A stretch of 63,056 bases of DNA, the filler included, from Craspedostauros australis (lineage: Eukaryota), in NCBI GenBank assembly GCA_030167865.1. It is 7 parts of 7 records of this genome, joined end to end, with 100 filler letters (N's around TTAATTAATTAA, not from the genome) between each part and the next. Parts side by side here need not be neighbours in the genome. Positions count along the whole stretch, not along the records: positions 55,345 to 63,056 come from JALAGF010006417.1; 6 more parts are not named here. One strand, 5' to 3'. The notes below the pieces were generated by a model, which had not been told where the DNA came from, searched no databases, and saw only the letters and a list, made by a program, of their open reading frames with translations. Of this stretch, positions 1 through 63,056 are shown one piece after another. Position numbers and translations under genes: made by a program. Position 1 is the stretch's first letter. Each line of letters starts with the position of its first letter.

Positions 1-464
1 TTGATTCCCTCCATGCTGATGACTACTGCACCACTGCCGTGGTCTTAACGCGTGTATCCAACCTGCTTCAACTCAAACAATGGAATCCGAGAGCCAGCTC
101 CAACCACAGCCACTGCTTCATGGTCGTCACTGCCACATGCCATGATCTACACTGCAGTGTATCTACGTATGTGGAGAGCAAGGCGCTGTAATGACTGTAT
201 ACCCTGTAGCACTGAACCAAGTACATCAGTGCAGGGTCTCGCCAAGTTGTGTGNNNNNNNNNNNNNNNNNNNNNNNNNNNNNNNNNNNNNNNNNNNNNNN
301 NNNNNNNNNNNNNNNNNNNNNNNNNNNNNNNNNNNNNNNNNNNNNNNNNNNNAACTCTTCAATCAGTACACCTCTCTTGAACTGCATCACACGGCTATCC
401 CGAAGCTGGCAGATTCAAGAGACATCCTCCACCGATTCGCGCCGACTACGCCCGAATCCTAACT
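1..464 (+). mobile_element. Partial copy of LTR-like family A (left end outside the window; contains an N gap)
   Basis: Colinear and near-identical to the 3' part of 9888-10574, ending in the same terminus CCCGAATCCTAACT at 464. Confidence 0.85.
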
Positions 465-620
465 TGTGGCCTTGTTTGCAGCAGAAATTGCCTGCGCCAG
501 AAGGTCCCAGTTAAACAATGAGAGAAGCCACCACACTGGAGGACCATGTTGGTCTGGCATGCGATCTTGTCACCTACACGTGGAGGCCAAATAGAGCTGT
601 TGATGCGAACCCAAAAGAAG

Positions 621-652
621 TGACAAATTTGGCACATGTGCCAAATTTGTCA
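621..652. repeat. Perfect 32-bp palindrome
   Basis: TGACAAATTTGGCACA|TGTGCCAAATTTGTCA is its own reverse complement. Confidence 0.95.
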
Positions 653-1225
653 GCAAAAAACTCATTAGGGGTATCTTTGCGTTTTTGTGTTTGCCAGAAA
701 TCCCGAGTGGTATTTTGGAGACTGGTTTCGGGCGCCTTGGTGACGGAGACTGATCCAACAGATCCCAGCAGTCCATGCAGTCGCGTTGGCGAAAGAATAG
801 ACCATCGTCGATGCACACAGCACGGTTTCAGTGACGCAGAACTGTGACACTCTGGGTGTTGGGTAATCCTGCAAAAGTCGGACTTTGTGGAAGCACAGAT
901 AGGCATACAGAATGAGCACAAGCACAGGATGGCAAAGCTACTCAACATAGAGTATTAACATGGACAGATACGATGAAAGCAAACAGACGAAAGGAAACCA
1001 GAAGAATGGGCTCAGAATTTACTGTAGTTGACCCATAGAGCTGTTGTGGTGAACGATAGTTGATTTTTCTTTACAACCACCCAGAGACAAGCTGAGACGA
1101 GCATTCCTGGAGTTCGTATAGAATGCGGGGGACGAGCTCTGGCCACATTCGTGGCGATGCGCTCTTGTGCCAGAGAGAGCTTGCACCCCACTCAGAACTC
1201 ACATGTTCTGGAAGTGATCAAAGAC

Positions 1226-1933
1226 ATTTGTTGGCAAGTTCTGGACCTCGGATGCCTACGATCATGGAAGATGGTGTTGGTTGATAGTCATTCGTTTGCT
1301 ATTTCATTAGTTGAGCACTCCAATCCTCTCAGTGTCTCCATTCTCTTGCCCGATTCTCTTGGCACGTTTGTCTGTTTTGTAGATTCGATCGTCCGACTAT
1401 GAGTCAGTGTGCGAGATGCTCTCTCGCTACTCTTTGTATTCTCTCTCTCTCTTGAAATCATGTACTTATGCTACACGATACTCTGCGTTTGATGTGTACT
1501 CTGCATTCAACACTCTGTTTGTTCACTACTGGTTCCTACTCCATGAGTACTTACCATTTGAACTCCTCTTTGTGTATCCATGATCTTGATGTCCTTTGGT
1601 CATCGGATCTTTACCTCCTGCTCTGACATGGAGACAGATGTCAACGTGGTGACATGATGACATCCTGTCAACATCAGTAGGCATCCTTCTGATCTCCAGA
1701 TGTCACATTCCATTGATGATGCGATGGTGTCTCAGATGATATTGTCATCTGGGGTTTGGTTGGGAGGTACATCGAGCTTCGCTTGGTACCATACGTCTCC
1801 ATTGATGGATGGACGGACGATGTTTCTAATTCTCTCAGAAATCGTCGATTGCAAATTTCCTCCAGAAATTCTGCTCATTTTCGTGTGTTCCATTTTCACT
1901 GTAATTCTGACAAATCACAGCATACTATTGACA
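1226..1933 (-). mobile_element. Old degenerate repeat related to LTR-like family B
   Basis: 1226-1610 is the inverted homolog of 15414-15792. ~1620-1830 resembles ~8990-9200 (CACATTCCATyGATGATGC, GGGTTTrGTTGGGAGGTA). Boundaries are approximate and no TSD was found. Confidence 0.55.
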
Positions 1934-2311
1934 CGAATGTAGTTGTACCGTTCAAGTGCGTATGAGAGAATAACGGGTGAACGATGCACCTATACACGTA
2001 CATCTCGACGTATACTCACATGTACATCTCGACATGCGAGTGGCCTGCATACTAGTATATTGCATTATACGAGCTATGTGGACGGAAGAGCTTTGCAGGT
2101 TGCAATGTACTATATGTGCTTCTGTGAAGACGCTATAACATGTATCATATCATATGATGGAGTAAATTGTTCATTCTTCAATCCTCAGACTTTGATGGCA
2201 TCCATTATCTGAGGGTCAAGGATTGCACCACAGTTTGGGAAGAGACCAACATCTGCCTTCATTGCTGCTACAGGAGCTGGATGCACGAGTATCCATACTC
2301 ATTGAATGGTC

Positions 2312-5300
2312 TCATTCAGAGCTCTTCGGCGACTTGCTTGATTTGGATGACTTGGGAGACTTGGTCTTGCTCTCCTTTGATGACTTGTCCGATTTGTATG
2401 ATTTCGCCCCCTTCGTGCTGCGCATGTAAGATGGTTGGGAGGAAGGGAGGAACGACGGCGCGGATGACAGCGCAGATGACGGTGTGAATGACGGTGCAGA
2501 TGACGGCCTAGATGACGGCGCGGAAGACGGCGTGGACGACAGTATCATCGAGTTACCGTTGCAGAATTCCAGTGAACCCATGAAGTACTCAAAGAAACCA
2601 TCGGAGAGAGGAGGATAATCACCGACAACATAGCTCGCAATTCCCGTAAAGATAGTGAATGGACAATCGTCGCAATCAAGCCAGTCTGGAGGGATGGGAA
2701 TGATGGTGTTCGAATATTCATCCCCCGGTCTCGTTGGTGTATCGATGCGGATGGAGATCACGCCGTCGCTTTCGGACACAGCCAAAGGTTGATCGAATGG
2801 AATCACATCTGTGAATTCACCATCACCTCTGGCCTCGATCGTTCCCGATGCAAGTTCTGTCCAATTCCCGGGTGCATCCCACGTACTTGGGCGATAGAAG
2901 ATTGTAAAAGGTTGGTTCCCCGTCGATGGCAGGACAAGCCTCATGCCTGTGATGTCGACACTGTCCAGAATCTGAATGTCGTGTCGCACTGAAGCGGCCC
3001 TGTCGTCATAGAATGCTCTTGGGAGACCTGCTGTTTTTGCTGTTCTTGCATCGAGGCAGGTGTATGTTGGTGCCTGTGTGGGGCCTGCAGATGGCTGGAT
3101 TGATGGCAATGTTGTCGTAGTGGGGGCAGAGGATCCAGTTGGCATCTCGGTGCTCAGATCCGGACAGAATTCGAGGATGCCGAAAAAGACGGGGAAGCGA
3201 TCGCGGAAATTGGGCGGGTTGTTTCCAACTTCGAGGCTTCCTTGTCCGGTGAATACCTCGAATGGGCAGTCTGGGCACTCCATGACGCTCTCTGGGATCA
3301 CAAACGGAGATGACGAGGACAAATCCCTCAACCTGTCGGCCATGTCAATGCGGAAGGATACAATGTCATCATCCGCAGACACCGCCACAGGCTGATCAAA
3401 TACGAAGGAGGGGGAGAAGCCAGACGAGTCCTTTTCCCCGTTGTTTCCTGATGCAATCTGAGTCCAGTCGCCATCGGCATCCCAGGTGCTTGGGCGGAAG
3501 AAGATCGTGTATGGCATGTTGGTGAATTCAGCAGCCACGGAGACCTTGATGGCGGTGAGTTCGACGCTGTCCAGTATGCGAACATCGAATCTGTATGACT
3601 CAATGCGCTGACTATAGCGCAATTCGCTGAGCGAGGTGAACTCCCACGTGCCGCAAAATTCGGTTGGGGCTGATGACAATGATGGTGCCATAGAAACGGA
3701 TGGTGCCGCACTTGGTGATCGACTCAAATCCACTTTTACACTCACCGTCGCACACATGGGTGTGGTCGAGTCATCATCGATGTTGGATACCGAAATAACG
3801 ATCCCATCCAGCAAAGACGACTGGGCATCAATTCTGTACGATGGTTCTGTCAGGCCCAGGATGGCCTCCAGATTAGAGGATTGAGTCTCGGTAGTGCTGT
3901 GGTCTTGTGCCCTTGTCACGAGGACCTGATCCCTGCCCAGTGGAGAATCGGCGTTGAAGCCGATGGCTCTGTTGAAGGCGATGTAGTAGTTCAATTCACT
4001 CTCAGGATCGTCAATTCGGATGATGACGTCGAAGCTGGTGTCAGCGGGGTCATAATCGACCACTCCGCAGAGCCTTCCCTCAAAGTCGATGTCTTGACCT
4101 CCGGTGAGCAATGTGGTCTGATCGGAGTACCACCCCGTCACCCAGCTGTTGGCACCTATGGGTGGTGGAGGGGCAGGCACATGAGTAATGATATTGAAGG
4201 GGTAGGTTTGTGGCATGAGCATGAGGGTGTGAAATGATTTGGCGCGGACGCAAAGAACGAAACGATGGAGAAGGGAATGATTGTTGAGACAGTGTACGTA
4301 GAGTGTCGCATCGCATCGCATTCGTATCGCGTGCGATGAAGCGACAAGACTCCTCCTGCAGCGGAATCATTTGGGCCCTTGCTCTCCACAAGGCGATGGC
4401 GCCGTAGCACTTACCGTTGTACCCTCTCTTATCGGTCAGAGTTTCATTAGAAAATGGACCAAAAATTGGCCTTCCCATCGCGCCGCTGCGGAATAATAGT
4501 CGATGTTGGGGTCGGAATCCATTGACCGGAGGACGTCAACAACGAGGAAGAGAATACACGAAGACGGAGGTTAGATGGGCTTCGAACGAGAAACAGGTTT
4601 CCTCTCATGTGATGACGACCAGAACATGGCAGACGCGTCCACTGTGCTCTCTCCAGAGTTCGATTGTGTGCGTTCTTGCGTCCGATCGTCCATCCGTTGA
4701 CAATGATTGATGCAGCATGTCACAGATCGTATTCAACTCTCTTTCTCTCTGTGCGTGTCTCTGCTGGCGCATTGACTGCGCTTACCTGACATCTCCAGAC
4801 TCTTCCCCATTCCGATTGGAAGGGGCAAGCCCGAAGTTGCGACCGAGGTTGCGGATGAGGAAGTTTAGGTTGGCCGCCCAGTGCGTGCCTGGATACTCTT
4901 CGATACCGTTGTACACGCTGATCTTTTCGGCGGGATAAGCGTACGCTGTGAATCAGTGGTGTGTCAGTTACATCGGCGTGCGCGTTGATCATCGGGAGAG
5001 TTTGATTCGCAGGGAAGAAAGATGGTCTTCCACGATGGAGTGAGGTGGGTTAGATAGGGTATGAGCACGGGTAGAGCTCATCACGATACCAGTGCGTAAT
5101 ATTGATACGGAAGATACGAGTTGCGTGGTTCTTGTCGGCACTTACCGGTCCAACCAGTTCCAAGTGCATCCAACCCGAACGGGACAATGACCAAGAAGAA
5201 ATCAAAGTCATCATAGATCTTGACCTCCTGCTTCAGATATTGCAAAATGAGATTATCAACTGTTGCTGTCTCGAGAGTGGTGGGATCAACATCAGGTGAA

Positions 5301-6244
5301 AACCCAACTGTCAAAATCCCATCATCTGTCCCATTCGTAGGCATGGTGGAGAGCCTCAGCTTGTCAAAAGACATGGCCGCGAACTGGTAGGTGAAGTTGG
5401 GCTGAGCGCCGAAGATCTCGTCTTTGATGAGGGACTTGGGAACTGTGTAGTTGGTTTGGAAGACGACCTGGATGAAGAGGAACTTCTTGTCGCCAGAACC
5501 ACGGACATCAGGAGTGGTCAGAGAACGACCATGTCCATGTCCATGTCCATGTCCATGTCCATCGCTTTGTTCGCTTGGTTGATGATGCTCGATCGTCATG
5601 TCATCGACGGTCGTCAAGTCCGGCAGCTTCAAGGAGAAGTCGGTGACATCGATGATGACATTCTCCAGAAACAACGTGGACTTGGAAGAGGAAAATGGCC
5701 ATGCACGGTTGTTCTTGGCCCATTCCGGCGTCAGCCCTTCGATGGTCAAATGCACAGGCCCATGTTCTTCCTCATCGGAGCCTTGGAGCATGCAAGATAA
5801 GTCAGTTGCATCCGTTCCGTCGGCAGCGCTAATGATCCGTGCCGAGACGAGGCATGGCTCCTGTAGGATACTGTGTTCGCCCGAGGCAGCGTCATGCGTC
5901 TGAATTGAGTTCGATCCGGTTGTTGGTTGTGTGATGAAGGACGAGACACGACGTGATGTGAAGTAATGCGTTGTATTGTATTGTATAATGCAAGGTGCAG
6001 AATCATGGTTGAGTTGAGGATGAGGTCATTGAATTGGATGCACGTACTCGTATGTCTGTGGATGCGGATGCGGCAAGGCGAGAATGCCAGCAAAGAAGGA
6101 ACCCCCACGCGTCGAGACAACAGTGACAGTTGCCATCTTGCTCGTACTCACCGTCAACTTTGGCACCGGGGATGCCGCTGCGGTAGCGGCAAGCGCCACA
6201 AGCAGCACAGCAGCAAGGATTCGTTGGTAGAAGTGAGAATGCAT
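2312..6244 (-). CDS. Secreted peptidase M11 (gametolysin)-like protein, predicted catalytically inactive, with two tandem ~170-aa domains and a Ser/Lys-rich tail; ~973 aa, 5 exons
   Basis: Exons 6244-6152, 5899-5146, 4945-4786, 4485-4415 and 4155-2312, all GT-AG and phase-consistent. Signal peptide MHSHFYQRILAAVLLVALAATAAA. The spliced sequence AYAY..ISVYN..RNLGRNFGLAPS..GDVSGAMG..GYNGANSWVTGWY..YYIAFNRAIGFN follows the M11 motif order. Confidence 0.8.
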
Positions 6245-6866
6245 GGCTTTTTCGTCATCAACGAGATGAAGGATTTATGAGATGATTTGGAGTCCGAGGA
6301 AGGAAGGAACGAACAGAAACAGGAACTGCTGCCATTCCTTCGCCAGCCGCCACCTTCTTTGGTTTTTTGCATGCAGTGAACCATTCCCCTCTTGTGTGGA
6401 GAGGACGAGTAGGTGGATGGGCGGGAAAGCATTTCGTGGAATAGCAGCCAGGCGTACCTACGTCTGTGGGTTGCTGCGCCATGAGCACCCGTACGACAAT
6501 GAGCCGCTCACGCGCATCACGCGTCATGATGTGGTGTTGCCTCTGTGGCCGTTCGCTGGAACCTTGTGTGCCGAGGTTTCCCAGCTCCTTGCACGACTGT
6601 GTGGAGAAGCCACCCCCGACAGCCCGCTCGGGAAGATCCGATCACCGCCAATTTTGTGGAAGAACAGAACAACGTTGTCGTCTTGATGTCGCTCAGGACA
6701 GCCCATTTATGGACCAATCTCGTGTCACACGTTGTCAACGGAACTCGAATTTGTGGCTGGGACAACCTGAGCGCACATGAGTGATTGTGGCAAGTTAACA
6801 CACACATGCTTTGTCATTGAGGGTTGCAAACCCAAAGGATTCAGATGATAAGGGTTATAGGGTCGT

Positions 6867-7555
6867 AGTTAGGATTCGGGCGTAGACGGCGCGAATTGGT
6901 GGAGGATGCCTCTTGGATCTGCCGACTTCGGGATAGCCGTGTGATGCAGTTCAAGAGAGGTGTACTGTTTGAATAGTTGCTACTGTAACGATGAGTAGAA
7001 GAGTGCTTTGTAGCTAATCCTTGTCTGTTTATTATGGGTTGGCTTATGGTGTTGGTGGGGTGAAGAGACGATGCCACACAACTTGGCGAGACCCTGCACT
7101 GATGTACTTGGTTCAGTGCTACAGGGTAGACGATCATTACAGTGCCTTGCTCTCCATACATGTAGACGCACTGCAGTGTAGGTCATGACACTTGATAGTG
7201 ACGGTCATGAAGCAGTGGCTGTGGCTGGAGCTGACCCTCGGATTCCATTGCTTGAGTTGAAGCTGGTTAGATACACACGTCAAGACTACGGCAGTGGTGC
7301 AGTAGTCGTCAGCATAGAGGGAATTGAGGTATGTTGTAGTAAAGAGGATCTGAGGAGCATATAGTTCCCAAAGTGAGGTGTGAGTCAGGTCGGTCATATT
7401 TGAGTCATGATGGATTCGTGAATGGAGGAGAGAAAGGAGGAGAGAAGATTTGGTGGTCAATCAAGTCGAAGGATTTCGCGCCAAAAAAACAAGAATTTCT
7501 CCTATCGAGTTGATACCGTGTCCGGTAATAGTCTGTCCCTCATTGAATCTCAACT
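6867..7555 (-). mobile_element. Solo-LTR-like element, family A (689 bp)
   Basis: Reverse complement of 9888-10574; ends AGTT...AACT; 5-bp TSD GTCGT at 6862-6866 and 7556-7560. Confidence 0.9.
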
Positions 7556-8783
7556 GTCGTGTAGGATCGTCAGAGAGTACACTGTTCTCCCGTGGTTGGG
7601 CGATGCCCGTGTTCGCATGTTAACCCCGTTTTAACCGTTTCACATGCATCCCTGTTTGGTCCCCTCGATTCGCTGTGGCTCTGCTGACTGTCGGATCGTC
7701 ACATTTTCACTTCACATGGTATGTACCTGCTGCATGCCCCATGCGTGGGCACCACAGGGCGCTCATCCCATCCACCACAGATTGAATCCGTGGCCGACCA
7801 TCCTTGGGTACTGTCGTGCAGTCTGTATGTTAGAATAAAACACATTGTGCCTGAGCTGTCCGTCTTGGCCCTGATTGTGGCTTTGTGAGCATGTCAGCGA
7901 GATTGGTCTCTGATGGCTCGTATGAGACAGTCATCACACCCGCTGCGATGCTTTCTTGGACGAAGTGATATGCAATGGCGTTGGCTTTCTTTCGTAGCTG
8001 TGATGCGGGGAGTGAGGCGTTGTAGACGACGCTCTGGTTGTCGACACGCATGTCCGTAGGGCCGTCCATAGGGACGCCCATCATACGCAACTTGTAGCGC
8101 ATACCAATGACGATCTCCGTCGCCACCTTGAGCGCGGTGAACTCGCTGCCGAACGTGGACGTCTCGATGCTGTTTTGTTTCTTGCTGTGCCATTGGATGG
8201 GCAATGAGTTCAAGTACAGTAGGACTCCGGTGCGCGATCGTCGCGTCACCCGGTCGCTGGCATGGTCAGAATCAACGAAGCAAGTCATCTGGACCTCTTT
8301 TCCACGTGGTGTTAGCATGTCACTTGGTATCTGTGAGTGGGCGTCGGCGTAGAAGTCGCCCCACTCCGGTTGTATCACAGCGGGTTTGTCAACGTATGCA
8401 TCATCAAAGACAAGACGAGAACGATCGTGTGAGTTCAAATGGGCAAACATATGGAAGAGCGTCCGCAGGTGACCCGTGCGGGGCGCAGCACAGTATGAGG
8501 ACATCATGGATGTTTCACAGCAGATGTCGATTCGACCCAGTTCAACGGTCCAACGCAGGATCCCAATCATTTGCTGGTAGAATGTCATCTCCTCTGCATC
8601 GCACAACGGTGTTGCATCCAATTCAGGTCGATATCCGTTCGGTATCACACTGAGTGCCCTTGTCTTCAGGCGCCCTTGTCGGTCGGTGAGCCATTTTGTT
8701 ACAACCTTGATGGCAGTTCGTATGTATGCTTGTGATCCCATGCTCCATTTGGGACGTGTTGCATCAGAGTCAATGTGGTATGG

Positions 8784-9312
8784 TGTTATCTAGTTATTGT
8801 ACACAGCAAAATCACACGAGTCTTTCAAGAGAGATCAAGCCTTTCAGGATGATGGTGGTGAGCTGGTGTAGTGAACACACTGATTGGGTTGAGTGACTTC
8901 TGGTTCTATGTTATCTTCACTGAGTTGTATCTCATGATGCTGTCTTCAAGAACAGCTCTCGGTCATTGCACCTCTGCAATCTTGTTCTGATGTGGAGATG
9001 ACCCATGATGTGGCAATGATGTCTCCTGTGTCGACGTCACTCATCACCATTCCATGGCTCTGTCGATTCCACATTCCATCGATGATGCTTGAGGCTGTCA
9101 GAGGTGGTGTCATTTCGGGTTTAGTTGGGAGGTATATAAGGTCGAATTGGACATCACATGTTTGCCGGGTGGTGGCCAGACCGAATCTCTGACGTTCTCT
9201 CTAGTGTTTCCCTTATGCCGAAAATCATGTGTCTGAGGAAAGCATCGTTTCAGCACATACCAGGACAGACTAATCAGAAAACAAATCAGGTGAATAAAGC
9301 AGTGTGCTAATA
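8784..9312 (-). mobile_element. Solo-LTR-like element, family B (529 bp), inserted in the RT
   Basis: 5-bp TSD TATGG at 8779-8783 and 9313-9317. Plus-strand ends TGTTA...TAATA, i.e. TA...CA on the minus strand. Strand assignment is tentative. Confidence 0.85.
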
Positions 9313-9887
9313 TATGGCGCGATAGTGGAGCCAAGGTAAGTAGTAGGAGGGCCGATGGAACTCGGTTTGAGGAAGAAGTGTGAGCCGATTGCATCTAGGA
9401 TGCGCTGGGGTTGTTTGGACACCGCAAAGATGTCGTCTGTATACACAAGCATGTATTCATAATACTCTGACCCATCGCTCGCCACTGTTGGTTTCATCCA
9501 GATGTGGCTATCAGCGCGGCAGGATGTGTATCCCATCGAATCGCGCAGTGTCTCAGCCAGATGCGCTCGCCAAGCGGCTCCGCTGGACTTCAGACCATAC
9601 AAGGCCCGACAGATGACAGCGATCTTGCCTTGATCGGACCTGAACTCGGGCCCGCATCGCGTGTATATTTGTTCTCTGCACAGTGCGTTCAACTATGCGT
9701 TTTGGACGTCGGCAGCCAGTATGTTGAGGTCATTGAGTGCGGCAATCATGAATGCAATGCGCATGCTTTTGCGTGACACCACACTCGCATAGGTGATGGC
9801 CGCTGGTGCCTCTGTCATGTGGCCGCCCACCACCAATCGTGCTTTGCGTGTGAGATCGACTTTCACGGCGAAGATCATGTGGCACTC

Positions 9888-10574
9888 AGTTGAGATTCAA
9901 TAAGGGACAGACTATTACCGGACACGGTATCAATCCAATTGAAGAAATTCTTGTTTTGGCGCGAAATCTTCCGACTTGATCGACCACCAAATCTTTTCTC
10001 CTCCTTTCTCTCCTCCATTCACGAATCCATCATGACTCAAGCATGACCAACCTGACTCACACCTCACCTTGGGAACTATATGCTCCTCAGATCCTCTTAC
10101 TACAACATACCTCGATTCCCTTCATGCTGACGACTACTGCATCAATGCCGTAGTCTCAACGTGTGTATCCAACTTGCTTCAACTCGAACAATGGAATCCG
10201 AGGGTCAGCTCCAGCCACAGCCACTGCTTCATGACTGTCACCAACATGCGTCATGGCCTATACTACAATGTATCTACATGTATGGAGAGCAAGGCACTGT
10301 TATGATCACCTATCTGCAAGCACTGAACCAAGTACATCAGTGCAGGGTCTTGCCAAGTTGTGTGGCATCGTTTCTTCACCCTACTAACACTACAAGCTAA
10401 CTCATAATAAACACAGACAAGGATTAGCTACAAAGCACTCTTCTACTCATCGTTACAGTAACAACTCTTCAAACAGTACACCTCTCTTGAACTGCATCAC
10501 ATGGCTATCCCGAAGCCGGCAGATCCAAGAGACATCTTCCACCGATTCGCGCCGACTACGCCCGAATCCTAACT
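9888..10574 (+). mobile_element. Solo-LTR-like element, family A (687 bp), inserted in the RT
   Basis: 5-bp TSD CACTC at 9883-9887 and 10575-10579; imperfect terminal inverted repeat AGTTGAGATTC / GAATCCTAACT. Confidence 0.92.
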
Positions 10575-10747
10575 CACTCCATGTATTGGTGTCCAACCGG
10601 ATTGGGAGTGTCGGCCTCTTTGATGTCGAAGGCAGGGCGAACGGCTTTCATCTCTTTTTCGATCGCCTTGCGCCACATGTCCGTGCCTGTCTCCGCATCA
10701 ATGGCCAGCGCATGCCGTACGGAGGTCGGTAGAGCAACGCCGAACAT

Positions 10748-12514
10748 CTATTGTTTGCGCACTTGTCTCCGTTTCGTCGCCATGATGATGCTCTGTTGTT
10801 TGCAAAGGGTGTGTGGCACCCACCACTTGAATGCTGGTTCATTGGTGAGCAGGTTTGCTTCCGCGTATTCAGCCACACGGGCAGGATCTGCCTCCTTCGC
10901 GTCGCGCAGGTATATCCATGAGGTCAATCCGTCTTTCCATCGTATGCACAGTTTCCATCCTTTCGTGGATTTCGTTTTGTGAGAAGCAAAAGAGACAGAG
11001 GGTAAGCGTTTATGGTCAACGATTTCTTTCATGAGGATGGTCTCGTAACCGTCGTTGTCGACGTGAGCGTAGCCGTTTTCTGCGATTTGGTTAGCGCTGA
11101 ATGCTTCCTGATGCCTGTCAAGGAACTCAACTTCATAGCATGATGTATCAAGCATCGGATTGTCATGTGAATGGCCGATGAGGTTGCCATCTGCGTCGCG
11201 TTTCCTCCGTTTTACAGTGCTGTAGCGCATCTCGTCCCCTGTTGGCAGGACAACCTTAGCCGTGATGTAACGGTCGTACACCTTGCTGGATACGTCTTCG
11301 GGTTCGACGATGGATTCAAATGGTTCTGTGTTCTGTAGGTAGGCGATATTGGCAGCGGTGTCATCAACTTCGTTGCCGTCGTCTTCTGGTACCATGCCTT
11401 CCATGCGTTTGTTCCATTTGGTGCTCAGTTTTGTCATGAAGTCGGTTTGTTTCTGTTGTAGGACGCCATCATTTGTATCATCATGTGAGAGAGGCAAGAC
11501 AGAGGATTTGGAGACAACAATGCCATTGGCGGGGAGTATGTACGAGCACATGGCCTCGCCGACGGAACAACTTGGTCCCAGATAGCGTCCAAGTTGCTTC
11601 ACGTTCATGGAGGCATCTTGTATATTGATGTACCAGACAAAGTCAAACCACGCAAATTCAGCAATGTGTGAGATGTCGGCTGTGTTGCCTGATAGGATCG
11701 TGGCGGGCGTTTTTCCATGCAGATCGTATACAGATAGCGCTGTGTGGCTTCGGATCTCCGCACAGTATTCAAAGCAGTAGTCCCACAGATACTCGGGCGT
11801 ATTGGTGGAGGTCATCAAGCAACGATAGTGGCAACGTAGCTCGCAGATGGTTGCCTCCGCGCGGTTTTGGTTGTGTGTGTACGCCTCGATTGGGCGGATG
11901 GACACTTGCGCCTTGTGCAGTTTACGGCGGAACTCGCCGGCCACGAGTTCTTTCGCGTTGTCGGGTATGATTGTGTGGGGAATGCCGTGATCTCGAAACT
12001 TTTTGTCAAGGGTGAGGTGTGCGTTCTTGCGTTCCGTCATCGGATACACACGAACCCAGTGGAATGGCATGCAATATATCATCGCACATTTTTTGCCATG
12101 GATTGATTTCGTTTTTATGTGCATTGTGTCAGCATATACTTGTGTGTTCAAGCGACGATAGCGCAGTTGCATGGCATACAGATTGAGTCGCCGCGTGCCT
12201 GTCGAATTGCGGAAGTCGCGCACAGCCATGTGTGTTGTGACCTGTAGCGTCCGAGTAGCCGCGTCAACGCCAATGCGCCAACGTCGCGCCAATGCCTCAG
12301 GCATGATTGTCCCCTTTCGATCGGAGGACTGAGTACTGCCGACTGCCTTGATGTCTCGTATGATTGTTGGCAACACGGACGCGGTGGTGTTGACGGGGCG
12401 GTTGTTCTGATGGCGTCCTTGTCGTTCCCTGACGACCAGCACCCTGGATCCCAGGTAGACTCCTGTGTCATCATGATGTGGACACAGTCGTGATCCGACT
12501 GGACTTCTTGTCAT
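10748..12514 (-). pseudogene. Copia integrase region of pol
   Basis: LARRWRIG, YADT..., IIPDNAKE, HNQNRAE (D,D,E core), LGRYLGP and WKDG..SW motifs; ends in a premature stop. Confidence 0.9.
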
Positions 12515-12983
12515 GTTGGTTTTCGTGTGTGGAAGTACGATATGGTACCACGTAGTCGGAGCAGGATGTGGAAGTTGTCATGGGAGGCGATCACTGAGTG
12601 ATCCTCCGGTTTCCGTTCATCCTCATGGATCATGAGTAATGGAACATCATTAATAACAACACCAGCAGCTCGCATCTGATTTGGGCACAATAACGGGTGC
12701 TCAAAACGAGGAAAGTAGATCGATTGCGGAAAGAAAAGAACATTGTTTGGTATGTAACGGGATCATCATATGCTATCGCTGCCGTGACGATTGGCACGTT
12801 ATCGATGTTCCCAAGTTAGCCAATATATGGGGTTGCAGTCACAGTCTGGTTCGTGGTGTGCACAATATACGCTGTGTTGCCAAAGCAACATGTGTCAGCA
12901 TGCGAGTCAAGCTCTGCTTGCGGTGTGTCAGGTGATGGGGTATGACTGACAGATGTGATCTGTCGGTTCCCACCATGCCACGA

Positions 12984-14465
12984 TCAGGAGCGGTTGTTTT
13001 GGTTACGACGAGACATCATGGAGCCAATACCAGCCGTTTGGTTTGTACCAGTGTTGTTGTTCTGGTTTGGTGGGGTTGGAGGCCCATAGTGGCCATCTGT
13101 GTCCTCTCGCGGGCGTTTGGGTGGACTGCCCCGGCCAACAGACATCACACCGCGACGTTTGTCACGTGCGCTGCGCAACTCCAATGCGCGTGCCTTTTGG
13201 GCGGACGATATGACTGCCCACTCCTCAGGAAGATAGTGACAGTCGGTGATGACCATGTTGGGATTGTATTGTTTGGTCCGTCCTTGATCTCCACGTCCTG
13301 GTTTGTTGGCTCGGTAATGACCGCCTCGATCGCCGCTGTTGTTGTTACGCCCCATGGACGAGATATGACGAGTGGGAGTCGATGCCTGTTTTCGGCCGAT
13401 CACTTCGCTGAGTGCGTTCACGGTGGTGGGGAAGCTGGTACGGATGCTTTCGTTGAGCATGATAGCGTCACACGCGGTGGTTAGGTGTGGCACACGAATG
13501 CCATGCATCAGGTGACGGACTTTGGCGTCCTCGACAAGCAGTTCACCACATGCAGCCATGTCTTCGAAGGCAGAGTTCAGGCGTTGGGTGTATGTTTCGA
13601 ATGTGAAGTTGCGTGACTTGCCTTCGTAGAAGGTGTTGTTGATGACGCTGGTTGCAGTTGCCTTGGTTCGGACCTGGTATGAGTCGCCGCGGCAATGCTC
13701 TTGGAGTGTAAGATACACGGCACGTCCATCTTGGGACCGCTCGTTGCCTTGCACCCAGTTCCATGCTGGACCACCATGAGTCACATGGCAGATGACCTGC
13801 CACACAGCAGCATTTTTGGCCTTATGTTTGAGGCCTGTGAGCGCAACTCTGTCAATCAATTCCTTCTTGAGGGACAGAGTGCTGAATGGGGTATTGACAG
13901 CTGGTGTTCTGTTCTCTGGCTTTAGTGGGTTCTCGCGGATGATGTATGACAAGGGCGTGTCGATCGCCCCAAGTGTATTCTCAAGGTAGTTGGCGATGTC
14001 CTCGAGGGTCTCGCGGACATTGTCCACATGGGTGAGGGGCTCGGTCAGGTCCATGGATGGTGAGTCCTTTGTGCGGACTTCCTCTTCGAAAAGGGACCAG
14101 AGGGCGTTGAGACGTTCCATCGGCACTTCGGCAGCCAAGAAAGAATGCTGGATACGATCGAAGTGGAATTGTGCGTAACGGAGCTTTCGGAGCTTTAGTT
14201 CATGCATCCATCCGATGGTGACGCCAGGGCCCTTGATTTGCGCCGGCGTAGTGGAGCGGTTTCCCAATGTTTGGGCTGGGTTGGTGACGAGACCGCTTCC
14301 TTTACGGATACGGTCGCAAAGATTTTGCAGGTCATCATCGGAGAACATCAGAAGGTCGTCGAATGTATTCAACCCCTGTACGCTGAACGCCTTGCCAATG
14401 TCGGCTTTGGTAAAGCTCATGGTGTTGGTGAGGTAGTTGCAAATCTCGTTGCTTTTGGTCAACAT
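12984..14465 (-). CDS. Copia Gag (493 aa)
   Basis: Open ORF with PLSYIIR, AWNWV..DGR and YEGKSRNFTFETY motifs, directly upstream of and in frame with the protease motif. Confidence 0.85.
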   Translation of the reverse strand: MLTKSNEICNYLTNTMSFTKADIGKAFSVQGLNTFDDLLMFSDDDLQNLCDRIRKGSGLVTNPAQTLGNRSTTPAQIKGPGVTIGWMHELKLRKLRYAQFHFDRIQHSFLAAEVPMERLNALWSLFEEEVRTKDSPSMDLTEPLTHVDNVRETLEDIANYLENTLGAIDTPLSYIIRENPLKPENRTPAVNTPFSTLSLKKELIDRVALTGLKHKAKNAAVWQVICHVTHGGPAWNWVQGNERSQDGRAVYLTLQEHCRGDSYQVRTKATATSVINNTFYEGKSRNFTFETYTQRLNSAFEDMAACGELLVEDAKVRHLMHGIRVPHLTTACDAIMLNESIRTSFPTTVNALSEVIGRKQASTPTRHISSMGRNNNSGDRGGHYRANKPGRGDQGRTKQYNPNMVITDCHYLPEEWAVISSAQKARALELRSARDKRRGVMSVGRGSPPKRPREDTDGHYGPPTPPNQNNNTGTNQTAGIGSMMSRRNQNNRS

Positions 14466-14672
14466 GACGGTGTCGTTCTTGTTCAGAGTGTTGTTGGAGT
14501 GCAGAAGTCAAAAGGGAAACAAGACACAGGATTGTGACAGAAATCTCCGCTGGGACAGGGCGTGCTTCGTCGTGTGAGTTTTGCGGCGTGTGTGTGTCGA
14601 TGTTTCGATCCACGTTGAGAAGCACGGATGTGGCGACAAGGTACACGATCTTTCACTCAGTACGAGCACATG

Positions 14673-15792
14673 TATCAGCACACTGCTATACACACCTAAA
14701 TTAGAACGTGGATGTACCACCAATCCTTCTTTCCTCCTGTGACGTCATTGTATCCATGTGTGCATCAGTGCACTTCTGTGAACATTGTATCACAGTTGCA
14801 TTTACCGCAACTCTTGAAACCGAAACAAACACCACATCAACATGGACCAAGCCCAAGAAACCAACATGAGATACTTGAATCACAATGATGATACCATATC
14901 CAGTATGTTTATCTCTATATACAAGGTATGAGAGTTACACCAGTGATTCCCCTACTCCCTTACAATTGGCATGATTGACGAGAAGAGGGCCTGTCACAAT
15001 TCACTGCCATGTCGATGGTATCCCAGTGAAAAAGAAGAACCCAGAAGGACAGACTTCGCCACCAAAACCCATGAACACGCTTCGATACATTTTTCGTCAC
15101 ATGTTCATCGGAACGAAATCCACCTCGTGCTTTCCTACTCACATCAATAATCCATCATTCTCCATTTCCATCACATTCATCACAAGCAAACCACGTACAT
15201 CACACTAAAAAACAATCACAAGTTACAAATCATCCATTATCATCTCACAATACCCACCCACTCCATACTCAGAGACAACAATCATATACAACACTATCAT
15301 TATAACACAACACAAACACAACAAACAACCCACCTCACCCTTCTATTTTGATTTGATCACCCAAAAATGAAGCTGTGTGGCAACAATCCCAACTAACCGA
15401 ATTGCAATCTAACAGATCAGATGACCAAAGGGCATCAAGATCATGGATACAAGAGGTGAAGTTCAAATGAAAAGTACTTGTGGAGTAGGAACCAGTAGTG
15501 AATAAACAAAGTGTCAAATGCAGAGTATGCATTGAACGTGGAGTGTTGTGTTGCTCAAGCACACAATAGTGAGAGAGAGAGAATATGAAGAGCAGTGAGA
15601 GAGCATCTCACATGCCGCCTCATAGTCAGATGACCCAATCTACAAGACAAACAAACATGCCAAGAGCATTGGGCAAGAGAACGGACACCAAGAGGATCAG
15701 AGTGCCAACATAATGAAATAGCAAACGAATGACTATCAACCAACACTGTCTTCCACGATCATAGGCTTCCGTGAGCGGAACTTGCCAACAAA
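14673..15792 (+). mobile_element. Degenerate family-B-related repeat that truncates the copia 5' region
   Basis: Starts TATCAGCACACTGCT, resembling the minus-strand start of 8784-9312 (TATTAGCACACTGCT). 15414-15792 is homologous to 1226-1610. The right boundary is unresolved and the interval may be composite. Confidence 0.5.
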
Positions 15793-16802
15793 CGAAATGA
15801 ATTAGTGGACAGAATTGTATCAACCATCGCTTTCTTCCGGAATCGCAAGAGTATCCATGAGCAGAACTTGTCAATAGCCTCACTTGCCCATCAACCAATA
15901 ATCCCATGGCAGTTCCACCTTTGTGATTGGGTTTTGCATTGGATTGCTGGTTGTTTCAGTTCCGTTGATGCCGTTCGACGACTCTTGACAAGGTTTGGCA
16001 TGCTTCTCCATTGTTGTCTTAGTAGTATTGTGCTGAGTTTGGTGTTTGCAGCCAGCTTTTTATGTTGGGGGACGTGGAGAGTACCCAGATTGATACCACA
16101 TGTACGCAAGGAGCAAGGCACAAAACACTTTTTGAGTATTCCAGCCACGCAACCATTCCATCACAACAAAACATAGCTGATGATGTTTGACAATGTGTTG
16201 TGATTGGTGTTTCACCACATAGGATCCGTTCCCCATGATGTCGAAGACATATTGGAGAGACAGCATGAAGTAGCTCTAAATACACAAGCGCCGTTACTCC
16301 CAACAGCAACCAGTTTGGAGCAAACCAGTGTACAAAGCGGGCCAAAACTCTGCAACTAGTGCTATCGTGACTTCATTCTCTGCGATATGCATTTGGTACA
16401 CGTTGTTTCTTCCCTGCCTGAATGGATGAAGAATGCTACAGCAAGGTATCACGCAAACGACTGCTCTCTGTCTATCTTCGGTTGCTTTAGACTTCCTCGA
16501 AACCCGCACTCGTTCTGTCTGTCCACCCATCCGTCCATGGACCCCAATCAATCGAAAGTGAGCGGATGTGGCCAACGAAATGCCAAAAACTGGAGACACA
16601 ACAAACAACCCTTGCGATTGGCACGGCACAACACAATGCAGGTCCAGGCAACCGCAGCACGCCATAGCCATCACCATTGCCATCGATGCACATCATCGCA
16701 ATTGCTGTCGTTACCACCACTGCAACTACCGCTGTAACCACCACACAATAACGTCGACACTTGAAGCAACCGAAACAACAACAAAAAGAAGAAGATTGAA
16801 GA

Positions 16803-17480
16803 ATGGCCGACGCAATGGAAACCGATGACAGCGCAGGCACGATCGCGGCGCCATCCATCCGCGGAGGATTGAACCCCGAAGCCGCCCGCCTATTCCGAGT
16901 GTTCCGAACGATATCGAACATGCTGGACAAGCGCGGGTACATGGTCCCGCGAGATCTGCGCGAGATGACGCCGGCGTCGTTCAAGGCGAGGTTCGGGGAC
17001 TCGCCCGGCAGAGAGTCGCTGACGATCCTGGTCGAGAAGGCCGATGACGAGAGCAACCAGCTCTTCGTCTTCTTTCCGGAGGATGAGAAGCTCGGAGTGA
17101 AACCCATCAAGGTGTACATCGACCGCATGAAGTCGGAGTCCGTCACGAACGCCGTCATGGTGCTCAAGGTGGACATCACGCCGTTCGCCAAGCAGGCCCT
17201 GCAGGAGCTCAGCGACAGCTTTCGGATCGAACATTTCAAGGAGACGGAGCTTTTGGTGGACATCACGCAGCACCAGTTGGTGCCGGAGCATCAGGTGCTC
17301 ACCCCCAACGAGAAGGCGGAGCTTCTCAAACGATACAGACTGAAGGAGACGCAGCTGCCGCGCATCCAGACCAACGATCCGGTCGCCAGATACTTTGGTA
17401 TGAAACGTGGGGAGGTCGTCAAGATCATTCGTCCTTCCGAAACAGCTGGGCGTTACGTCACGTATCGAGTTTGCATGTAG
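16803..17480 (+). CDS. RPB5: DNA-directed RNA polymerases I/II/III subunit RPABC1 (Rpb5)
   Basis: 225-aa intronless ORF with ELLVDITQHQLVPEHQVL and QLPRIQTNDPVARYFGMKRGEVVKIIRPSETAGRYVTYR. Confidence 0.98.
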   Translation: MADAMETDDSAGTIAAPSIRGGLNPEAARLFRVFRTISNMLDKRGYMVPRDLREMTPASFKARFGDSPGRESLTILVEKADDESNQLFVFFPEDEKLGVKPIKVYIDRMKSESVTNAVMVLKVDITPFAKQALQELSDSFRIEHFKETELLVDITQHQLVPEHQVLTPNEKAELLKRYRLKETQLPRIQTNDPVARYFGMKRGEVVKIIRPSETAGRYVTYRVCM

Positions 17481-17525
17481 AGTAGGGATGGATTGGAATG
17501 GATTCATGGACGAATGCACTGATTC

Positions 17526-17626
17526 ATGGATGGATGGATGGATGGATGAATGGATGAATGAATGACAAGATTGATGAATGGCTGGATGGATGGAGACATG
17601 GGTGGGCAGATGGATGGATGGATGGA
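17526..17626. repeat. Imperfect (ATGG)n microsatellite
   Basis: Visible ATGG/ATGA tandem runs just 3' of RPB5. Confidence 0.85.
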
Positions 17627-18319
17627 AGCAGCAATGGTTTGGGAATGAAATCAGGCATCAAATCCACATCGCTATGTGTATGGCATGTACGAGTACTAAT
17701 ATGCATGGCACTGGTGTCTCTTCTTATCGCAGAGCAAGACAAAGAGACGGCAGAAATAGGGTCAACAACAGCAGCATGAGAAGGAGAAGACGCAACCCAA
17801 ACATCAGTTATTCATTGAATGAATCCATGTCACCCTCTGCATAGCATAGCACTCGCACCTCGTATTTGTACTTGTACTTGTACGAGCTTGTATGAATAGT
17901 CTCAATCTTGTGCAGATGTCAACCAGCAGATGGACAAGATCACCAGATCCTTCCCGCAATTTCCGCGCCGGTTAGTGCCGAGATCACGAATAATGGGACT
18001 ATCTTAGTTCTCTAGCCTCAACAACAAGAAAGGCGAAAATCTCGAAACAGCAACCAAAGACGAGTTTCTGTTGTTGCGCACATCATGGCAGTGATCGCAG
18101 AGGAGCACACAAAGAGAGGCGAACATAACCCATCAACCCAACCAAACACAACGACAGCCAAGGCTGGTCCTTCGACGAAAGTCCATTTCGCAGTCCGCAG
18201 AATCCTGGTTGGGGAGTGTCCATTCAGCCCAACTCAACTCAACTCAACTCGACAAATACGAGTCAATCGCATTGCATTGCATTGCATTGCATTGCATCGC
18301 AAAGGAAAGGAAAGGAACG

Positions 18320-19498
18320 ATGACGAAGGTGCAGGGCGATGGAGGCGGCAAAGCCAAGTCGAAAGGCAAGAGCGATGGCAAACATGGCGGGGACACGGAA
18401 GGTGGATACACGTACGCCATCCACCCATCGTCCAAGTGGTTGGAACCCGCCCGAGAAGACGAGATCTCCATGTTCGAGGTCTTCCGCACGCCCAGAAAGA
18501 TCGAGAACTTGGACCGCCGCATCCGGGCCTCGCTGGAGCTGCTCAACACGGAATTCCGCTGTGCCATCTGCCTCGGCTACCTCAAGGACACAACGGCCGT
18601 GCGCAACTGCTTGCATCGCTTCTGCGGGGAATGCATCCACAAGTGCGTCCGGATGGGGCTCAAGGAATGCCCCAGCTGCCGCAAGCCCATCGCCTCGCGT
18701 CGCGCGCTGAAGGCGGACACCAAGTTCGATGCCATCGTCAAGCACGTTCTGGGCAGCGACGCCATCGAGGAGGAATCCACGGAGAGCCTGCAGTCGCAGC
18801 AGGATGCGCTCAAGATGGTGCATCTGCAGCGCGCCATTCAACGCAAGCGGAGCCTCCTGGATCAGCAGCGCAAGAACGGCGGGCATGCCAGCAAGAAGGC
18901 AAAGTCGCCCAAGCCTGCGCCCGTCGAGGAAGCGCCCATCGTGATGCGGCCGGAACGAACCGTGCTAAAGACCTCACCTCTCATCGAAATCGAATTGCGT
19001 CGGCATCCCACGGAAACGAAGGTGGATGCCCTCGACAAGGCGTTCCTGACGCTGCGTGCTGATTGCAAGGTGTCCTTCCTGAGGAAGTTCCTGGCGAAGA
19101 AGCTCGTCGACTGTGACTACCAGATCGTGTCGACGATTGATGACAACGTCTACGTCCTGCATGACGAGATGTCGATGCTGCAGGCGCAGGATATTGTTCG
19201 TCAGGAGGGTGCAACAGTGCTCAAGTATCGTTGCATCTCGCCCCGGACCAACTTCATGGCAGATACCGACGCGGAGCCTTGTGAGGAACGGGCAGGAATG
19301 ACTGTCGCTGCTGCAACGTACATGGACTCAGCGACGGCAGGAGGTCACGAAGACGTTGGCATGGTGCAACGATCCCTGTCTCCGCCCCAAAATGAAATAC
19401 CAGTGCTCCAGTCGCTCGAGGCAGAGCTGGAGACGGCGTTCTCGTTCCGAACAAGACCAAGGGCAGCATCGACACAAAAGCGTGATGCTTCGAGGTAG
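18320..19498 (+). CDS. RING1: RING1/RNF2-like E3 ubiquitin ligase (PRC1 catalytic subunit homolog)
   Basis: C3HC4 RING CAIC..CLHRFCGECI..KECPSCRKPIASRRALKADTKFDAIV plus a RAWUL-like segment IEIELRRHP..VSFLRKFLAKKL. ATG at 18320. A possible intron from ~19495 to 19580 would extend the CDS to ~19678. Confidence 0.85.
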   Translation: MTKVQGDGGGKAKSKGKSDGKHGGDTEGGYTYAIHPSSKWLEPAREDEISMFEVFRTPRKIENLDRRIRASLELLNTEFRCAICLGYLKDTTAVRNCLHRFCGECIHKCVRMGLKECPSCRKPIASRRALKADTKFDAIVKHVLGSDAIEEESTESLQSQQDALKMVHLQRAIQRKRSLLDQQRKNGGHASKKAKSPKPAPVEEAPIVMRPERTVLKTSPLIEIELRRHPTETKVDALDKAFLTLRADCKVSFLRKFLAKKLVDCDYQIVSTIDDNVYVLHDEMSMLQAQDIVRQEGATVLKYRCISPRTNFMADTDAEPCEERAGMTVAAATYMDSATAGGHEDVGMVQRSLSPPQNEIPVLQSLEAELETAFSFRTRPRAASTQKRDASR

Positions 19499-20344
19499 GG
19501 GAGGGGAGAATAGAGCAGAGCAATCTACAATCTCTCTCTCTCTCTGCTTACATATACACCTATATTGGACTCTCTTCAAGGATGGTCGTTTCGGAGGTGG
19601 GCAAGATGGAGAGCCACCACAACGCCAAAGCACCTGCGACATCCGAAGCAAGAGATTCTCCGACTCCCGGACCCTGAATGGGAAAACTACCAGTCACGCA
19701 TCAGACGCGATTGAGGAGGATGTCAAATGACCAACGTGAGCAAAAGGGACATTCTGATCGAGCCGTTATTTTCGGTTATCTGGTCGTATCTTGACCGAGA
19801 AAATGGACACAACTGAGGGTCATCAGGAGATCTTGTTCCTGGGAGTCTTGTGTTGCGACTCCTCGCGTTCTCTTCCCTTCTTGACCGGATGTGTGGGGTC
19901 TTGGTTGACGATCGATTGATGGAGAGCGAGAGGGCAACCTGGATGAGTGGCAGAAAGGAGAAACAGTCGACGTCCCCTCTCCTCTCGAGATCCTCTTGGC
20001 TTCGTTCTCTTGCGGTTGCACCGAGAGAAGCGGAGGCAAGCAAATTGAAACGAAACCGCCGCTGTTACTGCTGCACCTGCATGTGTGCATGCACTGGATG
20101 TGCCATCAACAACAGCAGAGAGCAACAGCGATACCTTCTGTGGTCAATCAACCTCTGACAACACACACGCACACACACGCATACACAAGCATACGCATTC
20201 TCGTTGACGCTCTTCGCAACCATCATCAATCACGACATCGACGACAAGGATTCGCTGGGCCCAACTTGATACAACGCAGCACAACGCAGTGCAGCACATC
20301 ATTCCATTTCGGACGACAACCATTGCCACAAGCACCAAACCAGC

Positions 20345-22126
20345 ATGGGCGGCGGTGAAATCTCCTCCAGCGAGCACCTGGGCGTGCTGCTGCAGGCCTA
20401 CCAGTACGCGGAGAAAATACACACGCAATGCGTGACGGATGTGGTGAATGCCGAGATACGCAGGGACGAGGCGGAGGATGCCAAGAAGATTGCGTTCGAC
20501 AGGTTGGAGCAGGCGAGGGAGCGATTCGCATCGTCCAGCAGACGCAAGAGCCTCACGAATGGCACCACGGCCACCGAGCTCAGGTCGAGGGACGAGGCCA
20601 CGCAGAGCACGGTCCCCAGCCTCAAGCCCAACCGCTTCCATTCGCCGAAGAAGTCCTTCGGCGTCCCCAAGGAGGTGGGCCCGGGCACATCGGTGCACAG
20701 CATGCTCAGCACCAACACGCATGCCACTCAGGCCAGCCATGCCACGCAGGCAACTGCCGATACCGGCAAAGGCACCGCGAAGACAAGGTCAGGATCGCCC
20801 AAGGGCACGAGGGCGAGCCTCAAGCAATCCTTGAAGAAGGCAGCCCAGAAGCAACCGCAGAAGAAGCCCAGCTCCGCCAAGTCAATGGATTCGACGACCA
20901 TGTCATTCGCAAACCAGAGCGTGGCCGACGAAAACAAGAGGCGTGACAAATCGATTAGTCCCAAAAGGCTGAGTCAAGGTTACAGGAGGCCTTCGGAGAT
21001 CAAGCTCACTTCGCCGACACCATCAGTCACGTCTGTCACCAAAGACAAGCAATCAGGCAGCGACAAATCCAAGCAGCCGCAATCGTCACCTTCGCCGCAG
21101 CAACAACAGCAGAAGAAGCCAGTCAATATGTTCAAGAAGATGGCACAGGCTAACATGACGTCGCCAAAGCCGGCAGATCCAAATTTGCCACCAGCGTTTC
21201 GAAAGAGCAGCGTGGACGAGACGCAGCTGCCAAAGCCGCCGCTGGAGATCAAATCGCCCGCGAAAGCCGCCAAGGAGGGCTTGGCCGAAAGGCTCAACGG
21301 AGGCGCGAGCAAATCGGGCAAGAATGGAGGCAAAGCGGCAAGCCCCAGCAAGGCTCCAGCCAAGAACACAGACGCCAGTACGGTCGCCAGCGCACCTTCC
21401 GGCACGTACGCGAAGCCGAAGTCAAACTCGAGCTTGGTTTCTTCCAACACGCAGGTGCCGTCTCTGTTCTCGCCCACTCCGACGGGGCCAGGCTCCAAGC
21501 GATCGTTGAAGCAGGTCCTGACGCGACGTTCCAGCATGGGCTACGAAAAGCTCAATCCGGCAACGAAGGTCTTCGACATTTCCAAGGGCCGCACCGCCGA
21601 GTGGATGCAGAACAACCTGGACTGCGAACGGCTGGGTCTGGTCAAGAACTTCTTCCACGCGTCCTTCGGAACGAGGACCAGCGACAAGACGCAGAAGGTC
21701 CGGGTCTTCACGTTGGTGATCAACGATGAAAATCATGACATTGTCACGACCTGCGGTGAGCTGCTTGACTTTTACATCTCCATCAACACTGGCAGCAGCA
21801 GCAACAACAACAGCAGTGGTGCGGGCTCCAAGCCCAGCCTTCGAGACCGGGCCGCAGAGGCGCTCGTCACGCCGCCGCAGAAGGAGCCTATCGCGATCTT
21901 CGCCCTGCCGAAGAACGCCATGCAAACCTCCGATATTTACTACATCGGTCATTGGAAGGTGTCGGATGGCAAGAAGCTGATCCCACCGAAGCAGATCAAG
22001 GGACAGGCGAGGCAAACGCACGTCAAATTTCAATTCATCGGCGTGGACTCCGCCCTCGTGCGGGCGATGAACGGCCCGAGCGACAAGAACACCTCCATTG
22101 CGGAAGAAGAAGAGTCCAAGAGCTAG
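20345..22126 (+). CDS. Hypothetical protein (593 aa): long disordered Ser/Lys/Pro region plus a C-terminal globular domain
   Basis: Long ORF from an ATG with GC3-rich coding-like codon use; no family recognised. Confidence 0.8.
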   Translation: MGGGEISSSEHLGVLLQAYQYAEKIHTQCVTDVVNAEIRRDEAEDAKKIAFDRLEQARERFASSSRRKSLTNGTTATELRSRDEATQSTVPSLKPNRFHSPKKSFGVPKEVGPGTSVHSMLSTNTHATQASHATQATADTGKGTAKTRSGSPKGTRASLKQSLKKAAQKQPQKKPSSAKSMDSTTMSFANQSVADENKRRDKSISPKRLSQGYRRPSEIKLTSPTPSVTSVTKDKQSGSDKSKQPQSSPSPQQQQQKKPVNMFKKMAQANMTSPKPADPNLPPAFRKSSVDETQLPKPPLEIKSPAKAAKEGLAERLNGGASKSGKNGGKAASPSKAPAKNTDASTVASAPSGTYAKPKSNSSLVSSNTQVPSLFSPTPTGPGSKRSLKQVLTRRSSMGYEKLNPATKVFDISKGRTAEWMQNNLDCERLGLVKNFFHASFGTRTSDKTQKVRVFTLVINDENHDIVTTCGELLDFYISINTGSSSNNNSSGAGSKPSLRDRAAEALVTPPQKEPIAIFALPKNAMQTSDIYYIGHWKVSDGKKLIPPKQIKGQARQTHVKFQFIGVDSALVRAMNGPSDKNTSIAEEEESKS

Positions 22127-22797
22127 ACACACAGACCGAAATTGAGGCGATGGCAATGCGAATGCGCCGGCAGGCCATCATGATTCCAGCTGCAGTTGAA
22201 GTTGCAGTTGGGAACATGGCAGCCGCGATCCTTTTCTGCTGTGCTCGCGCACGAGCAAGTCCATTGCGGGCCCGCGCTACGATCACAACGTCGCTCCATT
22301 CACCGTTCGTTCCTGCGTGTCAATAAGACGTTGGTGTGCGGCAGCCCCATATCGACAGCAATCATTTCAAAAATCATCAGCACATGTAGTTAACAATGTC
22401 GATGAGTTTCATAAGCATAATATACGAAAACAACACTACTCTACATGCTACTGTCTCTCGAGATGTTGAGAGTGCTGCTGTGAATACGGGTAGTTGAATA
22501 CTCTCGAGTATGTGCCTTGACTGCAACTTGTCTGCTCAAATCATTAGTGGGTTGTTGCCGTGTCGTGATGTCGCTGTTTCGCCGTGAATGGAAGGTGTGG
22601 AGATCGTCCGATACCAGATCCGATATCAGATCCAGCCCCATACTCCTTCCCACCTTGCATGCTGTCTCTCTCTAGAGAGAGAATTCCCGTTTCCAACGAA
22701 TGCAATGGAATATGATGCGATGCAATGATATTCAATGTGATGTGATTGAGTAGCCTGCCGTCACCATATCCACCTGAGGCATCATACTTTCCACACT

Positions 22798-23259
22798 TCA
22801 CTTGGTGGGACGCTTGCGCTTGCCGAATCGCGATTTCTTCGCTCGTCTCGCAACATTGGAGCATGGTCTCTTGCCCTTGTTGGCGCGCTTTGCAGGTCTG
22901 GCGTTGCGATTCATCATTTGCAAGACGCCAGCAGTATTGTCGTTGCTGTTCATGATAGGCGCGTTGTTGTTGATGACATCCGTGCCGATGGTGCGAAACT
23001 TGAGAAGCGCATCATCGAAGGGACGACGATCCAATGCTTGCATGGGCGACGTCTTCATGTCGTGATTGTTGGTATCATTGGCATTCCACACAGTTTGGAT
23101 GCGTTCCGCCAACTGCTCCATGGCAAATGATGATGCGACTGGGGCAGATGCCGCGGCGGAGGTCTGCGTGCTGTAGGAAGCCGTGACGACGCGCGGAGCG
23201 ACGGACAGTTGACGTGATGCCAATCTTCTGCCGAAGTTGCTGCAAGCTGAATGAAACAT
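22798..23259 (-). CDS. Small, probably mitochondrial protein with a highly basic C-terminal peptide (153 aa); possibly mitoribosomal
   Basis: Presequence-like start MFHSACSNFGRRLASRQLSVAPR; C-terminus MNRNARPAKRANKGKRPCSNVARRAKKSRFGKRKRPTK. Confidence 0.7.
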   Translation of the reverse strand: MFHSACSNFGRRLASRQLSVAPRVVTASYSTQTSAAASAPVASSFAMEQLAERIQTVWNANDTNNHDMKTSPMQALDRRPFDDALLKFRTIGTDVINNNAPIMNSNDNTAGVLQMMNRNARPAKRANKGKRPCSNVARRAKKSRFGKRKRPTK

Positions 23260-23291
23260 GATTCTGAGTTTGATTTGTGACAAGTTGTGTT

Positions 23292-23332
<41 letters not shown>

Positions 23333-23870
23333 GTCTCCTTCGACGTGTGCTCGAGATCAAGATGGATTGTGCCAAGACGCAAGCAGAAGATGGCGCATCA
23401 AAGGAGATGGCAAAGTGCTCGCACGGAGACTCGAGCTTCGTTGATGATGCCCATCCGCGATGATTTCGTGGTTGTGATTGGGGGTCATCCATTTTGTGTC
23501 ATTCTTCGTGTTTTGCGCGTTGTATTGGATCGAAGGAGTCGGGCATCATTTATTCGTGGATCATGTGCAGTCACGTGTTTCGATTCGTGTTGTCATTTTG
23601 AGTTCTTTTCGATTTTCGGCGGCAGCTGGGACACCCGGCAAGTCCATTGAAATGTTCGTCGTTTGACTCATTTGACCAAAGAGATGAATCGAGGCTGTTT
23701 AATCGAATTAGTCTTTCCTCCACAACCTGTGTCGTTGCATTGGCTGAAAATGACCTATTGATGTCGTACCGTTAAGTATTATATTTAACGAGATCGTCTA
23801 TTGGTGTCCAATGACCGCCGTTGTGANNNNNNNNNNNNNNNNNNNNNNNNNNNNNNNNNNNNNNNNNNNN

Positions 23871-23882
23871 TTAATTAATTAA
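23871..23882. other. Artificial scaffold spacer (also at 31686-31697, 40432-40443, 43697-43708, 53532-53543, 55289-55300)
   Basis: TTAATTAATTAA, which gives stops in all six frames, centred in N runs; six identical occurrences. Confidence 0.97.
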
Positions 23883-24179
23883 NNNNNNNNNNNNNNNNNN
23901 NNNNNNNNNNNNNNNNNNNNNNNNNNCGGAGTACTACTCCACCACTGGTAAGCGTCTCCGCTTCATGGTGGAAGCCATGGTGCTTGAGACAGGGCTGCCA
24001 GAGGTGTGGCCGTGCTACCCTAGTGGAATGGAGCATCTCTACACTTCCACATTGTCTACCCGGACGCAGGAAAATGCGTGGCAGGCTGACATGCGTATGT
24101 AGGTCTCCATTTCCCCTCTCCAACCGCCAAGACAGAACAACCAACTCATTAGGGATGTAATCCTCCTAGTAGAATACTC

Positions 24180-27100
24180 CTAGAAGCAAGAGGCTATGAT
24201 CAATCAATGCCTGGTGCACCTGTAAGCCATATGGAAGTCAGACCTGCTCAACANAAATGGGATGGCCATATGACAGCAAGTCCTACATCCCAGAGAGCAC
24301 NCCAAACCTCANTTGAGTCTGAAATGGCTGCNGCTTGGATTNTGGTAGCTATCCCAATGGAAACTATGGTGGTCGGCCATCATCTCCTGGCCAGGAGCCA
24401 ATATTGTGATCAACAACATCTAAGCTAGGCCAAGGGCCTGATACAGTCTGTTTTCCAGACACCCAGGCTACCTCTTGTTGGAGGATGGCCAGATAGTCCA
24501 GGAAGTGAGCCAAAGATTATTGTATTGGACATGTAGCAGAGGGATCAGGGGAGGCACGTATCATCCCCAGACAGGCACCACCCTCATGAAGCCATTGCTA
24601 CCAGTTCATGAACACTTGGCAAGGGGACTAGCTAGTCCCAGGCCGCATATTGAACTGCATCGATCCAACAGTGAGGATGAATGCAATCATCAGCCAGCTG
24701 CTCCGCAGCACCGAGTGCAGTCAATGATGGTCGGCCAAACAAATGGTGTCCACTGGTGGAGAGGAAGCCTTCATCACCAGTGTTGGCAACAGGAAATGCG
24801 TGGCCTGCAGGGACGGGTCATCCAAAATGGAATCGGCACTCCAGCCGCAGAAATGCAACCACCGTTTCTGACCCCTGTCTCCACATTCACATTTGTGAAC
24901 GAGGTGCCATGCGGGAACCAGCTGATGCAACCGCATCAAGCAGAGCTNNNNNNNNNNNNNNNNNNNNNNNNNNNNNNNNNNNNNNNNNNNNNNNNNNTGG
25001 GATGGCCATATGACAGCAAGTCCTACATCCCAGAGAGCACGCCAAACCTCATTTGAGTCTGAAATGGCTGCCGCTTGGATTTTGGTAGCTATCCCAATGG
25101 AAACTATGGTGGTCGGCCATCATCTCCTGGCCAGGAGCCAATATTGTGATCAACAACATCTAAGCTAGGCCAAGGGCCTGATACAGTCTGTTTTCCAGAC
25201 ACCCAGGCTACCTCTTGTTGGAGGATGGCCAGATAGTCCAGGAAGTGAGCCAAAGATTATTGTATTGGGCATGTAGCAGAGGGATCAGGGGAGGCACGTA
25301 TCATCACCAGACAGGCACCACCCTCATGAAGCCATTGCTACCAGTTCATGAACACTTGGCAAGGGGACTAGCTAGTCCCAGGCCGCATATTGAACTGCAT
25401 CGATCCAACAGTGAGGATGAATGCAATCATCAGCTGGCTGCTCCGCAGCACCAAGTGCAGCCAATGATGGTTGGTCAAACAAACGGTGTCCACTGGTGGA
25501 GAGGAAGCCTTCATCACCAGTGTTGGCAACACAATATGTGTGGCCTGCAGGGACGGGTCATCCAAAATGGAATCGGCACTCCAGCCACAGAAATGCAACC
25601 ACTGTTTCTGACCCCTGTCTCCACATTCACATTTGTGAACGAGGTGCCATGCGGGAACCAGCTGATGCAACCGCATCAAGCAGAGCTCACCGGTATCTAC
25701 AGCATATTTGCGTGGATCTAGCATGCTGAATTGGTCCATGGGATCAAATGGCGCGTGCAACTCGCCTGTGACAACGCGTCAGTGCTTGTGGTTCTCGATC
25801 CAGCGCGCACCGTCAGGCTGGAGGATGCGGACAGTGATCTAGCAAGCACTACTCATTTCATTGCCTGCAACCTGCAATCTTGAGCTACTGGATGGCATGT
25901 CAAAGGGCACCAGGACAACAAGGGGCTTCCTGTTGAGGACCCTTGGGCGCACATGAACATGTTGGTGGACATGTTGGCAGGTTTGCACTGGCGGTGCATG
26001 GAGATACAAGGAAGCATTGCCTGGACGTCAGTGGTGCATGGAGAGAGTATAGCCTGCTATCATCTCCACACAAAGCTATCCCCCCCTCCCCCGTCACATA
26101 TAAGGCCATGCCAGGGCAGCTCTGGAATCGCCAATTCATGGATAGGTTCCTCTGGAGCCGGTTTATTTGTGAAGTCGGCCAAGACCAAGTTGCATTGGTG
26201 GCTGCAATGCCCGGGTTGAGTGAATCCAAACAATGCACCACCTTCAAGCTAGTCCACAGCAAGATCATGTCTAGGAAATGGATGAAGCAGTGGCATGTGC
26301 GGACCAGCAACAGGTGCCCAACATGCAGAAAGACCAAGTACATAAATCACATGTGGTTGTGCCAAGGCCTGCTCATGCAATCCACATGGAGCGAAGATCT
26401 TTCGGAGATGTGACAGAAAATGAAGGCCTGGAAAACGCACCCCTTGGTCACCGCCGGTATCGTGGGGAGGCCAAGAAAGATCAGCAGAGGCGTGCCACCG
26501 CTCAGCAGTTGGCAGAACTCTCCCTCTGATAACAATATCCGCAGACAGCAAGCNNNNGTTGGATGGAACAGCTGCGCCCTTTCCTTGGCGATACTGTCGA
26601 AGTATCAACTGGGCTATGTAAATGGTTGGTCATGCACTTTGGCACTCAAGTCAGCTCCAACAGATGACCAACTGGATGACAACAGCTGCCGCATCCTGCA
26701 CAACTTGCAGTACCACAGCACTGGCCACATCACCAGCCACACCAATGCAGCAACCAGATTCCGTACCCCCTCTTNNNNNNNNNNNNNNNNNNNNNNNNNN
26801 NNNNNNNNNNNNNNNNNNNNNNNNGAAGATCTTTCGGAGATGTGACAGAAAATGAAGGCCTGGAAAACGCACCCCTTGGTCACCGCCGGTATCGTGGGGA
26901 GGCCAAGAAAGATCAGCAGAGGCGTGCCACCGCTCAGCAGTTGGCAGAACTCTCCCTCTGATAACAATATCCGCAGACAGCAAGCGGACGTTGGATGGAA
27001 CAGCTGCGCCCTTTCCTTGGCGATACTGTCGAAGTATCAACTGGGCTATGTAAATGGTTGGTCATGCACTTTGGCACTCAAGTCAGCTCCAACAGATGAC

Positions 27101-27210
27101 CAACTGGATGACAACAGCTGCNGCATCCTGCACAACTTGCAGTACCACAGCACTGGCCACATCACCAGCCACACCAATGCAGCAACCAGATTCCGTACCC
27201 CCTCTTCGTG
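24180..27210 (+). mobile_element. Degenerate non-LTR retrotransposon 3' part (RNase H plus CCHC finger; Ambal-like)
   Basis: Frameshifted RNase H motifs CRDGS, AELTGIYSI, ACDNASVL and WHVKGHQD (~25530-25920), then NRCPTCRKTKYINHMWLC. Segments are duplicated across N gaps. Confidence 0.8.
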
Positions 27211-27990
27211 AGTGGAAGAGTAGAAAGGAGGAGGAGAAAAGTGCAGTCGGTGCATTGTCATGTGAATTGAGTATAATCCTTGAGCTGTTATTGTGATTAG
27301 ACCAATGGTGTGCTCCACTTCATCTGTGTGGCTCGCATGTACAAGGGTTCACTGTGGCTGCAGGTTCAAGCAACAATCAACTCCTATATGGATTCTCATG
27401 AGGTATAGGTACACTGGTGCAGTTCTTGTGGTGGGGATGTGGCAGTTTGGAGGGATGGCGACAGACATGCCTGAACACAAGTGATGGCCAGTACTTATTT
27501 ATGGGAAATCTCTACATACCTTCAGCGATGGCACTGCTGCTGATGCAGCACTGATAGTTGTGGAGCACTTGTACATACTAGCGTGAGCTACTCTGCCATA
27601 CCACACAAACATGATATAATATAATATAATATAAAATAATATAATAGATCACAGTCTCTCTCGCTCTCGCTCTGGCTTTGCAGTTGTGCTGTGTCACAAC
27701 AATGCCAAATAGAGAATGTACCAATCGTGCAAAGTACGCAATGGTANNNNNNNNNNNNNNNNNNNNNNNNNNNNNNNNNNNNNNNNNNNNNNNNNNCAAA
27801 GTACGCAATGGTAGTACTTGCACCAAGAACACATGCATAACCAGCGTTATCGTTCGCTGCATTCACTGATGCACGCAGCACGCACGTTCTCGTTTTGGAA
27901 CCACACAAAACTGATCCATCGTGTGTGGGTTGTGTCGAGTTTCGACAAAATCGTGTGAGTCGTGTTTTCGTCGTTCAGTCGTGGTCCGAC

Positions 27991-28107
27991 ATTACTTTCA
28001 TTGAAACGTCATTACTTTCATTGAAACGCTATTACTTTCATTGAAACGTCATTACTTTCATTGAATCGTCATTACTTTCATTGAAACGTCATTACTTTCA
28101 TTGAATC
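27991..28107. repeat. Tandem repeat, 20-bp unit ATTACTTTCATTGAAACGTC x ~6
   Basis: Units start at 27991, 28011, 28031, 28051, 28071 and 28091; no spacers. Confidence 0.95.
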
Positions 28108-28915
28108 AGTTTGTTGTCATTGGAGTTCGCTTTTTAAACAGATAGACGTTAAAAACGTTATTCTAGAACGATTGGTGCAATCAGTTGAGTCGAACTTCAA
28201 CATCGCTTCAGCGATTCAAAGTAAATCGTCGGAGTGGTCGAACGCGCTCTAAGTCGTGTTTCAACGGTTTTCCCGTGCCTTGCAGAGATGTGCGTGTTTG
28301 TGATGGATCTTCGTGTTGGTCATTTGCGTGTTTGGATTCCGATTTGTTCGCATACCTCTAGCTTGACTGCGACTAGTGTGTTGTCCGCGAAGGATGGTTC
28401 TCATTCCTTGTTCTTGCACACGCATCACACCCACGTTCCGTCAACTTTGGTTGTCCTGCCGGTCATGGATGCCCTTTTCTCAACATGTCCAGATCGGCAC
28501 CTCTTCCTCTGTTCCACTTCGTTCCATCTCAAGTCGTTTCGTTCGTACCCAACACTTCGCACAACCCAGACCTGGACATGACGAGGATCTGCATTCCACG
28601 TTGACGGTCCTCCTCGACGAGCCGTGAATGGCATGAGTACAGGCTCGTACCGAAGTATTATGTAAGATAATATTTTAAAATAGAATACAATACGAGTATG
28701 GTAAACCAAGATGAATCCATTACTTCTGCTAATTGAATGATCGTAGGCCACGTAGAGTAGAGTACGACAGCTGCTCCAGCTCACCCTATCATCTCCCACT
28801 CGTATTGTGAAACTTCAGAAGGGATGATTCCTGTTGCGAGACATGGACGAGAGTAGCGCGCAGTTTGCTATCTATTGCAATAGTAGAGAGCATTCAAGTT
28901 GTTCCGACCCACAAT

Positions 28916-30871
28916 CTACTCCTTCGCAATGCTCTCCTTCTCGAAGATCATCAAGCACTCGATGTGCCTGGTTTGTGGGAACAGGTCGAAGGGTAGAATC
29001 TTCGTGATCGCATACCCCGCCTTCACGATGCCTTCGGAATCGCGGGCCTGCGTCGTGGGATCGCAGGACATGTAGATGATACGTTGCGGCGCAAAGTCGT
29101 ACAGCTGCTTCAAAAAGTCTTCACTGCAGCCCTTGCGGGGCGGGTCCAACACGATGGCAGTGCGGTCGTTGGGGAAGTCGTCGGACAGAACATCGAAGAT
29201 AGCTTCGGCGGACGCGGCGCGGAATTCGCAGTTGGTGACGTTGTTGCGCTGGGCGTTTTGGGTGGCCTCCTCGATGGCCTGGTTGTTGATCTCGATGCCG
29301 ACGACGGTATCAAAATGTTGCGATGCCGACAATGCGAAGAGGCCGGAGCCGCAGTAGCAATCGGCCAGATGAGTCAATGATGTTCCTTCGGCGGTGGCGG
29401 CGTCGTCGGCATCCTGAGTGGATACCACAGGAGCTGTCGCATACTTCAATACCTGCTCCACCATCAACGGAAGGACGTAGTAGTTGTTTTGAAAGAAGTT
29501 GCCGGCGCGGTATCGAAAGTCCAGCGACCCGACGGTGGTCGTCAGGTATTCGTTGTTGTCGCTTTCGATGTACTCGTCGTTGAGATTGCCCTGGCGGAAC
29601 AGCAAGGTGGCGCCTTTCTTCTTTTTGCCAGGCGGCGGACTGTTCAACAGACTCTCCCGCGCCCTTTCGTACGCCACGTTGACTTCGGGCGTGCCGATGG
29701 GACAGCGCGGGACGTCGACGATCTGGCGCACGCTGGACTTCTGGAAGCCAATCGCCGTGATGACGGGGACATCTGTTGCGAAACTGTGATCGTCGTCGTC
29801 ATCGTTGTCTTTGGTGTCGACGTTCTTGCGTCCTCTGCGACTTTTGGATGGATTCTGATAGTGCGGTGTCAGCTTGGATCGGTACCCGAAGACTTCATCC
29901 GTTCCCAAGCACGGTGACACATGGACATCCGTGATGCCGTACTGCTTCAAGCCATCTTGCACGAAGCGCTGCTTCCAATCGCGCTGCGCGCCGATGCTCA
30001 TGTGCTGCAGTTGGCATCCACCGCAGGTCCCGTAGAGAGAGCACTTCGGTTCGATCCGATCCGGCGATGATTGCAAGACCTGCACGAGATCCGCCTCGCT
30101 GTAATTGTTGAAGTTCCGAAAGATACGCAACCGCACGCGTTCGCCGGGGATGACGCCCGGCACCATGACGACCCAGTTCGTTGTTTGCACGGTGGTCCTG
30201 TCGTCGTCTGCTTCCGTAGACGCCGATGATGAATCGACACTGCTATCATTTGGTGCTGCTATCAGACTGCTCCGCTCTTCTGATTTCTTGCTATCACCGC
30301 CGCCACCACGCGGACGCCGTCCTCCCTTCTTCTTCTTATGAGCATCACGCTGTTCCTGCGTGAATTGAATCGGAACACGAGCAATGCCCATTCCACGATT
30401 CGTGAGAGTCTCAATCTCCACATCGATCTCCTCGTGGTACTCGAATGGGAATGGTATGAATTTGGCTGGTCGTTTGAAGGCAGGTGGCGTCGTTGTTGGT
30501 GCGTCTGTTTCTGTTGTTGCGGCTGGCTGATTGGGGCCATTGGTGATATCTGAACTCTCCGTTGCTGTCATTTGCAATCCTGTCACGTGAAAATGCCGCA
30601 ATGGTGTTGCTGTTGTTGACGTTGGCGTTGTGGGTGTGGGTGTGGATGTGAACAACGATGAAATCATGGATCGCTGCTGCTGCTGCTGTTGCTGGTACTG
30701 ATGCTGTCGGTAAGACGTGATCCAGGCATACGCACCGACCTGCCCGTGCCTGAAGAGCACCGTGGAAAGGAGTAACCTTCCATTGCGTGATGTTGGCATG
30801 CCCAATGACACAGACTGTAGGAAAGATGCGACGCAAGACATGGCCAACACGCACAGAGGTGTGGTTCTCAT
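28916..30871 (-). CDS. TrmA/RlmD-family RNA (uracil-5)-methyltransferase with an N-terminal targeting extension
   Basis: TRAM-like IETLTNRGMGIAR and VIPGERV; CSLYGTCGGCQLQH Fe-S motif; FFQNN, DCYCGSGLF, VLDPPRKG, YMSCDP and FDLFPQTRHIE. First ATG at 30871. Confidence 0.93.
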   Translation of the reverse strand: MRTTPLCVLAMSCVASFLQSVSLGMPTSRNGRLLLSTVLFRHGQVGAYAWITSYRQHQYQQQQQQQRSMISSLFTSTPTPTTPTSTTATPLRHFHVTGLQMTATESSDITNGPNQPAATTETDAPTTTPPAFKRPAKFIPFPFEYHEEIDVEIETLTNRGMGIARVPIQFTQEQRDAHKKKKGGRRPRGGGGDSKKSEERSSLIAAPNDSSVDSSSASTEADDDRTTVQTTNWVVMVPGVIPGERVRLRIFRNFNNYSEADLVQVLQSSPDRIEPKCSLYGTCGGCQLQHMSIGAQRDWKQRFVQDGLKQYGITDVHVSPCLGTDEVFGYRSKLTPHYQNPSKSRRGRKNVDTKDNDDDDDHSFATDVPVITAIGFQKSSVRQIVDVPRCPIGTPEVNVAYERARESLLNSPPPGKKKKGATLLFRQGNLNDEYIESDNNEYLTTTVGSLDFRYRAGNFFQNNYYVLPLMVEQVLKYATAPVVSTQDADDAATAEGTSLTHLADCYCGSGLFALSASQHFDTVVGIEINNQAIEEATQNAQRNNVTNCEFRAASAEAIFDVLSDDFPNDRTAIVLDPPRKGCSEDFLKQLYDFAPQRIIYMSCDPTTQARDSEGIVKAGYAITKILPFDLFPQTRHIECLMIFEKESIAKE

Positions 30872-31741
30872 GATGTACAATTGCGCTTGCAAGTCACTTG
30901 GTTAGCTGCTTGTGAATGATGAAAGAACTGTGCTTGGGAGGATGCCGAAGAGGGTGTGGATGATGATGTCGGCGATCGTGATGTTGACTGTGGTGATAGA
31001 CACGAGTTGATTGATGGCGTATCCTTCCACATTTCTCGTGATGGGTTTTCTTGGTTGGCTGATTGCGTGAAATCAACGAATCCGTATGTATGGACGGACA
31101 ATACTAATGTCTATTAGTTATTGGAGGATTGAGGCAAAATGCATTTATTCATAATAAATATATACCATCCGTGAACACGCGTGTCCACAAAGATCGCTTC
31201 CAAATTCACGTTTACACATTTTGCACAATGAATCATCTTTCCTGTTCTTGAGCCCAAGCAGACAGAAGCAACGGTCCACCAACTCGCTGACCCGAAGACC
31301 ACATCATCACGTCACACGATACCGTTTCGTAGGTGTATCCTTTTGGTTCCTCAAATCTCTTGTTCTCCATCAGCCGAATTGATTCCTCATAAAATCAGAA
31401 ACGAAACCTGTTGGTATACGGTCGAAGGCCAGACGGAGCAGCAAATGAACCCCTGTTCACAGCCTCAGCAGAGACAACAGAGACGAGTCATAATAACTTC
31501 ACATCACACACACACACACACTACTCGTATCGTCTCCCGATCATCACAGGTTATGAGGAAATACGCTTATACTATATAAGACAATCCCCATTGCTTCGTC
31601 ACCCTCTCTGTATTTTGGAAATCCCCATCCAAACGCAGCTCNNNNNNNNNNNNNNNNNNNNNNNNNNNNNNNNNNNNNNNNNNNNTTAATTAATTAANNN
31701 NNNNNNNNNNNNNNNNNNNNNNNNNNNNNNNNNNNNNNNNN

Positions 31742-32710
31742 ACCTCACTACTCCAATCATACTCCAGAGAGTACGGACATGAATTTTGAAGTCTTTGATC
31801 CATCAGGAACGGATCCAATTCTATGGGTGCAGATATCACACAGTAGTGATTGGTACGCATCGCACTGTACATTTATTTGGATGTTTGTACACAGGAACTG
31901 GCAGTCGTATTCCAATCCAACGCTCCGACCACTCCAATCATACGCCAAAGAGTATGAAAATGAAGTTTGAAGTTCTTTATCCATTTGGAAGGGATCGCAA
32001 TCTATGGATGCTGATATCACACTGTACTGAACCGTCCGCGTCACGCTGTATAGCGTTCTGAGAATACGTGCATATAAAATGTTGGCCATATTGTAATCGA
32101 ATGCTTGGATGACTCCGACCACACTCCAATGGGTGCGGCCATGAAGTTTAAAGTATTGGATCCATCTGGAAGCAATCCAAAGCTGGGGATAAGGATCTGG
32201 TGATGCTGTTTGGGAGGGGGCTTTACGATGCGCATTGCGCTGTGCAGCCTTCTGCGGATATATTCATTCGGCCAGCTGGCTTGAGAGATCCAACCAAACG
32301 CGTTGCGTCAAGTAGACTCCAAAGGCTGTGGCCATGGAGGTTGAAGTCCCATATCCGTTTGGAAGGGGTCTATTTCTACGTATGCTGAAGTGGAGTGTCA
32401 CTGAGCGGCGTCATGACATGTGGATCACATAGGCGCATACCGATATGTCTTCCTGGAGGATTCATGGCTTCAAACCCCATGTCTGTGCTCTGTGGAATGC
32501 GTTCGGATTCACCAAAGTGTTGGATTTGAATATGACCGCCAATATCTATGCACATATTCTCAGAACGCTGTACAGCGTGACGCGTACTGTTCAGAACCGC
32601 GTGATATCAGCATCCGTAGAATTGGATCCCTTCCTGACGGATCAAAGACTTCAAACTTCATGTCCTTACTCTTTCGAGTGTTCTTGGAGTGATGTGGCTG
32701 ATCGGATCTC
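31742..32710. repeat. Foldback-like repeat: 3-4 diverged ~180-bp units plus an inverted unit
   Basis: Units start near 31751, 31932 and 32123 (CTCCAA..ATGAAGTTTGAAGT..ATCCAT). 32520-32700 is the reverse complement of a unit. Confidence 0.7.
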
Positions 32711-32744
32711 TCAAAATGGCCTGCCGAATGCATAGATATGCAGA

Positions 32745-34096
32745 AGTTGTTTTGGCAGTTGATATTCGCCCCACATGATTCGATGAGGTACTTCACACAC
32801 TCCAGTTGGCCACGGCAGCATGCCAAATGAAGGGAAGTGGAACCATGGTTGTTTTTGCAGTTGATGTTGGCCCCACATGATCTGATGAGGTACTTGGCAC
32901 GCTTCAGTTGGCCAAGGAAGCATGCGAAATGAAGGGGAGTCCAACCATTGTCATCTTTGCCGTTGATGTCAGTCCCACATGATTGGATGAGGTACTTCAC
33001 ACACTTTGGTTGGCCCCGGCGACATGCGTAATGAAGGGAAGTGGAACCATTGTTGTCTTTGCAGTTGATGTTTGCCCCACGTGATTCGATGAGGTACTTT
33101 ACACACTCCAGGTGGCCGTTGCGGCATGCCCTGATAATCAGCAATTACACACAGGAAAAGAGCACCAAACACTGCACTTACTACGCCGCCAGGGTGATCA
33201 ATCCGTCAGGTGGAGTTGGAGATGTTTGGTGTTTGTTGTTGTTCTAATAGGTTGTGTTCAATTGATGATTGAGTTGGATTATGAGATGATGATCTCCTAT
33301 TTCTAATGATGGTGCCTATTGCACGGTTTCTAACGTGCTGCTTGATTACCTCATGTTGTATCTCGCAGTCTTTCCTAAAACATTGCCCAAGATGGCATGT
33401 TGATCTACACGATATCTCGTGTTATTCTCGCCTTTGGGTCTTTCTTCATCTCTGTCTGATCTTGTCTGCCTTGATCTCTGTTTGATTATATAAGGGTTGA
33501 TCCGTCTACGTCGGCGAGGTGCATGCATCACCTCTGACGATGTTGTTCTGGATCCTAAATGTTGTTGCTACGTGCTCAATGATGCACTCGGCATGGCTAG
33601 ACAGGTCAGCGTACCATGACTAAAACATAATCTCGATTCCGAGGATCACAATGACCGATCCTCTGATGTCATCGATGATGTCAGTGCCTACGTCAGATTC
33701 GATGACAGTAGTGACTGAATCTCAATCGTGTATCAAGACTCATCCGACTATACTCTCAAATCGAGTCGAATCAGAAAATATTGAATCACGTTCTAGTCAT
33801 GGGAGATGGGTACCTTAATTTCGATCTAGATGTTGATATGCCCAATGAAGGGGAGTCAAACCAAAGCCGGCTTTGGCGTCGATGTTTGCCCCACATAATT
33901 CGATGAGGTACCTTACACACTCCAGCTGGCCACGGCAGCATGCTTCATGAAGGGGAGTAGAACCCATCCTGTCTGTAAGCTTGTTGACATCAACTCTATC
34001 ATTCTGCGTCTTGCTCTGCTTCTTCCATTCCTTCAACACCGACAAGTCACCTGCCTTGGCAGCGTGAAGGAGTTGTTCGTTCGTGACATTCGGCAT
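32745..34096 (-). pseudogene. Ankyrin-repeat gene disrupted by a 707-bp insertion and 3'-truncated
   Basis: Repeats of the form G.TPLH.AC..GQLECVKYLIESCGANIN. Excising 33132-33838 and one TSD copy restores PLHWACRNGHLEC. Confidence 0.88.
33132..33838 (-). mobile_element. Solo-LTR-like insertion (707 bp)
   Basis: TSD TGCCC at 33127-33131 and 33839-33843. Plus-strand ends TG...TA; the left end weakly resembles that of 8784-9312. Confidence 0.8.
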
Positions 34097-34131
34097 TTTG
34101 AGAGGAAGGTGGATGGTTGATGAACGATCGA

Positions 34132-34227
34132 CGTTGGATGATTGGCGTTGGATGATTGGCGTTGGATGATTGGCGTTGGATGATTGGCGTTGGATGATTG
34201 GCGTTGGATGATTGGCGTTGGATTGGC
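34132..34227. repeat. Tandem repeat, 14-bp unit CGTTGGATGATTGG x6 plus a partial unit
   Basis: Six exact units at 34132-34215. Confidence 0.95.
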
Positions 34228-34661
34228 TGTGGAAGAAATGCGTAGTCTGAGCTACCTATGTCGAGATATCGTTGGTGGTGTCTTCAATAGGTTGTATTCG
34301 TACGAGTATCATACACTGTGTGATGAATATGAGTGGCAATTCGATGTGTGTTGTTGATGTGCCCGAGTATGGGGTTGGGTGGTGTGTGGTGTTGTTTTGT
34401 TGTCGTGTTCGCTTGGTGTTCTTGTTGTCTCTTTGCGCGCAAGTATCTTTGTGTTTGCCTCTGTGTTTGCTTCCTTCTGTTGATCGCGCTCCTCTGGTTC
34501 GTGTGGGCGGATCCGGAAGCGATCGAAAAATGCGCACATCCATCAGTCCATACAACTTAAAATAGGACCAACCTCAAAGCTGTAATGGATCGGTATTTAT
34601 AAGGAGATCATTAAGAATACGAATATGCGCTTTGGCTTGGATATCCGTAAGGAAAGTTTCG

Positions 34662-34771
34662 GTCCTCAGGAGGACATTTAGTGCTATCTGTCCTCCTGAG
34701 GACATTTATTTTTGACATGCATCGTAACTGTCCTCAGGAAGACAGAAAACTTATCTGTCCTCCTGAGGACA
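34662..34771. repeat. Four alternating-orientation copies of TGTCCTCAGGAGGACA
   Basis: 34662-34676 forward, 34689-34704 reverse, 34729-34744 forward (1 mismatch), 34756-34771 reverse. Confidence 0.9.
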
Positions 34772-36109
34772 TTTAATTTTGGCGTTTGACTGGTTGGAAC
34801 ACGTATCCACGACACAAATTATGAGTGTCGCTACAATTCATCGCGTTGTGGCTGGTGCCATCTGCTCCGTTCTTTTTTGCCATCTGCACATCCGCACGCC
34901 AATCTGTTCAATAGTATTCCAGAATATTATTCTATTATATATTATTATATTATATTACTCCGTTCCGAAATGATTGCAACTTATCGTTTTTGTCATCGGT
35001 TCGACGCTGTGTCGTAGTGGCCAACTTTGGGAGCTGNNNNNNNNNNNNNNNNNNNNNNNNNNNNNNNNNNNNNNNNNNNNNNNNNNGTTCCGAAATGATT
35101 GCAACTTATCGTTTTTGTCATCGGTTCGACGCTGTGTCGTAGTGGCCAACTTTGGGAGCTGCGGGAGACCCTTTTCCCAGTCGCCTCCCACCCTGGTCTG
35201 ACGCATCCTTGTTGGCCTTCGGTACCCATCGGAGTACCATCAATAATTGGTATACTAATGTGTGTAGATACCATGTAAAACGTACCATACAAACAGAGGA
35301 CAGCATCTCCACATTTAGACTGCTTGTCCGGCGCCATGCCTCCGCGTTTCTGTCATTGAAACACTGTGCAAGAGTTGGTTTGTGTGCTTTCACTTGTCCG
35401 ATTGGCTGAAAGGTTAATTCTTATCGTGACGTCACACTCTGTTCCGTAAGTCCAAATCATCCTCCAGTTTCACAGGCGAAATACAACGTGGTACAACATG
35501 CGAAGGACGACGCAATGACAAAATCACGTAACATCGATTTTCTATTTGACATTATATTGGTGTTCACAAGTACGCAATCGATATTTGTTTGCAAGGAAAC
35601 ATGAGAACTCCCCTCGTGTTGTGGACATCGGTGTCTTCGTGACCTGTCGCAGACATCATTGCGTTCTCATCAAATACGAGCATTGACATAACGCCACGAA
35701 CTAACTAGCCAATCATGATAGTCGGTTCATGCAATGCCATAGTTATTGTTGACTGATGACGCCATCGGGCTTCCGAAGGGTTTGTCCAACACGTCACGTT
35801 GGTCGTGTTGTGAATTTTTCTTTTCCATTTTTTACGTTTCGAAGCACAATTTTTGGTGTTGTTGTTGTGGTTGCGCCTTGAAAACGCGATTTCCGACTGA
35901 TTGCAACACTCACCCATTTCCCGAATCGTACAATTCTCGTGTTGTATTTGTATTAAATGGTTCATTATTCCTGCAAAATTCCTAGTGTTGTCCAATTGTT
36001 GTTTGAATTTGTCAGTATCGTGAGTGTGCGGTGTGCATGATTTGGTGCTGATGGTGGATTCATGACCACGGAGCTGTGATGTTGTTGGTTGTGTCAGCTG
36101 TTGCTGCTG

Positions 36110-39100
36110 CTGATGATGTCTGTCATTGTACATGTGCACAGATGCCAACACCCCCATGCTTGTGGTAGCTAGCGGAAACAATTCACTCTTTCATACAGAG
36201 AAGACTGGGATCACTGCACTTCACTGGCAGCATTCACTGGCGAATGTGGAATGATGGAATACATCCCATGAGTAGGTCCGTATGTCAAAAGAACAGAATC
36301 ACAGGCATCTGCTTGTTGCACAGATCCGAAGCATTGGGGTTGGATGACACATCGGTGATGAGGATGAGATCTCTGTCCACCCAATCACAGACCGCAAATG
36401 TGTGTATATCAATATGCCTGGAGTTCCTTGGCGGTTGGTTGGTGTTTGCCATCATTCTGGCACCTCGGTTGTCCTTGTAGATAAGTATGGCATGCTGTTG
36501 GCGCATGCTGATCTCGTCCAGGATGGACCGAAACCAGAGCACCATCTTGCCATTGTTGCTGGTGACAATGAACTCGGCTTTAGAGGTAATGAGAGAAACA
36601 GTGGGTTGGACGCAGGTTTTCCATGCAACAGCGGGGCTGCCAAGAAGCAACACAATGCCTCTGGTGGATTTACAATGCCTTGTATCGGCACCCCAATCAG
36701 CGTCCATGTATACATGTAGGAAAGTTGCCTGGATGGTTGGATGGTGACCTGGTCTGCCGGGCTGTGGCGCTTGTTGTTGGCAGGCAAGAGTTGTTTCAGT
36801 GCTGGCCCATCTGCAAGCTGTGGAACAGGAGACTGTCACCAGTAGGTGATCCTAAAGTCCCTGGTGGATGCAACATACCTGAAGAGGTATTTGACGGCTT
36901 TGTAGTGTACACGTGCAGGGTTCGTCAAGACTTGGCTCAGCTTCACCACAGGGAAGGAGATGTCAGGGTGACAGGAAACCATGGCCCAGATGAGCTTGTC
37001 AATGGCTCAGTGGTAGCTGAAGGACTTGGATTGCAGACCATAATACTTGGCTTCCATGTTGGGTAAGACTGCCTGATCCAATTGCCACACTTGTCCATTG
37101 TCTGTGCGCATGGGTAGGCGTTGTGTAGACTTCAATCCATGCCAATTGTGTCACTTGAGCACCTTGTTGGTGTATGTGGAGCAGTGCACATTCACATGTC
37201 GTCGGGCCTGAGTGAGATCCAGCCTAATGTAGTGTGCAAACAAACCGTACCAAGTGATGGGATAGTTCAGCCAAGCATCGAGCATGTCACAGAACTCCTC
37301 GTAAAAGGTCTCATCCCTGGTTGCCACCGCAAAGTTGTCCACCTGCCAGGGCATGTACGCATTGTGGGTGTGAAGGTTTCCAATGTGCAAACATGGTGCT
37401 TGAGTTGTTGCGTGAACCCCATGTCCTTTAGTAGCTGATTGGTATGTGGACTCCACTGTAGCGGTGCTTCAGGATGCCCTGTAGATTCTTGAGAACAGGC
37501 ACAACCATGTGTTGACCCAGAACAACGTCATGATTGTGCTTCCACTAGCTGTGAAACTGATCATCGATTTGCATGTAGTGATGTTGTGCGCTGGCAGGCG
37601 CTGTGGCGACTGCATTCGCGATGTCAGCTCCGTACACGAGCAGTCCTTGCACTTCAGTAATGGCCACCAAGATGCGGAACTCCGTGAGGTCAGGAGTAGC
37701 AGCGTATGTGTGACCAAATATGTGCACATTGCCTCCCCAGGTGGACCCGTCACAAATGGCACAAGCTTTTTACAGTTGCTCCCATGTGTCTTTACGACGC
37801 CAAACCAAACCCAGTTGAAGACTGCCGTGCCTGGTCGTGCCTCAATGGGCTTGCAGAACATGCCTTGGTGATGATATTGCTCCATTTTCTTGAGTTTGAC
37901 TTGTTGCTCCTCATCTCAATCATCGCGCTGGAGCAGTTTGCGCCAGGTGAGCTTTGGAGCAGCCTCCACTTGACATGCAGTTGGTGAGATGTGATCGAGG
38001 ATGGAGCCGATTTGTCCAAGTTGGTCAAAGTACATTTGTGGAACACCGTGCTGTGTGAGGGAGTTGCGAATATTGTTGAATACAAAGACCACGTTGCTCG
38101 CATCCAGTACAGCCTGGGTGAGATCCGGCAGCGAGCGGATATCATGGTCGCCGAAGGCCAGCAAGTAGGCACTCTTGAGCCAGGATCTCCACCGCAGAAT
38201 GCGCGCTGCAGTCGAGCTTGGCTTGCATTGTGTGAGATGCAGGTGCCCTCAGAGCTCATCAGACACAAATTCCAACCCTGGAGTTGGATAGTTTCTGGAG
38301 AGGCGGATGCGCTGTTGGAATGCCCTTTGGTAGGGATCCACAGTCATGCGCACGATGTAGGCACTGTCAACACCGTCAACAGAGCATGCTGCTGCAGTTG
38401 CACGGAGCATGTCATTGTCATGCGTACTGTAGTTGGCGCACTCGATAGGAAGGCGTATGACCATCCGTCTTGGCTTTCTCAGCACCTGAACCATGTATGC
38501 CATTGCCATCATGAGACAGTTGAAACCCAAGGTTGAGCAGAAGTTGTGGTCCTGGCAGACGTTCATGGACAGAGAAGTGGGCCTCATCAAAGATCAGGTT
38601 GCCAGCAGTCTTGATACGCCCCGAATCCAAGTTGAAATATTCCTGGAGCATGGGTGTGGCAGTATGACCAACAAAGATGCTGTCATAGGTGTGGATGTCC
38701 AGCTTTGCAGCAGGATGGCCAGGCTTGCACACAACCACTCTGGAACCAAGACTTGTAGGTGGTTCAGGTTGGGCTTGACGCCATGCGGAAGCTGGTATGA
38801 AGTGGTGTTAATGATGGAGTGCCAAAGCCTATTCTTGGCATACACTGCATGTGCAAGGGTACGAACCTGGAACTTGGGATGCAGGCCTGAGGAGTACATC
38901 AGCGATCTGGCCATCACACCAAAGGTGCGGTTGAGTCCCTCAACCTTGCCATTCATCTAAGCGCATCTGGCCCCAGTGGGTTCGAGAGTGTATCCCACAG
39001 ACCGGACGACCTCCTGGAAGGCACTCGATCATGCAAGCTCGCCACCAGTGTCGACCATCACTGCCTTGCAACCATACTTGCAACCAAACTCACAAAGCAG

Positions 39101-40240
39101 GTTGGCAAATATGTCCACAGGTGGGGATCTGGTCTTGGTAGGGGAACCCCTAAGTGTACCAAGTGCACGCATCAGTGACAAGAAAGTACGAGTGTACCCT
39201 TCAAGAGGCTGCACCACCTGTTCGACTTGGCAGAGTTGCGCGACGACTCCTGTCCGTACTGAAAATCGGACGACCACATGAAGCCGTAGTCAGCATGGAA
39301 TCTTGCGCCAGTGGAGGGGACAGGGCTGCCATCTTAAGGTCCTTGAGGATCTGTCTGACACTGGGCTTGGCTGCATGTAGCACAATGCTGCATTGGATGT
39401 GCACAGTGGCGAGGGGGCCTGGAATACCAGAACAGTGCATATGGAGCCACTTCATGTGCGACATACCAGCGCAGCCCAGGCACATATGCCAGAGCTCTGC
39501 GCTGAGTGCAGGCAGTGCACGCTGGACAGCGAACGCAGTCAGCTTGACATCATCATTGGTACTGAAGAAGTAGAGTCTGTTGCAACGACGCGTGGGCACA
39601 TCGATGGAACACCTGTGGCCATGGAAGGAGAGAACATACCCTGATGGACCGCCATGGAGCACATAGCACACAAAGTCATTGTCCTGCTGGCGAACAATGG
39701 CCTGCAACAAGACAAAGTCTCAGCCAGATCAGGGCAGAGCATTGTGTTGGCCTAAATCACTCCACTGCACAAGCTGGGAATGGTGAGAGTGCTTTCTCTC
39801 TGGCATACCATACAGGTCGCACTGGCATTGGCTGCAGCCAGTGGAAAAACATTGGTGTACCACTGATAGTCTTGGAGGATAGACCAGTCAGGCACAGCAC
39901 TGACATTTGCGCAAGGATATCATTCCCCCACATTGTCTATAGGGTTTCATGCATGCACCGTACTTCCAGAAGATGGGGCAAGTGAACAGCGCAAGTGTGA
40001 GCAACTACAAAGGTGGCCAGCTTTGACAGAGTGATCTCTGGAGGGACAGACTGTGTGAACGAGGGAACTTCATCAAGTGGATATCCTGCCCCATGTCCTG
40101 CTAGTGATTGGCGATAAAATATGCTGTTCGCCAAGGATTGCACTCGATCCTCACCAGCGGACCAAAATCGTGTTTGAGGGCATCCTGAATCGCATCAGAC
40201 AAGTCACTGTCACCATGGTTCCTGAAGTGCTGTAGAGCAT
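36110..40240 (-). mobile_element. Highly degenerate Ty1/copia element (pre-integrase, integrase, RT, RNase H)
   Basis: ELWHMCLG, VDTGGEL, NGKVEGLNRTFG, QVDNF, DADWGAD..KST and RHIDI motifs. PPT GGGGG (36151-36155) is followed by an LTR start TGTTGG at 36150. Many frameshifts. Confidence 0.88.
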
Positions 40241-40499
40241 GAGCTATTAGCTCAAACTAGTATTCCTATTAGTCGTGTTAAGATTTAGTCGAGTTAATCA
40301 AATGACCAACTGCTCAGAGTTTGAGCGGGATTGAAGCGTGACTCGATGTCGGTGGGATGGGGTCCCACCCTCGAATCGTGCTCTACTNNNNNNNNNNNNN
40401 NNNNNNNNNNNNNNNNNNNNNNNNNNNNNNNTTAATTAATTAANNNNNNNNNNNNNNNNNNNNNNNNNNNNNNNNNNNNNNNNNNNNGCAGCAGAATCG

Positions 40500-43400
40500 G
40501 TGGATGGGATGGCGATGTCAACGCCGATGCAAAGCCATCAACGTACGAGTGTTGCGATCACGTACCAGACGTTGATCTATGCAACGGCGCATCTCGTCAT
40601 TCAATTGAGACAGAAGATCCGCCAATGCGCGCCGCTTCCTTCATTCGACGAGAACATTCCATCCATCGGTTTGCCCATCGCCGTTGCCATGCCGGAAGGT
40701 CCGCTCCTGCCCCTCGTCATCCTCGCGGTGCATTGTCTCAATCATCCCTTCCGACTTGGGCAACGCGATGGCGCAGCGTACCACGGGCACGCGGTCATGA
40801 TTCCGATCGAGCCCAGCCAAGACGCGAAACAGAGGATCGCGCATATGATGGAGGATTCGAGGCCGTTGCTGGTGCTGTCCACGTCGCAAGGCGGTGCCGA
40901 CTATCAGATTCTCCGATCTATTGTTCATCGTGACGCTGGAAACAGCAATGGCAACGCAGCTGTCGAAGGGCGGATCAAATCAACTTCATCGGCACGTTAC
41001 ATGCCCGCCGAAAAATCACACCTCGTTGACTTGCATCAGTTATGCCAGAGTATACCGTCGATCAATTCAGACATGGAGCATCAGATCAATGATGTCTTTC
41101 GAGTTTATTTGGAATCCAACAAGAAAGGCAAGGCACGCGGCGATCAGATTTCTCTGAAGCTGGCGATCAACTTCCTTGCTGATACATGGGATGATTCAGA
41201 TCGAATGGACAGCAGCAGTGCGTCCACTATCTTGGCAGAAACGCATACGATACCGAACGACATCGCGTCTCGCAATCGGCTTTCGCATATGGTCTACACG
41301 TCCGGCACGACGGGATGGCCAAAGGGTTGCATGTCCTCCATCCAGTCGTTGGACAACTACCTGCGTGCCAAGAACGAAGCGCATTCTGTCACATCCGAAT
41401 CTACAGTTCTGCTGGCAAGTGCGCTGTCCTTCGATCCATGCATGTCCGATGTGTTGGCCACCTTCCTATGCCAAGCGACGCTGGCCATCGCGCCACGGTC
41501 AAGGCTCGTCAGTCACCTCTCACAGATCCTTCGGCAGCTGCACGTCACGCACTTGCTGTGCACGCCGACGTTGTTTCGTTTGGTCCAGGAGCCGCCCGCT
41601 GCGTTTCCGCAATTGAGGACGTTGGCGTTGGGCGGCGAACCCATTCCGGCATCTATCCGGCGTGTTTGGGGAGCGGGCGCAATGGCAACGAGCAAGACGG
41701 AATGTAAGCTGCTCGCCACGTACGGTGTGACGGAAGCATGCGTATATCAAACCATGGGAGAAGTGTGCCATTTGCCATCATTGCCAGCGTCTTTGTCTCA
41801 CGCTCAAGCCGTCACGAGCAATCAAGCGAAGGCTGCGAGGCGGGCCACCGGAAAAGGGTTCGTTGGACTACCGTTCCCAGGCATGCAAGTGCAGATGTGT
41901 GTGGAAGCAATTCAAGACAGAATCGTTGCCGTTGCGCAAGATGATGGTGGCGTTGCCAACGGCCCTGATAGATTCGGGGAGATTGTGCTTTCTGGCAACC
42001 AACTGGATGAATTCTCCGGATACTGGAATCGCGATGACTTGCATCACAAATTCATTTGCGAGACTCAATCTGCTGCAACGCGGTGCTTCTACCGAACAGG
42101 CGACAGGGGGTACATCGACCACGATGGCAGCATCCATGTGATGGGGCGAATCCAAGGCGAGGAAGGCATGATCAAGCATAATGGTGTTCGGATCGAGCTA
42201 AACGAGATCGCTGCGGCCATGGAGGAGTGGCCAGGCACGTCATCAAGCATCGTGCAAGGCTGCGTCGTCGTGGCGCGTACGGTTCCATTGCATCAAGGGT
42301 CCGAACAGAGCGGTGCTTCCCATGACGATGGAGATGGCGACATTGGCAGTGACGACGATACGAAGACAGAAATTCATGCCTACGTCGTGCTCACGGATTC
42401 CTGTCTCCGTAGCATGGGGGTTCGATTCGATTCATCAAGGAAGCAGCCGCCGGCCTATCTCATCAGTCCCAGCCCCCTCTGGACACTACTTCGCGCGGCA
42501 TGCCTGTCCAGGATCAAATCGGCATGTGTGCCGTCGAGCTTCGTGCTGATCTCCCAAATACCACTGTCACCAACGGGCAAGAGAGACAACCGGCAGTTAC
42601 CTCGGTTGCAGGACTGTCTCAAGTTTAACTTTGCCAAGCAAGCCAACAGCGGCATCGGAAACGATACTTGCGACGACGACGAGAACAGCGGTGACGATGA
42701 AGGGAGTACGCCACTGGCAGAATACGGCAACACGGGAAGGCTCGTCGCCGAACAAATCATCGAGTGTCTGAATCTGCAACAGTGCCAACAATCCATGCTC
42801 ACCATCGATGCCAGCTTTGGCATGCTCGGAGGAGACTCCCTGGCCGCGACGCGGATCACGCGTGCCCTGTACGCAATGCATCATAACATCAACAACACTC
42901 GGCATCTCGGTGGAGAATACGGAACATTGGAGGGACCCTTCAATGTTGTTCATATCCTTCGCGCGACGAAGCTGAAGCATTACATCGACATGCTGGATGA
43001 TCATAACGTTTGCAGCCACGCTTGGGATCATGAAAAGCAAAGTGGGACAGCTGATTCCGCGACCCAAACATCATTGCCGTCGCCAATGGCAACCACAGAC
43101 GTTGCATCGCCGCATGACGCCGAACAACAGCGACTGTACGACGCGCTGCTGCAGGCGTGNNNNNNNNNNNNNNNNNNNNNNNNNNNNNNNNNNNNNNNNN
43201 NNNNNNNNNAACATCAACAACACTCGGCATCTCGGTGGAGAATACGGAACATTGGAGGGACCCTTCAATGTTGTTCATATCCTTCGCGCGACGAAGCTGA
43301 AGCATTACATCGACATGCTNNNNNNNNNNNNNNNNNNNNNNNNNNNNNNNNNNNNNNNNNNNNNNNNNNNNNNNNNNNNNNNNNNNNNNNNNNNNNNNNN

Positions 43401-43652
43401 GCCGTCGCCAATGGCAACCACAGACGTTGCATCGCCGCATGACGCCGAACAACAGCGACTGTACGACGCGCTGCTGCAGGCGTGCACCTTGCAACAGACG
43501 GACGTCGCCATCGGACTGCTGCAGTTCGGCGCCGACCCCAACTGGGGTGCGCACGGTGGACGGTTGGGCAAGACCTCCGGCCGCATCGCGCAGAAGCAAA
43601 TCTTCCGATCCAGCCCCCTGCACCTGGCCGCGGCGAAGGGCGATGCGCGTCT
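40500..43652 (+). CDS. NRPS-like protein: adenylation domain, carrier (T) domain, ankyrin repeats; partial at both ends
   Basis: YTSGTTGWPKG, SFDP, YGVTE, YRTGDRG, IKHNGVRIEL and PLSPTGK motifs; phosphopantetheine site LGGDSL; then GADPN and SPLHLAAAKGD. 43210-43483 duplicates earlier sequence across N gaps. Confidence 0.88.
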
Positions 43653-44339
43653 NNNNNNNNNNNNNNNNNNNNNNNNNNNNNNNNNNNNNNNNNNNNTTAA
43701 TTAATTAANNNNNNNNNNNNNNNNNNNNNNNNNNNNNNNNNNNNNNNNNNNNTGCCCATTCATACAATGCGCTTGTTGAACATAGCTTGCGGCGAAATCA
43801 TCGCAACAAGGTGAGAGCAGTGCTGTGTTCCCTTCCGACATGGTCGCGGCCACTGGCCCTGTTTGGAGAGATGTTGATGAGAACAAGCAAATGTGGGGAT
43901 ACAATGGATGCAATGGTTACAATGGCTCTAATGGGCGCAATGGATCCCATGAGCGAGACTTTTGACATTCTGCTGCAGGGCTGTGACACGTTGAAACAGG
44001 CATGGGATGACAAGAGAGCGGATCGGCTCGTCCGAGTTGATGATGCTTCTGCTTGTTGTGTGAAAACGAAAGGCACATCGATGATTGGCGCGATCCTGCA
44101 TTGCCTTGGAGTACTCTGGTCGTCGAGTAATTAGAACAGCGCATGAAGACAGCATTGATACTGTGGTGCGTGTGAGTGTGTTGTTGTACGAGTAGGATGG
44201 AACAAGGGAGATGGTTGGGTGATTGTGATTGCGTGCTGCGGTTGATGAGAAGTATGGAATGTCTAGATTGTATGAGTATGGCTGGTCCATCAACAGCAAG
44301 CGAAAGCTGTCCACAGAACCTATCTGCATCACATCGCGA

Positions 44340-46410
44340 TTTCACACCGCTCCATACATTCTCATATCCTCGGAACAGCAGTATCCAGAACGGTCTTCTT
44401 CGCAACGCCCGTCTTGTCCATGATGAAGAAGGACACATCCCGGAACGTGACCAACGGTCCTCACGAGGCCTCCAGGTACCCCAGCAGACCAACCTTGGCC
44501 ATGATGCCCGTGATGTCCATGATGTCCATGATGCCTGTGGTGGTAGGCCATCGCTTGCCCTTGTATTCTGTCTTCAGGATGTCTTCGAGTCTGTCCCCAC
44601 CATTGGCTTGTTCATCGTGCTGCATGGTAGGCTGCTGAATGGCGTTGGCCAGACAGTAGGCGTCTTGGATGGCCCGATTGGTGCCCTGTCCAAGGAACAG
44701 AGGCATGGCGTGTGCCGCATCACCACAGACAGTCAGGATGGCGGCCCTATCCGCATCTACGCCTTTGCAAGTGCTTCCATTGCAGTTGCCGTTGCAGCTG
44801 CAGTTGCAGTCGCCGTTGCGGTTGCCAGTGGTGCCCATCATCACCTTGGTCCATCGCGCAAAGGGATTGTGGAAGTAGATCCCCAACTCGAAGAAACGAT
44901 CGGCATTGTCGATGAGTCGATCGGTGATAGGCCTTGTGGTGTGCGTGGGGATCTTGGCATCATCGATCTGCTGTCACATCTGTTGCTGGATGCGCTCGCC
45001 CTCGGATCATGCCTTCCAAGGGACGCTCTCGTCATCCTTGCTGGCGGTGGGCTGGGAGAAGGGGAAGGTGCTGCGGAAGATGATGAAGCGGCCTCTGGTA
45101 GTGTCACGCTTGATGCCGCTGTTGTAGTTGCCGTTGTCATAGTTGCCATTGTCGCAGTTGCTGGTGAGGCAGTAGGCGCCGTTGCCAAAGTGTTGCTGCA
45201 GGATGGAATCTTGTTCCATTGTGTTCATTCGGTCGCCGCTGCTGCTGCTACTACTACTACTGCTAATCCCGCTGTTATGCTCGCTGTCCTCTTTGGCGAC
45301 ATCCTGGATGGCGTACCGGATGCGGATGCCAGAGTGCACAGTCGCCGAACCTGCGTTGTTGCCTGCTGAAGACAGCACATTTCCATCACCATTGTCATCA
45401 CCATCACCGCTACCGTTGCCACCACCAGCGCCGTTGATGTACTACTTGACGGCACTATCGACACCATTCCAGCCCTCGACCATATCGTACNNNNNNNNNN
45501 NNNNNNNNNNNNNNNNNNNNNNNNNNNNNNNNNNNNNNNNTGGTAGTGTCACGCTTGATGCCGCTGTTGTAGTTGCCGTTGTCATAGTTGCCATTGTCGC
45601 AGTTGCTGGTGAGGCAGTAGGCGCCGTTGCCAAAGTGTTGCTGCAGGATGGAATCTTGTTCCATTGTGTTCATTCGGTCGCCGCTGCTGCTGCTACTACT
45701 ACTACTGCTAATCCCGCTGTTATGCTCGCTGTCCTCTTTGGCGACATCCTGGATGGCGTACCGGATGCGGATGCCAGAGTGCACAGTCGCCGAACCTGCG
45801 TTGTTGCCTGCTGAAGACAGCACATTTCCNNNNNNNNNNNNNNNNNNNNNNNNNNNNNNNNNNNNNNNNNNNNNNNNNNNNNNNNNNNNCTTGACGGCAC
45901 TATCGACACCATTCCAGCCCTCGACCATATCGTACCAGTACGGCCCTTCCCTCGTTCCATCTTCAAACGCGAGATGGATGGAATCTCGCTCCTCCGTCTT
46001 TTGACATGCCACATCCACCACCTGCTTGCTGAGATGCACGGGCGCCACCTCCAGCTCCTCCAATGGCGTTTCCTGCAGCTCCTCCTGCAGCGCCTCCTGT
46101 AAGGCTCCCCGCAGGATGGAGGTTGGTACGCCATGACTTCGCCATCATCCTGGATCAGCGCCTTCGTCGTGGCGTCACTCCGCATCCATGATCATCTGTC
46201 TGAGATTGAAGTGCAGCAGCTGGAGCTTCCCCTTGGATGAGATCCAGCTGGTGGTCTTGGATCGCACAGTCGTCAACAGCAGCGCGACATCGGCCACCGC
46301 GCGCTCTTTGCTGCACGCTACAGTGACGGATAGATCTGCTTCAGCACTGCCATGCCGCCGTTAAGCTGAGCGCCCGCACCTGCGATGACGTCCAATTCTG
46401 ATCTGGCATC
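44340..46410 (-). pseudogene. FAD-dependent monooxygenase pseudogene
   Basis: GAGAQLNGG followed by an in-frame TAG, a degenerate DG motif (DMVEGWNGVDSAVK) and CGDAAHAMPLFLGQGTNRAIQDAYCLA. Frameshifted; the N-terminal GxGxxG is absent. Confidence 0.8.
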
Positions 46411-46659
46411 GAAGCATTTCACATCAATGATGTGCACACAATGATGTGTGCAATGTTGTCTGCAGTGCTATTGTCATTGTCGTCATCAATGTCGCCGTCT
46501 CTCTCGTACTAATGTGGTCCAACGACAAAGGCCAACGATTCGTTTTGCTTGAATGGTCTCGGTCGTTTCTGTCCTGCGATCTGAACCTTCAACGTCAGCC
46601 GCACAAATGGCATGGTGCATTCATTGGATTACAACGAGTCGATGATATCCAATATGGCA

Positions 46660-47400
46660 GTCATCTCATTCTCTGCATTCAGCACCAACGGACAGCCACA
46701 AGCGATGGGTTCCACGATGCTGTGTCCCAGACTGCAAGCCAACTGCAAGCCGTTGTGAGAGCTGCTGGTGGCAAGCACCACTGCATTTGCTCGGATCGAA
46801 TCGTGCGGATCGTCTCCAGCGTGAAGGATGAAATCGCCATCATCGAGTGGATCCATTGCGGTCACTATCCAATTTGTGAGTACCTGGAATGTAGTGGATG
46901 TGTCACTATCCTCCACATCCTCGGTGCTGCCATCGGTATTGTCGGCACTGGTGTTCAGTCTTTCGGTCAACGCGTCACCCAGAGGTTGCGTCGATGCGCC
47001 AAAGGAGGAATCTGGATCAGCCCCGCATGTTGTCATGACAAGGACGATGGTCACGCCATCTTGCGTTGGTGTCTCCAACACCACATCAGGCACATGTCCC
47101 GCCAACCATTGCTGCTGCTGTCGTGGCTTCCATGTCTTCGCCAACAACCCCACAAGCTCCTGTCGACCACGTCGGAATCCTTCCTTGACTACTTCCGAAA
47201 CCTTCCTCAGAGGGTCTCAAGACATCATGCCTTAATCTTGGTTGGATCTCAGATTGCGAAGGATCGCTTCAGTTGACTCCAACAAAGCGATCCGTGTGCC
47301 TGTGGAGGTTGATGTGTTGCGCAACGCTGCAATGGCAGCAAGCGTCCTGGTTGTGCCACCACCGATGATCGCGGGATCCACATGTTGCTGGGAGAGGGGT
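46660..47400 (-). pseudogene. HI0933/BaiN-like flavoprotein fragment
   Basis: AIIGGG...AAIAA...IALLES, EGFRRGRQELVGLL and VVLATSSS..GLQLACSLGHSIVEP; internal stops; C-terminal half missing. Confidence 0.7.
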
Positions 47401-47639
47401 GTTGGTTGCGCCATTGTCATTGTTGCGGTTGCGGCTGTTGGCCTTGGCGTTGGAGTGTTGGACAATGTCTCTGCAGACGGGTGGCCGAACACCAGGAAGG
47501 GGAGAAGTGGCAGCAGTTCTGAAGAAATGGAATACCATGATGGTAGAGTATGGTACCGTAGTCCGATTGTCTGATGGTCTATTATTGCATACAGTCCTCA
47601 AAGGCATAATCGCACATGACCAGTGGTGAGATGGCTGGG

Positions 47640-48260
47640 CGCTCTCACTGTTGCTGTCGGTATTGGCCTTGGATTNNNNNNNNNNNNNNNNNNNNNNNNN
47701 NNNNNNNNNNNNNNNNNNNNNNNNNCTGTTGCTGTCGGTATTGGCCTTGGATTCTTCTCCTGGACGCACGAATGTTCCATCTCCACTCTCCATGCATTCC
47801 AGACCACTGGCCTGACAGTCGAGCTCGAAGACGGCTGCCACGCCGGTCTTGTCTGTGGCGTCAATATCATGCGTTGGCTCGTCGCCATTGGCAGTATTCT
47901 GGCCATCGCCATATCCGTCGATGGCAATGGTCTTGAGCTTGAGCTGCTGAGCGAAGTTGGCAAAGGGCTCCGTGCCCATCCGGATGATGCAGATGGATCC
48001 GTCGGTGCGATCGACGATGAGGACAGTTTCATTCATGCCTGGTTGGCTGAGAGCGGAGACGAAGATCTTCTGGCTGTCGTCACTTGCGACTTGCGGATCC
48101 AACGAGAATCCACGCACCTGGCAGCTGGCGTACTTCCGGTTCTGCCGCTCCTGGTCTGACACCTGCTGCAGTCGTTCGTGCAGAACCGTCGAGAAGGAAT
48201 GAGAGAAGCGCGACTAGTCCACCACGGGGAACATCTGGCTGTCGTCTTGGTCCATGCCTC
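47640..48260 (-). pseudogene. Unidentified coding-like fragment
   Basis: Globular-looking translation within ORF 47269-48162; no clear start and no family recognised. Confidence 0.35.
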
Positions 48261-49478
48261 CAGCATTGGGACTGGTGCTACTGCTGCTGCTGCTGTTACG
48301 ACTGCTGCTGCTGCTGCTGTTACGACTACTGCTATCATGTTCATCGTTCTTGTTCGTGTGGTCGTCGAAAAGACGGGAGGCCGAAGATCGAGAGAGAGCG
48401 TGGAAAAGCGGTGGTTTGGAGAGGTCGTGTTCTGTTCCAATGATACTTTGTATCGTCCATGCCTTGTTGTGTTGTTGAGTGATTCATTCCGTTGCTCTTC
48501 ACAAGGGTGAATCACATCTTGGTCGATGAAGCCGAGGCCAATAAATCTGAAGGTTCGCCATTTCAGAACGTGAGTTTGATGCGCTTGTTGTGTCTTGGAG
48601 TTCTCAAAAGTCAGTCCGGAGAGAACTCTCCAACAGAACGATGATGCTTTCTTGGTGTCAAACGTTCTCGCAAGTGCCTCCAAAGTGCCACTGTTCTTTT
48701 GTTCGATCCAACACACCAACTGTTCCGACGAACGTGTCTGTGTTGCCGCATCACAGAAAAAGTGATTTCTTTGGCGATTGATTCGTTCAAAGGCGAGGCC
48801 CACCAAATTCAGCGGTTTGTTCTGGTTGTGGATCTTGTTGAGTTGGTAACACTTGGTTGGAATTTGGCGGATGCCGACCGACAACCACAAATTACCACGA
48901 GTGAGGAAACCATTTCCTCGCACAACCAACACATCCAACACATCCAACACAACCAACGTGCGAGTAGCATCGTGAACATCGATGCACCCGATGATGAGGC
49001 CATGGTCGATCTCCGTGGAGGCACCTCCTCCATCAAACACTTCGTCTCGCGCCCATTGCACTATGCTCACACCGTCATGGCCCATCCAACCAACGAGGGC
49101 GACGACACCTCCAAGACGATCAGCAGCAGCCGCACCAGCAGCAGCCGAAGCCATCATGGATCGCCACACATGACACCCGACGTCTACTCCGGGAAAGGCA
49201 TCACCTGCGGACTCCGCCTACGGCTTCGATGGAGGATGCAGGCTCGTTGGCAACACCTCCTGCTGCCAACCACGCAAGCCTTCACACCAGCGGCTACGAC
49301 AAGAACAACTGCAGGAGTCATCAACCTCCGCCACCACCATCAACTTCCAACCACACAGGAACCGCTCATCGATCGTGAGGATTAGGAGTAGATCCCGTCG
49401 AAATTACCGACGCACGACCTCCCCCACATGCCCACCTCCGCTTTTCAGAAGCCAAACCGTCGGCTTCGCAGCACAAGC

Positions 49479-49511
<33 letters not shown>

Positions 49512-49743
49512 CGTGACGAGGAGGATGAAGAGGAGGAGGATCCAACCCATGCGACAACTGCTGCTGCTTCCGTCATTGAGCACGATGCCAATCATGTCCA
49601 ATGATCTTGCCCAGCCCAACTTTTCACCCAGCAAGTGCAATTGATGGTGAGTGCGATGGGAAATGCTGTGCGGGATGACCATGACGACAAGGACACACAA
49701 TCTGATGAGCATTGGCTCACACGAATGATGTTGTCCGAATCGG

Positions 49744-50628
49744 ATGATGAAAGTCGGCTTGTCCCAAAGTCCCAAAACAACAGCAACCGCAACGGCAGCA
49801 ACAGCAACAGCAACAGCAACAGCCAACACTACGGTCGAAATCTGCAGAGACTGTGCTCCCAACAACAGCACAGATCCCTACATCCTTAGCAGCCTGCTGC
49901 CGAACGTCATCATCTGGAAGTTGCCCTTCTCCACAAATGGTGAATCAGGTGCATCCACGGTCCAAAACGCAACGACGCTCTCCACATACGAATCAAGGAG
50001 TCTCACATCCTTTTCGCGCAGCTACTACACGGATGCCTCATCGTCACACTTTGATGATGAGTCGGATCACAACAACAGTCGCACGCAGCTACTGCAAATG
50101 GTATACGAAACAGGTGACGAACAATCTGAGCTCGTCATTCAAGAAGTCCAACGGAATCTCAAGCGCAACCCTGAGGCAATTGAACCTGATGATGAGTGGT
50201 CCTTTCTGTCATCGCCACTGGAGGGACCAGCCAGACAGCAGCCTCAACCACGCGCCCCGCCGATCCAGTTTCATGGCCGAGTCAAAAAGCTCTGCAGACT
50301 GAAGCAGGCCTACCTGTGATCCAAGAACCGCTGTGAGATTGTCATTGGTGTTGCAGGCGTCGGCAAGACTGCCATCTGCCAGTACTTCTTCGACAATGTG
50401 CACGACGCCACGCTGATCTTTGGATATGCCAAGTTTGAATCGCCGATCGGAACGTCACCCGACATCCATCCATACGGACCCATCTGGACTGCCTTCGCCT
50501 CCCTCCTGCGTCAGGTCACGCAACGGAATGCATCCTGGATCCAACAGCATTTGCCGCAGGCTGCTGAGGCTCTCAACATCATTCTTGCACAAACGCGCTG
50601 CTTCATTTTCGTGGACACAATAACATAG
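49744..50628 (+). pseudogene. AAA_16/STAND-type ATPase pseudogene fragment
   Basis: FHGRVKKLCRLKQAYL*SKNRCEIVIGVAGVGKT..GYAKFE..PYGPI. Walker A lies in frame after the TGA at 50317-50319; truncated near 50600. Confidence 0.75.
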
Positions 50629-51014
50629 AAATAATGGTAGAACAGTTGTAGCACATACTAAAGTACGAAGTCAGTGTTATTCAATCATTGCACTATTACT
50701 ATTTACTATCGTTTTCCGTTGGCCTCATGGCTTTGTTGTTTGTGTCCTGATTTGCACTAGTCGGCTTAGCGGCGACGGTTGTTGCTTCTGGGCCAGCAGC
50801 ACTTGCCGCTGTCGTGGGCGTCCTTGTCGTGGGCGTCCTTGTTGTCGGCGTGCATGGCTTAGCCATCTTCGTGGCTGCCGCACGCGGAATCAATGAAGGG
50901 GTCCTCGGAGGCAAAGAAGTCTTCGACACGTTCCTCGATTCGGTCGGCGGTACGTCGACGAACATTTCTCGTCCCATTCCAAATCTGTTCGAACCAAGTG
51001 GGCCCATTCGAAGG

Positions 51015-51452
51015 CTACAAGCTCACTTCAGAGCGCTCCACTTCACCCTGCTCGTTACCCTGGCGTTCCTGTACATTGTTGAGGCCACTGCCGACTTGAC
51101 GAAGCACCTGCTGTTGATCTTGAGAAAGGGCGTTGCGCAGGGCGTTGCGCAGGGCGCGGAAGGGATTGTTGTGATGTTTGACCAATATCATGAGCACAGA
51201 AAAGTCTCGTCGCACGATGATGACCTCTCTTCCCCAGTTACGTGGGTTTCTCTTGACCTTCTTTGCTGACTTCTTGAAACATGTCAACAATCTCTTCTTC
51301 TCCTCTTGCGTGAAGAGCGTTTCAAGGTTTTGGATTACCTGGGCAAGGAAGTCCTTCAGTAGGTCAAGGCTCCACCCAACTGCCTCGCAGCTTACAGCGA
51401 GATCCCAAAGTGCCTGAATGCGTCTTTTTTCTTCGTCTGTGAAAGTCACCAT
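51015..51452 (-). CDS. Hypothetical protein (145 aa), possibly frameshifted into 50699-51007
   Basis: ATG start and a charged helical composition; no family recognised. Confidence 0.4.
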   Translation of the reverse strand: MVTFTDEEKRRIQALWDLAVSCEAVGWSLDLLKDFLAQVIQNLETLFTQEEKKRLLTCFKKSAKKVKRNPRNWGREVIIVRRDFSVLMILVKHHNNPFRALRNALRNALSQDQQQVLRQVGSGLNNVQERQGNEQGEVERSEVSL

Positions 51453-52644
51453 GGTTGACGTTGTTGTTCAGGTGTGTGCCTGTGCTGATGGGTATTGCTC
51501 CTTCAGATCAATCGTCGGTTGGTGTGGAAGAGGTGTGTGTTGAAGATTTGTTGCGAAGTTGCTCCATTTATGAAGAGGCAAATGGAGGACGAGGAGAACA
51601 AGGAAAGAACTTGCACTTGCCGCGTTGTATCGCGTTGTCTTTGGCGCAAAGTCGGAGAGGAGCTCGACGTGAGTGTGCATGTTGTGCACTCCGTGCTTTG
51701 ACGCCGCAGTTCCAATGCTCCTTCTAACGGTATTCCTCACATCCAAAGCCATGGCAGTTGACTTTGAGCAAGATGCGCACGAACTTGCGACGTGCAGAAA
51801 GCGTGGGTCCACGATCGATATCAACCGCTTGTGATCCAGGTTTGTCTTTTTGAAATCATTGGCCTGTTGTTCATGGGCGTGTTGGCCACCGTGTTGGTGT
51901 GCGTGTTGACCACAACAAGGAAGATACCAACGCCAAAAATCAGTCACTTGGATCCACGTACGCCTTTTGCGATGGTTTGGACTTTTAGTCCATTGAATCA
52001 AACGCCGTGTCTCTCTCTCTGATGGATTCGTTGATTGATTTTTCGGTGACATCCAAACGCGGAAACGTGCCGTGTTTCTGTGCATGTTGTGTTACTCCAA
52101 TCGGCAAAGTTCCAGCCTCCACGTACACATCACATCACTCGAAGCGCCGAAGAACTGTATCGATCGGAGTAGTATCGCGGTTGACTCCCCCAAGACCATC
52201 ACAGAGAGATGTACTATACTCATGTTGCACGATCTATGGTATCACATGAAGAGGCACAACTGCACAGCGTGGACAAGTTGGGCACCATCGAAGGTCGTAT
52301 CGTGCGAGCGAGCGAGCGAGCTAGCCAGCTTCGGATCATGATGTGGCTGTCCACGGTCGTATCACACCACACCATACCATACCATACCATACACCATGGT
52401 GGAACTGCGCAAGTCCATGCAGGCATGTTGACTGACGACACGTTGCTTCGTGATGAATGCACAGGATCATGAAATGGAGGACAGCAAACTTGATCAGATG
52501 ACCTCACAATCGCCATCCAAGCGCAACTGATTTGGGACCACATACTCTACCAGCACTACTCGTACGAGTGTACCGCCAATATCAACAATCACCAGCAGCA
52601 CGGACAACAGCGACGACAGCAACGACAGCGACAACAAGAAAAGG

Positions 52645-53487
52645 ATGAACCGCAACATGGATGATGTCGCCAACACCAATACCAACAGCGATCATGATCC
52701 AGACTTCAAGACTTTCTGGAAACAGCTCCATGGCAAAGAGCTGTCACCGACGACAGTGTTCACTCCACAGTTCACACCAGCAGAGCAGACCGACTGCTAC
52801 AGTGTCACACCCAAGCGGATGGAATACTGGGACATGGCCGTCGAAGCAGGATACACTTATGATGACTTGGAATCGATGCGGCGGCACAAGCACATTGCTT
52901 TATCACCTCGTGTTCTGTTGAGAGGTAATTTTGACATGGGCTACGCGCAGATGTACATTCGATCTCTGAAACTGGAATTTGGCACCATCGACCAATTCGG
53001 AGAAGAAGACAAGCAAGCAATTCGCTTCGTACTTCGATTGGCTGCTAAACATCCACTCAAATCTTCATTCGACGGAGGCATCTGCTTGAGTCCACCCTTT
53101 CCGAAGATGAAACAGCTCCACGACATCCCTCTTGTGACACATCGTGTAAAATTGTTGCATTGTGATCTTGTTGATTGCGACAAACTCATGTTCAACATCT
53201 CCCAAAACCCGAAATACGTTAAGTTTGAATGCTGTAAGCTCGCCAATGGGGGCGCTGATTTGTGCAGATGGCTGTCTCCAAACAATTGCAGCGTCACCGA
53301 AGTATCCTTTAAAATCACCCTTATCACTCGCGATAGCTTGGCAACGCTATTCCAGTCAAACAAGCACATCAACAAGCTCGGAATCAGTTTCTTTGGGGAC
53401 TACAACCGGCAACGAACCTACTCACGACAAGAAATCGACCAGATCATCCAACTCCTTTCAGATGCATCGCACCTGAAGAGCCTAGAG
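52645..53487 (+). CDS. Hypothetical protein with degenerate LRR-like repeats, 3'-partial
   Basis: ORF runs into the scaffold end; segments such as LFQSNKHINKLGI and ASHLKSLE. Confidence 0.55.
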
Positions 53488-53587
53488 NNNNNNNNNNNNN
53501 NNNNNNNNNNNNNNNNNNNNNNNNNNNNNNNTTAATTAATTAANNNNNNNNNNNNNNNNNNNNNNNNNNNNNNNNNNNNNNNNNNNN

Positions 53588-55244
53588 AGACGAGAGCATC
53601 GGGGTCACTGAAGTCGCAATGCCAGGGGTCGATGTCAACAATGCGCCACCAGCGCAAGAAGAGGAAGCAACTGGCACTCGCATGAGCAGCGCCATTGACT
53701 ACTTCCTACGTGACAAGATCGACCGCGTATGTGAACGCAGCAGGATGGATGCATGGTGTCCAATCTGCCTCGCGCGTGGAGCGATGTATTCGTGGTGCAC
53801 GGAGTGCACCGAATTCAACGTATTCAAGATCCGAGCCCCATGGGCGTTCAGAAAGATCCCGACGACCACCGAACCGGAAAGNNNNNNNNNNNNNNNNNNN
53901 NNNNNNNNNNNNNNNNNNNNNNNNNNNNNNNNNNNNNNNNNNNNNNNNNNNNNNNNNNNNNNNNNNNNNNNNNNNNNNNNNNNNNNNNNNNTGTGCTACG
54001 ACGTGAGGAGGGAATCCATTCGGGAGAGAGCCTACTGCTTGGGAACCCGAGAGCTCTACTACATGCTCACCCAAATTGGGTTCGAAGGAGCATATGACAT
54101 ATCGCTCAAGATCGTGGTCATCAACGAGCTGCTCGAAGAGAAAGGACTACCACTACTCCCCAAGCACCTCATTTTGAGGATGAGCCGCCTGTGTACCCAA
54201 CGCGTCTCATGGATGAGAGGCTGGGACGACACCGAAGTAAGAGACGGTTTGGAGTGCCCGGAACTCCCAAAGGTCAGACCAATGGCAGGAAGCCCGGAAT
54301 ACAAANNNNNNNNNNNNNNNNNNNNNNNNNNNNNNNNNNNNNNNNNNNNNNNNNNNNNNNNNNNNNNNNNNNNNNNNNNNNNNNNNNNNNNNNNNNNNNN
54401 NNNNNNNNNNNNNNNNNNNNNNNNNNNNNNNNNNNNNNNNNNNNNNNNNNNNNNNNNNNNNNNNNNNNNNNNNNATGAGGGCATGACTAACGTGCGCCTC
54501 TCGAACTTCTCTGTGAAGGTGGGAAGCGGAAAATTCCTCCGCGCCACTAAGGTCGGTGATCTACGCATGCGAGTGATGCAGAAGGATGGCAAGAGCGCCA
54601 TCATCATCCTGAAGGGAGTGCGTTACGTGCCTAAGCTCTNNNNNNNNNNNNNNNNNNNNNNNNNNNNNNNNNNNNNNNNNNNNNNNNNNCGATTCGACTC
54701 AGTGGAGGACGCCGTGAGGGTCTCTCTCTCCAACGTCTTGGAAGCCGTGCAGGTGCGAATCAATGGCGCCATCCTGTGCTACGACGTGAGGAGGGAATCC
54801 ATTCGGGAGAGAGCCTACTGCTTGGGAACCCGAGAGCTCTACTACATGCTCACCCAAATNNNNNNNNNNNNNNNNNNNNNNNNNNNNNNNNNNNNNNNNN
54901 NNNNNNNNNNNNNNNNNNNNNNNNNNNNNNNNNNNNNNNNNNNNNNNNNNNNNNNNNNNNNNNNNNNNNNNNTGTGTACCCAACGCGTCTCATGGATGAG
55001 AGGCTGGGACGACACCGAAGTAAGAGACGGTTTGGAGTGCCCGGAACTCCCAAAGGTCAGACCAATGGCAGGAAGCCCGGAATACAAACTCGAGCTGATG
55101 GAACACTTCGAACAAGCAAGGTTCGGACACGAAATGGCCATGGTGACCGAAGATCACGAATCGAGTGAGAGCAACCGCGAGCTGGTTGCACCAGACCAAC
55201 ATGAAGCTAACACATGGTTGGGGGATACCGGCGCGTCTTGCCAC
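53588..55244 (+). mobile_element. Gappy Ty1/copia polyprotein fragment (extra C4 domain plus protease)
   Basis: WLGDTGASCH protease motif and GVRYVPKL; homologous to 55345-57630. Piece order is scrambled by the assembly. Confidence 0.85.
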
Positions 55245-55344
55245 NNNNNNNNNNNNNNNNNNNNNNNNNNNNNNNNNNNNNNNNNNNNTTAATTAATTAA
55301 NNNNNNNNNNNNNNNNNNNNNNNNNNNNNNNNNNNNNNNNNNNN

Positions 55345-57630
55345 CATGATGCGGTCGAAACGGATACGCAATCCGTTCTTCTCGAGAGCCATCACCACAC
55401 CCTTGTTGCTGATGTCGAATCCGCTTTCAAGTGCCTTTGTGATGCTCAGGAGATTGACCCAAAGCTTGGGGACGAACTTGACCGCCTTGAGGATGATGAT
55501 GACCTCCGAGCCATCCTTCTGCATCACCTTCATGCGTTTGTCGCCCATCTTCGTTGCTTTGAGGTAGCGTCCGCTTCCCACCTTCACTGCGAAGCTCGCG
55601 AGGCGCACGTTCGTCATGCCCTCGTCGCTGTTGGTGAGATGACACGATGCCCCCGAGTCGCCAAGCCAGGTGTTTGCCTCGTGGCGATCTGGCGCGATGG
55701 TCTTCTTGCGTTCGCCGGCGTCGTACATGTCGCCGATCACCATGGCTAGCTCATGCGCATGGTTGTACCCGTAGATGGGCAGCTCGTCGAACATGTGCCC
55801 GTCGCGCACGCCGTTGTTTGATGGATGATGGATCCAAAGCAGGCGATCCGCGGCCATGGCGCTCATACGCGAGATCAGGTTCTTCGGGAGTGGCGGGAGA
55901 CGATTCTCCTCAAGCAAATCGTTGATGTCGATTGCCTTGCTCGCCACNNNNNNNNNNNNNNNNNNNNNNNNNNNNNNNNNNNNNNNNNNNNNNNNNNNNN
56001 NNTCCATGCGGTTCTCGTCGATGCCTTGGTATGCCTCCATCGCGTCATAGCAGATGAGCGAGAGGTCGGAACGAACATCATTCGCAGGTATCACGTTGGA
56101 CAGCGAGCATCTCACCGCATAGGGAGGGTTGTCGCTTGCAAGGATTTGGCGGCGTTGGAGCTTCTCAGCTGGCGTCACAGGCACGTCTCCCTTTGGTCCT
56201 CCTGGGATGAGGATCAAGAATGGGCAGAACGGGCAGTCAACACACCATGAGAACAAAGGCCCTTTGGTCAGGCACAGTGGGCACCACGCGTTGTCGTTGT
56301 CACGCCGAGACGCGGTCTCGATCAATCCGTCCAAGTAGGAGCAGATGGGGCGCACGTTGTAGATCGGCTCTGGTCGCCTTGCTGAGGCCGTCACGTGGAG
56401 ATCGATGCCGGGCATCGCGATCTCGTTGCTTTCGGTTTCGTCAGCTTCGCTCTCATCGGACGAGAACAAATTGTCGCTCATCATGCGATCCGCGTCGACT
56501 TGTGGTCCGTAGTAGCCGTAGTCGTTCGGGCTACGGATCCCAACCACTTCGATCGATTCCTCGTCGTTGTTGTTGTTGGTTCCGTTGTAGAACCCTGCGG
56601 CCAAGTCTCCGTCGACGACCACGAGAGCCATGTCCTCCATGAGGTTTTCGATGTTGCTCTCAGTGTCGTGGGTGCGGGTTGTCACGATTTCGTGGTCGGT
56701 GAGAATTTGTTTTTCGCTCACATTTTGGGTGTTGCGCGCGATTTCTCCATCCTCTGCGATTTCGTGACACAACATCACTTCATCAACGCTGACCAGCGCG
56801 ACGTCGTCCATGCCGTCCATCCCGTCGGTAGCCACATTGGCTGAGTCCACGTCCTTCATCGCTGCTCTCAACTTGAAGCATTGCACGATCTTGTGGCCTG
56901 TCTTGCCACAGAACTTGCACTTGCCGTTGAAGCCTCCGGCGCTGAAGTTGCCGTTGTTGCGGTTGCCGTTGCCGCGGTTGCCGTTCTTCTTGGCGCCACC
57001 GCCTTGCTTGCCGTTGCCGTTCTTGATTGGGGAGCGACAGTCCGCCTTCTTGTGCCCGTAGACGCCACAGTTGCGACAGTTGCCCTTGAACCCGCCGATC
57101 GCGGCCAAGGNNNNNNNNNNNNNNNNNNNNNNNNNNNNNNNNNNNNNNNNNNNNNNNNNNGCCGTTGTTGCGGTTGCCGTTGCCGCGGTTGCCGTTCTTC
57201 TTGGCGCCACCGCCTTGCTTGCCGTTGCCGCTCTTGGTAGGGGAGCGACAGTCCGCCTTCTTGTGCCCGTAGACGCCACAGTTGCGACAGTTGCCCTTGA
57301 ACCCGCCGATCGCGGCCAAGGCCATCTCCTCCTTGCCATGGTTGCCTCCTTCGCGCTTAGAACCATGTTTGGTATGGTGGCGGTCGTAGGTGAGGCACAC
57401 GGCCTCGCGGATGTCCTCAACTGTCATCTTGTCTTCTTTGCCTGCGAACTTGAGCTCTATGAGCTTCACGTCCATCTTGTAGTCTCTTCCGAGAGCGTTG
57501 AGCACAAGCATGTTGTATTGCTCGACGTCCATATTCACGCCAGCATTCTCCAAATGGTTGCGGAGCACCTCCATGTCGGTGAGGAACGAATCAGGGCGCT
57601 CGCCCTTCTTCAACTGCATTCCGTTGAGTT
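55345..57630 (-). mobile_element. Ty1/copia gag-protease region, 5'-truncated
   Basis: Gag (LVLNALGRDY), CCHC knuckles CRNCGVYGHKKADC and CKFCGKTGHKIVQC, an extra domain, then protease WLGDSGASCH..VKFVPKLWVNLLSI. No stops in the visible sequence. Confidence 0.92.
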
Positions 57631-57631
57631 G

Positions 57632-57656
57632 AGGGTTAGGGTTAGGGGTTAGGGTT
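57632..57656 (+). repeat. Interstitial telomeric repeat (TTAGGG)~4
   Basis: AGGGTTAGGGTTAGGGGTTAGGGTT at the point where gag ends. Confidence 0.8.
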
Positions 57657-58099
57657 TGTATCAACCATACATGTCTCGGTGGGGGTCCAGCAGGATGTGG
57701 GACACGTGCGGGGGACCTCCCTGGACCAGCGGGACCTCACCCGGACACCTCCCACTTCGTGCTTTGGGTCCGTACCTGGCTTAGGGTGTTTTCCTAATGC
57801 CTTGCAAGGTGCTGGAATACGCATGGGAGGTGGCTGGTTGGATCCGCCTTGGTCGACTTGGCCAACCTGCGGGTGCAGACTGTGACTAATCCACGTTCCT
57901 GGGGCTGCGGAGGGATCAGTATGGAGCAGGGAGTGTCGGTGGGACCATGCCCAAATGTCGCAGTTGACGTCTTTGACCTCAACGCTTTCACTTTTTGGGT
58001 CCGCCGTGTAAGCATTACCCAATCTGCGGCCTTTGACCATCGTTTTTCGGCCGTTCAAGCTAGTTGTGTCCCATTTGTCATTGGTTGTTGCGACCCCAC

Positions 58100-60410
58100 T
58101 GAGGGTCCATATTTCAATCCCTTCAAGACGTCTTTAAGGAGTGGGAGATGCCGCATTCGATCCGCGCTGCGCTCATGAACCATAGTACGAGGTCCAACCG
58201 CGACTTTTGGACGCCTCTTGTCAGTCATCGTGCTCGCAAGTGGTGTCCACGTTGAAACCTGGATTTTGTTACAGATGTCAGATTGGAGTGGGAGGTGTCG
58301 CAATCGATCCGCAGTGCTCTACTTAGTCATAATCTGAAGGCAAACCTCACTTTGTTAATGACAATTCATGATCATCGTACTACCCAGGTGCTTGCCCCAT
58401 GGTGTCCACATTGCTGGACAGACCTTGTTGTAGACCTCATTACGAAGTGGGAGATGCGGCAATCGATCCGCAGTGCGCCCATTAGCCAAAATCCGAGGGC
58501 AAATGGCACTTTTTAGATGACAATGTGGGATCATCGTACTTGCTCATGCTTCCTGGTAGTCATCGTTGAAAACTGGATTTTGTTGCAGAGGTCAGATTGG
58601 ACAAGGAGGTGTCGCAATCGATCCGCGGTGTGATAACTAGCCATAATCTGAAGTCAAATCATGCATTTGGTGTAACAGCTATGGGTTGTTGTACCTCCCT
58701 ATATCCAACATATGACAGCTGGATTGTCTTGTAGATGGAATTACGAAGTGCGAGGGGTCGCATTCGATCCGCGGTGTGTTCATTAGCCATACTATGAGGT
58801 CAAACCATGCATTTGATGTGACATCTANGGGTTGTCGTACTTGCCCGTNGTGACTGCTTTCCCCACTGAGTGTCCATGTTGTGAAACATGGTTAGTGTGT
58901 TCATCATTACGAAGTGCGAGGTGTCGCATTCGATCCGCGGTGCGCTAATTAGCCATAATCTGGAGTAAAACCATGCATTTAATGTAACAGCTTTGGGTCG
59001 TACTACCTCCCTATATCCAACATATGACAGCTGGATTGTCTTGTAGATGGAATTACGAAGTGCGAGGGGTCNNNNNNNNNNNNNNNNNNNNNNNNNNNNN
59101 NNNNNNNNNNNNNNNNNNNNNCGATCCGCGGTGTGTTCATTAGCCATACTATGAGGTCAAACCATGCATTTGATGTGACATCTACGGGTTGTCGTACTTG
59201 CCCGTAGTGACTGCTTTCCCCACTGAGTGTCCATGTTGTGAACCATGGTTAGTGTGTTCATCATCAAGATGTCGGGGGTGTCGTATTCGATCCGCAGTGT
59301 GATAATTAGACATAATATGAGGTTAAACCATGCATTTAATGTAACAGCTTTGGGTCGTACTACCTCCCTGTGGCCACCATATGACAGCTGGATTGTCTTG
59401 TAGATGGAATTACGAAGTGCGAGGGGTCGCATTCGATCCGCGGTGTGTTCATTAGCCATACTATGAGGTCAAACCATGCATTTGATGTGACATCTATGGG
59501 TTGTCGTACTTGCCCGTAGTGACTGCTTTCCCCACTGAGTGTCCATGTTGTGAAACATGGTTAGTGTGTTCATCATTACGAAGTGCGAGGTGTCGCATTC
59601 GATCCGCGGTGCGCTAATTAGCCATAATATGAGGTCAAGCCATGCATTTGATGTAACAACTTTGGGTTGTCGTACCTCCCTATATCCACCATATGACACC
59701 TGGATTGTCTTGTAGATGGAATTACGAAGTGAGAGGGGTCACATTCGATCTGCCGTGTGTTCATTAGCCATACTATGAGGTCAAACCACAGATGTGATGT
59801 GACATCTATGGGTTGTCGTACTTGCCCGTAGTGACTGCTCCCCCCACTGAGTGTCCATGTTGTGAACCATGGTTGGTGTGTTCATCATTACGAAGTGGTA
59901 GATGTGGCAATAGATCCGTAGTGTGCTAATTAGCCATAATATGAAGCCAAATCATGGTTTGAATGTGACAACTTTGGGTTGTCGTACCTCCCTATATCCA
60001 CCATATGACAGCTGGATTGTCTTGTAGATGGAATTACGAAGTGGGAGGGGTCACATTCGATCCGCCGTGTGCTAATCACCCATAATATGAGGTCAAACCC
60101 CGGTTTGGATGTGACATCTACGGGTTGTCGTACTTGCCCGTGGTGACTGCTTTCCCCACTGAGTGTCCATGTTGTGAACCATGGTTGGTGTGTTCATCAT
60201 CAAGATGTCGGGGGTGTCGTATTCGAACCGCAGTGTGCTAATTAGCCACAATATGAAGTCAAACCATGGATTTGACGTGACAACTTTGGGTCGTTGTACT
60301 TGCCCGTGCTTGCTCGTAGTGTCCCCGTTGAAAATGGATTTTGTTGGAGACGTCAGAACGGAGTGGGAGGTGCCACAATCAATCCTCAGCATGATAAGTA
60401 GCCATGACAT
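58100..60410. repeat. Satellite with a 312-bp unit made of 146- and 166-bp related monomers
   Basis: Core TTCGATC(C/T)GC at 59286, 59432, 59598 and 59744; exact 312-bp period (59157, 59469 and 60093 two units later); edges are more diverged. Confidence 0.92.
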
Positions 60411-60459
60411 GATGTGCTACTGCGATTTTGATGTGAGTGATCAAGCTCTTTGTACTGGC

Positions 60460-62000
60460 TTGTGTGAATGCGGTCCATCACGTTCCATCATGAGTGACTG
60501 CGTGCTATCATGGTCCACCACATGACATCACGTGATCCTGCGGTCCATCACGATCCATCACAATCCATCACTGTCTATCACATGTTGCTCCATGTTATCA
60601 CATGCTACTGCATGCACTCACTGTCCATCACTGTCCATTACGGTCCGTTACATTGCATCGCGTGTCATCCCAATCTATCACGGTGCATCATGGTGCATCG
60701 CTTGTCATCGGCTGTCATCGCAGTGTGTCACGTGTTGCTGCCTGTATCATCATGGTCCATCATATTCCATCATGTGTCATCGCCTGCTATTGCGGTTTAT
60801 TGCATCTCATCACGTGTTACTGCATGCATCATCGCGGTCCATCACATGTTAGTGCAGTCTATCACGAGTTACTGCATGTTGTCATTTGTTCCTGCATGCT
60901 ATCACATGCTACTGCATGCACTCACTGTCCATCACTGTCCATAGCAGTCCACCATGGCCCACTGCGTGTCAATGCGGTCTGGCATGGTGTATCATGTGTA
61001 ATGACAGTCCATCATGGTCCATCGCTGCCTACAATGTGCTGCTGCCTGTATCATCTCAGTGCATCATGTTCCATTGCCTGTCATCGCGTCTTGTCATGTG
61101 CTACTGCGTACTATCGCGTGCTACTGTGTGCTATCGCGAGTTGCTGCGTGTTATCACATGTTCTGCATGCACTCACATTCCATCGTAGTCCATCGCGGTC
61201 CATTGCGGTCCAATACATTGCATCGTGTGTTGGTGCAGTTGACTTTAATCAGAACACTGCTGGGACAGACACCGGACGGAGCAAGGACGTGCCTGTCATC
61301 CACAGATTTGATTCAACGGCTGGCAGTCATTACCACCACCAAGCTGCACATCACAAGGCAAACAGCAGCAAAGAGGCGAACAACAAACATGCAAACCTGC
61401 AAACACGCAAACAAGCAAAAAAGCACAACAGCTCATAATCTTGTGTAAACTATCTGATTGCACCACCCACATCCATCACACAGCTCTGCCTCTGGTCTAT
61501 CGCTTTGGTTCATTTCCGGGTTGGAACCGCTGCAGACGTTGTTGTTTCAACATCGTGTGCCATCGCGGTCTATCACGGTGCATCATGATCCATTTCTTGT
61601 CATTGGCTCTCATTGCAGCCTGTCACATTCTGCTGCCTGTATCATCATGGTTCTTCATGTTCCATCGTGTGTCATCGCCTGCAATTGTGGTTTATTGCGT
61701 CTCATCACGTGTCACTGTGTGTTTCACCGCGGTCCATCACATGTTAGTGCGGTCTTTCACCAGTTACTGTGTGTTCTCATTTGTTCCTGCATGATACCCC
61801 ATGCTATTGCATGCACTCACTATCCATCATGGTTGATCACAATTGCATGGCATGTTGCTGCGTGTTTCATCGCCTGTCATCACGGTCAATCGTGTGCGTG
61901 TGCATGTGATCACGTTGGATCGTGTGCTATTGTGATCCATCACGTGTCAACATGGTCTATCATGGTCTATCATGTGCAACTGTGGTCCATCATGGTCCAT
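60460..62000. repeat. Degenerate CATCAC/GGTCCATC-rich minisatellite with an internal duplication
   Basis: Approximately 10-bp periodicity; ~60660-60940 resembles ~61550-61830. Confidence 0.7.
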
Positions 62001-62519
62001 GTCAGGAATCAAGGGTGCAACTATGCTGTGATACCCATGACTACTGCACCTCCCAACAATAGCATTCAGACTATTCCAAATGAACTCTCATTGATCACAC
62101 TGGGACCACCTTATGGCCTGTCCTGCATCACATCCAGTCATGCTCTGCTATGTGGCCTGGCCTGTCCCCACCCAACAACAAGTGTGAAGGAGGAATCCAA
62201 CCACTGGGAAAGGATCCGCCTATGACCAGAGACCATGGACTGTAGACGAAGTATATATGAATGATGGCAAGGTGCTCTGATGGACAAGGGCACTTTGGAG
62301 TCACCTGAAAGAGAGGGCTTTGGGGTACGTATTGGCAGTACTGAATGTGTGAATATCTCAGTCAAGGGCGTTGAAACAGATAGTGGCAGTGACTTCAACT
62401 GTGAGACTCAACAATGAACCATGCTTAGCATTTGAGTGTAGCCACAGGCATCATGGAGTGGCCAGCAGAATGCACAATGTGTGAGAGACAACTCTAGGGG
62501 GTTGTGCATGCGCATGTGA

Positions 62520-63056
62520 ACGAGCGTTGTTGGGATGTGTGAGTATCACAGTTGATGGTGTTGAGAGAGGGAGACTTGCTCCTCCTCCCCCTGTGGTCAT
62601 TCCATTTACATGTGACCACAGCCATCCATCCATGAGTTGGTGGGTGTTGACAGATAGTTCATTTGATGTTGACAGATAGTTCATTGTGTGTTGACTGTTG
62701 CATCACGGTCTCACATGTTGTTGTGTGTTGTGGCTGGTTGTACGGTGTGGCACTGTGTGTGTGTGTGTGTGTGTGTGTGAGCACATGGATGTGTGAGTAT
62801 CACAGTTGATGGTGTTGACTTCCCCCTCCTCCCCCACAAGTCAGCCATTTCATGGGACTTGTGCCATCCTCCTGTAGTTGGAATGGTGTTGACAGATAGT
62901 TCATTGTGTGTTGACTGTTGTATCGTGGTTTCACATGTTGTTGTGTGTTGTGGCTGGTTGTACCGTGTGGCAGTGTGTGTGTGTGTGTGAGCACATGGAT
63001 GTGTGAGTATCACAGTTGATGGTGTTGACTTCCCCCTCCTCCCCCACAAGTCAGCC
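62520..63056. repeat. Tandem repeat of 210-254 bp containing (TG)n
   Basis: GAGTATCACAGTTGATGGTGTTGA at 62541, 62795 and 63005. Confidence 0.88.

Follow-up and report, generated by a model that had tools for sequence, protein, structure and literature searches.

A five-exon gene of Craspedostauros australis encoding a gametolysin/Peptidase M11 homologue with a replaced zinc site

Gene structure and domain layout

The window, a 63,056-nucleotide stretch of Craspedostauros australis DNA (assembly GCA_030167865.1; seven parts joined end to end, filler included), carries on its minus strand a gene of five exons. Exon 1 (6152–6244, minus strand) provides the start ATG and a 31-residue N-terminus (MHSHFYQRILAAVLLVALAATAAAS...) whose hydrophobic core, judged by eye, resembles that of a signal peptide, and is followed by a GTGAGT donor. 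Exon 2 (5146–5899, minus strand) encodes a pro-region that carries two Cys typical of the M11 family, a Gly-His repeat and the first half of the M11-like domain, as placed by hhalign and by BLASTP to the diatom protein P0001. The microsatellite (CCATGT)5.7 (5529–5562, minus strand; 100% matches in TRF) encodes the stretch GHGHGHGHGHG immediately upstream of an RSL site. Exon 3 (4786–4945, minus strand), with AG as its acceptor and GTAAGC as its donor, has exactly the boundaries given in an earlier sequence-only reading of this DNA and supplies the part of the M11-like domain that runs from AYAY through SVYN to the active-site helix region. Exon 4 (4415–4485, minus strand) encodes SGAMG, with the Met and Gly found in 30/30 active homologues, together with a four-residue insertion, while exon 5 (2312–4155, minus strand) runs to the stop codon at 2314–2312. 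All exons are joined at GT-AG sites, and the introns, of the form GTRAGY...YAG, measure 200–300 nt. The spliced coding sequence comprises 2922 nt, that is 973 codons plus the stop, and contains no internal stop codon; the open frame claimed in the sequence-only reading is thus real, and none of 2000 shuffles of the coding sequence was stop-free. A repeat of ~0.7 kb flanks the gene in inverted copies, and open frames with retroelement (Pol polyprotein) domains adjoin it.

The start of exon 5 (3650–4155, minus strand) encodes the SWVTGWY helix and the post-catalytic β domain of the family. The best 150 of 301 phmmer matches all fall on this segment, and its AF2 model, built with 36 sequences, reaches a pLDDT of 86.5 and a pTM of 0.79. 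Among the VIA-align matches of this model the M6 immune inhibitor A2 zymogen 4yu5_A ranks first (Z 10.6, rmsd 3.0, 134 residues aligned), the next having a Z of 7.0. The C-terminal part also holds two repeats: repeat 1 (3128–3673, minus strand), of ~180 residues with four Cys in a CPDCPF...EFC arrangement, for which no Pfam match was obtained, and repeat 2 (2549–3088, minus strand), 43% identical to it (E 2e-43). Repeat 1 is modelled by AF2 as a β-sandwich at low confidence (pLDDT 59.7, pTM 0.62), and the model resembles PHR domains (Z 8.7–8.9) and lectin-like and CBM6/32/35 modules (Z 5–7), values of 7–9 being common among β-sandwiches. Neither the post-catalytic nor the repeat model matched a PDB entry in Foldseek at E <= 0.001. 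Over 173 codons the two repeats differ with a pS of 0.83, which is saturated, and a pN of 0.395; moderate non-synonymous against saturated synonymous divergence suggests that the duplication is ancient and has been under long-term constraint.

The repeats are followed by a Pro/Ser-rich spacer (2423–2548, minus strand), which is encoded by a 12/24/36-nt tandem repeat detected by TRF and aligns with the PT-repeat region of P0001, and by a Lys/Ser-rich tail (2315–2422, minus strand) in which a regular expression finds four overlapping K..K..K.{1,2}K..K matches at residues 941–970. Passages of a preprint report this penta-lysine pattern in 29% of silica-associated proteins against a background of 1.5% (bioRxiv 10.1101/2021.09.18.460806). 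The protein combines the two sequence features of silaffin-like wall proteins, a signal peptide (by eye) and a penta-lysine cluster.

Replacement of the zinc site in a retained scaffold

The homology to gametolysin proposed in the sequence-only reading is supported indirectly, through a profile, for two exons. Exon 3 alone matches this 31-member profile, whose homologues match PF05548 (Peptidase_M11) in 30 cases, with an hhalign probability of 90% (E 1.7e-6), exon 2 matches the family profile A2 with a probability of 97.9% (E 6.4e-13; template columns 38–256), and the two exons match consecutive profile columns. Residues 166–527 of the spliced protein are similarly collinear with P0003 (phmmer, 107.5 bits), which itself matches PF05548 at 1.8e-16, and with dozens of further proteins. 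A Pfam scan of four exon translations taken separately returned no match at E <= 1. At the sequence level these comparisons confirm its homology to the gametolysin/M11 family. By alignment, the metzincin scaffold is kept and comprises the pro-region, the backbone of the active-site helix, the invariant Met, the SWxxGWY helix and the post-catalytic β domain; the retention of AYAY, SVYN, SGAMG and SWxTGWY, also proposed earlier, is visible in the MAFFT alignment. Residue M339 of SGAMG aligns with the Met of 30/30 homologues and is presumably the structural Met-turn.

The zinc-binding motif HExxHxxGxxH is replaced by RNLGRNFGLAP (4821–4853, minus strand; codons CGC AAC CTC GGT CGC AAC TTC GGG CTT GCC CCT from 4853 to 4821). 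hhalign sets this segment of exon 3 on HEiGHNLgLxH, with collinearity on both sides of the motif, and R314, N315, R318 and P324 occupy the columns that read H, E, H and H in 30/30 active homologues and in 49/59 of all homologue rows. The loss of the three His ligands and of the catalytic Glu, as originally suggested, is thereby supported. The motif Gly is kept, and at the positions between the missing ligands the residues (L, G, N, F, G, L, A and S) agree with those of the family. Replacing all four catalytic residues takes at least five nucleotide changes within 12 bases. The sequence-only reading had named an alternative exon with an intact HExxH as what would overturn it; H[ED]xxH is absent from all six frames of 1500–7500, so no alternative exon there could restore the site, and the extended HExxHxxGxxH motif occurs nowhere in the window.

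Metzincin catalysis depends on three His as zinc ligands and on a Glu acting as general base. With all four replaced, the protein would neither hold a catalytic zinc nor cleave by the metzincin mechanism, and we infer from this established chemistry that it is inactive as a peptidase. The RNLG and RNFG segments form a 12-nt near-duplicate (TRF score 39). A micro-conversion might have replaced H and E at once in these segments, an event inseparable from chance because the ancestral HExG/HNxG was already periodic.

Divergence extends beyond the active site, contrary to the proposal that the substitutions are confined to it in an otherwise intact gene. None of four conserved Cys is kept, two of these being invariant in 30/30 active homologues and two present in 24–25/30; 13 of the 53 other conserved columns also differ, insertions of seven and four residues separate the protein from the family, and the M11-like domain forms the longest end branch among 33 tree rows (2.6 against a median of 0.88). 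The overall reading is thus supported in part, as a dead M11 homologue with an intact frame and no rescuing exon, and fails in the restriction of the changes to the catalytic residues. The loss is selective: 0/4 catalytic residues against 40/53 other columns are kept (Fisher p 0.006), and p falls to 7e-5 when catalytic and Cys losses are taken together against the other columns. Retention of the fold with loss of the catalytic residues, which defines a pseudoenzyme, is indicated by the retained columns and by the pLDDT of the post-catalytic domain.

Relatives and comparable proteins

A close orthologue was not found among 1.84 billion representatives, the best match being 36% identical (66.6 bits). 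Word-index protein searches gave one match among 8000 scored candidates for exon 5 at near lengths, none among 1569 candidates for exon 2 at longer lengths and none among 702 candidates for residues 1–170 of exon 5. Of 15 stretches of metagenome contig picked out by a protein-pattern scan, tblastn confirmed none, and scanning for the dead motif with a degenerate DNA pattern gave no match. Contigs of the single run X1 cover 2276–2458, 2502–3040 and 3186–3374, show no joints and leave 3396–6400 at zero cover, so that nothing lies over the dead motif. One of them is ~91% identical over 2502–3040 (repeat 2) and may be an allele, a paralogue or another species. Its codon changes comprise 25 non-synonymous and 9 synonymous among 40 of 57 differences listed, which is near the neutral expectation.

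The sole named relative is P0001, a 960-residue protein of Cylindrotheca fusiformis with PF05548 and a PT repeat. The pro-region, catalytic scaffold, Met, SWxxGWY helix and post-catalytic β domain are collinear with those of P0001 and of the diatom M11 branch, and P0001 also has a signal-peptide-like N-terminus and a Pro/Ser/Thr-rich region after its protease-like part. In contrast to P0001 and M11 proteins, at ~30% identity, the protein encoded in the window reads RNxxRxxGxxP for HExxHxxGxxH, lacks the four conserved Cys, contains the 7-aa and 4-aa insertions and adds two orphan β-sandwich repeats and the Lys/Ser tail.

A precedent is P0004, an 848-residue protein from the representative library that carries two M11-like domains in tandem, their catalytic columns reading R-T-M-T and H-A-H-H. 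Domain 1 has lost the four catalytic residues, its first His likewise being replaced by Arg, as well as the four conserved Cys, while in domain 2 Glu is replaced by Ala. The two proteins thus have in common the first-ligand His-to-Arg change, the loss of the four scaffold Cys and the xNSxxTGWY variant of the helix. P0004 differs in its two M11-like domains and in having neither C-terminal repeats nor a Lys/Ser tail. The tree does not contain a clade of the two, and the AU test does not reject one (p 0.173), so that the catalytic loss may be either shared or independent.

Volvox VMP3 (Heitzer & Hallmann 2002, as listed in PMC5704591) reportedly carries QEXXH, with the first His replaced, and is active with copper. 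It, too, is an M11-type protein of an alga, extracellular and non-canonical in its metal-binding motif, but one ligand is changed in an active enzyme, whereas here all three ligands are replaced along with the Glu. Silaffin-type biosilica proteins share a signal peptide and a Lys/Ser stretch with K..K..K.{1,2}K..K, and their similarity is limited to this motif. Among fungal proteins, Ecm14 (M14) is described as an extracellular zinc-peptidase homologue, predicted to be inactive, with a proposed extracellular-matrix role (PMC7706225, PMC11266112); it resembles the present protein in its predicted location and inactivity but belongs to the M14 carboxypeptidase clan and fold rather than to the metzincin M11.

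Literature searches found no M11 pseudopeptidase, and a term search of the text of a pseudopeptidase review (PMC11266112) found neither M11 nor gametolysin, the string "M11" occurring in DOIs only. By these searches and that review the protein would, if expressed, be the first M11 pseudopeptidase described. Passages of a further study report that the M11 family is expanded to 17–50 copies in Pseudo-nitzschia (PMC11499653). The protein appears, on its sequence, to be a new and unremarkable pseudopeptidase. Any large enzyme family can be expected to contain pseudoenzymes, and since M11 is strongly expanded in some diatoms, a dead copy is in itself unsurprising.

Proposed role and competing explanations

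The most probable reading, to which we give a probability of about 0.6, is that the locus is a real, intact and spliced gene whose presumably secreted product belongs to the gametolysin/Peptidase M11 family but is catalytically dead, a pseudopeptidase that likely has a non-catalytic role in the cell wall, in binding or as a scaffold. Outside the cell, the former substrate cleft would present two Arg; the two CBM/PHR-like β-sandwich repeats may contact wall polymers or proteins; and the Pro/Ser spacer with its penta-lysine tail, of the silaffin biosilica-targeting kind, could anchor the protein in the frustule. The binding, decoy or structural cell-wall function suggested in the sequence-only reading is compatible with the signal-peptide-like N-terminus, the repeats, the spacer and the tail. 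If expressed, the protein would be a candidate frustule scaffold uniting a protease-derived binding module with a silica-targeting tail, and a concrete target for diatom cell-wall biology. A bolder and rather speculative extension, to which we attach little probability, is that diatoms maintain a class of wall proteins with dead M11 domains, to which this protein and P0004 would belong. Here an Arg-lined pocket for anionic wall components would have taken the place of the zinc site, with phosphorylated silaffins, sulfated or acidic polysaccharides and silica as candidate ligands, the penta-lysine tail would deliver the protein to the frustule, and the two β-sandwich modules, not described before, would cross-link it.

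A more serious alternative, doubtful rather than remote, is that the gene is functionless and drifting, either as a young unitary pseudogene or as a dispensable relaxed paralogue whose frame is open only because little time has elapsed. The near-neutral ratio of changes to the 91%-identical X1 contig (25:9 among 40 of 57 differences listed), the longest branch in the tree, the loss of otherwise invariant Cys, the failure to find a close orthologue in the representative, word-index and metagenome searches and the repeat-rich surroundings with retroelement-like open frames all point in this direction, and redundant M11 copies are expected because the family is so expanded in Pseudo-nitzschia, as passages of PMC11499653 report. 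On the other side, at least five nucleotide changes have accumulated at the four catalytic codons, yet 2922 nt are free of stops and frameshifts and the four introns have consensus splice sites; the scaffold is kept at 40/53 columns, whereas neutral decay would strike scaffold as often as catalytic positions; and the internal repeats conserve amino acids although synonymous sites are saturated. These arguments from frame, scaffold and repeats are all compatible with a very recent loss of function in what had long been a working pseudoenzyme.

It is also conceivable, at a rather low probability, that the protein regulates active M11 paralogues without catalysis or acts as their decoy, binding their substrates, pro-domains or inhibitors instead of serving in wall structure. 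It still has the substrate-cleft scaffold and the pro-region, PMC11266112 states that pseudopeptidases often regulate active relatives, and active M11 paralogues are numerous in related diatoms according to passages of PMC11499653. Against this, tblastn found no M11 paralogue in the window, and the binding-type repeats and silica-targeting-type tail favour a predicted wall localisation. Regulation or decoy action is compatible with the preferred wall role, of which it is a sub-case whose share is counted within the figure given above.

Residual hydrolysis through other residues or another metal site, in favour of which VMP3 and the Gly-His repeat upstream of the dead motif can be cited, or a gene-model artefact hiding a true transcript with HExxH, is very improbable, since not one ligand but all three have been lost together with the Glu, with Arg, Asn, Arg and Pro in their place, the motif searches of 1500–7500 and of the window were negative, and on either side of the motif exon 3 follows the family profile collinearly.

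Gene structure and M11 ancestry

The gametolysin-type (M11-like) gene lies on the minus strand at 6244–2312. Three-frame translation and junction landmarks place its exons at 6244–6152, 5899–5146, 4945–4786, 4485–4415 and 4155–2312, separated by four introns, all of 200–300 nt, that begin with GTGAGT, GTAAGT, GTAAGC or GTAAGT and end with CAG or TAG. Joined by these coordinates, the exons comprise 2922 nt, or 973 codons and a TGA, with no internal stop, a property found in 0 of 2000 shuffles of the coding sequence. No N's fall inside the gene, the closest run being 254–352. The five-exon, stop-free frame of 973 codons described in the sequence-only reading is thus reproduced, as is the peptide RNLGRNFGLAP, encoded at 4853–4821 (minus strand).

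The M11-like domain is divergent and divided among exons; four separate exon translations gave no Pfam family at E ≤ 1. A word-index protein search with exon 5 returned one match, the 960-aa Cylindrotheca fusiformis protein P0001, whose precomputed domains are PF05548 and a PT repeat. When exon-5 residues 1–531 were compared exhaustively by phmmer with 1.84 billion representatives, 301 proteins were recovered at E ≤ 1e-3, five at 1e-10 and none at 1e-30, the top match scoring 66.6 bits at 36% identity; the best stretches all fell inside query residues 1–188 (best 150 of the 301 matches). PF05548 was matched at E ≤ 0.001 by 30 of 31 near-full-length homologues, and in hhalign comparisons with the profile of these 31 exon 2 aligned to template columns 38–256 (probability 97.9%, E 6.4e-13) and exon 3 to columns 262–305 (90%, E 1.7e-6), which are consecutive and collinear. 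Residues 166–527 of the spliced protein aligned with P0003, another M11-family homologue, in a single stretch of 107.5 bits, and dozens of other homologues behaved similarly. Because the profile matches are collinear and the spliced protein aligns in one stretch, the gene model and M11 ancestry are sound, and the proposed gametolysin relationship is borne out, including against Pfam Peptidase_M11 by way of the homologue profile.

Loss of the catalytic site and divergence beyond it

A MAFFT alignment of the protein with 59 homologue rows (58 proteins) spanning the motif region places R314, N315, R318 and P324 at the catalytic columns, which read H-E-H-H in 49 of the rows; eight rows are fragments lacking the N-terminal part, which begin at the motif or shortly ahead of it, retain its last two His and are unclassifiable, and two, both from P0004, are degenerate (R-T-M-T and H-A-H-H). 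The claimed replacement of all zinc ligands and the catalytic Glu therefore holds, while the residues between the lost positions (L, G, N, F, G, L, A, S) are those of the family. No H[ED]xxH occurs in the six frames of 1500–7500, which excludes an alternative exon with an intact motif, one of the cases that would have undone the claim, and no extended motif occurs anywhere in the window. The RNLG and RNFG codons (4831–4853) form a 12-nt near-tandem duplicate, CGCAACCTCGGT / CGCAACTTCGGG (TRF score 39); micro-conversion in this duplicate could be the joint source of the H and E changes, a pattern not distinguishable from chance.

Conservation was defined as at least 80% identity among 30 active homologues (H-E-H-H), giving 61 columns. 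The protein retains 0/4 catalytic, 0/4 cysteine and 40/53 other conserved columns (Fisher p 0.006 for catalytic versus other, 7e-5 for catalytic plus Cys versus other); active members retain 42–52 of the 53, a range biased upwards since the column set was derived from them. All 30 active homologues have two of the cysteines that are lost here. Insertions of 7 and 4 aa are also present, and in an IQ-TREE analysis of 33 rows with the motif columns omitted the protein, whose position is without support, has the longest end branch (2.6 versus a median of 0.88). The losses are concentrated on catalytic and disulfide positions in a fast-evolving copy. With all four cysteines and 13/53 other columns changed, two insertions and the longest branch, the description of substitutions "confined to the active site" is too strong.

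The 848-aa P0004, with two tandem M11-like domains that are both degenerate, is a candidate second M11 pseudopeptidase. Its domain 1 resembles the present protein in retaining 0/4 catalytic, 0/4 cysteine and 37/53 other columns and likewise has Arg in place of His as the first ligand. The two were not united in the 33-row tree, and an AU test did not reject their union (p 0.173).

Non-peptidase homologues are listed by MEROPS for its families. Pseudopeptidases are described as well known among metallopeptidase families (PMC11266112), Ecm14 being one (PMC7706225). Neither M11 nor gametolysin turned up in a term search of the text of PMC11266112, gametolysin was unmentioned in literature on pseudoenzymes, non-peptidase homologues or catalytically inactive proteins among the matches listed, and a search combining "Peptidase_M11" with "diatom" yielded no paper. 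Three Pseudo-nitzschia species reportedly carry expanded sets of 17, 50 and 33 M11 genes (PMC11499653), so that dead copies are to be expected.

Accessory regions and a putative binding role

The N-terminus is hydrophobic and, by eye, signal-peptide-like. The pro-region is collinear with the family and retains its two Cys; it carries GHGHGHGHGHG, followed directly by RSL. The underlying DNA is a perfect (CCATGT)5.7 microsatellite (5529–5562), and the tract could bind metal or simply reflect slippage. The family's post-catalytic beta domain (residues 361–528; 3650–4153, minus strand) was modelled by AlphaFold2 from a 36-sequence alignment with pLDDT 86.5 and pTM 0.79. Foldseek gave no match to this model at E ≤ 0.001; the top VIA-align match, by a clear margin, was the M6 immune inhibitor A2 zymogen 4yu5_A (Z 10.6, rmsd 3.0, 134 aligned; runner-up Z 7.0), the corresponding part of which resembles the model. 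Domains of this type thus come after the catalytic domain of another metzincin family as well, which links the M11 and M6 accessory domains structurally.

Two C-terminal repeats of ~180 residues (3673–3128 and 3088–2549, minus strand) had no match in Pfam or in the exhaustive phmmer search (best 150 of 301 matches). The model of repeat 1, built from a 2-sequence alignment and of modest quality (pLDDT 59.7, pTM 0.62), is a beta-sandwich closest to PHR domains (Z 8.7–8.9), a lectin-like domain (Z 7.1) and many CBM6/32/35 modules (Z 5–6.7), which hints at a binding module at most. The protein ends in a Lys/Ser tail, preceded by a spacer of Pro/Ser-rich tandem repeats. The tail contains four matches to the penta-lysine-cluster expression K..K..K.{1,2}K..K, a pattern reported in 29% of silica-associated versus 1.5% of background proteins (bioRxiv 10.1101/2021.09.18.460806). 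Several short contigs of X1, a sequencing run matching parts of the window, cover 2276–2458 (the tail and the first 36 nt past the stop codon) at high summed depth with 0–4 differences, versus only ~91% identity at the upstream repeat 2; the tail may be common to paralogues.

From the features observed we infer a secreted, inactive, wall-localised binding protein. It would enter the secretory pathway. Metzincin chemistry needs zinc ligands and a general base and, as all are lost, the M11-derived domain could neither coordinate the catalytic zinc nor activate water. Instead, with two arginines where the metal once sat, it would present a surface for binding, the beta-sandwich repeats would add valency, and the Lys/Ser tail may carry the protein to the silica wall.

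Working or decaying gene

We favour a functional pseudopeptidase, with a probability of roughly 0.6. That the copy is no longer of importance to the cell is less likely. In favour of a working gene, at least five nucleotide changes have accumulated in the 12 catalytic bases, yet frame and splice sites are intact, and scaffold positions are retained selectively (40/53 versus 0/4 catalytic). The two C-terminal repeats (43% identity, E 2e-43) differ over 173 codons with pS 0.83, which is saturated, and pN 0.395, pointing to long-term constraint at the protein level. Decay draws its support from the absence of a close orthologue in the collections searched (representative proteins, protein word index, metagenome contigs) and from the single related sequence available, a 580-nt X1 contig aligning to 2502–3040 with 48 differences and a 3-nt insertion that keeps the frame. 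Its 34 codon changes (25 non-synonymous, 9 synonymous, among the 40 listed of 57 differences) give a ratio that is about neutral, and the contig may represent an allele or a paralogue or come from another species.

The setting of the gene also counts towards decay. A ~0.6–0.7-kb repeat occurs in three copies, 83–96% alike, at 3–464 (+), 6867–7556 (−) and 9887–10574 (+); the first two, inverted and 88–95% matching, bracket the gene, and the last two, also inverted, bracket 7557–9886, where a 303-aa open frame (7830–8741, minus strand) has no Pfam match. Elsewhere in the window, open frames with a Pol polyprotein beta-barrel and zinc knuckle at 53619–55292 (+) and 55297–57420 (−), in a stretch with many N runs, are retroelement remains. 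Long open frames at 28916–30892 (−) and 40500–43442 (+), with tRNA (uracil-5)-methyltransferase/TRAM and AMP-binding enzyme domains, appear to be ordinary housekeeping neighbours.

Follow-up and report, generated by a model that had tools for sequence, protein, structure and literature searches.

A conserved four-cysteine block between nucleocapsid and protease in a Ty1/copia-type element of Craspedostauros australis

We have studied a block of coding sequence that lies between the zinc knuckles and the protease of a Ty1/copia-type retrotransposon of Craspedostauros australis. The window, i.e., the whole stretch of DNA analyzed (63,056 nucleotides), is made up of seven short scaffolds with N...TTAATTAATTAA...N linkers between them. 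The block is present in two copies of differing sequence, and on balance it is probably a real, lineage-specific addition to a Ty1/copia-type Gag-Pol, a module of ~225-250 residues kept by purifying selection. The evidence base is these two copies, both fragmentary, on short, gappy scaffolds, and the window contains no RT.

Results

Copy 1 is encoded on the minus strand, where positions 57108-55345 form a single open frame of 588 codons interrupted by one 55-N gap. In the direction of translation this contains CCHC zinc knuckle 1 (57037..57078, minus strand; PF00098), CCHC zinc knuckle 2 (56878..56919, minus strand; read directly from the sequence), an acidic spacer of 151 aa (56425..56877, minus strand; 24% D+E, net charge -28), the block, and the protease motif WLGDSGASCH. 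The preliminary description had placed an in-frame, stop-free block between the knuckles and this motif, and the open frame bears this out. The match to PF00098 (zf-CCHC; 22.1 bits, cut-off 20.8) is confined to the upstream knuckles and falls outside the block. Two A-L-V-type motifs are found within the acidic spacer (56779-56808 and 56608-56637, minus strand).

Upstream of the knuckles is a putative C-terminal half of a copia-type Gag (57371..57631, minus strand; PF14223, Retrotran_gag_2), matched with E = 1.4e-4 and 21.8 bits (cut-off 27) over profile positions 87-169 of 172 only, this copy being 5′-truncated. A short CCCTAA-type (telomere-like) repeat at ~57628-57655 adjoins the truncated Gag on its upstream side. 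The aspartic protease (55345..55668, minus strand; PF22936, Pol_BBD) scored 48.8 bits against a cut-off of 27; WLGDSGASCH occupies 55639-55668 and the catalytic DSG 55651-55659, both on the minus strand. Copy 1 lacks both ends, with Gag beginning at profile position 87/172 and the scaffold stopping within the protease, and both scaffolds that carry the block end within or just past the protease. The CCHC knuckles, and a retropepsin with D-S/T-G that matches the family of the copia-type beta-barrel (PF22936), are features of copy 1 in common with Ty1/copia polyproteins.

How continuous is the frame? From the knuckles into mid-block, 368 codons run in a single frame on one gap-free contig, and the junction of the block with the protease motif is gap-free in both copies. 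As read from the assembled DNA, the block is in frame with Gag and protease. The one assembly gap inside the block (55948-56002, no strand) takes in 19 codons, and the frame of copy 1 across it assumes the gap size given by the assembler. The distance from the conserved CYD to the IN-LLEE motif is 39 residues in either copy, and because this spacing is equal the gap size fits. A second irregularity lies upstream, where a 161-nt repeat, 98% identical, spans the N gap at 57111-57160 and duplicates knuckle 1 at 57248-57289. We read the repeat as an unmerged assembly overlap, which leaves the element of copy 1 with two knuckles; a third knuckle at 57248-57289 was rejected on the same reading.

The block itself (55669..56424, minus strand) runs from EIAMPGID (56424) to HEANT (55669). 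Its size had been put at ~200 aa; it is in fact 252 codons up to the protease motif (including the 19 in the N gap), or 224 if counted between the two E-x-A-M motifs described below. It contains a C-x2-C-x9-C-x2-C motif of just 17 residues (56233..56283, minus strand), with tryptophan before each CxxC. The reported position of this motif was confirmed with the degenerate pattern W-C-P-x-C-x3-G-x4-W-C-x2-C, which matches 56233-56286 (minus strand) and also copy 2 at 53754-53807 (plus strand); when the window was shuffled 100 times the pattern was never matched. Copy 2 has the identical four cysteines and the two tryptophans next to them.

The hydrophobic and order-promoting contents of the block (0.41 and 0.38) are like those of the protease part (0.44 and 0.38), and the acidic spacer differs. 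GC3 is 0.75 against 0.72-0.87 for the neighbors, so that nothing points to a recent foreign origin. Comparison of the spacer, block and protease segments for internal repeats found none alike (all z below 1.2), and the idea that the insert is a duplicate of the protease or spacer was therefore dropped.

The W-C-x2-C-x9-W-C-x2-C stretch is a putative zinc binder, which would coordinate a single zinc ion in the manner of a small finger, either a knuckle pair or ribbon-like. The RanBP2/NZF finger has the consensus W-x-C-x2-C-x3-N-x6-C-x2-C, and short zinc ribbons have the form C-P-x-C-G ... C-x2-C-G. Like such small C4 fingers, the block has two CxxC elements ~9-10 residues apart, a proline after the first cysteine and an aromatic residue by the first knuckle. 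Unlike RanBP2/NZF, it has a spacing of 9 rather than 10, its tryptophan adjoins the cysteine, and it has neither the conserved asparagine nor Thr-Phe. We rejected a RanBP2/NZF finger on the absence of the asparagine and of any Pfam match (E up to 10) to the two copies. A retroviral-type CCHC knuckle (C-x2-C-x4-H-x4-C) was likewise rejected, the motif having four cysteines, no histidine and a 2-9-2 spacing.

The second copy was found by a tblastn search of the window with the block, and is the only further stretch there that resembles it. It occupies 53589-55244 on the plus strand of a neighboring, gappy scaffold (53588-55244), and was matched in four pieces with E = 1.4e-10, 1.5e-9, 5e-5 and 2e-3. 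The pieces, all on the plus strand, are scrambled and partly duplicated. Piece A (53589..53879) has the start of the block and the C4 motif (53757-53807). Piece B (54690..54857) has the middle, from AVR-SLSNV to past CYD, with 50% identity over 30 residues. Piece C (53994..54305) runs from CYD to the E-L-P region and overlaps pieces B and D by exact repeats, and piece D (54975..55244) holds the end of the block, E-M-A-M and the protease motif WLGDTGASCH. A further protease piece (54477..54638), out of order on the scaffold, is 72% identical to copy 1, and at the DNA level the two form an inverted repeat of 76% identity. The preliminary description spoke of a divergent copy on another scaffold, with the block at the same position. 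The collinear block is indeed there; its position holds relative to the protease only, because the scaffold is scrambled and has no Gag. The scaffold begins 7 residues upstream of the block, so that comparison of the spacer with copy 1 is impossible.

The two blocks align with hardly any change in length. From the cysteine motif to E-L-P there is a single one-residue indel, and the C4 motif is separated from AVR-SLSNV by ~38 residues in both copies (counted from the printed sequences). The tail of copy 2 has an insertion of 18 residues relative to copy 1, and the 10 residues leading up to WLGD hardly differ (APD-HEANT). Conservation is in islands, comprising E-x-AMPG, the C4 stretch, AVR-SLSNV, CYD, IN-LLEE--LP-LPK-LI-RMS, VRDG, ELP and HE-AMV; the stretches between them are ~15% identical, as counted from the alignment display.

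Over 197 aligned codons the blocks have 42% identity and 60% positives. The fraction of synonymous differences over these codon pairs, pS = 0.718, is that of a shuffled-pairing null (0.711), showing that synonymous sites are saturated, and pN = 0.401 compares with 0.732 in the null. The ratio pN/pS = 0.56 (bootstrap 0.46-0.69) lies below 1 and the cysteines are retained at 42% identity, in agreement with the earlier proposal of a selected module. Together, the saturated pS, the constrained protein and the kept Cys and Trp residues point to long purifying selection on the block between two families. The protease pieces gave pS = 0.56, lower than the 0.72 of the block, and for this reason the copy 2 scaffold may mix members of the family.

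We also examined the distance from knuckle to protease in related elements. The relatives L029, L030 and L031, from one bacterial bin, and L033, from another, are eukaryotic contaminant contigs. Protease identity to copy 1 is 51% for L029, 39% for L030 and 36% for L031, and in L029 and L031 the protease is followed by a pre-integrase domain and integrase core. These relatives resemble copy 1 in that CCHC knuckles are followed by an aspartic protease of the Pol_BBD type, with a putative copia-type Gag ahead of both. They differ in the linker, with 61 (L031), 50 (L030) and 40 (L033) residues from the last knuckle to the catalytic aspartate, against 406 including the orphan block in the element of copy 1. 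The comparison covers all three relatives in which both landmarks are seen, and it upholds the premise that the linker of typical copia elements is short. The block was not found in the bin containing L029-L031. L029, the closest by its protease, shows just 69 residues upstream of that domain, and the similarity of these residues to the block does not reach significance (119 of 500 shuffles score as high).

Does the block belong to a known family? It had been called unrecognised, and the searches of Pfam, NCBIfam, the PDB, 1.84 billion protein representatives and the ESM Atlas yielded no family. At E up to 10, Pfam (6 pieces of the block) gave zero families for both copies, dUTPase included, and NCBIfam gave zero for either copy. 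A profile of the block matched no PDB chain, and the single sequence had just two sub-threshold PDB matches (E = 0.077 and 1.4). With no Pfam family and no PDB match to the profile, a dUTPase or other known accessory domain of the NC-protease position was rejected. A protein homology search against longer and near-length proteins gave no match; since the same index was silent for the known protease part against longer proteins, it covers this lineage poorly and its negative result carries little weight. The one phmmer match among the 1.84 billion representatives (E = 3.3e-4) was to a 1686-aa repetitive PKD/fn3 surface-type protein and was judged spurious. Two unbroken pieces of the block gave best scores of 0.83 and 0.79 in the ESM Atlas, within the range reported for shuffled proteins.

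Loci bearing the C4 motif were dismissed as chance in 25 metagenome cases (in-frame stops or Cys/Trp-rich junk, best tblastn E = 0.037) and in both cases from IMG/VR. The protease motif had 0 loci in IMG/VR, and a related-locus search there with the piece of copy 1 and with the protease alignment gave no confirmed relative. To the extent of the libraries searched, the block belongs to no described family.

The block is bordered by two similar tetrapeptides, both conserved in copy 2. Upstream is E-I-A-M (56413..56424, minus strand; E-V-A-M in copy 2, 53610-53621), a candidate protease site, and downstream E-L-A-M (55741..55752, minus strand; copy 2 has E-M-A-M, located within 55128-55154), which may mark the start of the mature protease. 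The 588-residue frame has two occurrences of E-x-A-M, both flanking the block, against 0.098 expected from composition, and as a cleavage motif it was identified post hoc. In both copies the residue following the methionine of the downstream motif is 28 residues before the catalytic aspartate. L029 has a sequence similar to the upstream motif, S-A-L-P-G-L-E-V-N, 24 residues before its catalytic aspartate (21 of 500 shuffles reach the score), and in relatives that lack the block A-L/V-M type motifs occupy a similar place ahead of the protease. The conservation of E-x-A-M on both flanks suggests excision by the protease, and we infer, as a plausible step only, that the block may be released by the element's own enzyme.

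Discussion

The usual view of copia-type elements is of a compact design with the invariant order Gag-protease-integrase-RT, in which fixed extra domains are rare. The reading that we favor is that this lineage has ~400 residues between knuckle and active site, made up of the acidic spacer followed by an added, selected module. The protease would cut the candidate E-x-A-M sites on both flanks and so excise the module; the free protein, of ~224 residues, would be carried inside the virus-like particle, and the protease would begin ~28 residues ahead of the catalytic aspartate. An aromatic residue by each CxxC and the place directly after NC lead us to guess that the module might be a second nucleic-acid-binding or particle-associated factor beside the nucleocapsid.

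A bolder version, which we hold to be less likely than not, is that an orphan zinc-binding mature protein of ~25 kDa is excised at duplicated protease sites from between nucleocapsid and protease and confers a new activity. This would be the first accessory protein at the NC-protease position in Pseudoviridae, as far as our searches show, and the candidate activities would be a second nucleic-acid chaperone, an integration-targeting factor or a counter-silencing factor.

Could the region instead be an expanded flexible spacer rather than a folded domain? It would then bear short linear motifs, namely one mini zinc knuckle, a Leu/Pro-rich peptide and processing sites, and recruit host factors in the manner of retroviral p6-type spacers. 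The islands separated by weakly conserved stretches, the 151-aa acidic, low-complexity spacer directly upstream and the 18-residue insertion in the tail of copy 2 are all as such a spacer would have them. Yet across ~200 residues at 42% identity there is hardly any variation in length, and the hydrophobic and order-promoting content of the block resembles that of the protease domain; we consider a flexible spacer unlikely. AlphaFold2 gave the block no confident fold (mean pLDDT 35.4), which might be counted in favor of flexibility, but in the control run the value was 33.4 and even the known protease domain stayed under 50; since the control failed as well, the result is uninformative either way.

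It is less likely still that the block stays attached and extends the protease at its N-terminus, timing activation either as a pro-segment or as a domain for regulation or dimerisation. Its position is by itself compatible with this, block and protease abutting directly in both copies, and the last 10 residues before WLGD are almost unchanged. Against this, HE-AMV is kept 28 residues before the catalytic aspartate in both copies, and block-less relatives have their A-L/V-M type motifs at a comparable place, suggesting that the N-terminus of the protease arises there. That the block is an assembly chimera, or a captured fragment of a host gene without a role, seems to us very improbable. The assembly is certainly poor, with N gaps, unmerged overlaps and scrambled pieces, and copy 1 adjoins the telomere-like repeat; nevertheless the gap-free contig through the knuckles to mid-block and the gap-free joins to the protease speak against this, as does the presence of the block in two families with saturated synonymous sites and a constrained protein, and tblastn finds no other similar sequence in the window.

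An orphan module under selection, placed ahead of the protease, would add a new instance of functional gain by a retroelement, and would offer a defined protein for studies of zinc, nucleic-acid or host-factor binding. As domain libraries do not detect the block, elements of the lineage are open to mis-annotation and the stretch could be mistaken for a host gene. The value of the finding is that of a lead from two fragments rather than a settled function.

There are partial parallels elsewhere. In retroviral polyproteins, HIV-1 p6/p6* and the betaretroviral dUTPase lie between NC and protease, and they are presumed to be freed by the viral enzyme and packaged with Gag-Pol. The block shares this position in the polyprotein, without sequence similarity, and the hosts of those proteins are retroviruses rather than copia-type elements. 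Orchid Ty3/gypsy elements are reported to carry an m6A demethylase domain (PMC9289625), and that capture is similarly a rare fixation of an extra conserved domain in a retrotransposon polyprotein. It differs in superfamily, position and domain, and its cellular homologue is recognizable, where none was found for the block. Among diatom elements, the CoDi-A clade acquired a chromodomain at the C-terminus of the integrase (Llorens et al., 2009, PMC2774666). In the portions consulted of this and the related account (PMC2806351) a domain between Gag and protease goes unmentioned for CoDi; in copy 1 the block lies there. Maumus et al. (2009, PMC2806351) report that the CCHC knuckles of the families CoDi6.2-6.5 come in tandem, an arrangement also seen in copy 1.

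Organization of the Polyprotein

The first copy of the element (copy 1) lies on the minus strand at the beginning of the last scaffold (55345-63056), where a single frame is open across 588 codons, from 57108 to 55345. Reading along this frame on the minus strand, two CCHC knuckles (57037-57078 and 56878-56919) are separated by a Gly/Asn-rich stretch and followed by an acidic spacer of 151 residues, 24% of them Asp or Glu. Next come the block, which runs from E-I-A-M-P-G-I-D (56424) to H-E-A-N-T (55669), and the protease motif W-L-G-D-S-G-A-S-C-H (55639-55668). The remainder of the protease, 98 residues past the motif, ends with the scaffold. A 55-N gap inside the block (55948-56002) leaves 19 codons missing from its sequence. 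The 161 nt flanking a second gap, of 50 N, are 98% identical on its two sides and are read as an unmerged assembly overlap; we therefore count two CCHC knuckles, not three.

Within the frame, the only Pfam matches are PF00098 at the knuckles (22.1 bits) and PF22936, the copia-type protease barrel (48.8 bits). A copia-type Gag is represented by its C-terminal half upstream of the 50-N gap, with a match to PF14223 over profile positions 87-169 that falls short of the cut-off (E = 1.4e-4). Copy 1 is 5′-truncated, abutting a short CCCTAA repeat. With its knuckles and protease present, and a sub-threshold match for the truncated Gag, the element matches Ty1/copia as far as its features are testable in the window. 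GC3 is even along the frame, and the composition of the block is like that of the protease part and unlike that of the acidic spacer.

The Block Is Conserved in a Second Copy

A diverged copy 2 is present on the preceding scaffold (53588-55244, plus strand) as five pieces, shuffled in order and partly duplicated as exact repeats. They span the beginning of the block, including the cysteine motif, its middle, its end with the protease motif, and an extra piece of protease. A tblastn search of the window with the copy 1 block found these pieces at E = 1.4e-10, 1.5e-9, 5e-5 and 2e-3, and no other convincing match. The two copies are collinear, with one 2-residue and one 1-residue indel, and copy 2 has 18 additional residues inserted in its tail. 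Spacing between motifs is equal in both; for example, 39 residues separate C-Y-D from I-N-x-L-L-E-E, consistent with the size of the 55-N gap in copy 1. The preliminary description placed the same block at the same position in both elements. The block is indeed collinear and ahead of the protease, but Gag is absent from the copy 2 scaffold, so that its position is established relative to the protease only.

The motif W-C-P-x-C-x3-G-x4-W-C-x2-C occurs in the window in these two copies only, and in 0 of 100 shuffles. All four cysteines and the Trp ahead of each CxxC are identical in both, and a fifth cysteine (C-Y-D) is likewise kept. The four-cysteine block reported earlier is confirmed, with corrections, in the open frame of copy 1 and with its motif in both copies.

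We compared 197 codon pairs of the block and 64 of the protease pieces, taking shuffled pairing of the block as the null. Amino-acid identity is 42% for the block and 75% for the protease pieces, with positives of 60% and 92%, respectively. The block has pS = 0.718 (null 0.711; protease pieces 0.558) and pN = 0.401 (null 0.732; protease pieces 0.178). At synonymous sites the block has reached full saturation, indicating that the two families parted long ago. The ratio pN/pS = 0.56 (bootstrap 0.46-0.69) for the block is uncorrected, and because of this saturation the true dN/dS is lower; for the protease pieces pN/pS = 0.32 (0.18-0.51). Of the two regions, the block is evolving faster. These values argue for purifying selection on the block during most of the time since the families separated. 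A ratio near 1 with unconserved cysteines, named in advance as counting against a selected module, is not what the two copies show, 4/4 cysteines being identical. The view that the block is a selected, lineage-specific accessory module is supported, on the basis of two fragments in a poor assembly.

The protease pieces compared (54477-54638 and 55463-55623) have a pS of 0.56, lower than the saturated 0.72 of the block. Different family members may be mixed in the copy 2 scaffold; alternatively, the protease region may be under constraint at the level of DNA or RNA.

Linker Length in Related Elements

Relatives were sought by a protease-motif scan of prokaryote genome contigs, which gave one contig in one bacterial bin (G001). 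This bin contains three copia-like contigs (L029, L030 and L031), and a wider search of 201 genomes (the first bin and 200 related) added one relative, L033, in a second bin (G048). These contigs are evidently eukaryotic contamination of the bins; they are short and AT-rich, with eukaryotic copia-type Gag-protease-integrase. Protease identity to copy 1 is 51% for L029, 39% for L030 and 36% for L031. By Pfam, L031 has copia-type Gag, protease barrel, pre-integrase and integrase, and L029 has protease and integrase-side domains.

The linker between knuckle and protease had been said to be normally short, and this is borne out. From the last knuckle to the catalytic Asp there are 61 residues in L031, 50 in L030 and 40 in L033, compared with 406 in copy 1; thus in 3/3 relatives showing both landmarks the linker is short and the block absent. 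Neither half of the block matched anything in the bin holding L029-L031. The closest relative, L029, has only 69 residues ahead of the protease on its contig. These contain no knuckle, and their similarity to the block is not significant (119/500 shuffles reach the score).

Searches for Homologs and Fold

The block was called unrecognized in the preliminary description, and it remains so, with no accepted match in Pfam (six pieces, E up to 10), NCBIfam (four pieces), PDB sequences, 1.84 billion protein representatives or the ESM Atlas. Against PDB sequences the block profile gave no match, and the single sequence only E = 0.077 and 1.4. A phmmer search of the representatives gave one match (E = 3.3e-4), rejected as a repetitive bacterial surface-type protein. 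Atlas scores for block pieces (0.83 and 0.79) were at chance level. A word-indexed protein search found no match for the block; it missed the protease too, and so is blind to this lineage. All loci from a scan for the cysteine motif (25 metagenome and 2 viral) were chance matches. Divergent duplication of the protease or spacer is ruled out, there being no internal repeat.

AlphaFold2 with the two-copy alignment gave a mean pLDDT of 35.4 for the block. In a control joining its C-terminal part to the known protease domain the mean was 33.4, and the protease itself stayed under 50; the low values therefore reflect the shallow alignment and are uninformative on order or disorder.

Although similar to RanBP2/NZF fingers and to short zinc ribbons, the cysteine motif departs from the consensus of both in spacing and signature residues, and matched no model. 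In position the block corresponds to retroviral p6 and betaretroviral dUTPase, without sequence relation to either. Among passages on diatom elements, those of Maumus et al. (2009, PMC2806351) describe CCHC fingers in tandem for CoDi6.2-6.5, and those of Llorens et al. (2009, PMC2774666) a chromodomain carried by CoDi-A integrases; neither mentions a Gag-to-protease domain. Passages of a 2025 diatom TE preprint (10.1101/2025.10.24.684338) likewise mention none, and lack the words zinc, gag and polyprotein. Full-text literature searches returned no paper whose title or abstract describes such a domain.

A Possible Origin and Function of the Module

The motif E-x-A-M flanks the block on both sides, occurring twice in the 588-residue frame against 0.098 expected by composition. 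In copy 1, E-I-A-M is followed by P-G-I-D at the block opening and H-E-L-A-M by V-I-G-D near its end. The copy 2 equivalents are E-V-A-M-P-G-V-D and H-E-M-A-M-V-T-E-D, the motifs being kept and their surroundings not. Counted from the residue after Met, the distance of the downstream motif to the catalytic Asp is 28 residues in each copy; in retropepsins such as HIV-1 protease the N-terminus is ~25-30 residues from this Asp. The block-less relatives, read from their sequences, have acidic-x-A/V-L/M motifs ~18 to 40 residues ahead of the protease. In L029, S-A-L-P-G-L-E-V-N, 24 residues before the Asp, resembles the block-opening motif (21/500 shuffles reach the score).

In our reading the E-x-A-M motifs, picked out post hoc, are candidate sites for cleavage by the protease. 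On this view the module would have entered directly after the original site ahead of the protease, with a second site now closing it, and would be released as a ~224-residue protein. Each CxxC of the cysteine stretch has a neighboring Trp, and its first Cys is followed by Pro, a pattern suggestive of a knuckle pair holding a single zinc. Retroviral NC and other proteins that bind single-stranded nucleic acid typically have aromatic residues next to their zinc knuckles, and by this analogy a nucleic-acid-binding or particle-associated role is favored.

Assembly and Surrounding Sequence

Rather than a single locus, the window comprises seven short scaffolds, with N-run linkers around TTAATTAATTAA between them, starting at 23827, 31642, 40388, 43653, 53488 and 55245. 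Features facing each other across these linkers have no physical linkage. Adjoining the truncated Gag of copy 1 are ~3.5 telomere-type CCCTAA units (57628-57655, minus strand); they are either a telomere-like repeat of interstitial type, located where the copy is truncated, or the product of a chimeric assembly.

Further along this scaffold a tandem array (59122-60299) has 3.8 copies of a 312-nt unit with 89% matches and a ~100-codon ORF in every unit; copies with greater divergence are present at 58100-58900. At 60500-62250 (plus strand) several long ORFs rich in His, Cys, Ser and Val overlap in different frames. The underlying sequence is of low complexity, includes a 20-nt repeat (60841-60919), and is probably non-coding repeat DNA. 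Elsewhere in the window, long uninterrupted ORFs at 18095-19495 (plus), 28919-30901 (minus) and 40440-43439 (plus) encode a RING finger, TRAM plus tRNA (uracil-5)-methyltransferase, and an AMP-binding enzyme, respectively; these are ordinary host genes and appear intron-poor.
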